This document shows positions 1-64,000 of a stretch of DNA of 64,000 nucleotides, one piece after another. Location of the stretch: positions 124,001-188,000 of the forward strand of contig OU015570.1 in the NCBI GenBank assembly GCA_907165135.1. Direction: 5' to 3'. The DNA comes from Oikopleura dioica. Its lineage: Eukaryota > Animalia > Chordata. Each line of letters begins with the position of its first letter. Position 1 is the first letter of the stretch. A model generated the notes under the pieces. The model was given only the letters and a program-made list of their open reading frames with translations, made no database searches and had not been told where the DNA came from. A program made the translations under genes and the position numbers.

Positions 1-50
1 TTTGGACCAGGTATGGATTTGGACCAGGCAAGGATTTGGACCAGGCGAGG
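1..50. repeat. Short tandem repeat, about 3 copies of a 16-17 bp unit (GGATTTGGACCAGG..)
   Basis: TTTGGACCAGG recurs three times at the window start. Confidence 0.7.
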
Positions 51-59
51 ACAAACCTA

Positions 60-113
60 AAAAACTGTATGGAGATAATCTATTTTTCCCGGGCAATGCT
101 TTTCTTTCATCGG
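60..113 (-). mobile_element. Terminus of a TA-flanked CCGATGAAAG-TIR DNA element; the remainder probably runs off the window
   Basis: Reverse complement closely matches the 3182 left end (CCGATGAAAG.AAAGCATTGCCCGGGAAAAA); TA at 114-115. Confidence 0.7.
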
Positions 114-402
114 TATAGTAAACAAGTACCCAGAAGTTCAATCCCGGGTTCAAAATTTCGAAAAAGTTCATCTTCCGGTAACTAGAGAGCATCAAAGTTC
201 AAAAAATCAGTTTTTCTAAGAACAATATTTTCTTATTGTAACCATGCGAATGTACTATTCCGACCTTAAAAACTCGATTTTAAGATAAAAGTTTGAAAAC
301 AAAGATGCTCTTAATGCGGGGGTTAGAGTCTGGAGAGGGCCATTTACGGCATTATTGGGGACCAATAATGAGAATTTTCAAAAATCATTTTTTCAATTTA
401 CA

Positions 403-434
403 ACCTAACCCTAAGCCTAACCCTAACCCTAACC
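403..434. repeat. Degenerate interstitial (CCCTAA)n telomere-like tract
   Basis: AACCTAACCCTAAGCCTAACCCTAACCCTAACC; similar short tracts at about 18595-18670 and 26004-26030. Confidence 0.6.
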
Positions 435-880
435 TTGGGGAATGATTAAAATATCATCAAAAATATCAACCTACGCGTTCTTTAAGCGTAATATTCTTAA
501 ATAAAGCGGAGGACCTTTGCTCATGTCTTCCACCAGAAGAGGACCCTCTTCTTGGAAAAAGAGTTTATCCCTTCTCTAGAAGCGTAGGTTAATATTTTTG
601 ATGATTTTTCTCCAATCCCCAGAGATTCGAATGCACTCTTTCAGAAACTGGTGACCTAACATCACTGTAACCTTACTGTAAGGTGTGAAAGGCTTGACAA
701 AATTTAATGCATTTTTCAAATCTTCATTTTCCATACCAATTGCGATTTTTGGTCTTCAGACCCGCCTTCAATCCCAACTCTCCATCATAAATAGAAAAAA
801 ATCTCCGAAAATTTCCGCTTGGTGGGGGTGTAATTCTCTCATTTTTTGCCTAAGAAAATATTTCGTAGCGAATTTCCTCA

Positions 881-934
881 TAAAGAGTCATGGGCGGCTC
901 CGGGCAAGAGTGATCTCCCCTCCGAGAGAGGGAT
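881..934. repeat. Truncated copy of a GC-rich structured repeat (full copies at 19081 and 20112)
   Basis: 54 bp identical to the start of the other two copies, then diverges. Confidence 0.85.
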
Positions 935-1746
935 AGTAGTATATAGCGTAGCTGGGGTCCTTGTGCAGAGGCCTCTTCGCTATTGGCTTAAAAATTTTGG
1001 CGCGCGATTCAAATTTGTGCACTAGAAATGTAATTTCTCAATTCAGGTAAAAAATGTTCTCTAAACCTATCATTACCCATGTGCTCATAAATTGGGTGAC
1101 TATCAACTCTCATCTTTTCAATTTTTGCAAATTAAATTTATTCATTTTTTCAGAACTCGTCTTTATGGTCTTTGGCTCTTTGGCTCGCTTTTCCAGATTC
1201 TGTCTTGTAGTAAGTGTTAAAACAAGTGTATATGCTTTATCACCCTTTTCTAGAGCTGAGAACTTCTTCTGCTAATTCTCGGATGACGATTTTATGGTTT
1301 GCGACTGGCATCTTTAATTTCGGGGCTAATCAGGTAATTATTCAGCGCGTAACTTACTTGATTATCGATTCGTTGCGCTCCAATTGATTTCACTTTCAGC
1401 ATAAAAGAACTCGGCTGCAGAGCGATTCACAACATTTGCTAAAATGACTTCGTGAAAAATAGAGGAATTTTTATGCTAGAAATATAAAATGACTTCGCGT
1501 AATCTAGCATCATTCTTGAGATAAAAATCAGATGAAATGAACTCGTAACCAATTTGACCGTTGCTATATTAAATAAAAGATAATTTTTATAAAATGATTC
1601 ACCATTTCACAAGCGCTAATTCCACAAAGAAGAATTTTTTCAGAAAGCTACAATGAAAATTTTCAAAAGAGGACTACAATCAAGTAAGTACAGCATCTTT
1701 CCGAATACAGACTCATCATATTTTAAGTAAAATGCAGCGACTGATG

Positions 1747-3161
1747 CAGGGGTCTGGATTCGCTTTGCGAATTCGCTCATGAGCGTAGCGAAGCAGAGCG
1801 AAGCGAAGTCGCTTCGCTTTCGCTTTTGAAATTTCAATTCGCTTCGCTTCGCTTTCGCTTTTTACCAAAAATTTTCGCAAAAATTTCGCTCTTAACAAAT
1901 CGTTCTAAGAATTGAATATTTTGTTATTTTCATCTGCTTTAGCGAAAGCTTTACTGAGAATTTTGCTTATTGAACTTAATTTGCACTATTCAGAGTTTTG
2001 CTGAGATCATTTGAATGTTTTCAAAGTAGCCAATATTGACAATAATATATTGTGAGCTACGCTGAGCTGATGAGTGGTCACTGTTTTCCGGGATAACTTT
2101 TCCCAAGTCGCCAGAGATATCCGATTGCCGAACTTGGGGAAACGGCGACATTGGCAAACGGCGACGTGAATTTTTAAATTGATTGATCATATACAGTGAA
2201 AACCCAAAATTTGCCCACCCAAAATTTGGCCGCTTTTTGTCTTAATCCGCCTTTTTTGGAAACTCAAATCAACCCAAAATTTGGCCGCTTTTACAAAAAT
2301 AGAAAATTTTTCATCAGAATTGGGTCCAAATTATGCTCTTTCTGAATATTTTAAGCTTTTTTAAAGTGTTTATATCATTTAAAATGACTAAATTCTTATA
2401 AGAATGTCTTCCAACAAGCAAAAATTTTAATAAAATTCATCAAAAATGTGAAAATCAATGATTTTAAATCATGCCGATTTTCGAAAATTTCGAAACTTTG
2501 ATTTTTAAAGGGGAAACTTGGCTACCCGGCAAAAACCCAAAATTTGGCCGCTTGTTTCGGGAATTTACATCTGAAAACCGGTCAATTTTTGGGTTTTCAC
2601 TGTAATATGATTCATATAACTTTAACTATTGCCAATAACTTATTGGTTACTCCACAGTCAATCCCGGCTTCAACAACTTCGATCCTGGCTTTTCAGACGT
2701 CATTTCTGGCCTCTCATACCGTCAGTCTCGGGATGAACGTCCAATAACCCGGGATCGGCATTGGATCGGCATTTATTCACATTGCAGTTTGCCCAAGATT
2801 TAGGTTCCCCAAGTTGGGTAAACGGTGATTTGGGGAAACTGCATTTGGGCAAATGGAGATCACTCGAGCCACACATCCTCTTCAGCTGAGTTAGATCAGA
2901 AAATTCACGATTTCGCTCTTTCCGAAGAGGGAGTCCGAATGCCCGAAAAGAAATAAAATTGAAAGCGAACCTAAAATGGACACTTTTTCGAAGGTCAAAT
3001 ATTATCGGAAAATTTTCGCTTTTTAGAAAAATTTTCGCTTCGCTTCGCTTTCGCTTTCGAAAATTTGATTCGCTTCGCTTCGCTTTCGCTTTAAATTTTT
3101 GAAAAATTTTCGCTTTCGCTTCGCTTTCGCTTTTCATTTTTGGCCAAAATCCAGACCCCTG
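1747..3161. mobile_element. hAT-like non-autonomous element with (GCGAA/TTCGC)n subterminal repeats and nested insertions
   Basis: TIR CAGGGGTCTGGATT at both ends; arms match the 16573-17641 copy; no TSD recognisable. Confidence 0.6.
2194..2602. mobile_element. Tc1/pogo-like MITE
   Basis: TIR CAGTGAAAACCCAAAA/TTTTGGGTTTTCACTG with TA on both sides. Confidence 0.85.
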
Positions 3162-3181
3162 GCTTATATTTAACCCTTATA

Positions 3182-4706
3182 CCGATGAAAGTAAAGCATT
3201 GCCCGGGAAAAATCTCGTTCTCCATATATGGAGAACGAGATTCGGCCACCCCCTGGCGCTGTTGTCCCAGCCAAAAAGTCCTCACCGCTTTCTCACTTTT
3301 GACCAAAGCGATGGCGGAACTAAATAAAAATAATTTCGGTGGTGTTTTGTCTATTTTATGGTGCAAGAAAATAAGAATTTTTACAATAAAAAGGGACCAC
3401 ACACGAATGAATAGACAATTCAGAATAGAAAAAAGGGAGGACAGAGGGCATTGAGCTCGCGCCGATCGCGCACGAAGCAAGAGCATTCTCCACTCAACCA
3501 GACTGGTTTACCCCAAAGTTAAACTTATAGGGGTATATTGAAACTTTTCTAAAGAAAATTTCAATAAAAATGTTTTAAAAAATTTTTTTAATTTTGTTGG
3601 GAGAGAAGGCCTGACTGAGTACCCTGAAAACCTGACTGAGTGAGAAACCCTGACCTGAGTGAATATCAGGAAAAATTTTTCGAACCCTGACCCTGACCCT
3701 GTTCTCAGGTTGCCGAGCCCAGCCACTTAAAAATTGGACCACAGGGAACAGCCCCGTCCCTTGATTTTTAAATTTAAGGGGCTTGACGGCCCTTCGGGCC
3801 GTTTCAGCCCCGTCCCTTGATTTTTAAATTTAAGGGGCTTGACGGCCCTTCGGGCCGATTCAGCCACGTCCCTTGATTTTTAAATTTAAGGGGCTTGACG
3901 GCCCTTCGGGCCGTTTCAGCCCCGTCCCTTGATATATAAATTTAAGGGGCTTGACGGGCCTTCGGGCCGTTTCAGCCCCGTCCCTTGATTTATAAATTTA
4001 AGGGGCTTGACGGCCCTTCAGGCCCTTTCAGCCCCGTCCCTTGATTTTTAAATTTAAGGGGCTTGACGGCCTTTCGGGCCGTTTCAGCCCCGTCCCTTGA
4101 TTTTTAAGTTTAAGGGCTTGACGGCCCTTCGGGCCGTTTCAGCCCCGTCCCTTGATTATTGAATTTAAGGGGCTTGACAAAGGCTGGGAAAAGGCTGAGT
4201 TGATCATTCTCAGTCCCGTCCCCAACCCCGCCCGCCTCCATCTGATAAGAAAATATATAGTGTCCCTATTTTTAGTTTTTTTATGGTTTTTAATTAATTT
4301 CTTTTAGTTTGTTTACAGTCGTCAGGGGCCTGACTTAGGCTTTATCTTTGGTCAAAATAGTGACTCAAGACCTATTAAAATCAGTTCTTTTTGATTTTAA
4401 AACCTTTTTAATTTCTTTAGAAAGCTCTTTTAAGAAAATGAAAATTTTCGATTTTCTTTTCAAAAAAAAATTTCATTATGAATGTATAAATATGAATATT
4501 TTTAGTTCCCCTTTGATCACGTGAAAAAATCCAAAAATGCGAAAGTTCAGTGTGAGGATGTTCTTTTCTTAAAAGGGAAGTCTTCCAGCTGGCGGGTTCC
4601 TCCGCCGCGGAGGCTCCGCGTGGTCCTCCGCTTAATAAAAGCGAAACACGCACACTTGGTGTCGCTTAATCGGGCTCGAGTCCAGGGCAACCCCTACTTT
4701 CATCGG
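3182..4706 (+). mobile_element. TA-flanked non-autonomous DNA transposon (TIR CCGATGAAAGTA) containing a 56-bp minisatellite
   Basis: CCGATGAAAGTA...TACTTTCATCGG with TA TSD; related copies at 14915-15595, 58665-58955 and 60-113. Confidence 0.85.
3749..4178. repeat. 56-bp tandem minisatellite, about 7.7 units
   Basis: Units start at 3749, 3805, 3861, 3917, 3973, 4029, 4085 and 4140; each has the hairpin ACGGCCC-TTC-GGGCCGT. Confidence 0.95.
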
Positions 4707-4780
4707 TATGTTATTTTGAGTACCATCGAACCATTATTTCGGGGAGCTGTTTTTCGTGGAATAATCCTAGATATGTACCA

Positions 4781-5640
4781 TGTTATAGTATGACTATAAC
4801 GTATATGCATTCTGATAAGCCTACAGAAACTATGCAATTTCAAACCATAGTTACTATGCATAAGAAGTTCATGGTCACCTCGAGAATCTCACTCACTCCT
4901 ACTACTTGGTATCTTTGGAGGGGTTTTCGGAGCTGCTCACGGAAAACCGTCGGAGCTGCCGACGGAAATCCGTAAGAAATTATGGTTTTGGCGGACTATA
5001 TAAACGAAGCAGGCACTTAGAATTGGCATCCGAGTTAGGGGGCGCACTGGTTATGTCGCCGAATGTCGCCGAATGTCGCCGAATGTCGCTGAATGTCGCC
5101 GAATGTCGCCGAATGTCGCCGAATGTCGCCACTTGTTTTCGAAAAATAGGAATTATGAAAAAAATTTTTTGGCTCAAATATTCAAAACAAACTTGTTCTA
5201 GAACCGTAAAAGGCGGGAATAGTAGGAGGCGCGGCAATACAAGTGTGTCCAGCCCGACCAGTGAGTTTCCTACCACAAATTGCGCGGAGCGCTTCCTTGC
5301 CTCGAAATTATGCGAAAACAGTTCTAGAACAAGTTTGTTTTGAAATTTCTTGGTTAAAAACTAGTTTTCTTTGCAAAAATCCTGGTTTTAAAAAATAGGT
5401 GGCGACATTCGGCGACATTCGGCGACATTCGGCGACATTCAGCGACATTCGGCGACATTCGGCGACATTCGGCGACATAACCAGTGTCGACCAGTTAGGG
5501 GTCACCTTCAGAAAGACCTAACTAAGAGATATCTGTACTATGACTGTACAAGCGCTAGTCGCGGAATAAAACAGAGCTTTTTAGCTTTTTATACAAATTG
5601 TAGTGTTTTCTTATTTGAGACGCAAAGTCGCACTACAACA
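4781..5640 (+). repeat. 5' LTR (400 bp plus MITE insertion)
   Basis: Identical by eye to 12080-12479 after removing 5041-5500; TATATAAA at 4997-5004, AATAAA at 5565-5570. Confidence 0.95.
5041..5492. mobile_element. MITE with GG..CC ends, 8-bp TSD and 10-bp (GAATGTCGCC)n subterminal arrays (Merlin-like)
   Basis: TSD AGTTAGGG at 5033-5040 and 5493-5500; the empty site is visible in the 3' LTR. Confidence 0.92.
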
Positions 5641-5642
5641 TT

Positions 5643-5655
5643 TGGTGTCAGAAGT
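5643..5655 (+). promoter_or_regulatory. Primer binding site, tRNA-Leu(CAA) type
   Basis: TGGTGTCAGAAGT 2 bp after the LTR, complementary to the ...ACUUCUGACACCA 3' end of metazoan tRNA-Leu(CAA). Confidence 0.8.
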
Positions 5656-5838
5656 ATAAAGAGACCCAGCCTCAGATTAAAAGACGAGTGGATGAAAACT
5701 CACGCTAACCAGATGCCGCTTTCAAAAATCACTCTGATTTTACGACAGCTGCAACGCGTGCGCTTTACCTCGCCTAACTTCCTTTCAGACTTGCATTAAA
5801 AATTCAAACTTGCTATTGTTGCCGCTCAACCGGAAACT

Positions 5839-7461
5839 ATGTCGAAAATCGAAATCAAGAATTCAGTGTGGACTCCATCGCGATCGAAGACAGGTAAAAA
5901 ATGAAAAATAAAGGAAAAAGAGAAATCGAGAAATAATCATCAAGTTAGAATTTTTTTAAAGTATAATTGCCAGGGATTTTCACAGCAAGCGGAGCTCGCA
6001 CCCATAATGGCAGTCACCGATAGAAAATCCTTTAGGCACATAAATTTAAACTTAAAATTTGATTCAAGATAAAATTATAAATAAATAAAAATTAAGAAAT
6101 AATAAATTATTATATTTACGTTAAAGCTGTTTTAAATAAGATAATCAATAAATAAATATAAATAAAATTTTTCATTTGACATATTTTTTCTCAAATAATC
6201 TTCTTCATTGACGAATAGGAATGACGATTGCCGCCTCAGAGCTTTACTGCTTCTATGCTTACGAGCCTAAGGGCTACAAACAAGTGCTTCAAAGATATGT
6301 ATTGCCCAAAATTCAGTACATCGAGGTCGACTTGATATACCGATGAAAGCAGACTCAAATCCGGGGTTACGCCGCCACTGCAAGTCTCGAAATTTGTGAT
6401 TGGCTAGTACCAAAAGATTGTCGCCAGGGGGTGGCGACAATCTTTTTATCCAGGGTAAAGGCCTGCTTTCATCGGTATCTGGACGTCGAAAAATATAAGA
6501 AGATTTTGAGCTCTTTGCTTACATCCAAGAGACTCGCGAAAACGTGAAGCAACATCTGGGAGGCTTCAAATTTAGCGAAAGAGAAGCATGGGCTGTTTAT
6601 GAGTTCTGGAAGACGAAAGAATCGAAAAAAGATAGTCTTTTATTCTGGATCAGCAAGGCAACAACGATGGCAACAATCTGTCGTGGACACCCGGAAATGC
6701 GACAAATAAGCAAGAGTATAAATAAATCCTTCGACTTTTGTTTCAATGCGAAAAGGCACATGTGGAGTACCGACAAATTCAACGGTTGCGATCGCGACGT
6801 CGAGAAACATTACACAGAACGCGATCATAAAAATTTTCTAAAAACTGCAATGTCTCTTGCATTGAATTCACGCGATACAGGCGCTGGGGCTCAGACCACT
6901 CAACCGAGTCGACAAGAAAATGAGGAGCAGCAAAACGTTCAGGCATCATTGGTCGTCCAAAGTGTGCAGCGCGATAAGTATGTTCAACTTGCGCTTGAAC
7001 CTATTCCCACACCGCATCAAACTGTAGTTCCGATAGAATCAGCTCAATTCGTGGAAAATGCAGCTCAGGAACCGGCGAATCCAAGGGAAGGTCAAGAGCT
7101 TGATGTTGAGCAACAACCATCACCAACACCCTCGAGGATTGAGTCCGAAAACATGTTTGAAAATATTCTCCAACAATCACAATTCAATCCCAAAAGCGAC
7201 TCTTATAGAGAATCAAATGCTCAAAATCCAACGACTCCAGTTGCAACCGAGCCGCCAGTTCAACCAACGAAAAAAGCAAGACATGCTGGACCGAAATACC
7301 CAATAAATGTTTTCGAGATGATTTCTCCAACAAAAGAAGAAAAAGAATCAGCCCAACCTGAAAAACAGAAGGGAGACGAAATCAACAAAAACATCCCGCG
7401 AAGGGTTGAGGAGCTTAGTGATCACGATATCGACTTCTTTTCTGGATTTCTTACTCATTAA
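5839..7461 (+). CDS. Spliced cargo ORF-A of unknown function, interrupted by a MITE and one frameshift
   Basis: Exon 1 5839-5893 (MSKIEIKNSVWTPSRSKT), GT..AG intron 5894-6218, exon 2 in frame up to the MITE at 6340-6475, then the 6544-7461 ORF; helical N-terminal half and Q/P/E-rich tail. Confidence 0.55.
6340..6475. mobile_element. 136-bp TA-flanked MITE (TIR CCGATGAAAGCAG)
   Basis: CCGATGAAAGCAG/CTGCTTTCATCGG; TA at 6338-39 and 6476-77. Confidence 0.9.
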
Positions 7462-7562
7462 CTGTTAGAAAATTTTCTTCTTCGACTTTCTTCGATTTAC
7501 TGTCACCCATCAAGTACGCTCAATATCTGGGCTTATTTTTTGTTTTAAGACTCGAGATCTAA

Positions 7563-9129
7563 ATGGCGAATCTTATTCGAACCACACATAATGTTGTCAA
7601 AGAATGTAAAGAAGCGAAGATTCTGTTGCTTACTGAGGAAGACATAAGTGGCCCGATTGCAACTGCTGTCAAAAAGCGAATATCGAAGGAAGTTTCTTAC
7701 TGGTCACATTTGAAAATTCCATGGTGGGACAAAAATTCGCGAATAACCACAAGCAATGGGAGAAAATGTTAAAACAAGCAACGGACGTTCTAGAAGATGA
7801 AGACAATCCGGTTGTGTTCGTCGACAGAGACCTCTGTGCTCGCGATCCCAGCCACTTTAAGGCCCTACTGGATGAGATACAAGCAAAATCAAGAACAAAG
7901 AAGCATGAAATAGAAACAGAGGACATACATTCAACATCGGCGTCTCAGACAGCCAATCAAGCGCCCGCAACAACCATTCCTCAGAAAAGAGATACCGAAA
8001 TAGATCTTTTGAGGAGTGAACTGAAAAGACTCCAATTGGAAAACAAGGAAAAAGATGCATTTCTTAATAAAACGAAAATCCGGGCTGCAGCGATAGAAGA
8101 GGAAAGGCAAAAGAACATCGAGCTACTAAACCAATATCAATCACTCCAGCAGTCGATGATAGGAAGTTTTAAAAAGGCCGCAAAATTCATCAGAACGAAA
8201 ATAGATAAGGAGGCTGATAGTAGTTCTGAATCGACAAGGGAAGAAAAATCAAACACCGAGTCTGACTCAGAGTCTGAGCCAAATTCACAGTCTCAGTCTC
8301 GTCCTCAAAAGAAACATAAGGAAGAAAACTCGCGGTATAATCCCTACACGAGACCTCAAAAACAACAGGAATACACAGATCAAAAAGACAAGGGAGTAAC
8401 AAGAAAAATCAATCGAGAGATTAAGAAAAATCAGAAGAATCCCAAGTCAAATTTTACGGAAATCCAGGGAAATTCAACCTCAAAGTCTGGCAATCAAACG
8501 AGAGAATCTCGTTTTGGGAACATCTGTCCCGAAACAAGAGTGCTTTAAGGAATGCGAGAGAAGGTGGCCTCACGGACAGTCAAATGGTGTCACTGTTTAT
8601 GATGACACTTCGACCTGAAGACTACTTTCTCGAAGAACTTCTTGAGAAAGAAGAGCGTCAAGATTTCGAACTATTCCTAGAAACCATTGGAAAGCATCTT
8701 GCTGGAACTTCAAGCAGCATGATGAATGAAATATTGAGGGCAAAACGACGACCACAAGAATCGCTGCTTGCGTTCTTCATCAGACTGTGCACGATATACA
8801 AGGCATCGTCCGGAAAAAATCCAAAATCACAGGAGGCTGCGATGTTTCTGTACCCGGTGATTAGAAACAACGCCACTAGAATACAGAAAACGGAACTGAG
8901 CAGGGACCTCGAGGCTGGTGAATTGGGCAAAGCAGCAATAACTTTTGACCGACTGCGTGCAGCAATTAAGGTGGCTCAAGTCATGGATGATTCAAATTTT
9001 CACAATGAACCAGCGGAGCTCACCTATAACATAGAGGAACGAAACTACTTTGTTCAAGGACATGCACGAAATAATGGGCGAGTGGCGCTGCCAGAGACAA
9101 AAGCAAACGCTTCTCAAACCGAGGGTTAG
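7563..9129 (+). CDS. gag: Gag-like polyprotein with two homopolymer frameshifts
   Basis: ORFs 7563-7772, 7721-8548 and 8584-9129 join at A-runs (about 7735 and 8425); capsid-like VKFYGNPGKFNLKVW and RRPQESLLAFFIRL motifs; position between PBS and 3' LTR. Confidence 0.7.
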
Positions 9130-10078
9130 AACCCTGAGAACAGACGTCAGTCAGGAAGACACTTCGGATCACAATGACATCATTCCTGTGAACTGACGTA
9201 AAACGATTGATCCGACGCCAGAAAATTTGGCGGAGACATTCAACGAGACGCGCATTGATCTTTGAGAAAGCTGCGCTTAAAATTTATTTCGCGAAGAAAA
9301 TCTGGAAGAACATGAGTTCTTGCTCAAATGAAGACGAAACAGAAGGCTTCATACATCTGATCCTGATCTTTGGGATGGGTACTATTGATGGATTTGATGT
9401 TCAATTTCAGTGAGTTCGAAGCGAATTTGACGTCACGTATTAAGGCTTCATGACCCCTGTTCCAAAATATTCCTGGCCAGAATGGGTTCAGGAGTCAAGT
9501 GGGTTAAAATACGCAGCAAGTAACGCTGAACCATTAAATTGATCACTTTAACTCAAAGTCAGACAAATGCACTTGAAAAAAAGAACTTATGAACTCCTGG
9601 AGGGCTTGAAAAAAGTGGAAAAAAGCTCGGATATACAAATATTGGAAAAAATACATGCGAAATATGTATTTCATATCTCCCGTCGAAGATCCTAGACGCC
9701 ACTTCAAAGTTCTACGCTCTGTACAAGCGAATGAACAGGTCTCTCGGTGATGTGGAAGGAAACACGTATACGGTATGATCAATCGGTAGATTAAAGAGTG
9801 AGAAAACTCTGTCTAGGAGGAAAAGGAGCCGTATCAAAAGACGAATTACAAATCGGCAGGAAAACACGCTTGAGGATATAATGCGCACGAAATAGAAGAC
9901 TGAGCAAGCGAGGCCGGACAAAGGGCGAGCGGCTGCCGTTAACGAATTATCTCAAACAAGTCCGGGGCCACAGGGAGACGAGAGCTTCCCGAAAACCCCG
10001 TGCTTATCTTCGATCCAGACGATGAATGAGAAACGACGGGAAAGAGATTTTTTTTTTGCGAAATTCATCAGTGCTTAA

Positions 10079-10420
10079 CCCTGTCTCGAGCATTCAAAAT
10101 TATCCTATCTCGAGCGCGAGCACATGGCCGTGAGCTCGCCCATCTAGAGAAAAAATGTCATTTCTTTCTCTCTCTTGTCTGTGCAAAGGGCATTAATTGC
10201 AAGAAAGCTGGTCTGTAAGACAGTAAATATAACAGTCCTGATCATCGCAAGCCTCATTTCGGTCATTTTGGGGGTGACCCATCCCGATCCGACCGTGAAA
10301 AAGGGTGGTCGGCGCCGACCCTAGCCCTCAGCACAGACAAGAGAGAGAGAGAATGAACAGACATTTTTTTTTTCTCTAGATGGGCGAGCTCATGGCCGTG
10401 TGCTCGCGCTCGAGATAGGG
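10079..10420. mobile_element. piggyBac-like MITE
   Basis: TTAA|CCC...GGG|TTAA; long inverted arms (CTATCTCGAGCGCGAGCAC..); left end doubled. Confidence 0.85.
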
Positions 10421-10899
10421 TTAAGTAACTCCAGAACCGATCTGCAAATTAACGTTTAGAAAGTCATGGAGAATTACAAGTTAAGACTGATGAGACAGCA
10501 TAAATTGAAAAACAAGGAATCAAAAAGCAATTATCGATAATTAGTTAGATTAATCAGGAAACACAAAATGCGAAGAAGATACCTGAATGGAAAAGTTCCA
10601 AGAAGCAGTATCGAAAAGAATCCAAGGAAAGCAACCGATCAAGACATTATGAATAGAATCCACTAAGATACTGATGATTCTCAAGATACTTAACTGCGAC
10701 CTTGAATTCATAGCAAGCGGAAGTCAACGTTTTCAGTGTTTCACGGAAAGGATGATTGAATTGTGGAAACTCTTAAGTTCATCAAAAAACAAGACTACTT
10801 TTATTTTCTACTGGCGAGCGAAAATCAACTTTTCCGGTGTTTCATAAAAATCATTATTGTCGGTGCTACAAATAATATTTGCTCTTCCTCTTTCAGAAA

Positions 10900-11813
10900 A
10901 TGTTCACGACAGCCGAATTGATTCAAACAGTTGAAGAAATGGGAACAAAGATTTTGAGGCATCAAACACAGAAAAGAAGCGAGCCATCGAGATTTACAAA
11001 CAAGCATTGGAGGACAAAGAACACAGATGCAGAAGAAGACGAGTAGAATATGTGGCTGCTGCAACCTTGTTCATAAGCCTCCGGGAAAATAATAAGATAA
11101 TCACCCTCAGAGACTGTTATGATAAATGCAAGGGAATGAACAACCGAACGATCTCGCAGACATATGAATTCTTGAAAAGCAAACTTAGGGAAATTGGAAG
11201 TGGAGAATACCAAGCCCTCAAAGCTTCACATTACATAGACCAACATCTTTGTAAACTTTCAACAAGTATATATCGAACAGCAATGAAGATCGCGAAAGAA
11301 GTGGATGATCCTTCAGTAAAATCTTCACGAAAAGCAAAAGCTGCTGCGTGTATCTTTTACGCATACAAACACTCTGAAGTGCCAAAATCGATGAGCTTGA
11401 TAGCGAAACTAACAGAGTGCCCTCAGTCGACTATTGCAAGAAACATCAAACACATAAAATCGAAGATTTCGATCATACAGCAAGTAGTTCCAAAACAACA
11501 ATCAACAAGAGATGGTCATGAATGCGATCATCAATCATCGAATCAACCGGTTAGAGAAGTCAACAGTTCAACCTCAAATGATATTCCTTTTGTATTCTCA
11601 AATACGCATACGAATCTCCAAAACAGCGATTCAAATCAAACCTATGCCGCCCCAGATTCGATGAAGGATGCCGTTCGAATGTCCGAGAAGACTCTTCTTG
11701 AGCTAAATGTGAGGGAGGGAAGGGTAACGAAAATTCGTTATGTTAAATTTCAGCCCAACACCCAGTATCACCATCTTGGTAAGGATTCTGCTCATCATAT
11801 CCAGAAGTCTTAG
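10900..11813 (+). CDS. TFIIB/Brf-like protein (two cyclin folds, no zinc ribbon); one frameshift near 10950
   Basis: RRVEYVAAATLFISLRENNKIITLRD and RKAKAAACIFYAYKHSEVPKSMSLIAKLTECPQSTIARNIKHI align by eye with TFIIB GR..[23 protein letters not shown] and [43 protein letters not shown]; upstream frame MFTTAELIQTVEEMGTKI supplies helix 1. Confidence 0.85.
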
Positions 11814-12071
11814 GCATGCCGAACCTACTTCATATCCGCCGGCAATTGGGAAGAAAAATTTTAGTGTAACCGTCATTTAGCAATTGTTTATTATGTCATG
11901 ACCGAATCTCATCGTTTTGGAGAATAAAAAAACCGTGAAAATTAACCTCAAAAGCAGTCGAAACATGTTGTATCTGCTTACCGAAATACTTAAGAAACTG
12001 GATCTTACTTATCGAGCATGGAACTTTCAACCTGAATTAACAATTTATCCAAAGTGTTAATTGACGAAGTT

Positions 12072-12079
12072 GGGGAAAG
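12072..12079 (+). promoter_or_regulatory. Polypurine tract
   Basis: GGGGAAAG directly before the 3' LTR TGTT. Confidence 0.75.
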
Positions 12080-12479
12080 TGTTATAGTATGACTATAACG
12101 TATATGCATTCTGATAAGCCTACAGAAACTATGCAATTTCAAACCATAGTTACTATGCATAAGAAGTTCATGGTCACCTCGAGAATCTCACTCACTCCTA
12201 CTACTTGGTATCTTTGGAGGGGTTTTCGGAGCTGCTCACGGAAAACCGTCGGAGCTGCCGACGGAAATCCGTAAGAAATTATGGTTTTGGCGGACTATAT
12301 AAACGAAGCAGGCACTTAGAATTGGCATCCGAGTTAGGGGTCACCTTCAGAAAGACCTAACTAAGAGATATCTGTACTATGACTGTACAAGCGCTAGTCG
12401 CGGAATAAAACAGAGCTTTTTAGCTTTTTATACAAATTGTAGTGTTTTCTTATTTGAGACGCAAAGTCGCACTACAACA
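12080..12479 (+). repeat. 3' LTR (400 bp)
   Basis: TGTTATAG...CTACAACA, direct repeat of the 5' LTR. Confidence 0.95.
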
Positions 12480-12582
12480 CCATAATACCTCTGACCGCAT
12501 CGTGCAAGTACGGCTTCGTGTAGGTTATTTTGATGTACAGTCTTTTTCTGTAGTGTAGCCGTAAAACGGAGTCCGCCCAAAT

Positions 12583-13700
12583 CAGAGTTTGAAATTTTCG
12601 TGACTCGCGAGCGGCTCACTTGAGAGCGAGCGAGCACGAGCATGATGCTCTTTGTGCTCCCGAGCACATTTATTTCATCGTTCGCGCTCTTTGCGCACGC
12701 GAGCGCATTTCATTTCGCGCTCTCGCTCTCTTGGCTCTCGAGCACTGGTCGAATTGTGCTCTTGCTCGATCGGCTCTCGAGCTGAAAAAATGACTCGCGA
12801 GCAGCTTTCAAGGGCTTTAAATGATTTGGCGGCCCCATGACTAATTCCATATGAGTCCCTGTCACAGGAATAAGCACCTCGCGGTGGGCATGTTTTATCT
12901 GTTTACTCTCGTCTTTTCGCATTCTGCTGTCGAGATTACGGACCTAGTGAAGCTTACACAAAACTGAAAACAACAAAAATAAAATAGGTGGTGGTCTAAA
13001 CTTTGAAGTTCTTACGTGCGATAAGAACTTCGTGTGGCCTAAACTTTGATCGTTCCCATGTGTGATTCTTTGAGAAAGTGGCCTAAACTTTGAATTTCCC
13101 CGGAGGCACTTCTGCCATCGGTGACTAGAGCACCGCCCGCTAAGGCCACTACGCTTTATGCAGACCAATAAGGTTTACGTTTTTCATTCAAGGTGATGAC
13201 ACACATAGAACTAGTCAGAGCGCCTCAGGGGAAATTCAAAGTTTAGACCACTTCCACACATAGGAAGAATCAAAGTTTAGGCCACTTTCTCAAAGAATCG
13301 CACATGGGAACGATCAAAGTTTAGGCCACACGAAGTTCTTATCGCACGTAAGAACTTCAAAGTTTAGACCACCACCTATTTTAGATCCTCAAAGAAATTA
13401 ATTTATCAAAGCGAATAATTATGCGAAAAATTATTCTTTTAATTTTGCTCGCGAGCCGCTCGTGAGTCAATTCCATGGCGAGCACGAGAGCAGCCGCTCC
13501 CGCTCGTCTTGCTCCCGAGCATTTCTGACATATGCGCTCGTGCTCTCTGCGCTCGCGAGCGTGTTCAAATTTGGGCTCGTGCTCTTTTGGCTCTCGAGCC
13601 GACTCATTTTCATGCTCTCGCTCCCCTGCTCTCAGATCAATGATAAATTTTTGCTCTCGCTCTTTTCGCTCGCGAGCATTTGCGAGCATTTCAAACTCTG
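12583..13700. mobile_element. hAT-like MITE with GCTCGCGAGC-rich arms
   Basis: TIR CAGAGTTTGAAAT; 8-bp TSD GCCCAAAT at 12575-82 and 13701-08. Confidence 0.9.
12980..13383. mobile_element. Foldback MITE nested in the hAT MITE
   Basis: About 135-bp near-perfect inverted arms with repeated GG(T/C)CTAAACTTTGA. Confidence 0.85.
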
Positions 13701-14366
13701 GCCCAAATGGCTTAGTTTTCCAAGATACTCGCCTCGTACTTTTTTAGTTGGTTCAAAAGCGAGTCTTCCATGATTTAAAAAGCTGTTTTTCGGAACCGTG
13801 CATGAGGCGCGCGTCGTTTTTCAAAAGCTCGAGGACTGCGTTCATGTCTCTTTCGAGCACATGCGGATTCGTTGCAATGTAGAAATAGGGAAAGTTGTAT
13901 CAGCAGTCAATCTTGTACCGACCAAGCTGTATGCGGTCTATGTTTTTTATCTAAAGTAATTTTTAGTGATCGCTCTTTTTAGCGCAAAAACCTTGGTAAT
14001 CGCCTTGTGTTCCTTTTCTAGTGGCGGCAAATCTTTTTATATCAGTGGCGGGATCCATGTCAGACAGAAGCATCGAGACGTGGTTGAACTCGTCGTATTT
14101 CCTCTTTTTGTTTCTCGTCACCATCGACTATTCTTGCTGATCGTTTGACGATGCTACGTTGGAATCTTTTTTCTTGCTCGAGCTTCTCAACTGAAAAATT
14201 AAAGTTTAAGTTTCAGTTACTAGCAGCTGCCAACCTACTGCCAGTTCGAAAGATATTAATTTCTTTCTAAAGTTTTCTTTCTAGATCCACAAAAACAACG
14301 CTTATGATCCACACTCGCTCCCGAGACCTATATTATTCAATTTTTTCATCAGAAGAATGTTTTTAA

Positions 14367-14890
14367 GGGGGCCACAATTATAACGGGCAAATTCTTCCCG
14401 CGGCCCACAATTATAACGCGTTCAATATTCTTCCCTGGACTCACTCACTGAATCTCCAGAAAATTTCATGAAGACTGGTACCAAAATAAATCACGCATAA
14501 GTACTTATTTTAGCGAGACAGCTTACGGAAATCACGGTTTTTGGTCTATTTTTGGCAAATTTGAGGAAAATCAATGGTGGTTGGTTCCGGCCGGAAGTGT
14601 CGTGGTACTGATCTTTTGGTACCATTCTTCATGAAATTTTCTGGAGATTCTTTTGGTACTGGTTTAGTACCGATTCGATAACAAAAATAGTACCGAAATT
14701 CAATACCGGAAGTTTGGTACCAAAATTTAAAAATCGAATGCGGTACGAATTTTTTCCTCGTAAACTCCATTTTGAGCCGTCAACCACTTCCGTATCATAT
14801 TCCATTCAAAAGTTATTGAATTGCAACCTAAAAAAACGCGTCTTAGTGAGTCCAGGGAAGAATATTGAACCCGTTATAATTGTGGCCCCC
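14367..14890. mobile_element. MITE with GGGGGCCACAATTATAACG TIRs
   Basis: Inverted arms of about 45 bp; TTAA/TTAT flanks; left end partly doubled. Confidence 0.75.
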
Positions 14891-14914
14891 TTATTTTCTC
14901 AGATATCGTCTCTT

Positions 14915-15595
14915 GAAAGTAAAGCATTGCCCGGGAAAAAGATGTCTCTACCCCCTTTGACATCTTTTGGCCACCCCTTGGCGCTGTTGTCTCAGCCAAA
15001 AATGTCCTCAGCGCTTTCCCACTTTTGACCAAAGCAATGGCGGAACTAAATAAATACTATTTTGGTGGTGTTTTGTCTAGTTGATGGTGCAAAAGAATAA
15101 GAATTTTTACAAAAAAACAAAAGGGTAAAAAAAGAAAAAAGGGGTGGAGGGCGCCCAGGTTCACAATTGTGTACCCGGTTCACAATTTATATTTCTTATA
15201 TAGGTTTTTATAATTTTTTAGTTAAGTTTACAGTCGTCGAATTATCTCAGGTGCCTGACTCAGGCTTTTTCTATGGTGAAGACCAATTAAAATCAGTTCT
15301 TTCTGTTTTTAAAATTATTTTTATCTTTTAGAAAGCTTTTGAAAGAAAATGAAAATTTTCGATTTTTTCAAAAAATTTTCATAGCGAATCTATATGAATT
15401 TTTTTGTTCCCCGTCGCTTACGTGAAAAAGAAATAAAAAATGCGAGACTTCAGTGAGAGGATTTTTTCGTAAAAGGGAATTCTTCCAGCTGGCTGGTTCC
15501 TCCGCCGCGGAGGCTCCGCGTGGTCCTCCGCTTAATGAAAAATCGAAACACGCCCGCATGGTTTCGCTTATTCGGGCAACCCCTACTTTCATCGA
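14915..15595 (+). mobile_element. Shorter copy of the 3182-4706 element lacking the minisatellite
   Basis: Shares both ends (GAAAGTAAAGCATTGCCCGGG; CCTACTTTCATCG) and the CCTCCGCCGCGGAGGCTCCGCGTGG block. Confidence 0.8.
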
Positions 15596-16572
15596 TATGT
15601 TTCACATGTCGCAAAGAGTCTTTTAAAAAGACTGTTTTAAACTTGGTTTGACTTTAAAAATTTAAAAAAGTATCGAAATTGGCAGTTTATGGTAGTCACT
15701 TGGCAGTGGCAGTTGCAATTTAAAAAAGCTGGCAGTCGCTTGGCAGTGCGCTATTTTCTTTCAGATTTCGAACTCTGCTTGTCGGTTTTTTCAAAAATAA
15801 ATCTTAATTGGGCGAAACTAAATCGAGAACCTCAAGTGTCTTATTGGCAATAAGTTATTGCGGATAGAAAATGTTTAACGAAATGTAGACAGCCTTCGCG
15901 CTATTGTATATTTCTCTTAACACTAACATCGGCGCCGCTTATCCGATTTTCTGCCCTTTTGCTTCTCTAGCATTTTGTCCATCTAGAATGATTTTTGCGG
16001 TTCAATTATTATTTTCAATGATGAAACGATGAATTTCTAGAAAGAAGGAATAGACCACAATATCAGCAAAATTTCAGGAAAGCTGCAATGAGCGCTTCAC
16101 GAAAATTAAATTCTAGTGTTCACCCGCTTCAGGGTATGTTTTATTGATTGCCATCACATGTTTCCGAGGAGTTATCCTGCCAAGTTTTTCTCATTTTTGA
16201 ATTCTAATATTTTCATTTATCATACTCATCATTGTATCTTCTTCTCGCATCTTCTTTTAATGGCGATTAATTTGATAAAATTTAAATCAGGTTAAATGTT
16301 CGAAATTTTTGATAAAATGACTATTTTCTCAGGCGCGCCAGTTTTGAAATCTAGAAAGAAACAGATTTGCGCGCTACAGACAAATACAGTGGTTTTCCAA
16401 GATAAGAGGACCCGAAATAAGAGGACTTTTGCGAAAGTTTGGCTTATTTTGTTATCTGAAAAATTCGAAAATAAAAGGATTTTATTATTATACAATAAGA
16501 GAATTGTAACGTCAATGTGCATCTTTAAAAAATCGCGGTATTTTACCCATTTTCCCACTAAATATATGGAAT

Positions 16573-17641
16573 CAGGGGTCTGGATTTTGGCCAAAAATGA
16601 AAAGCGAAAGCGAAGCGAAAGCGAAAATTTTTCAAAAATTAAAAGCGAAAGCGAAGCGAAGCGAATGAAAATTTCGTGAGCGAAAGCGAAGCGAAGCGAA
16701 GCGAAAAATTTTTCTAAAAAGCGAAAAAATGCGAAAATTTTCCGGAAATATTTAACCTTTGAAAAAGTGTCCATTTTATGTATGGTTTCATTTTTATTAG
16801 TGACGCCCGGATCGGTGCTGGAGATGCCAAGATTGATTGACGTCTGAAAAGCAAGGATCGAAATTTTTGAAGCCGGGATTGAAGATGGTGATGTCAGGAT
16901 CAGGGTCTAGAGTGAACAGCGATTTGAAAATCCTGTTCACTGTTCACTCAGTGAACAGAGTGAACTGTTCACTCTGCCCGAAATCCGGAAAAATTATTTT
17001 TTTTTGCAAAATTTTTAAAGTCAAACTAGATTATTTTCAAGCTAACAAACACTAATAAGTCTCAAAAGAGACGTTTTTAGTAGTGAGACGATAATAAATC
17101 GTCTCTTCCGATACATATTACTGTAAAGTGTTTTCTCGTCATGATTTTTTTTTAAGAATACATTCTAGAACAAAATTGTTGCTTTTCCACCACAATTTTC
17201 TGCTGAAATTTTGAGTCGACAATAACAAATCTGCTCTAGAATTTGTCAAAACCCGGTGAGAGAAGAGAGTGAACAGTTCACTGTTCACTCTTCTTTTCAA
17301 AATGCTGTTCACTGTTCACTCTAGAGTGAACAGAAATTCAGAATTTCTGTTCACTGTTCACTCTAAGAGTGAACAGAGAGAACAGTGAACAGTGAACAGC
17401 TCACTCTGTTCACTCTGAGTGAACAGCAAATTTCGAACCCTGGTCAGGATTGATTGTCGGGAGGCCAATATATGAAGTTATAAGATCAATCGATTTAAAT
17501 TATAATACATCGCCGTTTGTCCAATTCGCCGATTCCTCAAGTTGGACAAACAGAGATCTTGGGCAAACGGCGACTCAGGAAAATGGAGACCACTCCATTC
17601 GGACTCCCTCTCCGATTTTTCAAAGCGAATCCAGACCCCTG
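16573..17641. mobile_element. hAT-like element of the CAGGGGTCTGGA family with nested insertions
   Basis: TIRs at both ends; ATGGAAT duplicated at the flanks. Confidence 0.8.
16901..17442. mobile_element. hAT MITE with dense GTGAACAG/CTGTTCAC subterminal motifs
   Basis: CAGGG...CCCTG ends; 8-bp TSD GTCAGGAT. Confidence 0.9.
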
Positions 17642-17883
17642 ATGGAATAATAAATGGAATATATGGAAATATGGAATAAATGGAATACCAGTTAATCAAG
17701 GGCTATCCATAAATGTATTATTCGGAACACGCATGTTATGTCCCCGAATGTCCCGAATGTCCCCGATTTTGTTTTTTATAAAAAGTTTTATAAAAATTTG
17801 TCCGAACGAGCGAAAATTGCGTGGGCGGCCCTGATTGTCTAGTCACTCAAAAAAGATAATCATCATGCCATTGGTAAACATTT

Positions 17884-18288
17884 CGGGAGACACTGACGCC
17901 GGCCGCCCCCAGCCGCCCAGACTGACGCCGGCCGGTCCATTTTTTAAAAAATTTCAAATCTATTTTACCTATGTGAAATGATAATTTATTGTACAAAAAC
18001 ATTTTGAGTTATGGACCATAACTTATGGAACGATTTTTTTATGATTTCCATGGTATTACGTTGAATTTAGGTGATCTGGCGGCCCTTTCGCGCGCATTTT
18101 CTGGTAGAAAACTCATTGTGTTGGCGGGGCCCAACTCTCGCTCTACCTCAGAACGAATATCGGACCATTTCGATTTTACGAAAAACATAGTTTCTAGAAT
18201 GTTTTTGTCTGACGCCGGCCGGTCCGAAGGGGGATGTTTTCAAAAAGCGGCCGGGGGCGGCCCTGGGCGGCCGGCGTCAGTGTCCCCG
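17884..18288. mobile_element. MITE with GACACTGACGCCGGCCG TIRs
   Basis: Inverted ends; AACATTT(C) duplicated at the flanks. Confidence 0.75.
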
Positions 18289-19080
18289 AACATTTCTGTT
18301 CTAGAAGAATTTACCAAATCATGCCTTAACAGTAGAAGGCGCGAAAAAGATGTGTGGCCTGTCAGATCAAGGAATTTTCTGCCATAAATTGCGCGGAGCG
18401 CTTTCATCTCCCTAAATTTCATCATTTTAAATATTTTCGCGCATTTATCAGCCGAAAACGGTCATTTTAAGTAATCAGGGTAATCACGTTAATTTTCAAG
18501 ATGGGTAGGGGAAATCACTAATAATTTAGCTTTTTCTAGCTTAAAAGGGTGGGAGTAAAATACAGTTTTAGAATCTTACTTACTTACTTTCAGTAACCCT
18601 AACTAACCCTAGCCTATCCCCCTCGGGTAATTTGTTCCGTCATTTTTGCAGGTGCCCCTAACCCTAACCTTTATTTTAGCAAAATTTTAGCAAGATTACG
18701 TTTTTATCATCGGCTTACTTCATTTTTGCGAAATAAAGAATGAACCCAGAGATGATCTTCTGAATATGAGAACAGAAAATAGCTCGAGATTTTTGAGGTG
18801 AAAATTGATAAGGCACACTCATTGAATGCACATACCAGCGCAAATCAGGATGATAATGGAAAAACCTACCGAAATTTTATTGCTCAAAAGACATCAAATT
18901 CTGATTTTTGTTTCGGCTCGTACCGAAATATTTTTCCTAAAAACGGGTCTTATTTGTATAATTCTTTCGGCTGCCTGCCGAAATATTTATCATATTTGAC
19001 CCCTCGAAAGTGATTTATATTTCGGTCGCTTTTACCGAAACATTTTTCCATACTACGCGAGATCACCCCCCACTATCAAT

Positions 19081-19197
19081 TAAAGAGTCATGGGCGGCTC
19101 CGGGCAAGAGTGATCTCCCCTCCGAGAGAGGGATGAGGTGCAGGGCCGTACTCAGCAGCGCCGGGGGTCTATCCGACGCTGCGGCACTTCCCCACAC
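19081..19197. repeat. GC-rich structured dispersed repeat (candidate SINE or ncRNA-derived)
   Basis: Near-identical to 20112-20227; two clear hairpins. Confidence 0.8.
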
Positions 19198-20111
19198 TCA
19201 CCCTCCTCACGAAGTGAGAAGAGCTTTATTGAAAATTTTCTTCAGTTAATAATTTGTGTAATCAGTATTTAGAACAGTCGAACAAAATACAGTTTCAATT
19301 AGGAACAGAAATTATAATCAAGTTCTTCTCAGGCAAATTTGTCGTCTAAAATTGAGACTCTCAATCGTGATTGAAATGTATAATGATGCGATGGGAAATT
19401 CACATATGACGCGTCCCATCATATCACTGTTTGACGTGACGTCGTGTGAACAGACAAAGGTTTGTCTTCTGATAATTATAATGATAAAGATTGTCTGGCT
19501 GACATCTCGTCTTTCCAACAAAATAAATTTCTTCTGACATAAAACTGCAACGATTTCAAGTGATCCTCTTCTCCACTGATCCACTTTTCTCCACTGATCG
19601 TCTCTTAGCAGCTACCGAATCTCTTCTTGTCTTCTTTAATATTTTCAATCTTCTTTCAAAAATACATTTTCATCTTAACAGGCCAATATCTTCACACGAA
19701 GCTCCAATCGAATTGAAAACAAAATATCTTGACCATCGGAAATTATAAGCAAATTTATAATTTGAAATCCAACCAAATAAAATAATTCCAATTTGTCCGC
19801 CATAAATCTCATCAATAAAGAATAAAAATTTCTAATTTATCCATTTCAGGGTCCCCATAATTGGCGAGGCTTCAAAATTCCAGAATAAAGATACAATAAG
19901 TTCCAATTTTTTCAATATTTCTGAGTCCAACGGCGGTCAAAAAATCGTATCCATTGATAATTTAGATCCAATAATTAATCGAAAACATCCAAAAATTCTT
20001 ACGGTTAAAAGCGGCGAGCGGTCGATTCTCTCTTACAGCAGCAAGGCAAAAAGGATTTTTAAACCCAATCATCTTTCCTGGGATGTGAGATCTTTCACTT
20101 CAGTTCACCAG

Positions 20112-20227
20112 TAAAGAGTCATGGGCGGCTCCGGGCAAGAGTGATCTCCCCTCCGAGAGAGGGATGAGGTGCAGGGCCGTACTCAGCAGCGCCGGGGGTC
20201 TATCCGACGCTGCGGCACTTCCCACAC
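20112..20227. repeat. Second full copy of the GC-rich structured repeat
   Basis: Same orientation and near-identical to 19081-19197. Confidence 0.8.
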
Positions 20228-20753
20228 AATAGTCAAAATGATCCCCAGCTTCTGAAGATTCTAAAACTGTATTATACTCCCACCCTTTTAAGCTAGAGAA
20301 AAAGCTAAATTATTAGTGATTTCCCCTAAAGATGGGGGATGTTTTTATTTTTTGAGAAAAATGGCGGGGACATTCGCGACATTGGGGACATTCGGGGACA
20401 TTGGGGAGAGGCCGGGACATTCGGGACGTTCGGGGACATAACATGGGCCTATAAAATTACGATAATAAAATCGAATTTCCCTCTTACCACCCCCTATCTA
20501 CAAGACAATGAACCCTTTCTCCATTATCGGTCGAAATTGAAATCATTAGAATGGTCTTTCGAATTCTTACAAAATTTCTTTTAAAAAATACTATTGTACG
20601 AGTTCAATTCCGGCGAGTGGCAACGCTGAAATCCGATACAGTTATTTTAAATAACTTATCTTCCTCTTTGTGGACATGTTTGTCCCAAATTTTTATAAAT
20701 ATGTCCACACAAGTGGGCAAGAGTCTTCAAAAATCTCCCACCGGGGGCCTTAA

Positions 20754-21444
20754 GGGTAGAACATGAAATCGGCGCGCGGCGCCTCGCTCGCCCAGGGCCT
20801 CGCCGTGCCCTACTTTTAAGATTCCCTAGAATTGGAACGGATAAAGGTTTTCGAAAATTTCTTCGGATTTCAGAAAATCAAAGCCTTTTCTTTTTCAAAT
20901 CAAAAATGAACAGAATCGTCAAAGAACAAGTCGGAGAAAATGACATGAGTTGGTTAAACTCTATCTCCTCTCGCAATTCTTATCCGATTTTTTCGAATTT
21001 AAATAGATCAAAAGTGCTCCGTTAGACCTAAAATTTCGTAATCTCAGAATTAATTTTGTAGCTCTATGGAATTTTATATGAGCTTTTGAAATAAGAGCTT
21101 CACCGTCGTGAGGCGCGCAGCGTGAGAGAAGAAGCGGCGCGGCGTGAAAGCACTTGTTTTGATAAGCCGTGTAGAGTTTAAGGAAGCTTCAAAATTAATT
21201 CTGAGCACGTTCGACCTATTTAAATTTGAAAAGATCGGATAAGAATTGCGAGAGGAGATAGAGTATAACCAAATCATGTCATTTTCTACGATTTATTCTT
21301 TGACAATTCTGCTCATTTTTGATCTGTGAAAAGTAAAGGCTTTGATTATCTGAAATCCAAAGAAATTTTTGAAAAGCTTTATCCCTTCCGATTTTAGAGC
21401 ATTCTATAAAGTAGGGACGGCGAGCCGCTGGTAATGTTCTACCC
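20754..21444. mobile_element. Kolobok-like MITE (TTAA|GGG)
   Basis: TTAA|GGGTAGAACAT...ATGTTCTACCC|TTAA. Confidence 0.8.
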
Positions 21445-21794
21445 TTAAAATTATTTTTCGATGAAATTTGTCTTCGAAAATAGCTACTTTCATCGTCGAA
21501 ACGCATTCTTTTAAGTTGTTTTACAATTTTCGGTCAATTAAACTGTATAACTTATACACTATAAGTTTAAGTCTATAACTTATTCAGTATAAGCTATAGA
21601 TATCTTATAAACTTTATAATATAAAGATAAAATAAAAAAACTTTTTGCAGCAGAAAAATCACACTATCCGCTCTTATGCTCATCAGAAAGAGCGTGAAAA
21701 ACTAAGTAGAATATTTCTTATTTACGTGGGTATTTTCTAGAGCATTACGTCACAAATGACGTCAGAAGTCTCTAAAAAGCTAAACCTGTGAGTC

Positions 21795-22070
21795 CAGAGT
21801 TCCAAAAACACAAAATTTCCGCGTGCGTGCGCGTGCGGAGAAATTTAGAAAAACCGAAAATTTTATGCATTTAAATCGACTCCAGAAATTTTTTGACATA
21901 ACTGACCTAAAACCGCCAAATTTTCTAGGATTTCGAGCACGCGCACGATCACGCACGCGTGCGCAATCTCAATTTTCGCGTGCGCGTGCGCACCAATTTT
22001 CAAAATCTGCATGCGAGTGCGTGCGCAAGCGCACGGACGCCATCGCCCGCAAGCGTGTTTTGGAACTCTG
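21795..22070. mobile_element. hAT-like MITE with GCGTGC repeats
   Basis: TIR CAGAGTTCCAAAA; decayed 8-bp flanks TGTGAGTC/TTTCAGTC. Confidence 0.7.
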
Positions 22071-23074
22071 TTTCAGTCGACTTTTAACAGGCTTTCCGTT
22101 TGTATTTTTCAGTGTTCAATAGCTCAAATAAAAGCTCAGGAAAAATTGAAGGTACATTTTGACGATTTTTAAAAAATCAATAAAAAATTGGCCTTAGAAT
22201 TTTTCGAATAACAAATTTCATCACAAATGAAAACCCTCAAAATGAACCTTCAGTTTTTGATGAGCTTTCGTTTGAGCTATCAAACATCGAAAAATTCCAT
22301 CAAAAAGTTGCTCAAAAAATGACTCAAAGTTTGCCCAAAATGGCCATTTTCACCATCTTCTAGCGTCACCTGTGACGTTTTCGCCTTATATTTCTGAGCC
22401 AAATCTTGACGGCTGACGACGGGTTTCATTCTTTGTAAAGAATGATTCTTTTCGCAAAGAATGAAAGCCGTTTATTCCTAGGCGAAAAAACGGGTTTCAG
22501 TCTTTTTCCAATATTCTAGAAAATTCGTTTCTCATAATGCATAAACAATTTGTTTTTTCGAAAAATTGCCACAGTGATACTTTTTTCAATCATTTTTACT
22601 CTAAGACTTCAAGTTTCCTATAAAACTGGCGCGAAGCGCTCAATCGCTTCTGGTTTTTGTGTTCTACGATAGACTCTCCATAAAAATTGACGATGAAGCG
22701 CACATGAAGTCTTTAATGAGTAATTTCTTGACCACTCGATTCAAAATTTTATGGGCTTTCTTATGAGCACAAGAAAGGCCGAAGTCAATTTTTCCCTGCA
22801 AAAGTTTTTAATTTCATCAAAAACATCCTATTTCTTCCTCTGAAATTTTCTCGGTTAGACGAATGTCCACAAAATTGGGCTACACAAAAGAAAAGAAATC
22901 TAGTCAGGAATCACGTCGTGGTTATTAAGGGACAAGACTCAAAGGAACAGGATTAAAAGCTGGTGTTGGAAGATTAAAAGCTAAAGTCCCTTCCCTTTAT
23001 ACGAGAAAAGATGAAGGCAAGGAACAACTTGACGAACATTTTTGAAATATATTTTCTGAATTATTGTTAAAATC

Positions 23075-23541
23075 GGTTGTCACTTCTAACCTTTCGGGAT
23101 CCCGAATGTTTCGGGATTTCCCGAATCATTCGGGAGTTATGTTGAGGATTACGTTATAAAAGTGGTCTTAATGCCGAATGAGGGCATTTTACTAATCAAA
23201 AGATAAATTCGATGGTCTTAGAAGACCAGACATTTTATCAATGTTGAATTTGCAATCAAAGAGATTGTGTGCTCTCCACGCCTTTTATATGGAGAACTTC
23301 ATTAGTTTTAGATCAAATTATTCGAGTAGATTATTTTTTCGATCACGCCTTCATTTGCGCCAATAATTTATTGGCAATAAAGATGTATTTCGACGTTACT
23401 GTTTGGCTTAAAATATGTTTTGGGATAGAAATTATTGAAAGCCATTCCCGAAAGGATCGAAGACATAAAGGCTCTTTTTGCTGCGAACGTTACGGGAAAT
23501 CCTCAGATATTCGGGATCCCGAAAGGTTGGAAGATTCAACC
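23075..23541. mobile_element. MITE with TTCGGGATCCCGAA palindromic subrepeats
   Basis: GGTTG..CTTC(T/C)AACCTTTCGGG inverted ends; inverted second copy at 37948-38417. Confidence 0.75.
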
Positions 23542-23683
23542 GACATAACCCCATACGGAGGCATTTTTAAGAAAAAGTTATTCACTTTTTTGGCCCCCGA
23601 TCTTTTAGCCTATTAAGTTTTTAATATGTTTTAGAGAATCAAAAACTTTTGTCTTTATTCAGTTAGTATTTATCACAGAAGTA

Positions 23684-23843
23684 CAATGGTGTGGGAGTTT
23701 CCGCACCCCTAAAGAGCGGGTAAAAGGTACGGAAACGCAGCACTCACTTTTGCTACTTCTAGAAGAAATTAGTAGAAAAAGTGCGGGCTCGGGGTGCGGC
23801 AACGCAGCACTCACAAAGGGTGCGGAAACTCCTCACACCACTG
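23684..23843. mobile_element. Small TA-flanked Tc1-like MITE
   Basis: CA(A/G)TGGTGTG.GGAGTTTCCGCACCC TIRs; TA flanks. Confidence 0.8.
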
Positions 23844-24450
23844 TACTTAATAAAAGTAAAAGGATTAAAATTTAAATTTTGCATATTTATGACCATTTGA
23901 GTACTTCGAGTACTGAAATTCTTGAAAAATTTCTAAAATCTGAAAAAGTACAAAAGTACTGTATACGAATGGAAAAGAAATTTTTCCCTTCGGAAAAAAT
24001 TTATTTGGGAAAAGATATACTGATGCGAAATAGCTCTTGCTACCTCTGACTAAATCTACTTTTTATCAAGGAGTTGCTAGTTTGGGTAGACGGCGGGTTC
24101 GCGTCTTTATGAAGAATGATTCTTTTTCGCAAAGAATGGTTCTTTCTTTCGAAGAACCATTCTTTTTCAAGCCCCTCGAAAAAGAATGATTCTTTTTGTT
24201 TAGATGGAATTTCCTATCTAGAATCGTTATCACAAAAAGGAAGATCTATAAATGGAATCCGAAAGCATAGAAAATATTCTCAGACGAAAGAAAATAATTC
24301 AGGAGTAGCTGTGACAGTGTTTGTTTTATATTGCACAGCGCTTTTTGAACGTTTCTAGAATAGGGATGAGTAAGTCACATGACTTTCAAAACCACTTTAC
24401 TCACTAGTTTGGACCTTTAGCTAAATTTTAAGCTCTTAGCGGACATTCTA

Positions 24451-24603
24451 CCATCAGGGATCCCTGTAGTGCGCTGACTCATCCGCCGCCCCATCAGCGC
24501 GCTTTCTTTTGGCCGCTTCAGAGGCAAAAGGGAAAGATGGGCGCTGTACGCTCGACGAATCAGAGCGCTGTATTCTCCGGCGCATTACAGGGATCCCTGA
24601 TGG
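24451..24603. mobile_element. Small TA-flanked MITE
   Basis: TIR CCATCAGGGATCCCTGTA; TA flanks. Confidence 0.8.
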
Positions 24604-25465
24604 TAGCAAGTTTTTGCTCGGAGATTAAGGACTTCACAAAATGTGTAAAAATCGGAAAAATCAGTGATTTCGTTATTAATGAGGTAATTTATCATTGATA
24701 ACGTGATCATTAGATTTCTAAAACCCCTTACTCACGAGATAAGACCCTTAGCTACATTTTAAGCCCTTCGGGGACAATCTACGATGTCCATGCTTGGAGA
24801 TTAAGGACTCCCCAACTTTATGCAATATAAAACGAACACTCTAGGAAACTAAAAAGGATAAAAAGTCAAAAATTGAAGATAGCGTTTGATGAAAAAAGAA
24901 CAATTATCATATTTCTTTTTCTAGAATATCGGACAAAGACGTGAACCCGCCCATAAAGCCGATATAAGCGGGTTCACGTGAACCCGCCGTCAACGGGTAG
25001 TTTGTTTATGTCGAAAAATTTCAGTTGGCACGACTCGTTTACAAAAGCACAAAACAGCTGAGAGCGTCATCAGGCGCAGCATCAGATAAAGGTCAATCGA
25101 AACTTGAGCTCGACAGATTGCGTCTCTTCAACTTCTCTAAAGCCCGAAATCGGTCAAGCGAACATTACAACATCAAAAATCAATTAAATAGAGGCGCGGA
25201 AAGATCAAGTGAATAATGGAAAAGGTAAAAGGCAGAAAATAAAGAATCGAAGTAAAATATTTTTCTCGCAGCTGTCAACAGAGCCCCAGCACATTGAAGG
25301 GACACTAGTTCTGGGCGCGAACGACGCTGCATTTCCTGCTGCGCTGTTTCTTTTAGTCAATTTTCTAGTGATTGAGTTGTTGCATAGTCTTGAAACTTTC
25401 ACAGATAGCACAAAGAGGCATGTTTCTTTAACATATTCAAAAATCAGAGGATTAGAAGGTCGGTT

Positions 25466-26226
25466 GGTGGTATGCGGTCATGTGGGGTCCGGTACCCACG
25501 TTCCGAATTTTTGGCTTACGTGGGTACCAAGGGGTGACGGCGGGAGTGAGTCTTTGTTCTAGAAACTTTTTCAACTTGAAAATATAGTCGAAGCGGTAAA
25601 CGTATAACCCGTTTTATCAATGAATTTTCTCTAAGACAAGCGCGGAGCGCACAAACGGTCAGAAAATGGTTTGAAATGTCATTTTCACTGACTTTTAGGT
25701 TATTCCTTCATGCTAAATAAGGAACTGTTGAATAGAAATGATTCAGAAGAGATTTCTAGAGACGTAAACAATTGCTCGAAAAAGACTCAGTCTTTTATTT
25801 TTCTAAAAAAGACTCACTGCACGAAGAAAAAGACTGAGTCTTTGCGCGAAGACTCAGTCTTTACAAAAACTCACTCTTGCCGTCAACCGTACCAAGCTTT
25901 TCGAATACAAGTCTGCTCAAGAAAAGAGATAACTCCAAAAATGTACCGAAATGAGTTTTCTTATTATCCAACCGCGGAGCGGACACTTCCCTTTTTTCTT
26001 TGTTAGGGTAAGGGTTTAGGTAAGGGTTAGTTTTTACGCTCCGACCAATTTTATATAAGAATTAGCCTTCTATAAGTATTAACACAATCATGTTTTTCTT
26101 TCTAGAAAACATATTGACGAAAAAGGGTACCCACGCTCAGAGAAGAGGATTATCGTGGGTACTAATACCCACGTTCAAGAGAGTGAGCGAACAGGGGTAC
26201 CGGTACCCACACGACCACCTACAACC
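25466..26226. mobile_element. GG..CC MITE with 8-bp TSD (TACCCACG subrepeats)
   Basis: TSD GGTCGGTT at 25458-65 and 26227-34; related copy at 56357-56863. Confidence 0.8.
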
Positions 26227-26344
26227 GGTCGGTTGGATTGTTAAAAGTAGAGAAACTTATTTCTGGGCCTCGCTCGCGAGAATCCCTACGCATCAGTGTC
26301 GTATGTCTGGGGGTTTCATTAGAAGGTGTCTGTTAGTCTGAGCG

Positions 26345-27334
26345 CAGGGATGTACATTTTCTAAAATTTTCAACTGCGGTGCGGTGCGAACTGCGATTTT
26401 TTCACGATTTTCTGCGGTGCGAACTGCGAGATTTAAAATTTTCTCTTCGCAGTGCGGCGCAGACTGCGATTTTCTGCGATCTTCGGAAAAAATTGAAAAA
26501 TGCGGTAAATTCTGCGATTTTCTGCGAAACTGCGGAAAATAAGCTGAAACTGCGCTTAATTCTGCGATTTTTTGTGAAAAAATGCGAAATTTTCTGCGAA
26601 ATGCGATCCGAGTGAAAAGAGTGGTCATTATTATGACGGGCAGAGTTGCATTTTTGAAAATTTTTCTAAGCTAAGCAAGAGGGCCGTCTCAGCCCCGTTC
26701 CATGATTTTTAAGTTTAAGGGGCTTGACGGCCCTTCGGGCCGTCTCAGCCCCGTTCCATGATTTTTAAGTTTAAGGGGCTTGACGGCCCTTCGTTCCATG
26801 ATTTTTAAGTTTAAGGGCTTGACGGCCCTTCGGGCCGTCTCAGCCCCGTTCCATGATTTTTAAGTTTAAGGGGCTTGACAAAGGCTTTGAACTATGAGTT
26901 GATCAATCTCAGTTCTGTCCCCAACCCCTCCCTCACCCATTATTTAAAAAATTAAAATTATCACTGTTTTTAGCTCAATTATGGTTTTGATTTAAAGTTT
27001 GATCAAGTTGGGCGAACGGCGACTTGGACAAACGGAGACCATTCTTACGACGCCCTATTTTTCGTATATTTCCAGTAACACACAAGAGAAAAACTTGAAA
27101 AAATTGCTGGAAAATGACCGCAAAATCCGCAGTCTGCGAACTGCGAGATTAATCAAAAACTGCGGAAAATGACTGTGGAAAAATCGCAGTTTTCGAAAAT
27201 TCTGCGAAAACTGCGGACTGCGGTGCGATGTGCATACGTGTGCTATGACTGCGCTGCGAAGTGCGAATTTCCGCAGTTCGCAGGTCGCACTGCGAAGGTT
27301 TCTGCGATTTCCCCACTGCGAATGTACATCCCTG
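26345..27334. mobile_element. hAT MITE with CTGCG-rich arms; contains a 56-bp minisatellite variant
   Basis: TIR CAGGGATGTACATT; 8-bp TSD TCTGAGCG. Confidence 0.9.
26681..26880. repeat. About 3.5 units of the 56-bp hairpin minisatellite
   Basis: AGCCCCGTTCCATGATTTTTAAGTTTAAGGGGCTTGACGGCCCTTCGGGCCGTCTC; downstream flank resembles 4178-4230. Confidence 0.85.
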
Positions 27335-28593
27335 TCTGAGCGGTTCGTTTGAGCTTTTGCGTTCATCTCCGCGAATGGCAAGTCGAGAGCGTGTTCTTTT
27401 GGTGTTTTGTGTCTGCGGCGTCTCCGGCTATTGCATTTGATGATGATGTAGATCGCGTGCAATAAATTGATGAAAAAGTTCTGAGAGTTTCCATTACATA
27501 TATCGGTGCGATGAATTTTTGTAGAGATATTCTCTAGCAGTTCTCGCGCGTTTGGTGACTCAGTGACTACGGTTTGTTTCATAAGTTCGAGAGTTGTCTA
27601 GTTCATTTAAATCATTGTATTGCCCATTTCCTACACCGTGTGAAGGTTTTTCAATCTTCGCGTTCATTTTATCCATTATGTCGTCTTCTTAAAAGGTTTC
27701 GGGTCTGGCCAATGCTGCCTGCGTATAAGAAGACTACCTTGGATACCTGATTTAAGGCACCCCAATTAAAGGCACCAATTTAATAAGGCACACGTCTAAC
27801 TCTAGTTGAACGTTGATTGCGCGTGAGTTGCACTCTTGCATTTATAGAACGATAATTGTCAGGTTGCGAAGTGTACAAAGTAATCAATCAACCAGTTTCA
27901 CCTGTGAAACCGGTGCTGCAAGGAAAACCGCGTCGCATTCATGTGTATTCACCCATGACTACGTATGAGACATGTAACGTAAGGTTAACCGAAACCTTAT
28001 ATTGTACAGTTTGCGTTCTCACTTGAATCGGCTTGATGTTGGCCATGACTGAGTCGACTTCTCGTGTTCCGGGGATAATCGCGCTGATTCGGAGTATTTG
28101 TGGTCCACAGTTTCGGGCTCCGGCGAAGTGTGTTCGCTTTGTAGTGCTTATTGTATTGTATGACTATAGCGCCTTCTTTCTGAAAGCTAGCTTGCCCTTA
28201 GCGCGCGAAGAGCGCATGCCGCGCACTGTACCTGACCAATACAGTTCTAGCCAAGCAGCGAGCGCGCAGGTGCTGTAAAAACCAAAGTCCTTCAGTTGGA
28301 TTGCACTTTCCTATATATCTGTCAGCAAATCAATAACGCATCTTACTTCTGTTTTATTATACTTTATTCAAAAGTAATGAACTGAGTGACATCATAAGTT
28401 GGCATCATCGGTAAAAACTCTCGACGTCTGAGCTTTGGTTATTTTTTATCCGCAGAAAAACTTGCCTGAATAAGTTTCGCGATCAGTTTCAAAGCTATGA
28501 GCTTATCCCTTCCCCGCCTCTTTCTTTTCCTCTCCTTCCCTGCGTGTGTTCCCCGAGAAATTTGAACGTGTTGTACGAGATGTTGGCAACTTA

Positions 28594-29501
28594 TTAAGCC
28601 AAGATGACAAAGGCGCTGACGTGGGTAAGAGTTTTGATTCGTTCTTCAGCTCTGTTTGATATATTAGTGGTGACGCTTCTCTGCCCTAGAAAATTACTGA
28701 CCGTGCAGGTGTATATCTTCTCTAAATCTCGCTCTTCACGAAGGGTTATACTCGCCGAGACATTCTGTTTCTTAGTATCTCTCCAGACATCCTTGACAGT
28801 CTATTTTCTTGTCGGATTAGGATTGCCAATTGAATTGCAGAAAACTTCACGATCGTTTCTTGTTTTCACCGGCATGGTCGGGGAGAACGTAACGTTAAGT
28901 CGAATCACATTTGAGAACGCTTCTTGAAGCTCGTGTTCAATTTTACACTGGATCTCGAGTTTGTTAAGACTTTGCGTCGGCTCGAAGAAAATAGTTTGTC
29001 TTATGCCTTCTGCCGTCATCCGAGTTCTTGTTTTAAATTTCTCGGTGATATTAGTTTGTGTTGGCGTTTCCCAAGTTTTTTGCGCTTTTGGCTTCCCCGG
29101 ATCCAAGAGACATGTCGCGACGTCTACCCATGGATCTTGTGGGGCTCTCAGGTACTGTCTGTGCTGTTCGAGAGCATGGATTCTTGGTCGTCTTAGTGTT
29201 ATCACCTGCGTCTCTCGGTAACGTAGAATTCTCTCGTCCGACCAAATTTTATGTGCGTCGATAACACAAAGATATTTACCTTCATCGTTCAGCGTCGCAT
29301 TTTCGACCTCTAGAGAGCTTGACTTTGCTTCACATTCGGTCCGGCTTTTTTCCACATTTTTTCGTAGTTTTCGAAGTCCATAAGGGTGCGAGTCCTATTC
29401 CGATTGAATGAATTTGTAAATCCGTTGATTGACCTTTCTGATATTAAGCTCTGTGAGACGGTAAAATACAGTATAATAATGCATGACGATGGCACACGCA
29501 C
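28594..29501 (-). CDS. Intronless nectin/CD155-like protein with three Ig domains (two apparent frameshifts)
   Basis: LEVENATLNDEGKYLC (DxGxYxC); VATCLLDPGKPKAQKTW...IQCKIEH (CD80/nectin C2-type); FCNSIGNPNP...IYTCTVSNFLG; hydrophobic N-terminal CIIILYFTVS and C-terminal VSAFVILA*; upstream boundary uncertain. Confidence 0.75.
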
Positions 29502-32500
29502 GAAAACGGACGAGGCATATCCGCAAAGCCGGATAGACCCTCTCCGGGCACGTGGCGTTGCTAATCGTCATAGTGCTGAAAAGGCGCTCTAGTGACACCA
29601 CTAGCGCCCTCCACGGTGAGCGTAAATATCGCGAGCCGAAAGCACATCAACACACATGTTTTATTGATAATAAAGAGACCGCAATGTCTCCTCAAAAACT
29701 AGCAACAATAAACAAATAGAGATATATGATAGTAAGTAGTAGAGTAATAGGTGATAGTGAGATAGAGGTAGAATTACTATTTATACTGGTGACTGAGAAC
29801 TCGCGTCTAGAAATCTATAACTTATAATTGTTTTTCTTTTCTCGAAGCTTTTATTTTTCGATTCTTACGTCATTACTGATTAATCAGCCTCAGCTGACTT
29901 CGGTTCAAAACGTTACGATTGACTTAATTAACCTTTTTTTTCTACTATTACATTCACTTTACGGAAAATACGCCTGGTCTGGGACGGTCTTAATCAGCCG
30001 AAGCGTCCCAAACCAGGATTATTTTTGCTCTCGCCTCTAGCGCCACTTTCATATTAAAAAGCACCCCCCAGGCGTGCGCCTTTGATCTTTAAATGGCCCG
30101 ACCGTCCCAAACCAGGCGTATTTTTGACCGTCCTAGACCAGGATTAGTTTCTGTACTTCATTTCATATTTTCTTAGGTCCCATTTTCTAACTTTCTTAAC
30201 GAATTTATTTCTTTTCGCGAGTTAGTTTAAATGGTGTTTAAACTCATGGTGTCAACTTGGTACAATTTTGGTCTTGTTAATTTACATTTTTGTTTATTTA
30301 TAAACAAACTTGTCTGCTGTAGAAATTTTTCGACTTTGTTCTTCGGCCTAATAACAATAATTTTCTTTGCCAGCCGGAATCACTCACTTCCGTTAGAAAA
30401 TTATAACAGACTTAATGTACCGTTATTTTTAGTCTTAACTCTCAGAAGCTAACAAAACTTGATTTTTTCTCTTCTGACAAAAATCGCTAGTTTTATATTC
30501 ACTCATTGACAATTTTTAGTCATCAAACGTGAATGAGCATGCGCTACTCCTATTTCAAAACCGGTCATTGTCGTGAAAAGCAGAGATTTTGCGTTTTATC
30601 TCTTGCTTTATTAGCTTTCCTATATCTTCGGGAGGAAACTATAATTCACTTTTTCTTTTCTTGTAATAGAAATAACGTTTCCAATTACCCCAAAAATCAG
30701 CTACTGGGGCGGGAACTCGTGGGCCTTGATCAACCCACTAAAAATGAGAATAACCCGGACTTAATTCTCAAAACTGATAAAAGAAATCACTTCTTTATTA
30801 AAACCGGCGGGAGGCGCACCTTTAAAAATCTTTGAGGAACTAAACAAGTCTGGCTCACTTCCCTTTAAATTTCTTAAAGATAGAGTAAAGTCTTAATCTT
30901 ATTTCTTTTAAGATTACGGAGATAAAAGTAAAACTTATTTTTCATCCGATCCTAGATAGATCTAGACTCAAAACTGTCACAACTTCATTTCTCACTTCTT
31001 ATCTCACAAGAAGCTTCAAAGTGTTTCAGTCTCGCTTCTGAAAGTTAACTGAAAATTTTGTTTTTCCTATTATTAATATAGGCTTTAAGATTTCTAATCA
31101 AAATTTTTCTTTTTCTTCTCTAAGCCACAATTTGTCAGTCAAATCTAAGGCAATTTTTTTTTCAGAGCACTAATTTCAAACGCCTTGAGCGCTAGAATTT
31201 TGATGGCGCTGAGTGCTTTTAGAAAGAGTTTGCGCTGCAATTTCGAAAGCGCTAGAATTTCAAATAAATGTAAGCGCTGAAATTGCAAATTCTCTGATTA
31301 GATAATCCTTCAGATAAGGCTTCTTTTGGAAACCATTTAGACAATCACACCATTCTAAAAATTTTACTTAGAAATGAAACTTTACTAGAAAAATTTATGG
31401 TCCCACAACTTCGCTGATCATCATCCTCTGGTTAGAAGCTTATTTTTCGTTTTTTCAAGACTCCTAATTAAAAATTATTCTTCTTCTTTTTGTAATCCGC
31501 AAATTTTTCCTTTGTCGAAAAAATATATAATATTTCTTACCATCCCAATTGGGAAAATCGCGGCCAGGCACTTGCCGGTTCTTCCCTCTAATTTGCTCTA
31601 GTTGACTCTCGCTCATTGGAGGGGAACCATAATCCCAAAAAATCTCATGGAACATCGCACTTTCTCTCTCTCAGACTGAGAAAATGCCGCTAGATTGCCG
31701 CTAAAATCTAGCTAGAATGCCTCAGGGCCGACGAACAGCAAGCAACTTGCAGTATATTTCCACAAACGCTTGGTTTTTAACCTTAGCTAGGGAATCTGTA
31801 GCTTCACAAAAATTGGTTTTTACCAAAAAAGTCCAAAACTTGCCATTTTACTATTGGTATTAACCAAAAAGACTTATATCTTGCCATTTTTCCTATTTGG
31901 TTTTACCAAAGAGGTTTTTCACCTCGCAAAGACTCACGTCTTTCCGTCCAATTTGGTTTTTACCAAAGAGGTTTTCACCTGGCAAAGATTTTGCTTGAAA
32001 TCTTTTGATTTAGTTTTAACTAAAAAGAATTCCCACCTCAAAATTTCTTTGTTAACAATCAAGAAATACCTTCACTTGAATTCATCAAACTCAACCATCA
32101 ACAACGATTTTTCTTTTTTAAAAAAAGAAAAAGGGGGCGGGGGACAAGGATGATAAGAAGAAGAAGATCAAAAATCAAAATAAAAATCGAAAAAATCAAA
32201 ATCAAATATTTACATATGTCTTATTCATTATAACTGTATTTAACTTCCCTATTTTCAATCTGTTTTCATACATTAGTAAATTCGGTTCAGTTGTTTTCTA
32301 TTGGCTCCTATACAGCTCGGCATAATCATCGTAGATGCTTCCTTAGACGACGTATTCGGCACCAGTTGGAGTGTGTCTATCGATCATCGTTGAATATGGA
32401 ATGGCTCCACTTTTGTTTCAATAATAAAATCAGATAAAAGAATTAATCTTCATATTTCTCACTCTTCTTAAGCGGGTTTCTTCTTGGTTCCAGCGTTGGT

Positions 32501-33622
32501 TGGTTTTCTGAATGGCACTGTTAGTGAAATACTATTCCCTGTCCCGTTGGGAATTACCTTTCCTTACGTTGCTCTGTTTCTCTTCAGATACCTTGGTGGC
32601 TCTGGACATTCGAGCTAATTTTTTTCGGTCTCTACTTGTGAAGACTCTGCTTAATCTAGCTACTTACTGTTTCTTTCAAGTCTTCGCCGGACGATTGATA
32701 GGTTATTTTCGGAGCTCAAAAATGGCATACAGGAAATCATTCGTGCTAACAGAGCAATCTTTCCAAAAGGACAGATGTATTTCATCCCAATTCCTGTAAC
32801 TCCGGCGACGGCGAGAACCGATAAGATGCAGCCAACTAGCTGAGACAGAAATCATTTGAATCTTCTTAAAGCAATGGCTGATACCAAACTGATGATGGAG
32901 AATTTCGCTGATGTTAAATTTGAACCCGATGATTTCGTCGATAATCTGCATCTTAAACCTGAAAAATCTGCGAGTTTTTGGAATCTTTTCTTCTCAAAAA
33001 TACAGTGATTTCTTTTATTCTTCTGACAAATACTTTACTATTATTTGATAAGCAATCAAGTCAAAAAATATTCTTTAGAATGCATAAGGATTAACTTGCT
33101 TATGAAATTCGACAAATAAATGTATCCGTAAAGGCAACGGTTAATGCCGATTCGGCCACTGCCTAATTCAGAGATTGGACGTTTCCTATATTGAAATATA
33201 TTGAAGCACCATTTCTGATCATTTTTTTGACTTGATTGCATCAAAAGTGTTATCTGAACCAAATATATTCACCGCGCCATTTTAACTGAAAGTATTGTAC
33301 AAATTCGCGAACCGCGATTAAAAGTGATGAAATACTTTTGGTGACTAAGATTCACAAATATTTTTTTTAGTCAATAAATTTTTTTCATATGGTGACTGAC
33401 AGAATGCCGCCATTCAATGATCACACGTATTCTGATTGTTAGTCTGGTTGTTATTCTGATTATATTCATATTGCGTAAATTCTATTCCGATTGTGATTCA
33501 TATTGACCTATGACAGAAGTTTTTGATCTTAACCGCATCGAACCGCACTCCTTACCAGCCGGTTACAACCGTCGAAACAACAAAAAAGTTGTTTTTATTA
33601 AAAGACTTACTATCTTGATTAA

Positions 33623-34102
33623 CCGTATGCGTCTCGGTCAGAGCAGCCCCTGTGCGGCTCGCGGGGGAATTTTTTTCACCCGCCCATCTAGTAGAATTTA
33701 TGCCTTATTTTACGCGTCTTCGGAGCAAAATGGGGTGAGTCTCGTGTTATCAGTGTCTTGCAGACAGATAATCTTCAATTTTTGGTGTTTTTTAGGCGAG
33801 CTAGAGACTGTTATGTAATAAATTTCATGTTCTGGAGACGAAAACGCACCAATTTTACGCGCGTTCCTTCGATTTTTTAGACAGATTTCATGTTCTCGAG
33901 ACAAAAAATGGCTATTTTTGACGGTTTTTTACAATTTACTCATTGATGAAAAATACCAACATATCATTTTTATGATCTAAGAAGATAGAAAATTCGATGT
34001 TGATTCTTATTCTTTTTGAATTTTTGAATTTGGACCAAAAATGGCCGAGAAATTGGCAAAAAAGGGGTGCGGGGAAAAAGTTCCCCCGCGAGCCGCATAC
34101 GG
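33623..34102. mobile_element. piggyBac-like MITE
   Basis: TTAA|CCGTATGCG...CGCATACGG|TTAA; left end doubled. Confidence 0.8.
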
Positions 34103-35699
34103 TTAATGTTTCTGATATTGGTCCTCCACCAGTTGGTCTTCCAGTAAGGGTCCTCCGGAAGGTCCTCCGGCAATAAGAGGCCAAATTTTTATTATGTGAT
34201 CAGTTTGAGGTACAGTTTTTTCCTCTTTTGTGGACCCCAAGTTTGTGGACATTTTCTTGATTTTAAGGGGTTTACGTGGGACACTATTGCAAAGATAATG
34301 TTCCACTTTTGTGGACATTTTTCCTGATAAGAAAATTTTAGAGGCAATAATAGCATATTTTTTCAAAAATCAAGGGTTATTTTTGAAAAATGAAGGGCTA
34401 AAGCTGTTAAATTTGTCGAAAAAACATAAACATAAGCAAGAGAAAGGCGTTTCAAGAATGAAATTTGTCATTTTTCTATAAAAACTTATGTTTGAAAAAA
34501 TTTTAATACACTACGGCGGGACATTTTTTGGGAACCCTTGCCCACTTTTGTGGACATTTTTCCGAATATTTGGGACAAAGAGTGTCCACAAAAGAGGAAA
34601 AGAACTGTAATTTAAACCCTTTTCTTTCATAAACTGTCTAAAAATAAATCTTCTGATATCATCCTGTATCGAATTTGATTTTTGAAAGTTTTTCATCCCA
34701 AGAAAGTCTAAACTTTTGCAAAATCGACCGAAACTTCTGACGGAAAAGTCGGATGGCGCTAATTTTTGGCTGAGATAGGTTTTAACACACAGCGAATAAG
34801 ATGGTTGTGTAATGAGATTCATTCGAGCAAAAAAATTTTCTTGGCCGACCCTATTTTACAATTATCGATTTCCGCAAATGATCTCGTAAACAATGCCAAA
34901 ATTTTCTTTGTAAATCGAGCAGTTTTCACCCTAGCGTATTCAAATTTCGAGAGCAATGAAATTGGTTATCCCTAACTTATCGAGCAGTTTCACTTCTTAG
35001 TTATCATTTTTCAATTTGTGAACACTTAAATTGAAATTCCGTAGTGATCGAGAAGTTTCACTATTTTTCTTCCCCTTTTTTTATTAAAAAAAACTAAGCA
35101 TCGTGCGATTGAGCTGGGATGATACCACCGTTTTTATATTGTGTGATTTGGCAACTGCACACATTCCCAAAATCTGGAGAATTCCGGCGCAAGGTGAAGA
35201 CAAGGGGTCCAAGTCGAGGGAGCAATTAACTTGTACATTATCTGTGTTATGCGAGCAAAAATCCATAGCGGCCTGCATTGAACTTTCATTGCGATGGAAC
35301 GGAGCTTGACTCTTCTTCAAGTGTGCATCATATCGCTAAAGTTGTGAACAATTTGTTGAGCATGGATATTCTTTTAGCAGCGCTTTTATACAGTGATAAC
35401 CAATTTTAAGGCCGGCCCTTTTAGGCCACTTTTTCGGAAAATCCCCCAAATCTGTCATCCTCAAAAAATCCATTTAAAGGCCACTTTCTTTCAATTTCTA
35501 TTCAATATCTGAAAGTTGCAGTGTCACTTGAAAAAACTTATATTTTTCGACTGCGGGATGTCCTGTGTTTAATCAAGATTTGGAAAAAATGATACTTTTT
35601 ATTTCTCTTTTTCTGTACCCTTTTATGATTTTTCTCATCAAATTTTCACTTAAATTTGAGTCCAAGAGTTCCAATCTATCATTAAATAGGCATGTATAA

Positions 35700-36889
35700 A
35701 CACGCAGACGAATTTACAGACCATTTCTCTATCGAAAAAGCTCAGTAATTGTCTTCTCCAGTTGTCTTCGCTCGTTTGATTCTGCCCGTCATCTCGGCGA
35801 CATTTGTATTCCCGGACTGAAAGATGTCACTCAATGGGGTCAACGGCCCGTTTGGAGAATCACCACACAAAACACGCTGCATATTCTAAAAGATGCTATT
35901 CTGAGAGGGTTTTAAATAAATATTTTGGCAGATAATGTGATGCAGATAAATGAAGTGGAGTGTAAAAGTGAACTATAAGTGAGTATGGCAGTATTTTCGA
36001 AGAATGTCACCAATGGCCGATTTCTGATTCTGCTCAAATTCAAGCCGTCTTTCACGAACTTGAAGCCGGCGGTTTCGTACTATGTATCGGTCTGCTCGTT
36101 TGTTATAATCGAGTGGGGGTCACGGAAAATTCGTTTCTTCTGTTCGTACTCGTCGTCGAGATACGCATGCTCGAAGTGATCCTCGATGTCAAGGGCTGCT
36201 ACATATTGGTGAGGACAGCGACAGTCATCGCAGCGACATGGAGTGAAAGGGCGAACAGGCTTTTTCGGGGTGAATCCCGGTTTGCAGTAATTCCGGTTCG
36301 GGACAAGAACCTAAGAAAATAAACAACAGGAAACAAATGTGGAACTACCATATTTCCGAGGAAGTCGAATTTTGGAATCCACTTTTCGGAGGTGGTTTGT
36401 GGAAGGCGCGCTTCAATCCGTTGGGATATCGGGAGTCCATGTTTTTCTGAATGAAAGTAAGCAAACTAACTTAAAAACAAAAGCGAACCATTGTGTCATT
36501 GAGATGCCTCTCCAAAAGGTCGGCTTGCGGGAGACTCTCCATCTCAGGACCAAGCGGAAGATTCTCCAGTTCCGACTCGTCCATCAGAACTGGCTCTTCT
36601 TGCTGGTGGAGCGCCTCTGGGAGCGGTTCTGGTGGTAGAGAAACTAAATTTTTTCTATTTATCATGATAAACGCACAAATGATACCTTCAAATGGAACAT
36701 TGCGCTCATTTGCTCGATTTTCCGCAAAAGCGAGGCAATGCGTCCTGATATTTCTGTCGAATTGTCGGTCAGGAAGCCGAACAAGCTCTCTATCGGCGAG
36801 GTTTCCATCAAGACACGAGATGACAGCATCAGTGAGACGTTGGAGTGGGCCTTTTTCTTGGATTTTTCCGCTTTTTTGACCTTCTTCAT
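35700..36889 (-). pseudogene. Degraded multi-exon coding fragments, including a Cys-cluster exon at 36080-36310
   Basis: Coding-like frames (VLVPNRNYCKPGFTPKKPVRPFTPCRCDDCRCPHQYV..; ORFs 36471-36665 and 36662-36889) with a splice-acceptor-like boundary; no family recognised. Confidence 0.3.
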
Positions 36890-37947
36890 CAGGTCAGCGA
36901 ACTTGAAAAACTGATTTGGAACGTTGAATGAGAAAAAAAAATTAAATTTGAAAAAAAAAAAAAAATTTTTGGAAAAATTCTCAAAAAAAAATTTTTTTTG
37001 GGGTTAAACAGGGGGGATATTATCTTTATCGTATTCTCCATATTTTGTTGCATCGAATGATGCCCATGCTCTCTAATCTTCACGTTTTTTCTCTTAATTC
37101 CGGCGAAAAACGACGATTTTGACGATTTTGAGGCAAAATAAATGCACGTGTCCGCCTACGCAAAAAACCTAAAATTTGGAATTTCGGGACTTCAAGGACA
37201 CCTATCGATAGGTTTTTGCGAGGCGAACAACTTTCACAATAAGCACATAGTATGATTTCTTCATCGTTTAGACGCTATGGCCAGATTAAAGGCAAGTTTT
37301 TAGGTTGAGACACCAAAATTTTTGAATTTTTTGATTCAGAGAGATCAACTGCCTGCGAATCGAATTTTTCGGCTGTTTTAGGGGTGATTTTATGCGAGCT
37401 TTCGATTGCAGACGAAATCAAGTCGAAAAAAGGGGGCATGATGACGTAATAAAGGGTTGAAAATTTTTCTTTGAGAAAATTTTCAAAAAAATTTTTTGGA
37501 TTAGGCTTCGTATTTCCGGTCTTTATATGCAGAGAATGCTTTATTCTTGTACAGATATGCATATAATATGTTTTTGCAGGGGTATTACATGATTTCATGA
37601 AATTTCAAGATTTTTCGAATTTTTGGTCCCCGATTTTCAGATTTCGGGGCAATGAAATGGTTATTACTTCTGTTCCTGAGGTTTCCCGGGAAAAAGCAAG
37701 GTACCAAAATGACGAGCTCAACGAGTTCTTTCAATTTATTACGACAGAAAAGAAAGGCTGGCTGCGGCTCTAGAATTTATTCTAGAAAAACGTGTTTTTA
37801 ATTTTAAAATTCCAAAATAAAAGGGATGAAAAAATTTTCTCCGGATTTTCAACAATAAAGTTTTTATTCGAGGTCAGAACTAACGTCTGACAAACTTTGA
37901 GCGAATTCGAAAGACCAACCCTGAAAGTGACCCACCCTATTCTCCAC

Positions 37948-38417
37948 GGTTGAATCTTCCAACCTTTCGGGATCCCGAATATTTCGGGATTTCCCGAAAC
38001 GTTCGCAGTAAAAAAAGGCCTTTTTGTCTTCGAACCTTTCGGGGATGATTTTCAATAGTTTCTTTCCCAGAAAATATTTTAAGCCAAACAGTTTCGTCAA
38101 AATACATCTTTATTGAAGAAAATGGAGGCGCGAAGAAAAAATAATTAACTCGAAAAAATGGATCTTTAACTCATGAAGTTCTCTATAAAACAGGCGCGGA
38201 GCGCACACATTCTCTTATACTACAAATTAAACAGTTATAAATTGTCTGGCCTTCTTAGACCATCGAATTCGACGAAGGCAGATAGAGTTATCTTTTTGGT
38301 TAGTTAAATGACCTCATTCGGCATAATGGCACAAATTTTGTGCCATTTTTTATAACGTTATCCTCAACAAAAGTCCCGAAAGATTCGGGCAATCCCGAAA
38401 GGTTGGAAGTGACAACC
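37948..38417. mobile_element. Second copy of the TTCGGGATCCCGAA MITE
   Basis: Inverted relative to 23075-23541; TTCTCCAC duplicated at the flanks. Confidence 0.75.
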
Positions 38418-38709
38418 CTTCTCCACGTCACTGTTCTTTGAGGTCTTCACTAGAATCTCTTCATATCTTTATTCTTAGCATTTGTCATATTTGTCTTTTT
38501 CAGACGTGTTTTTCGAATATTATTTTTGAAATAATGAAAAAAAGAATCACCTTGAGTTCAATTCGAAGGACAAATTTGGAAAAAGTCAATGATTTATACT
38601 TTCTTCAGCGAGAGAAATATGCGATAACCCTCATTCATCATTTTTTCCAAAGAATGAAAAAAATTTTTTGTCATCCAATTCGAGACATAAAATAATATAT
38701 ATATTTTAA

Positions 38710-39733
38710 GGGACTAGGCCGAGTAAGCGCCGCGCGCCATTTTCTCTTTTTTCACTTTCACCAAGAAGGCCGAAGTTTTTATTCAAATTGAATGAAATTT
38801 GGATTACGAACTAAACTTTTAATTCTCTTTCATCTCTTATTTTCAAAATTTTCATATCTCGCCGACGAGCCGAGTGATGATTGAAAAACAGAAGCTTGAG
38901 TTCAAGTGTACATAAGTACTCGAAATATTCGCATTGACACTTTGAGACGTAGTCCATTGAAAAGCCCGTGGTCTCTTCTACAAAGGTTACTTAATTTTAT
39001 TTCTCGGAACTTATTAATTTGCCGATAAATTCGCATGTAATCCACGGGATCTTTGCGAACGCAGCGGGAATCGCGCGTCAATAGTGCAAAAGAGCGTATT
39101 TCACGCCGAGCGCGCCAGGTGACCCACAGTAATCCCTCGGTAATCAGCTAAGTAAACGTTTCCGGGAAATCTAATTAAGAAACCTTTGTAGAAGAGACCA
39201 CGGGCTTTTCAATGGTCTCAAAGTGTCAATCCGAATATTTCAAATACTTATGTACACTTGAACTCAAGCTTCTGTTTTTCAATCATAACTCGGCTCGTCG
39301 GCGAGATATGAAAATTTTGAAAATGAGAGATGAAAGAGAATTAAAAGTGAGTCTCGGGGATTCGCCTGCCCCCAAATCCGGCGGGTGACAAAAATGGCCG
39401 GACCAAGCGGGTGACAAGCCCAACACGGCCGAACTGCCCAACTCCGTAGGGAACAGCGAGTCTCGGTTGGAAATCGCTAATCTACCGAGGAAAATCATGA
39501 TCAAAGAGTTGTTTTGAGCTCGAGCTTATCCGCACATGGCTCATTTTTTCAGAGGATCAAGAATATTACTGAGTCGTATGTGCCATCAGAATGGATTTAC
39601 ACCTTTCTGGAACCTTATCGGTTCTCAATTCCCTTCGTAATCCTAATTTCATTCAATTTGAATAAAAACTTCGGCCTTCTTGGTGAGAGTGAAAAAGAGA
39701 AAATGGCGCGCGGCGCTTACTCGGCCTAGTCCC
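38710..39733. mobile_element. Kolobok-like foldback MITE
   Basis: TTAA|GGGACTAGGCCGAGTAAGCGCC...|TTAA; long inverted arms related to 50933-51685. Confidence 0.85.
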
Positions 39734-40611
39734 TTAAGGCCACTTTTGAAATTCGCTGTCATCCGAAAATCGCTCTTAAAATGGGTTTTCACTGTACGTC
39801 ATAATATTCGACTCTTGATCAAAATATGAGTTGAGCATCTCATATAACTATTGGCGTCTTGAGCGAAGACGGCCTTTCCATTTTGAATCCTCATTCCCAC
39901 TTCCATTGAGCAGTAGTTGATCATTGACTACAGTAAGAGAGCTACAGTATTTGAAGGAGCTGTTGAGCTTTTATGACATGCAAATATAAAATATATTCAT
40001 CGGCGATGTTGCTTGGAAGAACATATCTATCATTTGAGCAGAGGACATTGTTTTTCAGAGTCATTCTTTTCTGTGACTTGTTTAACTGGTTCGACCTGAA
40101 TTAATCAACATACGCAACATACGCAAAATACGCAGCGTTCTGCATATTTCAGGTTTGAGCGCTTTTTGCTGAATTTTTGTTGTTTTTATTCTCTAGAGCT
40201 CATGCTTGTTTTCATTATTTTCGATTCAATACGGCAGATTCCAAAAAATGGACGAGCAACATCAACAAGTCAATGTGCACAAAAATCCAGTTCCGTACAC
40301 TTTGCCAGGCAAAGTTTGCCTATTTTATACACCAATTTTCTCTTCCAATCCTACTCTGATCAAAAATTCGTGTTCAAATATTATATGGGGAAAACCCGGT
40401 GAATTATGTTCAGCAGGCTCATTTTTATCTTGATGAAATTACTTCGAATTCAGATTCTCACAACAAACATCACAAACTAATCATCAATTATATTCTACAA
40501 ATAAAGCGTTTTTTCTTTACGTCGTTCATTGAGCAACGCCCGCTCCGCGGGTTTAGTGGTAGGAAACTCAATGAAGGTAACGTAATAATCGGGCGTTACT
40601 CAAGAATTTAA

Positions 40612-40893
40612 CCCTATGCGTGACGCTCATAGTTTTCTGTCTATTTCTCTCTCAATTTTCGCCCGAACTCAAAAATATAAAAAGAATAAGAATCTACGTC
40701 CAAAAACACGTCCAATCTGCTCCGTAACATTTTGAAAACAAATTTTAAAATTTCTTAAAAACGTAAAAATGTCATAATTTTACTATTTTTGGTCTCGAGA
40801 ACAGCTATTCTGATGCATGTTACGTAACCTCGAGCCCCTTTTGCCTCTGAAGAAGGGAGTATTGCACTCAAGGCATCCGCGTCACGCATAGGG
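40612..40893. mobile_element. piggyBac-like MITE
   Basis: TTAA|CCCTATGCGTGACGC...GCGTCACGCATAGGG; same family as 59655-60075. Confidence 0.75.
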
Positions 40894-41016
40894 TAAAGAA
40901 ATCAAAACAAATTCTGCGTAAGTTGACGAATTCAGGTTATCGGCGCTATGGGTTGATTTTTACTCTGTATGTTGCGCATGTTGCGTAAGTTGCGTATGTT
41001 GCGCATGTTGATTATT

Positions 41017-42945
41017 TCAGCCTGAAATTTTCAGGTTTCTCGGTTTAACTCGGCTTTGACGATAAGGTTCTTTGCAACAGAGCAGGCGTTTTGAGCAGCA
41101 GCCATTTCTTGAGCAGTGAAGGATCGATTTCGTACGAGAAGACGATATTGTCAATTGAAATAGTTGACAACGCAAAGATTGCTTCTTCGACATCGAAAAA
41201 TCTTCTGAAAGTTTCTCGAGGTTAGAGCTTTTTGATCTTGGAAGTCTGCTGGAGAAATCTGCAGAAGCCATTTCTGGGTAGACGCTTGTTATGTCCCCGA
41301 ATGTCCCGAATGTCCCCGAATGTCCCCAATGTCCCGAATGTCCCGTCGGATCATGCAAAAATAGTGCAAAATAAGAAATCAATAACAACTTTTTCGTCTC
41401 TAGAACGTGATTGTTTTGGCATAATGTCAAAAAGAAGGAAGCGCTCCGCGCAATTTGTGGTAGAAAACTCATTGAATTTAGCAAAATAATCGTCTCTAGA
41501 ACAAAATTGTTATGAAAAAATCTTTTTTCCTTAAGAAAAGGTTTTTCTTTTTTTGGCCTTTTTAAAAAAAGTCGGGGACATTGGAGACATTCGGGACATT
41601 CGGGACATTCGGGGACATAACAAGGGCGTTCCCATTTCTGGGCTTGTTCCGCTTTTATGGATGATCGTGAAGTTTAATGCGAGGAGATAGTTGTGAACAT
41701 TGCATAGTTTTATGTCCAACTTTCTTATTCGTGATTCTCGGAACAGGTACAACAAAGATTTATGGTCAACAAAGCAGTCGAATTCACAATTGATCAAGTA
41801 GTACTCGAAAAATTGAATTCCCCAGCAAAGTGCGAGAGCTCTTTGACTCTCATTGGACGCTTAAGATCAGGTCCTGTTAGAGCTTTGCTGGAAACTCCAA
41901 GGGCAGCAAATTGATCGTTTTGAACTTGGTACAGTGTTCCTCCAACTGCATATCCAGAGAAGTCTGTGACGAGAACAACTTTACATCCAGGTTTGAAATG
42001 CGCTTTCAAGTGCCTTCAGATGGTCTTCCAATTTGTTGTCAATGATCACCAAATCATCAAGATAAAGGAAAATTCATCAGCTTATTCATTATTCTTGAGA
42101 AGCAGGCAGGAGCATTGCAAGAACCATAGAGTATTGTATTAGTTTGGTAATGCTGGTTTTCGTATGAAAATGCCATTTTGTGTGCATCTTTTTCGTTAAT
42201 GAGCACTTGCCAATAGCCACGAAAGAAAACAACTGAACTTATGAAATATTCTTTTCCACGGAGATTCTTTACAATTGAGGTTAAAACACTTTGCATACTT
42301 GGTAATGGAAAGCGATCTTTTTGCAATAACTCATTCACCATTCTCGCATCAAGTGAAATTCGAATAGAAGAGTCAGATTTTCGAAGAAGAATCAAAGGAA
42401 TGTTAAATGACGGTTGCGTTTCTTCGATAACATTGAGCTTGTTATCTAATAGCTGGGACAAAATTGATTTTTTGAGGTTGTTCTGATCGTCTTTCCAAGA
42501 AAGCTTTGTAATCTTCTTTCTCACGACCACAATTCTTGTCGATTTCAATAAGGCCAGTTAAAAACAAATCAGATGAGTTCGGATCAATTGTTGGAATTTT
42601 CTTATTGCAAAAGGTGACTGATTTTTCTCCGATCGTTATCCCCTTGAGAGCATCCGTTCCCAAAATGATCGGGCACGATAAATTTTGAACGATGAGCGGA
42701 TCCAACTTCAATCTTAGTGGCGAAGAGCTTGTTTCAAATTTGACGTCCATTGGGGAGCTGAGCGTCTTTACATTGACGACTTCTGAGTTCGCACACTTGA
42801 GCATGATTGTAGATGAAATTTGTTTGTTGATAATTGACGGTAATAGATCTAGAACATCTGAGCGGTAAGATGTTCTACTTGCGCCACTATCGATAAGGCA
42901 GGGAAATTTTTGTCCGTTGAGCATAATCTTTACAAATTTGAGCGA
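41017..42945 (-). pseudogene. pol: Ty3/gypsy pol remnant: protease, RT and RNase H; no integrase seen
   Basis: LIDSGAS (protease); FNIPLILLRKSD..LDARMVN..DRFPLP, GYWQV, YGSCNAPACF and YLDD (RT); VTDFSGYAVGGTL, VDHKSL and ADFSSRLP (RNase H); frameshifts and a MITE insertion. Confidence 0.93.
41277..41632. mobile_element. GG..CC MITE with (GAATGTCCC(C))n arrays inserted in the RNase H region
   Basis: 8-bp TSD CATTTCTG at 41269-76 and 41633-40; reading frame SGTSPEM|ASADFSSRLP is restored on removal. Confidence 0.9.
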
Positions 42946-42967
42946 GGCCGTTGCAAAGTGAGTATAT

Positions 42968-44531
42968 TCACACTTTTAATGACTCTTGATAGTCATGCCT
43001 CCTTTTGATTATTTCCTCAACTTCCTTTGGTACATCTTCCGCATGAAGGTACTTGCACTTTTCGCCAAATCGACATCGGTTATTTTGGACGTATGAAATG
43101 CAGTGTCCCTGGAGCTTGTTGATTGGGATTCTCGATCTTCCCTTCTTCTTCTTTTCCTTTGCTAGTTCCTTCGCAGCAAAGATAATCTCCTTCAGTTGAG
43201 AGCAGCTTTGGGCCATTTCAGATTCCTTCGCATTTGAAGGGCTTTCCGCGACGAAGATATTTTCTCGTTTAAAGAAGCTTCTCTCCTGCTCCATGGCACG
43301 TTGAGCGATATTTCGGAGTGTCAGCAAGGATTTTTCACGTCGGAGAAGTTCTGCAAGTCTCGCCGAGGCTGTCTCGGCTCTTGGCATTCGATAAATCGGT
43401 AACAAATAATTGATTCATCTGCCGCATCAAGATTGAGCTTTCCGTATCCTTTCTTGTAGAAGGCTTGAAGTTTTGTGACTGCCATTTGCTGTGTCTCCTG
43501 AACTCGTTGCAACGATGTATACATGTGCTTGTAGTGTTCCTTGTCTATACCCAGAACTTGAACAAGCTTACCCTTTAAGCTGTTCCAGTTTTGTTTTTCT
43601 TCTTCAGTGATTGGTTCGACGAGAGAAGTTCCACTTTCCTCAATCAGGATTTGGGACAAAGCAACACTGATAAGATCTTCATCGCAAATCTTCGAGCAAT
43701 TTCGGTCAAGAATCGTGGCAAGGTTGTCCATAACAATGATCTCATTTATTTTATCGACATCAATCTTATGGTCAGCTCGAGCAGTCTTTTGGACAGCTTC
43801 CTGGATGTTAGTAACGGGTGGCGGGCGGCTTCGTTCGCAAAGGCCATTTTGCGAACGGCGTTCGCAAATTACGAACGGCGTTCGCAAAATTGAAAAATTT
43901 TTGCCCGAAAATCGCTCACAACTTTTTCAGAATGTGTCCCAGCGGTAGAAAAAGACTGATCCTGCCAAGCCAATGAGTTCTCTACCAGAAAATGCGCGAA
44001 GCGCACACTCACGGCAAAATTTTTCCGTTGCGAACGGCGTTCGCAAGATTACGAACGGCGTTCGCAAATTGCGAACGGCGTTCGCAAAATTGAAAAATTT
44101 TTGCCCGAAAATCGCTCACAACTTTTTCAGAATGTGTCCCAGCGGTAGAAAAAGACTGATCCTGCCAAGCCAATGAGTTCTCTACCAGAAAATGCGCGAA
44201 GCGCACACTCACGGCAAAATTTTTTCCGTTGCGAACGGCGTTCGCAAGATTACGAACGGCGTTCGCAAATTGCGAACGAAGCCGCCCTATACCCGTTAGT
44301 AACATCAAATGCGGGGTGGAACTCAAGGCCTTGGTTTGTCTTTTGAAAAAAATACTTTATGTCCAAATCATCGAACAAGTTTGGCTGAATATTGAGCATA
44401 TTCAGAAAACATCCTGACTTGTCAAATCTTGGGATTGCTAAAGGGTATTCGATTTGGGTTCTTGTCATAAATAAGCATAAGTTTCTTGGCAGTGAGGTCA
44501 ATGACCGTTTTATAGTAAAGCTCGTCCCCAA
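42968..44531 (-). pseudogene. gag: gag of the same element, with a C-terminal CCCH zinc finger
   Basis: Directly upstream of the protease; QRVQETQQMAVTKL capsid-like region; C-x8-C-x5-C-x3-H at 43043-43102; frame FDVTN|IQEAV is restored by removing the 43816-44294 insert. Confidence 0.75.
43816..44294. mobile_element. MULE-like MITE with an internal ~180-bp direct duplication and GCGAACGGCGTTCGC repeats
   Basis: 9-bp TSD GTTAGTAAC at 43807-15 and 44295-303; GGG..CCC ends. Confidence 0.88.
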
Positions 44532-45237
44532 TGATATCGAAAAAATAAACTACCGTCGTTTTCCATCTTAAGAGCGTTTTTCAGATGACAAGGGTAGACC
44601 AAAACGCTCTTAAGTTGGAAAATTTACGATCAAACTAGGATGACATGAAAAAATGATGAATGAAAATACATAAAAAGAATTTTTCCAAAACTCTAAAAAT
44701 GCATCTGAGGTCAATTTTATCTATTTATAATAAAAAATTACGATCTTTGAATCAGAGGCTATGATTTCACCTGAGAAAAAGCGTAGAAAACAATTTTTTC
44801 AATGATTTTTCAGGTTGAAATAAACGTTATTCTAATTATTAATTAAAAATTCCTAAAAACGCTCTGAAGTTGGGATTTTCTCAGATAACAAAATTTGGAA
44901 AATATTGGCAAAAACGCTCTTAAGTTGGGCGCTCTTTGACGTCGAACTACTTTTTCTAGGCTTAGCTTTTTAATGGTTAATGGCTCATTTTGAAGCTCAT
45001 TTCTCACTGAACAAACTCTAGTACAGAAAAAATTTTCATAAGGGGAAACACCTCGAAAAAGCGGGCTGAATACATAGATACTCGCGAAAAACCCCATTTT
45101 GGGCCTTTTTCAAAGTCGAACTAGTTTTTGCTCTTATATAGAGCCCTAAATCAATTTATATTTTCTTTTTTGATCCCTCATCTACAATCTCTAGTACAGA
45201 GAATTCGTTTGGTCAAGTAAGAAAAATTTTCTCTTAA

Positions 45238-45980
45238 GGGTAATGGTATACATCGGCGCGGCGCTGCTCGCTCGATCCGCGCTCCGCCAGAACCTATTTC
45301 TCACGAAGCCGTAAAATCTGAACGGATAAAGATTTTTCAAAATTCAAAAGATTCTGAATTATCAAAGTCATTTCTACTAACACAGCAAAAATGGTTATGA
45401 TTGTCAAAGAGTAACTATCTGAAAATTGCCAGTTTCCTTCAAATGACATTTTCTTCGATATTTCTCATCCAAATTTTTTGAAAATTAGACTGTCTTGTAG
45501 AGAATCGTCAGCTCTACAATTCCTGTTTTTCAGATTTTTGTTTTAAGCTTTCATTAATTTTACATCGCAATTTGTAAAGAGCGCTACTTTTTCTCGCGCC
45601 TCTCCGCTCTCTATTTCTCACGCCACGACCTCACAGCGCTTACTTCAAGGCCGCATATTAAAATCCGAAGATCTTAAAACAAAAATCTGAAAAACAGGAT
45701 TTGTAGAGCTGACGATTCTCTACAAGACAGTCTAATTTTCAAAAATTTGGATGAGAAATATCGAAGAAAATGTCATTTGAAGGAAACTGGCAATTTTCAG
45801 ATAGTTACTCTTTGACAATCATAACCATTTTTGCTGTGTTAGTAGAAATGACTTTGATAATTCAGAATCTTTGAATTTTGAAAAATCTTTATCCGTTCAG
45901 ATTTTACGGCTTCGTGAGAAATAGGTTCTGGCGGAGCGCGGATCGAGCGAGCAGCGCCGCGCCGATGTATACCATTACCC
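45238..45980. mobile_element. Kolobok-like near-perfect palindromic MITE (K1)
   Basis: TTAA|GGGTAATGGTATACATCGG...|TTAA; arms of about 300 bp. Confidence 0.9.
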
Positions 45981-46335
45981 TTAAGAAAACTTTTGATGCC
46001 ATTTTGGCCCTTTTCTCGCTATAAATTGCTCTCTAGCGCCGATATATGGCCGAAAATCCGAATGCGGTTATCAGATTCTTACTCAGTGCACTCTAAGCGT
46101 TCGAAACACCCCTTACACGTCTATTTTTGATGACATCGAAAAGTCGAAAAAATTGCGATTTTCACGCTAAGTACAAATTACATGCATTTTTACAATTTTC
46201 GAGGGTCGAAATTTTGGGTAAAGATGCTCGTAAGGGGACATATAATATATCAAAATGATCCTCAGAACACGGGGATTCTAAAAATGCCGCATAGACACCC
46301 GTCATAAAGACTTGACCAATCGGGGGATCCCTTAA

Positions 46336-46817
46336 CCCGTTGCCGAGCGCTCCGATACATTGGCTTGCCGCTCGCGTAGCATCCGGAATGCTACGACTTT
46401 GAGCGCATTTTTCTCCCACTTTTACTTTGTCTTTATTCAAAATTTTTACTTGTGCGTATTCACTTAACCCTTGGCTACTAGATTCATACTTTTTCACAAA
46501 GTTTACAAAGTGGTTAAAAACCGAAAATCGATAAAGAATGACGGTTCTTTCAGCAGCGCCATTGTTCAAGTCTAGAGAAAAGACAATGGCGCGCCGCAAA
46601 ACAATAGAAAGGAAGCGCCGCGAGGGCTGACTTCACTTTTCTTTCCCATTTTCTAGCGGAAAATAACAATATTTTTATAATTTTAAAGTCGAAGATCTAT
46701 TAAAAAGATTGAAATTTTATAAAATCAAAAAATTTCAGAGAATTCTCAATGTTAACTTTTCCTTAAAAGCATTGAAAGCGCGCGTAGCATTCAGGATGCT
46801 ACGCGCTCGGCAACGGG
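46336..46817. mobile_element. piggyBac-like MITE (duplicated at 52042-52528)
   Basis: TTAA|CCCGTTGCCGAGCGC...GCGCTCGGCAACGGG|TTAA. Confidence 0.88.
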
Positions 46818-47373
46818 TTAAGATGGAAAACCACGGTAACTGGGTAACCTTAACCTATTTTAGTCTGGTCCTTGAAAACCAAGTTTAACGTCGAGCAGCA
46901 CTTGATCTCTGTCTCTGACTGTATCTCTTGGGAGACGTTCCGTTTTATTCAGTCACCAAAATATGTACGTGTTTCTCAATGTACATACGTTTGATATGAA
47001 TATATAGTTTATTGTTATCGCGAGCAGGATAAAAATAGTGAGCATTGTTTTGAAAAAAGAGTAAGTTTTACAAGTGAACGAGTAATTTCAAATGACCACA
47101 GAGGTGCAGAGCGCAGCGACTTATATACTATTTCTGTGCGTACGAACAGGGCTTGGTCGGCACAAAAGTAACACAGTGCGCGGGGAGAAAGAGAGTTCCG
47201 TAGGGAAATGAATAATCACATGCGTAAAGAAGTTTGTGCACAGAGAGAAAAGGCTATACGTAGGGAGCAAGTTTCTTTGCTGCGGGAGTAGAGAATTTCG
47301 TCCGTGCGGGGAGTTTGTTTACGCAGGACTTAATGTAACTCCGCGCGCAGCGCGTTTTGCACATTGAGATCCA

Positions 47374-49094
47374 CTATAGTCTGACAAATTCGTGTTTGAT
47401 CATGCCAAGCGCTGAGAAGGCGGTAAGGGGTCGGCTTTCCTCGTCCATAACCAGATGCCAGAAGGCGCTTCTGAAGTCAATTGCTGAAAAGTACTGGCTT
47501 CCGTGAAAGTTCTCCAGGCAGTTAAAGAGGCTAGGAATGGGCCACTCGACGTCAACAAGGATTTTGTTGATCATCCTCAGTTCGACGACGATTCGCCAGG
47601 ACCCATCTTTCTTCCACACCAGAGATATCGGCGAGTTATACGGCGAGCCTTTTCTCTTCCGGATAATCACTCTTTGCTCCAGTTCGGTCGATTCTCCGGC
47701 TAGCCATCAACTCCCACTTTGATTTGAGTCGCACCTGCGGTCTTTTGAATTCCTAAATATCCACATCGCTTTTTGAAAATATATCGTCAAAGTCCTCCAT
47801 TAAATTGGCGAAACATGTGTTACTTGCATCGTCTAATTCTTTAATATCGATGAGATGCTTGTCTCTTTTCCTCTACTTGAGTTCATTCGTCCCTTAATTC
47901 GTGTTGTTTATTCCAAGTTGAGAATTGATAAAAGTTATATTCTGATAGGAAATAGCTTATCAACTTATGTTTTTTTGTTTACGTACCTTTTGTCAATGCG
48001 AGAGTTGAAATCTTGTTAGCTGACAAAACCATGGCCATTGGCTCTGCCTGCAGTTTCCTCGTTCGAGTTCAATAGTAACTGTACATCCGCTTTCCAACTC
48101 GGCCACTGTACTCATTACTCTGTATTTGATCTCGCGATTCTTCCGATCTTTGACGGTGAAATCGACAATCATGTTTTTGTTGGGATCACCCGGAAGATCT
48201 TCCAAGGCCTTGAGTTGGAATTGAGTGATCCCCTCGCATTTCTTTGCGTCAGAAATTTTGAAACATCTGACCGAGTTTCTTGTGATTATTGTAATAACCA
48301 CCTTATTGAAGCTGATAAAATCCTGATTTATAATCAGCTCCGTTCCTCTTAGACAATCCAGTCCGAGTATAAGACCAAGTCCGCTTGTTTTGAGAATTGA
48401 TATTCGAACATTTTGTAAGATAAGGCCTCGGTCTCGGCCAGGAACGGTGATGTCCAGGATAACGTCAGCCACTATCTCCATGCATTTTCCGGAAGCTGAT
48501 CTTGGTGAAGCTCTTGTCGTAGGAGCAATTGTCCATTTGGCGTTGTCTTTGATTATCGATCATGAGCTCTCGGAGATACAGGTTAAAGACGCTCCTGTAT
48601 CCACTAATCCTTCCAGTTGTGCACGTTTTTGTCCCTGACTCAGTATGCACGTAATTGTCAAGAGGCCTAATCCGATTTTTCGATTTTCGATGGCTCTGAC
48701 CTCTTGAGAGCCTCCTACTTTCAGAAAAACGGGCGAAGGGGCTCTTGCTCTTCTCCGTCTCTGCGTCTCCTTTATTGTGCAAAAGAGACCGTCCCAGATG
48801 GGGTCTTCGGTTTCTTCTCAATCGGGGGTCTTCGAGGTCGGTCTCGTCTTTCGACCTTTGGTTTTGGGCACTCTCTTGCGAAGTGTCCTTTTGCGAAGCA
48901 GTTGAAACAAGTGTCTCTCGGCTCACGTCGTCGTGGTCTTCCGATTCTGACTGGACCAAAAGACGGTTCATCAATCATATTTGCTGGCGCCTTTTCTGTA
49001 GCTGCTAATGGGGCCGTCACATTAAAAACGACGCTCCCGCCAGTTGGTTCGAAGGTGTCTGTTGTTGGAGCCAGTTGCACTGAGGTTATAACTG
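47374..49094 (-). pseudogene. Ty3/gypsy remnant copy 1: gag C-terminus (CCHC), protease and RT N-terminal half
   Basis: CFNCFAKGHFARECP; LVDTGAS; PYNSPISLVWKKDGSWRIVVELRMIN..IDFRSAFW; truncated before YXDD. Confidence 0.92.
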
Positions 49095-49541
49095 AACCTA
49101 TTTCTCACGAAGCCGTAAAATCTGAACGGATAAAGATTTTTCAAAATTCAAAAGATTCTGAATTATCAAAGTCATTTCTACTAACACAGCAAAAATGGTT
49201 ATGATTGTCAAAGAGTAACTATCTGAAAATTGCCAGTTTCCTTCAAATGACATTTTCTTCGATATTTCTCATCCAAATTTTTTGAAAATTAGACTGTCTT
49301 GTAGAGAATCGTCAGCTCTACAATTCCTGTTTTTCAGATTTTTGTTTTAAGCTTTCATTAATTTTACATCGCAATTTGTAAAGAGCGCTACTTTTTCTCG
49401 CGCCTCTCCGCTCTCTATTTTCCACGCCACGACCTCACAGCGCTTACTTCAAGGCCGCATATTAAAATCCGAAGATCTTAAAACAAAAATCTGAAAAACA
49501 GGATTTGTAGAGCTGACGATTCTCTACAAGACAGTCTAATT

Positions 49542-50675
49542 GGATTAAGAGAACTTCTCCACGCACTCGCTGGTCGAGCTCTGAAAAGGGCGCGCGAGAG
49601 TAGCGAGGTCGATCAACTGAGGCACACGCAAGTAACGCGGTAGGAGACAAGATTGAAGCTAAGTAGCCCAGTATGAGCAACAAATGTGGGCCAAATCAAC
49701 GATGATAATTTCTAGACCTTATACTTCGAACAAGTTGTTTTTCAATTAAAATCTACTCTAGGGTAACAAATTGCAAGGAATTCAAATCTGAAACTCATTT
49801 TTTGTTTTGAAGTTTATTTTTTGATATTTTTAGTTTGATGGCAGTTCAAAGGTGGAAAAGAAGCAGTGATATTTCTGGTTTTTGCAGTAAGTGGAGTCAT
49901 AATGTCACCAAGTTTAAGGGTAATCTGCAGAGAATTGAGCTTAACAAACTCAGGATCAAGAAGGGTGAGCTGGTAATGAAAGCCTTGGAGAGAAACATGC
50001 TTATCTGTAGCATCCTCAGAACGGGAATTGAATTCACCGCTCAATTCTGCATTGCGAATGCGCTCCTTGACTTTCTTTACCGAGTTACAAACTCTTGCAA
50101 GAGTATTTCTACCAGTTCCCGAAGCAGTTTTCAAAGAATTGTGGTAGCTCTCGATGCAATTATTTGTAAAAGTAGTCTCGTAAGTTGAAAGTTGACAAAA
50201 GAGGTTCCAGCCAGAATAGTTCGCTTGCTTTAAATAAAGCTTTTCAAAATATTCTGTTAAAAATTTTCGAACATTCGGCTGGAGCTTCTTAGGGCATTCC
50301 TTTGGAATCAACTTACGAAACTGCGAAAGTGCAGTTTTAACTAAATCAGGGTTGAGAAAAACGACACCCTTCAGAAAACGATAAAGTTTTTTCAAAAATG
50401 TGCATTTCCAAAAGTTGTTCCAGTTGTATTCTCCGTCATTTGATGACAATGATGAGAGAACTTCCGCGCGCTTTACACCTGGGATCATGCTAATTGCTTA
50501 CCCTCATATCCTACCGCACATAACACCTGGCTAATTTGATAATCCTCATATCCTACCGGGAGTGCCCATCTCCTACCGCGTTACTCGCGTGTGCCTCAGC
50601 TGCTCCACCCTCGCGCCTCTCGTGCGCCCTTTTTAGAACTCGACCAGCGAGTGCGTGGAGAAGTTCTTTTATCCC
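49542..50675 (-). mobile_element. MULE-derived non-autonomous element, about 110-bp TIRs
   Basis: Inverted arms GAACTTCTCCACGCACTCGCTGGTCGAG..; GTCTAATT duplicated at 49534-41 and 50676-83. Confidence 0.85.
49814..50488 (-). pseudogene. Mutator/MULE transposase C-terminal fragment
   Basis: FLTEYFEKLY..W......TNNCIESYHNSLK matches the MULE YF..W..TNNxxESxH motif; upstream catalytic Asp residues absent. Confidence 0.75.
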
Positions 50676-50932
50676 GTCTAATTTTCAAAAAATTTGGATG
50701 AGAAATATCGAAGAAAATGTCATTTGAAGGAAACTGGCAATTTTCAGATAGTTACTCTTTGACAATCATAACCATTTTTGCTGTGTTAGTAGAAATGACT
50801 TTGATAATTCAGAATCTTTTGAATTTTGAAAAATCTTTATCCGTTCAGATTTTACGGCTTCGTGAGAAATAGGTTCTGGCGGAGCGCGGATCGAGCGAGC
50901 AGCGCCGCGCCGATGTATACCATTACCCTTAA

Positions 50933-51685
50933 GGGACGCCGCCGACCGAGCCCCGCGCGCGCTTCTCGCTCTTTTTCACTCTCACTCTTCAGCTGGTTTA
51001 ATTCTTTCGATTATCGTGATTTTCGTACACGAAAATCATATTTTTATGCTCTTTCATCTCCATTTCTTAAAATTTTCATAGCTTATTGCAACGCCGAGTT
51101 AGGGCGAAAACATTGGCGCTCGTTTTCAAGTGTACATAAGTACTCGAATTATTCGGATTGGCACTTCGAGACTGCCCTCATTGAAAAGCCCGTGCGTTCT
51201 TGCATAAGGCCTACTTATTGAGATTTCCCGGAATAGTTTACTTATCCGATTATCGTGGGATAAATGCGGGTTACCTGGAGCGCTCGGCGTGAAACACGGG
51301 CATTTTACACTGTTGGCGCGGGATTCCCGCTGCGCTGGTCAGAACAACCTTTAATTACCGCCTGATTACGAGAGCTGCATTAATTATAATCAAATCTCAA
51401 TAAGTAGGCCTTATGCAAGAAGGCACGGGCTTTTCAATGAAAGCAGTTTCGAAGTGTCAATCCAAATAATTCGAGTACTTATGTACACTTGAAAACGAGC
51501 GCCAATGTTTTCGCCCTAACTCGGCGTTGCAATAAGCTATGAAAATTTTAACAAATAGAGATGAAAGAGCATAAAAATATTAGTTCGTGTACAAAAAATC
51601 ACGATTATCGAAAAAATTAAACGAGCTGAAGAGTGAGAGTGAAAAAGAGCGAGTAGCGCGCGCGGAGCTCGGTCGGCGGGGTCCC
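50933..51685. mobile_element. Kolobok-like foldback MITE inserted at the TTAA ending K2
   Basis: TTAA|GGGAC.CCGCCGACCGAGC...|TTAA; absent at the equivalent site in unit 1 (45981-84). Confidence 0.88.
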
Positions 51686-53084
51686 TTAAGAAAAACTTTT
51701 GATGCCATTTTGGCCCTTTTCTCGCTATAAATTGCTCTCTAGCGCCGATATATGGCCGAAAATCCGAATGCGGTTATCAGATTCTTACTCAGTGCACTCT
51801 AAGCGTTCGAAACACCCCTTACACGTCTATTTTTGATGACATCGAAAAGTCGAAAAAATTGCGATTTTCACGCTAAGTACAAATTACATGCATTTTTACA
51901 ATTTTCGAGGGTCGAAATTTTGGGTAAAGATGCTCGTAAGGGGACATATAATATATCAAAATGATCCTCAGAACACGGGGATTCTAAAAATGCCGCATAG
52001 ACACCCGTCATAAAGACTTGACCAATCGGGGGATCCCTTAACCCGTTGCCGAGCGCTCCGATACATTGGCTTGCCGCTCGCGTAGCATCCGGAATGCTAC
52101 GACTTTGAGCGCATTTTTCTCCCACTTTTACTTTGTCTTTATTCAAAATTTTTACTTGTGCGTATTCACTTAACCCTTGGCTACTAGATTCATACTTTTT
52201 CACAAAGTTTACAAAGTGGTTAAAAACCGAAAATCGATAAAGAATGACGGTTCTTTCAGCAGCGCCATTGTTCAAGTCTAGAGAAAAAGACAATGGCGCG
52301 CCGCAAAACAATAGAAAGGAAGCGCCGCGAGGGCTGACTTCACTTTTTCTTTCCCATTTTCTAGCGGAAAATAACAATATTTTTATAATTTTAAAGTCGA
52401 AGATCTATTAAAAAAAGATTGAAATTTTATAAAATCAAAAAATTTCAGAGAATTCTCAATGTTAACTTTTCCTTAAAAAGCATTGAAAGCGCGCGTAGCA
52501 TTCAGGATGCTACGCGCTCGGCAACGGGTTAAGATGGAAAACCACGGTAACTGGGTAACCTTAACCTATTTTAGTCTGGTCCTTGAAAACCAAGTTTAAC
52601 GTCGAGCAGCACTTGATCTCTGTCTCTGACTGTATCTCTTGGGAGACGTTCCGTTTTATTCAGTCACCAAAATATGTACGTGTTTCTCAATGTACATACG
52701 TTTGATATGAATATATAGTTTATTGTTATCGCGAGCAGGATAAAAATAGTGAGCATTGTTTTGAAAAAGAGTAAGTTTTACAAGTGAACGAGTAATTTCA
52801 AATGACCACAGAGGTGCAGAGCGCAGCGACTTATATACTATTTCTGTGCGTACGAACAGGGCTTGGTCGGCACAAAAGTAACACAGTGCGCGGGGAGAAA
52901 GAGAGTTCCGTAGGGAAATGAATAATCACATGCGTAAAGAAGTTTGTGCACAGAGAGAAAAGGCTATACGTAGGGAGCAAGTTTCTTTGCTGCGGGAGTA
53001 GAGAATTTCGTCCGTGCGGGGGAGTTTGTTTACGCAGGACTTAATGTAACTCCGCGCGCAGCGCGTTTTGCACATTGAGATCCA

Positions 53085-55059
53085 CTATAGTCTGACAAAT
53101 TCGTGTTTGATCATGCCAAGCGCTGAGAAGGCGGTAAGGGGTCGGCTTTCCTCGTCCATAACCAGATGCCAGAAGGCGCTTCTGAAGTCAATTGCTGAAA
53201 AGTACTGGCTTCCGTGAAAGTTCTCCAGGCAGTTAAAGAGGCTAGGAATGGGCCACTCGACGTCAACAAGGATTTTGTTGATCATCCTCAGTTCGACGAC
53301 GATTCGCCAGGACCCATCTTTCTTCCACACCAGAGATATCGGCGAGTTATACGGCGAGCCTTTTCTCTTCCGGATAATCACTCTTTGCTCCAGTTCGGTC
53401 GATTCTCCGGCTAGCCATCAACTCCCACTTTGATTTGAGTCGCACCTGCGGTCTTTTGAATTCCTAAATATCCACATCGCTTTTTGAAAATATATCGTCA
53501 AAGTCCTCCATTAAATTGGCGAAACATGTGTTACTTGCATCGTCTAATTCTTTAATATCGATGAGATGCTTGTCTCTTTTCCTCTACTTGAGTTCATTCG
53601 TCCCTTAATTCGTGTTGTTTATTCCAAGTTGAGAATTGATAAAAGTTATATTCTGATAGGAAATAGCTTATCAACTTATGTTTTTTGTTTACGTACCTTT
53701 TGTCAATGCGAGAGTTGAAATCTTGTTAGCTGACAAAACCATGGCCATTGGCTCTGCCTGCAGTTTCCTCGTTCGAGTTCAATAGTAACTGTACATCCGC
53801 TTTCCAACTCGGCCACTGTACTCATTACTCTGTATTTGATCTCGCGATTCTTCCGATCTTTGACGGTGAAATCGACAATCATGTTTTTGTTGGGATCACC
53901 CGGAAGATCTTCCAAGGCCTTGAGTTGGAATTGAGTGATCCCCTCGCATTTCTTTGCGTCAGAAATTTTGAAACATCTGACCGAGTTTCTTGTGATTATT
54001 GTAATAACCACCTTATTGAAGCTGATAAAATCCTGATTTATAATCAGCTCCGTTCCTCTTAGACAATCCAGTCCGAGTATAAGACCAAGTCCGCTTGTTT
54101 TGAGAATTGATATTCGAACATTTTGTAAGATAAGGCCTCGGTCTCGGCCAGGAACGGTGATGTCCAGGATAACGTCAGCCACTATCTCCATGCATTTTCC
54201 GGAAGCTGATCTTGGTGAAGCTCTTGTCGTAGGAGCAATTGTCCATTTGGCGTTGTCTTTGATTATCGATCATGAGCTCTCGGAGATACAGGTTAAAGAC
54301 GCTCCTGTATCCACTAATCCTTCCAGTTGTGCACGTTTTTGTCCCTGACTCAGTATGCACGTAATTGTCAAGAGGCCTAATCCGATTTTTCGATTTTCGA
54401 TGGCTCTGACCTCTTGAGAGCCTCCTACTTTCAGAAAAACGGGCGAAGGGGCTCTTGCTCTTCTCCGTCTCTGCGTCTCCTTTATTGTGCAAAAGAGACC
54501 GTCCCAGATGGGGTCTTCGGTTTCTTCTCAATCGGGGTCTTCGAGGTCGGTCTCGTCTTTCGACCTTTGGTTTTGGGCACTCTCTTGCGAAGTGTCCTTT
54601 TGCGAAGCAGTTGAAACAAGTGTCTCTCGGCTCACGTCGTCGTGGTCTTCCGATTCTGACTGGACCAAAAGACGGTTCATCAATCATATTTGCTGGCGCC
54701 TTTTCTGTAGCTGCTAATGGGGCCGTCACATTAAAAACGACGCTCCCGCCAGTTGGTTCGAAGGTGTCTGTTGTTGGAGCCAGTTGCACTGAGGTTATAA
54801 CTGCGGATTGAACCATTTCGAATGTCAAGTTTGACTCTTCAAGCTTTGATTCAAAAAGCCGCCTTAGCTCAACGCGGTTACTTTCTCCAGCGCTTGCAAT
54901 CAAGCGAGGATACAGCAGTTTAATTTGAGATAAAGATTCCTCATCCGTACTGGCTGCGAGCTGAGACATGAGCCGTATTTTAGCGAGGAATTGAATTTTG
55001 GCACCGGGTACCAATTTGGTACCGGCACCGTCCGTCTCCCTCTCCTCGCGCACGCTCAC
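53085..55059 (-). pseudogene. Ty3/gypsy remnant copy 2 (gag CCHC, protease, RT N-terminal half)
   Basis: Same motifs as 47374-49094; about 250 bp more gag sequence upstream; in-frame TGA after DTG in both copies. Confidence 0.92.
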
Positions 55060-56356
55060 TCACATTAAAATCGGGAATTCGCTCGCGCTCGCTCACTCAC
55101 GAAAAAGATTAAGATCAAAAAAAATTATGTTAGAGGGTTTATATCTACTGAATATCTTCTTGAAGTTAATATCTTCTGAAGTGAATATGCTCATTTTTGT
55201 TTTTGACATTTGCTCGATAGAAATTTTCTATGACACCTTCTATCGTGGATCTTTTTACGGCGCCTATGACTCATTTAAAAGGAGGAAAGTCAAGGCCACG
55301 TTGCAGGCTCGCCTTTCTCCATTGGATTTGAACTCGCACATCTAGAGAAAGTCTGCGTTGTGCACGCTGGCTTTCCTTTTTTATGAGTCATAGGTAAAGA
55401 AGAGTCATATAATAAAAAAGATCCACGATGGTAGAAAATTTCAGTCAGTCCCATCCTTGCAAGTTGACAAGTTACTCCACAGTGGAGTCTCTTCTGTTTA
55501 ACATATTTCTACCTTTTTTAACCCCACGAGTCCAAGTCGACATTTTTTGTCGAAATCCGGTTTTAATCAGCTGTACTGATCTATCTGTGATCCGGATCGA
55601 GCTGAAAAATTTAATGTGTATTCACACTGGTATTAAGCACCGCTGACCAAAAAAAGAGCGCGCTAATCCCTTTTGGTGGCGCTTGGTACCGGATGTATCA
55701 CTTTCTGCAACAAGGTGAAAGTACGTGCAATAACCTTCCGACAATTATTTCGGATAAAAGAATCGGATTTATTTTGTTCAAAAAGGTACATATAGGTTTT
55801 CAAATTCGTAGAATTCAAATAAGATATTTACAATTAGATAAAATGGAGAAAAGCTAGCCTGGGCTAGGAATCGAAGTGATGACTTCAAGTGGTAAAAGTT
55901 TTAAAAAGGCAGACAGAACAAGTTTAACATAAACTGTAAATCTACAGAATATAAATGCGAGGTGAACTACTGGAAATTCCAGTTTCACTTGGCACAATTC
56001 TCCTTGTCATCATGGATTGATGGACAGTTTGTGATAGTAAGGACCGGTAATACAGGCAGCACAAACGGAAGCATTTTATACATCATACAGACCCAATTAA
56101 TCGTGTTCTACTCATGCTAGAGAAAAACAAAGACCACCATTTGAAAGAGCACGTTTCAATTAGTATAAGTACTAATTTTCAATAAGTTATCTCATCGGGA
56201 AGGCCATTTAGACAAAAAATGTCGACTTAGACTCGTGGGGTTACGCCCTCCAATTGGACTCGTGGGGTTAAGAATTCTGAAAAAAGGGTAAAACCTGAAA
56301 ATGGCAACAAGGGCAACAAAGGCAACATTGGCAACAAAGACGACATGTTGCCCTTG

Positions 56357-56863
56357 GGTTGTAAGCGGTAATGTGGGTATTTATACCAACGTTCAGTGAT
56401 TTCTCGAACGAGGGTATTAATACCCACGTTCGGTTAAATGTCCGAATGCGGGTATAAATACCGACGTTCAATAAATGAAATTTTGTTTGAACGGTGGTAT
56501 ATCAAACAACTTGCTCTAGAAACATAACGTAAAACCTCAAAAAGACAAGTCCAGCGTGGGGGTCCAGGGTGTAGGACAGCCCGGTCAGCAGCCGAAGCTG
56601 GTTCCTCAGTCGGAGACAGTATGAAGTCTTGAAGGATTCTCCAAAAATTTTCAAGTTAGAGCCATAAAATGAACCTTTTTGTACGTCCGCAAATCGGTTT
56701 GTTTCCCGCCTTCATCGAAACATATGAGGCTCTAGAACAGAACTGTTTTCAAAAAGCCTGGAAAATACCCACGTTCGCCAGTAAGTGTGAACGTGGGTAT
56801 TGAATACCCATGTTCGGGGGAACAGTGAACGCGGGTATAATACCCACATGACCGCATACCACC
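56357..56863. mobile_element. GG..CC MITE with 8-bp TSD, nested in a small GGCAAC-repeat element
   Basis: TSD TGCCCTTG at 56349-56 and 56864-71; same family as 25466-26226. Confidence 0.85.
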
Positions 56864-58664
56864 TGCCCTTGTTTCCATTTTCAGGTTTTGAGCACTTGCG
56901 CCAATTAAGAACTGTCAGTTGTTGTCGTTCTTAAAAGCGCGATTCTAGAATTGTTTTTAATGAATTCTCTTGCGTTCTTCATTCGCTCAGTCAGAATTTC
57001 CGATTCAGGAAACACAGCATAGCCGAGCTCTCAACGCACCAATTTCTGTCTGATGTACGTTACATACAGTATGTATTTTGCTCCAAAAAATAAGTTCCCA
57101 TAAACGAGATTTGATCTGTCGACTTTGATGGGCAATGAATATCAATTCCAAGCGAAGTGAGAACTAATAATACAGATAACCTCACTGATTCACGATTTTT
57201 ACGGGTGGCAACAACGATGAATATAAAATTTTGATTGGAGAAAGAATCAGCGATGCTAAGCCTGATGCGGGCCTGATGATCTGGTAAAGAACTCATTTTT
57301 GCAGGAGACCAACTTTCTCTACTCTCCCGCCTCAATCTCTAGCAAGCGTTGTTATTCTTTTTGAAGGGGTGTTGCCCTTGTTGCCCATGTTGCCATTTTC
57401 AGGTTTTTTGGAAAAAAGCTTTTGGTTGAAAACGTTAGACACAATAAACTAAGTGACACTCATTAACATACCTCACCCCCAAGTTTCGCGCATTCCTTGG
57501 TACATTTGCCGTAATTTACTCTTCCTGATTTGTTCAAAACCCCCCAAATTTACGCCGCTTAACTTTTCCGCGCGCCTCAAAATTTCTTCTCCTAACTTTT
57601 CTGCGTGCTTCCAAATTTGCGCTCGCGGCGCTGGTCGGCTTAGTCGGTTAACTTTCTGAGTGCGCAAAAGACTTGTTTTGCCCGCTCCGGGCAAAGAATG
57701 GATGATCTTTTATATAAGGCCTTTAAGCTCTATCTCATGTTATCTTTGATAAAAATATTGTTTATTGTTACAGTGAAGTTTCTAAATATTTAATTGACCG
57801 TTATGCTAGTACGATAGATGAAAACGACTTCTGTGGAGCAACATCCTGGAAACGTAAACTTGGGCGAAATACCACGAATTGCGCGGAAATTTAGGGAGGG
57901 GGTATGTTATTTAATATTTCTCAAATTTTCCTCTTTTAAAAGACATAGACGATACCGCAAGTGACTCATACAATGTTGATGGATCAGAAATACAGCAAGA
58001 ACTTATTCGGCATGTGCCGGATTTTGTTTGGAATGAGGTTTAATATTATTAGTCTTTAAAAGTTATAAATTATATAATTTATAATTATTTTGGTATTTAT
58101 TACATTTTTCTTCCGAATATAACTTTTGAATTGTCCTATGGCTCATCAGCAAGGGTCTTCCTACGGCTCAATTCCGGAAAATGAGGTTTTTAAGTTTAAG
58201 TAAAACTATTTCAGTCATTTTTAAAATTTTTTAAGAAGGTAAATCGTAGAAAAATACAAAAATTTTATTCAAAAGTGTATACAACCTTCAATCTTATCTT
58301 TCTCAAAGAAAAAGTAAGATTTTTAATAAGAAAAACGTCATATCTGGCAAAAAAACAGAAAATTTAAAAATAAGGCGCAGAAAATGTCCAAAAATTTGAT
58401 ACGGGCACTTTTGAAAAGTGCCCAAGAAAACCCCTTATAATAGCAAAATTGTCCAAAAATTTGATGTCCGAAAATTCCATTAAAAACTGTACTAGAGCAG
58501 TGTTTTTATTATTAGACCAAGAAAGAATAATAATTTATCGCAGATAGGATTGCAGGATATATATATATATAAGCAAATGTGGTAGCGCTGTGTGGCGGCG
58601 CCTCAAAGACCGCATTTACCCATTTCGGGCAGCAATCATGCATAAGTTTGTTAAAAACAGAATA

Positions 58665-58955
58665 CCGATGAAAGTAGGGGATTGCCCTGGACTCGAGCCC
58701 GAATAAGCGATACCATGTGTGCGTGTTTCGCTTTTTCATTAAGCGAAGGACCACGCGGAGCCTCCGCGGCGAAGGAACCCGCCAGCTGGAGAAATTCCCT
58801 TTTTCCGAAAAGAAAATCTTCTCACTGAACTCTCGCATCGATATGCAATAAACTTCACATCAAAAATATTAATATTTTTTTAATTTTATTCATAATGAAA
58901 ATTTTTCTAAGAATGATCAATTCAGCCTTTTCCCAGCCTTTGTCAAGCCCCTTAA
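58665..58955 (-). mobile_element. Right-end fragment of the CCGATGAAAG element
   Basis: Reverse complement matches about 4500-4706; also carries the TGTCAAGCCCCTTAAA minisatellite junction. Confidence 0.8.
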
Positions 58956-59654
58956 ATTTTAATCGCTTTTCTGCCATCAAAATTAAAAAAAAAATTTATA
59001 TTCGATGAATGAAAATGAGATTGTTGGGCCAAATCGTGACCCTTATGTTCCTTACGTTTCTATTATTTATTTTTTTATACTTGAAAATTTTTTCTCTTAA
59101 CATTTTTGACGATTTTCGATAAGGATTTCTGAGTGAAATTTTTACCCCCTTTTTTATTGGCTCATTCGAAAGAGCGTAAAAAGTTACGCTAGAAAAACCG
59201 AAAAAATCTTGAAAATTTCGAAATAATGACGTCATCGCACGTGATTGAAGTCCCAAAAGTACCGAATCGCTCCTACGCCCGCATTTCCACGTGCTCTGAG
59301 CTAGAGGGGCATGCGATACATGAAAATGATCGTCTCCTCGAGCTCTAGGTCAGCATCTACTTTTCAACCCCTTTCATCCCTTTTTTCAACCCTTTTCTTT
59401 CGAAATTGAAATTTTTCAATAAAATCATCGCCTTATGGTAGTTTTTGGCGTAGATTAAGAAAATGACATCAAAAACTCTTTTTAATCCCTTTTTTATCGC
59501 TTTTTCAACCTTTTTTTACCGCAGATAAAGAAAATTTCAAATTTATGAAAAGTTAAGGCCGCCGCAATTTAATCATATGTCCTTCTGTTTTTAACCTTCT
59601 TTTTCTTTTTAAATCCTTTTTTTAACCTTTGTCAACCTTTTAACCTTTGTTTAA

Positions 59655-60075
59655 CCCTCTGCGTGACGATCAAAACTACCCCTATGCGTGACGCGGGTGC
59701 ATTCAGTGCACCCGGCCCATCTAGAACAATTTTTTGCTCTTTTTTGCCATTTTTCGACGAAAAACAGCCCAAATTCGCTGTTGTTATTGTCTCCGAGACC
59801 GGAATACCCCCTTCTCCGGCGGCGAAAGGGGCTCGAAGTTACGTAACTTGCATCAAAATAGCTGTTCTCGAGACGAAAAATAGCAAAATTACGACATTTT
59901 TACGTTTTTAGCTTACTAAATAAGATTTTTTCAAAATGTTACGAAGCAGGTTGGACGTGTTTTTTGACGTAGATTCTTATTCTTTTTAAATTTTTGAATT
60001 CAGGCGAAAATTGAGAGAGAAATTGACAGAAAACCTTGAGCGGGTGCACTGAGTGCACCCGCGTCACGCATAGGG
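59655..60075. mobile_element. piggyBac-like MITE inside the transposon
   Basis: TTAA|CCC(T)..GCGTGACG...CGTCACGCATAGGG|TTAA; left end doubled. Confidence 0.85.
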
Positions 60076-60189
60076 TTAATTGCACAAAATTATAAAATTG
60101 CGCAAATTATAAAATTGCGCAAAATTACAGACTTGCGCAAAGTTTTCAATTGCGCAAATTTATCCTCGTAATGATGACTTGTATTTATT

Positions 60190-63100
60190 CTATTCGTCGT
60201 AGGAGAACTCTGCAGAGTTAGCAACAAGTTTATATGATGTACAGTTTGCGCAAAAATCAGTGTCATCGAACAAGCAGCAAAGATTGGGGCAAACGTTGTG
60301 GCTGATGGAAAATTCGATGAAATCACGGCTTCTTTTTTGTATCTCTATGCATTTGACCATTCTGATCGAAGCCATACTCGTTTGTATAGCATTTCCTGCG
60401 TTGTCTTTCTTTTGGAGCTTGGTCATCTTGTTAAAAACGCCGTCGTGGATGCGCAAAATCTGCAGGTCAGTTTGCTTCGGATCGTGCGCAAAATTGATGA
60501 AAATCCCATCGTCCTTGTCTTTGTCCTTCATCTTCTCGTTTAGTTGGAGAACATAGTCGCTCAGTTCGACAGACGGAATGCAAAGCCCGTTCATCTCATC
60601 GGCGCGCATTGCGATTTTAGCCCGCCCGCCAACGGCGTCTATTGTAGATTTGCCGTGGCGGGCTTGCTTGAAGACTTTAGTGATGGGCATTCCCCAGCCT
60701 TCGACATCACTGATGTCAGAGAGAACTCTCTGAGATTTATAGTCCTAAAGAAATTTATATCTGCGCAAAAATATGAACTCGTACCCCCGCTTGATCCGTG
60801 AGAAGAATCGCGCGTTGGAACTCATCGAAGATGTTGTTCTCCCTTGCGTACTGAATGGCCATTTGGAAGTGCTTTTTGACGACGTGCGGTCCTTTTTTTG
60901 CGCTTTTGATTGTATCGTTTCTCCAAAGCATCAGGGTTGAATTGAAGCGGATTCGATCCAGCTCGTTTTTTCGGACATTCGATAGCCCCAAAGAATAAGC
61001 GTATGAACAATTAGCTCATCTTTGTCTGCACCAGAGCGTAGCGTGTTCTAGACTTATTTTAAGATTGCGCAAAATAAAAATTAATTGAAGTTTTTAAAAT
61101 GCGCAGAATTATAGAGCGGCGAATGAAACTTACAGCTTGAGTTGAAGTTCCACCAGTCTTCCCAGCGGAAAATTCTCCAGCGAAATCTGCTTCAGCGGTG
61201 AGAACTTCTCTTGGGTGAACTTCGCCTGTGCAGAGCTTCGAACATAAATGCGCAGTTAGAATCGTTTGGGTTAAGTGACCAAGATCATCTCGCGCCAACT
61301 TTGTAAGTTCGATAATCAGACCCTAAAATTCTGTTAAATTTGACGAGAAAGGGATAAAACCTTAGCGGAATATGCTTTTGTTTGCGCAATATCCTTCAGA
61401 ACTCCATGATCGCGCTTTCTTGCCAGCTTCGACATGATTTTTGTCTTGAAGGTCATCATATCATATGGACCCTTGTCTTCCATGATTTCCTTGACTCTCT
61501 CATATTTTTTAAGAGTCTCGGAGAAATCGAGACTTGACTCTTCAGAGCATTGGCAAGAAAAGCTGGCGCAGGAAGAGAGAAATACTCCTAGGTCTTGGTA
61601 GAGCGGCTGTTTACATCCTTTCGAAGCCATAAGAAATGTCAGCGTTTCTTCTAGAGTGAGCTTTCGCGTGGTTATTTCGAGGTGAAAAAGAAGATCGGAT
61701 ACTAAATCGAAGGTAAGAAACTTTTGCGCAAAATTTTGCGCAAAGTTAAAATTGGAGCTTCCTCCTAAAAATGCGCATTTACCTCTTCCACAAATATTGC
61801 GCAGGTTGTAGCACGGTGGACAGATGCATGAGAATTGATCCTTTACGCGGGGCTCAACAAACATCTTAGGTATCAGGTTCTTGAAATGAAAAGCGGAAAT
61901 CTCCTCCTTGTCTTCCAACACTCGGCGCTTATTCATCTCTTCCCAGAGAAGAGTGAATTTGGTATGACAGAGACGACGACCGACGCGAATTTTGTCTTTA
62001 CCGTCCTTCACGAATTCCTGGATACCATAAAGGTTGCGATTTTGAGGACTCAGAAAGACTCGGAAGAAATTTTGGACGTATTTGCGCGGAGTCGGTGCTT
62101 GAATGCTTCGAAAACGTCGGTTTCTGGGCTTTCATCGCTCGAATAAAATAAGTATTTCAAGATATAGTGGATGTCCGCATCATCAATTTTGCGCAAGCGA
62201 CGGCCTTCTGGCTCCTCAATGTTATCCATATCATAAAGCTGCTTTTCTTTTAGCTCCAGCGCTTCTGCAAAATGACCTCTTGTCATGAGTTGAGGGTGGT
62301 TTTCTCTTGCGTATTTCTTCGAAATTCTATTGAAATATGAGAGATATTTCCGAACTGTTTCATCAGCGCAGCCTCCGAGAAATTCTTCTGGCAAGCAAGC
62401 TGCAAGGATCTGGATTTTTCCCTTCTTCGAAACAGAATGCCAGTGTTTCGCAATATGCGCATTGAAGGAGTTTTCAGGAAGATGAATTGCGCGTGTCTCA
62501 TAGAAGATGTTCATTTGATCACTCATTTCGCGCGATACTTTCTCAACCACTTTTTTCTTCGCGCCTCCAAGATGGCTCATTGTTTCTCCAAATGATTCTC
62601 TTGTCGAATTGAGAATCTCGTTTTGTTCATCTTCATCTGTTGAATTATCAATAGTCGCTTGAGGAATAAATTCCTGACTGGAACCGGAAGAACTATGCGA
62701 AGAAGACGAGGATCGTTCCGTTTCAGAACCAGCCTCAAGTCCTTAAATGACGATAAAAATTTTGCGCAAAATTAAAATGATTACCGGCTAAGTTTTCTGT
62801 CAATGACTGCTACGACTCAAAATTTTGCGCATTCTTATTGGCGTCAAGAATCTCTTTTGCTTTTGCGCAAAAATTGTAGTGGAGGAGAAGGTACCCATCT
62901 TTATTCAGGTTTCTCTCGCCGCAAAAAGAACATGTTGGTCCTTCTTGGAACTTTACGTGATTTCTGAGAGCGGAAACATCTATCTTCTTTGTTTCTTCGA
63001 AAATTTGTCGTGTTCTCTCGCATGCATTGTAGTGATCGAGAACATCTTGTTTGATGGAACCATGAAGCACTGCTTTTGCTTTCGTAAGAGTATCGCCGCA

Positions 63101-63199
63101 AACATGGCATTTTCTCAAGGGTTCTTTCGACGATTTTTTAATGTCCTTGTGACTTATGAAAACCTTCAGGCTTTCGTAATTTTCGAATGGGTACTGCAT
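60190..63199 (-). CDS. Spliced DDE transposase (Sola2-like) with two N-terminal C2HC zinc fingers
   Basis: CHVC..HYNAC and CSFC..HYNFC; SCICPPCYNL; ADFAGEFS; TDQAG|DYKS joined by intron 60745-60784; HGKSTIDAVGGRAK; further GT-AG introns 61048-61133 and 62742-62784 keep frame. Confidence 0.75.
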
Positions 63200-64000
63200 T
63201 TCAGTCTGAAAGTAAATCGTATAAAAGATGCGCAATATTTCTCTTGGATACAGGCTAAAGATTTAAGAAGAGAAAACGCAATCCTCGTGGGTGCTCTGCG
63301 GAGACGATCGCGCGAAGATGATCGCGCTGGAACAAGCGCGCTGATTTGATAGGCCAGAACCAATCATCAATGAGACAGATTTGAAATATCCGTTTTTGCG
63401 CATTATTTTTAAATAGAAGTATTAATAAATAAATGCGCAAATAGAAAAATGCGCAAATATATTTGTTGCGCAAATTTATTACGAAATAATATTTGACAGG
63501 GTTAAAAAAAGGTTGGAAAAGCGATAAAAAAGGGATTAAAAAGAGTTTTTGATGTCATTTTCTTAATCTACGCCAAAAACTACCCTAAGGCGATGATTTT
63601 ATTGAAAAATTTCAATTTCGAAAGAAAAGGGTTGAAAAAAGGGATGAAAGGGGTTGAAAAGTAGATGCTGACCTAGAGCTCGAGGAGACGATCATTTTCA
63701 TGTATCGCATGCCCCTCTAGCTCAGAGCACGTGGAAATGCGGGCGTAGGAGCGATTCGGTACTTTTGGGACTTCAATCACGTGCGATGACGTCATTATTT
63801 CGAAATTTTCAAGATTTTTTCGGTTTTTCTAGCGTAACTTTTTACGCTCTTTCGAATGAGCCAATAAAAAAGGGGGTAAAAATTTCACTCAGAAATCCTT
63901 ATCGAAAATCGTCTTTATTGATATCTTTTCTAGAAAGGTAGCAATATACCCTCATAAATTTAAGAGCTGAACAAATCAGTGTAGCTGAGTGAATAGTGAT

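Follow-up and report, generated by a model that had tools for sequence, protein, structure and literature searches.

A TFIIB-core-like gene within a non-autonomous LTR retroelement of Oikopleura dioica

We found that the 3'-most gene between the two LTRs of a retroelement in the tunicate Oikopleura dioica (10900-11813, plus strand) encodes a protein that resembles the core of TFIIB. All positions refer to the window, i.e. the whole stretch of 64,000 nucleotides that was analysed, which is a Y-specific, repeat-rich region of O. dioica OKI2018_I69. The presence of a TFIIB-core-like gene between the LTRs of a metazoan element had been claimed in a preliminary description of this DNA and was borne out by our analysis. 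The same description knew of no earlier report, and the literature that we searched indeed yielded no retrotransposon-encoded TFIIB and no precedent for a TFIIB-like cargo of a retroelement. Judged from its sequence, which is also the source of the function that we propose, the gene looks old and selected in the element lineage and not freshly captured.

Table 1. Features of the LTR element and of the TFIIB-like gene (positions in the 64-kb window)
Feature	Position	Strand	Basis or remark
5' LTR	4781..5640	+	starts TG, ends CA; foldback element inside
Nested foldback/MITE-like insertion, 451 bp	5042..5492	.	inside 5' LTR; absent from 3' LTR
PBS-like site, TGG...	5643..5656	+	starts 2 nt past 5' LTR
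5' coding region: orphan ORFs of 305, 275 and 181 aa	6544..9129	+	non-overlapping, two reading frames
Third ORF, 181 aa, weakly gag/capsid-like, no zinc knuckle	8584..9129	+	pairwise match
Non-coding spacer	9130..10899	+	between 5' ORFs and TFIIB-like gene; A-rich plus strand
Nested piggyBac-like MITE, CCC...GGG inverted ends	10079..10420	.	in spacer; TTAA duplicated on both sides
20-nt block, candidate regulatory element	10738..10757	+	identical in L002; ~140 nt upstream of ATG
Acceptor-like site: pyrimidine tract ending in AG	10882..10896	+	3 nt before ATG; also in L002
TFIIB-core-like gene	10900..11813	+	ATG to stop; profile search, alignment, structure
Cyclin repeat 1	10965..11195	+	model residues 11-87 helical; aligns to repeat 1 of TFB and TFIIB
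Cyclin repeat 2 including C-terminal helix-turn-helix	11223..11465	+	helices at residues 97-177
Tail, ~110 aa, S/T/N/Q-rich, predicted disordered	11466..11810	+	composition; pLDDT
Polypurine tract GGGGAAAG	12072..12079	+	directly before 3' LTR
3' LTR, 400 bp, uninterrupted	12080..12479	+	repeat comparison and sequence reading

The element (Table 1) is a single copy, of recent insertion, of an LTR retroelement that lacks pol and is non-autonomous. A foldback insertion divides the 5' LTR into two pieces, 4781-5041 and 5493-5640, both of which match the 3' LTR with 100% identity. Both LTRs are in direct orientation, the PBS-like site and the polypurine tract lie immediately inside them, and all ORFs of the element are on one strand. 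Leader, ORFs and spacers as well as the TFIIB-like gene show a retroelement-type A>T strand bias (+0.13 to +0.39), which is bounded by the LTRs. The AT skew is +0.19 to +0.20 in the spacer, +0.01 in the piggyBac-like MITE that interrupts it, and about 0 in the flanks and nested MITEs. Since the bias is uniform over the element and the TFIIB-like gene, the gene shares the compositional history of the element. All this speaks against an ordinary Y-linked host gene, perhaps testis-specific, that by chance lies between LTRs of separate insertions. We consider such a gene very improbable, even though it would fit with the public annotation, which treats the ORFs as ordinary gene models, and with the lack of a target-site duplication of 4-6 bp around the element (the flanking hexamers differ).

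No tRNA cognate to the PBS-like site was found, the tRNA and Rfam scans of the 64-kb window being empty. In the 5' LTR there is a consensus TATA box, TATATAAA, at 4997-5004, and an AATAAA at 5565-5570. The foldback insertion lies ~37 nt downstream of this TATA box; it has terminal inverted repeats of 10-bp tandem units, a 9-bp target-site duplication and, unlike the element interior, an AT skew of about 0. The inverted repeat arms of the piggyBac-like MITE are 52 nt long and 96% complementary. A second copy of the element or of its LTR was not found within the window. Other degraded retroelements are present there.

Plus-strand ORFs of at least 48 aa upstream of the TFIIB-like gene were searched against Pfam and gave no match, to pol or to any other family. 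DTG/DSG, YxDD and CCHC motifs are absent from the element, no space for pol is left between the ORFs, and the Pfam and motif searches found no PR, RT, IN or recognisable gag domain in the element. Lacking protease, RT and integrase, the element is non-autonomous. The preliminary description had placed the TFIIB-like gene in the usual env slot. As the present element is pol-less and not of the gag-pol-env type, that term, which belongs to autonomous elements, applies to it by analogy only. The distance given for the gene, about 270 bp before the 3' LTR, agrees with the 266 bp that we measured from the end of the stop codon at 11813 to the LTR at 12080, which the polypurine tract abuts.

Upstream of the gene, the three 5' ORFs gave no Pfam match even at E <= 10 and no PDB sequence match; they may represent distinct genes or a single one that has been interrupted. 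The 64-kb window contains six ORFs of at least 200 aa, three of which fall in this element. The third 5' ORF is 30% identical over 63 aa to a gag ORF of another element in the window; this weak pairwise match (E 0.005) covers the region that precedes the CCHC knuckle of that gag ORF. A protein search with this ORF returned itself only, and Foldseek found no capsid match for its weak single-sequence AF2 model (pLDDT 60). The spacer at 9130-10899 contains no plus-strand ORF of more than 68 aa and no Pfam match.

Several lines of evidence identify the product of the 3'-most gene as TFIIB-like. The preliminary description had proposed a HMMER check against PF00382 (TFIIB repeat). When this was run, the single-frame stretch 10935-11810 was matched in two stretches with E 1.5e-9 and 38.2 bits, above the gathering score of 23.6 bits that served as cut-off; the better of these corresponds to residues 106-175 in cyclin repeat 2. 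The archaeal TFB model NF001658 matches the same stretch with E 5.7e-10. Two five-helix cyclin folds are seen in the AlphaFold2 model of the protein (pLDDT 73), and when the model was compared with the PDB by Foldseek, the top 21 matches were TFB/TFIIB cores (E about 1e-5), with Brf1, Brf2 and cyclins ranking below them. A PDB profile search with the protein returned TFIIB/TFB only. Both cyclin repeats of TFIIB, as first described, are thus present. Of the earlier label "TFIIB/Brf-like" the first half stands; the second was dropped, since no Brf family profile matches the protein at E <= 1 in Pfam and Brf1 and Brf2 rank lower in the structural comparison.

The N-terminal parts of a cellular TFIIB are missing, again as described before. 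No CxxC/H...CxxC/H motif pair of a zinc ribbon was found in any plus-strand frame of 5641-12079, and the peptide that follows the ATG is free of cysteine both here and in P0002, the only relative (see below). From the ATG to the first helix of the core there are only ~25 residues, and B-reader and B-linker are absent; cellular TFIIBs have ~110-130 additional N-terminal residues in the alignment. The core is basic, with a pI of 9.7 (plant TFIIB cores: 8.9-9.6). It is followed by the polar tail that had been noticed earlier, in which S, T, N and Q account for 36% of the residues. From residue 180 onwards the pLDDT of the model is below 50, and Pfam detects no recognisable domain or motif in the tail. 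The gene had been called intronless. It is nearly so, with one uncertainty: 15 codons of the tail (45 nt) are left out of the public gene model P0001 as a candidate in-frame GT..AG intron (11709-11753). The claim of a continuous ORF from the ATG at 10900 had to be given up, as the reading frame is broken by one frameshift relative to the sole relative; there is otherwise no premature stop.

Relatives of the TFIIB-like protein were sought by word-indexed searches and by exhaustive HMMER. Among about 15 billion proteins, these yielded the gene's own model P0001 and one metagenome fragment, P0002, which is encoded by a truncated copy (L002) on a metagenome contig of 903 bp. L002 is 49% identical to the TFIIB-like gene at the protein level and 68% at the DNA level. 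It lacks repeat 2 and the tail, but keeps the ATG, the acceptor-like site and the 20-nt upstream block (10738-10757), which is unique in the window and for which 0.02 chance matches are expected. A convergent host beta-galactosidase gene lies 250 bp away and no LTR context is visible on the contig, and L002 may itself be a relic. Outside of this family, the best matches are 25-29% identical (E about 1e-5), and no Oikopleura TFIIB was found at E <= 1e-3 in the protein search, in line with the earlier view that the protein is too diverged to be the host TFIIB. Scans of JGI metagenomes with protein patterns detected no relatives of the TFIIB-like protein, nor did scans of IMG/VR with this protein and with the third ORF. 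Two candidates were discarded. One metagenome contig that matched the conserved 20-mer showed no further similarity and was a chance match, and a weak ribbon-less cyclin-fold protein beside a gypsy pol fragment (P0007/L003) lacks TFIIB in Pfam and is encoded on the strand opposite to pol.

The comparison of the TFIIB-like gene with L002 gives an estimate of selection. Third codon positions are 46% identical, versus 64-69% at positions 1 and 2. The pN/pS ratio is 0.505 (bootstrap confidence interval 0.36-0.71; 0 of 2000 replicates >= 1), with dN 0.45 and dS 1.63, the estimate covering 91 codons and dS being near-saturated. These values point to purifying selection; a dN/dS of about 1 had been named in the preliminary description as the mark of an unselected capture. 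Taken together, the pN/pS of 0.5, the shared start codon and the shared acceptor-like site make the gene look old and selected.

A different reading of the same gene is that it is a passenger relic: part of a TFIIB-family mRNA would have been retro-copied without its 5' end and captured by an LTR element, for which it has no role, and would now be decaying in a Y-chromosome graveyard of TEs. The nearly intronless gene with its missing N-terminal domains is what partial cDNA capture would leave behind; there is also the frameshift in the gene, the two MITEs nested in the element, the lack of any further copy in protein databases, where the sole relative is truncated, and the company of degraded retroelements in the window. 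However, coding-like conservation of codon positions at 50% protein divergence, together with bootstrap values that never reach 1, speaks against this reading. Both lineages share the ATG and the acceptor-like site as well as the truncation of the N-terminus, so the shortened form is old, and the composition of the gene is fully equilibrated with that of the element. The frame stays open for 292 codons, although ORFs of at least 200 aa are rare in this window, and the frameshift may stem from an error of the Nanopore assembly (PMC8008620). On balance, we consider the passenger relic somewhat unlikely as an explanation for the gene. The individual copy has probably lost its function as an element: one MITE lies in the start-site region of the LTR and another in the spacer, and the gene has the frameshift, unless that is such an assembly error.

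The explanation that we favour, as a possibility that falls somewhat short of being probable, is that of an old, selected TFIIB-core cargo which docks on TBP-TATA and damps or retunes initiation. The preliminary description had put forward three roles, those of an LTR-specific initiation factor, a dominant negative and an integration adaptor, and each of them is still a proposal. Expression of the gene would be separate from that of the 5' ORFs, with a message that is either spliced to the acceptor-like site or started at an internal promoter within the spacer. Its basic core would then take the position of the host TFIIB on TBP-TATA promoter complexes. In TFIIB, the zinc ribbon couples TBP-bound promoters to Pol II, and the B-core alone is insufficient (PMC12082453). 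A protein without the ribbon would not recruit Pol II by the canonical route and would thus serve as competitor or modulator when transcription is initiated at TATA promoters, among them the element's own LTR with its consensus TATA box; the tail would be a putative second interaction surface. Damping or retuning is preferred here to activation. Because a ribbon-less competitor would repress the element's own LTR as well, it is not evident how the element would gain from it. Further points count against this explanation: one copy is visible, its sole relative is truncated and without LTR context, the gene has a frameshift, and the element lacks pol, a proven gag and a target-site duplication.

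Activation would be the outcome if the protein were instead a positive initiation factor specific to the element, with the core sitting on TBP bound to the LTR TATA box and the tail recruiting Pol II, Mediator or TAFs in the manner of a retroviral transactivator. The consensus sequence TATATAAA in the LTR would offer a site for it. A core with a C-terminal tail also parallels rv-cyclin, where the tail is a TAF9-binding activation domain (PMC3185748), and TFIIB paralogues dedicated to transposon transcription do exist, as exemplified by Emit3 (PMC12082453). However, Emit3 requires its zinc ribbon, the B-core alone being insufficient (PMC12082453), and the tail of the present protein has no recognisable domain and is absent from L002. 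The flanks of the LTR TATA box also lack BRE-like sequence: on inspection by eye, neither the BREu nor the BREd consensus fits beside it. We thus regard a positive factor as unlikely.

Less likely still is an adaptor for integration, which would tether the pre-integration complex of an autonomous partner to safe sites in the compact genome via TBP complexes (Pol II TATA or TFIIIB-like). Targeting of safe sites is selected for in compact genomes, which counts for this proposal, and the Ty3 integrase targets tRNA genes bound by TFIIIB. The Brf1 chain of the Ty3 integrase cryo-EM structure (7q5b_Z) matches the TFIIB-like protein structurally with E 5e-4, and targeting upstream of tRNA genes has arisen convergently in yeast and amoeba elements (PMC6101501). 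However, the element encodes no integrase to tether, the protein is nearer to TFIIB than to Brf, and the copy is set in a repeat desert, the 64-kb window being free of tRNA genes, and has no target-site duplication. A broader proposal leaves the choice between these roles aside: a larvacean LTR-retroelement lineage might encode and selectively maintain a ribbon-less TFIIB core as an accessory factor which is made from a subgenomic RNA and takes the TFIIB site of TBP-bound promoters, so as to control the transcription of element or host or to guide integration. In that case the present gene would be the first paralogue of a general transcription factor to serve as a functional retrotransposon gene. 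With its several parts we hold this to be possible, if rather doubtful.

Extra genes known from retroelements are env and, in complex retroviruses, transactivators or a cyclin. To our knowledge, a TFIIB-type component of the basal machinery is otherwise on record for large DNA viruses and archaeal viruses alone. A retrotransposon-borne TFIIB core, if real, would mean that a small RNA-based element is able to interfere with the assembly of the pre-initiation complex itself, and would provide a natural example of a TFIIB cut down to its core domain. It is also relevant to the persistence of elements in an animal genome that is among the most compact. Should the gene be a decaying passenger only, an LTR element that carried a transcription-factor fragment across lineages would still have been documented.

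Among known elements, those of the LARD and TR-GAG types have LTRs, a PBS and a polypurine tract, no pol and perhaps a gag-like ORF, and they need an autonomous partner. The present element resembles them in its pol-less interior, LTRs, PBS-like site and polypurine tract; we know of no conserved extra gene of cellular transcription-factor type in LARD or TR-GAG elements. Giant DNA viruses and archaeal viruses are mobile elements that likewise encode a TFIIB-family protein, and the top matches in a viral structure library came from Hokovirus, Saccharolobus rod-shaped virus and Marseillevirus (E 2e-4 to 2e-3). In contrast to the present element, viral TFIIB/TFB proteins belong to large DNA viruses, whose transcription apparatus is their own or of archaeal type, and are usually longer. 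Tetrahymena Emit3 is a divergent TFIIB paralogue for the transcription of transposon-derived sequences (PMC12082453), but it is a host gene with a zinc ribbon that it needs, whereas the present protein is ribbon-less and encoded in the mobile element.

The retroviral rv-cyclin (orf a) is an accessory protein with a cyclin fold and a C-terminal effector tail that regulates transcription (PMC3185748). In the epsilonretroviruses WDSV and WEHV it is, like the TFIIB-like gene, an accessory gene of a retroelement with a double cyclin box, and it is < 20% identical to host proteins (PMC3185748). The WDSV protein, which has the C-terminal effector tail, is made from a spliced RNA that is subgenomic, and its target is the Pol II machinery (PMC3185748). 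However, rv-cyclin is of the cyclin type and binds cdk8 and TAF9, whereas the present protein is of the TFIIB type by profile and structure ranking, and its element is pol-less and resides in a tunicate. The rv-cyclin of WEHV-2 was found as a structural match to the TFIIB-like protein (E 2e-3), a resemblance at the level of the fold that implies no homology, and rv-cyclin (Orf A) is absent from the sequence-search results for this protein.

The closest setting is that of the Tor elements, Ty3/gypsy elements of the same host, whose groups are defined by Pol phylogeny (PMC4402516). They and the present element both carry an extra gene just before the 3' LTR. The Tor paper marks the elements that have a target-site duplication, so not all Tor elements have one (PMC4402516). 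Tor elements encode gag, pol and a membrane glycoprotein (env) as third gene, whereas pol and a proven gag are missing from the present element, whose last gene encodes a TFIIB core of nuclear type. The third genes of Tor elements are expressed via an upstream splice acceptor or an internal promoter (PMC4402516). The third gene of Tor4b follows a spacer, and the TFIIB-like gene is likewise preceded by a 1.8-kb spacer with a conserved acceptor-like site.

The protein encoded by the last gene of the element is clearly a member of the TFIIB repeat superfamily. Its longest single-frame stretch (10935-11810, 292 codons) was run against the Pfam TFIIB repeat, a check proposed in the preliminary description, and matched it over the gathering score in two stretches (E 1.5e-9); an archaeal TFB model was also matched (E 5.7e-10). 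Among solved structures, a two-sequence profile gave weak, specific sequence matches to TFB/TFIIB cores only (E 0.03-0.18) and none to Brf. The AlphaFold2 model consists of two helix bundles (pLDDT 73), for which Foldseek ranked TFB/TFIIB cores at the top (E 1e-5 to 3e-4), followed by Brf1 (5e-4 to 3e-3), Brf2 (3.5e-3) and cyclins (5e-3). TM-scores reach only ~0.45 because the two repeats differ in relative orientation. The core is basic (pI 9.7), as plant TFIIB cores are, and the tail (36% S/T/N/Q) is predicted to be disordered. Since no plus frame of the element interior contains a zinc-ribbon motif, and the ATG at 10900 lies only ~25 codons ahead of the first core helix, the protein is a TFIIB core that lacks ribbon, reader and linker, which bears out the earlier statement that ribbon and B-reader are missing. 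It qualifies neither as a complete TFIIB nor as a Brf. The initial label "TFIIB/Brf-like" is thus upheld by Pfam and Foldseek in its first half and has to be dropped in its second, as Brf ranks lower and no Brf turned up in the sequence matches. An adaptor that directs integration in the manner of Ty3 and TFIIIB, in whose favour the structural match to Brf1 speaks and against which the closer relation to TFIIB, appears quite improbable.

The gene lies between two LTRs, which start with TG, finish with CA and contain TATATAAA (TATA box) and, further along, AATAAA. TGG... begins 2 nt past the 5' LTR, and GGGGAAAG (polypurine tract) directly adjoins the 3' LTR; no target-site duplication was found around the whole element. 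The inverted ends of the foldback insertion consist of a 10-bp unit repeated ~8 times in tandem, and the nested MITE has CCC...GGG ends with 52-nt arms that are 96% complementary. An A>T bias of one strand is the usual compositional signature of retroelements. On the plus strand of the interior (5641-12079) this bias is strong (+0.13 to +0.39) and common to leader, ORFs, spacers and the TFIIB-like gene, and it is about zero in the flanks, the LTRs and both nested MITEs; a retroelement-type bias begins and ends at the LTRs. That a host gene merely happens to lie between unrelated LTRs, as the alternative for this arrangement, is hardly credible.

Features of the element and its surroundings (window coordinates)
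Feature	Position	Strand	Details
5' LTR	4781-5640	+	two pieces, each 100% identical to 3' LTR
Foldback insertion in 5' LTR	5042-5492		451 bp; 9-bp target-site duplication
Third ORF	8584-9129	+	
Non-coding spacer			1.8 kb; after third ORF, before TFIIB-like gene
piggyBac-like MITE, nested in spacer	10079-10420		342 bp; TTAA duplicated on both sides
Direct repeat upstream of ATG	10724-10766; 10826-10868		~40 bp, imperfect; noted by eye
TFIIB-like gene	10900-11813	+	
3' LTR	12080-12479	+	400 bp, direct repeat of 5' LTR
Dispersed repeat family	3186-4712; 14914-15601		77-84% identity, equal orientation
54-bp repeats	881-934; 19081-19134; 20112-20165		exact
56-bp satellite	3749-4178		7.7 copies, 94% matches; just upstream of element
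Short array related to the satellite	26681-26879		23 kb off
200-bp tandem repeat	43852-44278		2.1 copies, 99% matches
Sequences weakly similar to the foldback insertion	41291-41474; 18328-18403		
Other LTR retroelement remains	42057-42921; 54175-55056	-	

All sizeable ORFs of the element are on the plus strand, and three of the six ORFs of at least 200 aa in the whole 64 kb fall inside it. The plus-strand ORFs upstream of the TFIIB-like gene matched no Pfam family, the three large ones even at E <= 10, and a motif check of the element found no CCHC knuckle, protease DTG/DSG or RT YxDD. There is no room for a pol gene, which makes this copy non-autonomous. By eye, the third ORF looks gag-like. 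Its one supporting match is weak (pairwise E 0.005, 30% over 63 aa) and falls in the capsid region of a gag ORF with CCHC that belongs to another degraded element of the window; a homologue search with the third ORF returned only itself, and its single-sequence model had no capsid match. Among the minus-strand retroelement remains are a gag ORF that has a CCHC zinc knuckle, a piece of RT (RVT_1, E 1.2e-8) and an aspartyl-protease-like fragment whose match is weak and below threshold (E 0.005); beyond the weak gag match they show no similarity to the element.

The window is part of the Y-specific region of Oikopleura dioica OKI2018_I69 (record OU015570.1, 100% identity), which is rich in repeats (PMC8008620); the annotated locus L001 corresponds exactly to 1283-21813 of the window. 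Dispersed repeats are found on both sides of the element, which thus sits within older repeated DNA. The peptide initiated at the ATG is in another frame than the main TFIIB-like ORF, and comparison with the only relative indicates one frameshift in this copy; the remainder has no premature stop. As the assembly derives from Nanopore reads (Canu + Racon, Illumina-polished; PMC8008620), the frameshift may be either a real mutation or an assembly error. Three gene models are annotated publicly in this region. One of them, P0001 (161 aa), is the C-terminal portion of the ORF and leaves out 45 in-frame nt of the tail, bounded by GT..AG (11709-11753), which may be a genuine small intron. Only a single copy was seen, pol-less and probably defective, in a TE graveyard.

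Word-indexed searches of 5.8 billion clusters and an exhaustive HMMER scan over 1.84 billion representatives yielded, within the protein's own family, only its gene model P0001 and one relative, P0002, the latter a 108-aa ORF on an ENA metagenome contig of 903 bp (L002); scans of JGI metagenomes and IMG/VR gave nothing real. Across repeat 1, P0002 shows 49% identity, and the N-terminal peptide at its start is shared. At the DNA level (68% identity), both have a pyrimidine-AG acceptor-like site right ahead of the ATG, and a 20-mer ~140 nt upstream is perfectly conserved. Over the 91 codons comparable in one frame, identity is 46% at third and 64-69% at first and second positions, dN is 0.45 and dS 1.63, and the uncorrected pN/pS is 0.505 (bootstrap CI 0.36-0.71, 1 never reached). 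The shared start, the codon-position pattern and pN/pS indicate that the ribbon-less form is old, and by these sequence measures it appears to have evolved mostly under purifying selection. A passenger relic, against which this selection speaks and in favour of which the defects of the present copy, is a somewhat unlikely explanation. Homology on L002 ends after repeat 1, with no repeat 2 in the following 416 bp. A convergent beta-galactosidase gene has its 3' end 250 bp downstream of P0002 (L002 738-902, minus strand: C-terminal galactose-binding domain, E 5e-18); the relative is therefore truncated and has a host gene as neighbour, and L002 is uninformative on LTR linkage. The next-best matches are plant TFIIBs (25-29% identity, E ~1e-5), and no Oikopleura TFIIB was among the protein matches at E <= 1e-3, in agreement with the distance from the host factor noted at the outset.

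Outside this family, an ORF of ~187 aa that runs from stop to stop on a Logan contig (L003, 47% GC; 1959-2522, +) has two cyclin-like repeats, no ribbon and weak similarity to the window protein (E 2.8e-4; pairwise E 9e-6); a Pfam check left TFIIB unconfirmed in it. A Ty3/gypsy RNase H-integrase fragment lies ~1 kb off on the opposite strand (3-983, -); this neighbourhood may be a second instance of a cyclin-fold gene close to a retroelement, or it may be coincidental. The few matches also include P0006 (298 aa, Logan contig), an A/T-rich homologue of TFIIB (PF00382, E 2.9e-11) that has a putative zinc ribbon and probably comes from a giant virus or a protist.

The TFIIB core touches TBP as well as promoter DNA. 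Recruitment of Pol II requires the ribbon, which docks on the polymerase, and in Tetrahymena Emit3 the B-core by itself is insufficient (PMC12082453). We infer that the TFIIB-like protein would occupy TBP-TATA complexes with no canonical delivery of Pol II, and would hence compete with or retune initiation; since the LTR has its own consensus TATA box, it is a likely target. In the Tor elements of this host, the third gene has two known routes of expression: a donor close to gag is spliced to an acceptor that precedes the gene, or transcription starts at an internal promoter located in the spacer (PMC4402516). By analogy, the TFIIB-like gene may use one of these routes, and the conserved acceptor-like site and upstream block are compatible with either. 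Of the direct-repeat copies, the first holds the 20-mer conserved in L002 and the second an A/T-rich TATA-like stretch ~50 nt before the ATG; judged by its sequence, this region could be an internal promoter.

Literature searches on Oikopleura and TFIIB, and on retrotransposons encoding TFIIB-like proteins, turned up no precedent: LTR retroelements that carry accessory genes are known, and the type of gene is new. The closest functional precedent is the retroviral cyclin of walleye epsilonretroviruses, whose WEHV-2 homologue is among the structural matches of the TFIIB-like protein. A positive transactivator acting through its tail is unlikely; the WDSV cyclin does carry a C-terminal effector tail (PMC3185748). 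Like the proposed modulator of initiation, the retroviral cyclin is an accessory protein, with a double cyclin box and made from a subgenomic RNA, and it both activates and represses transcription (PMC3185748).
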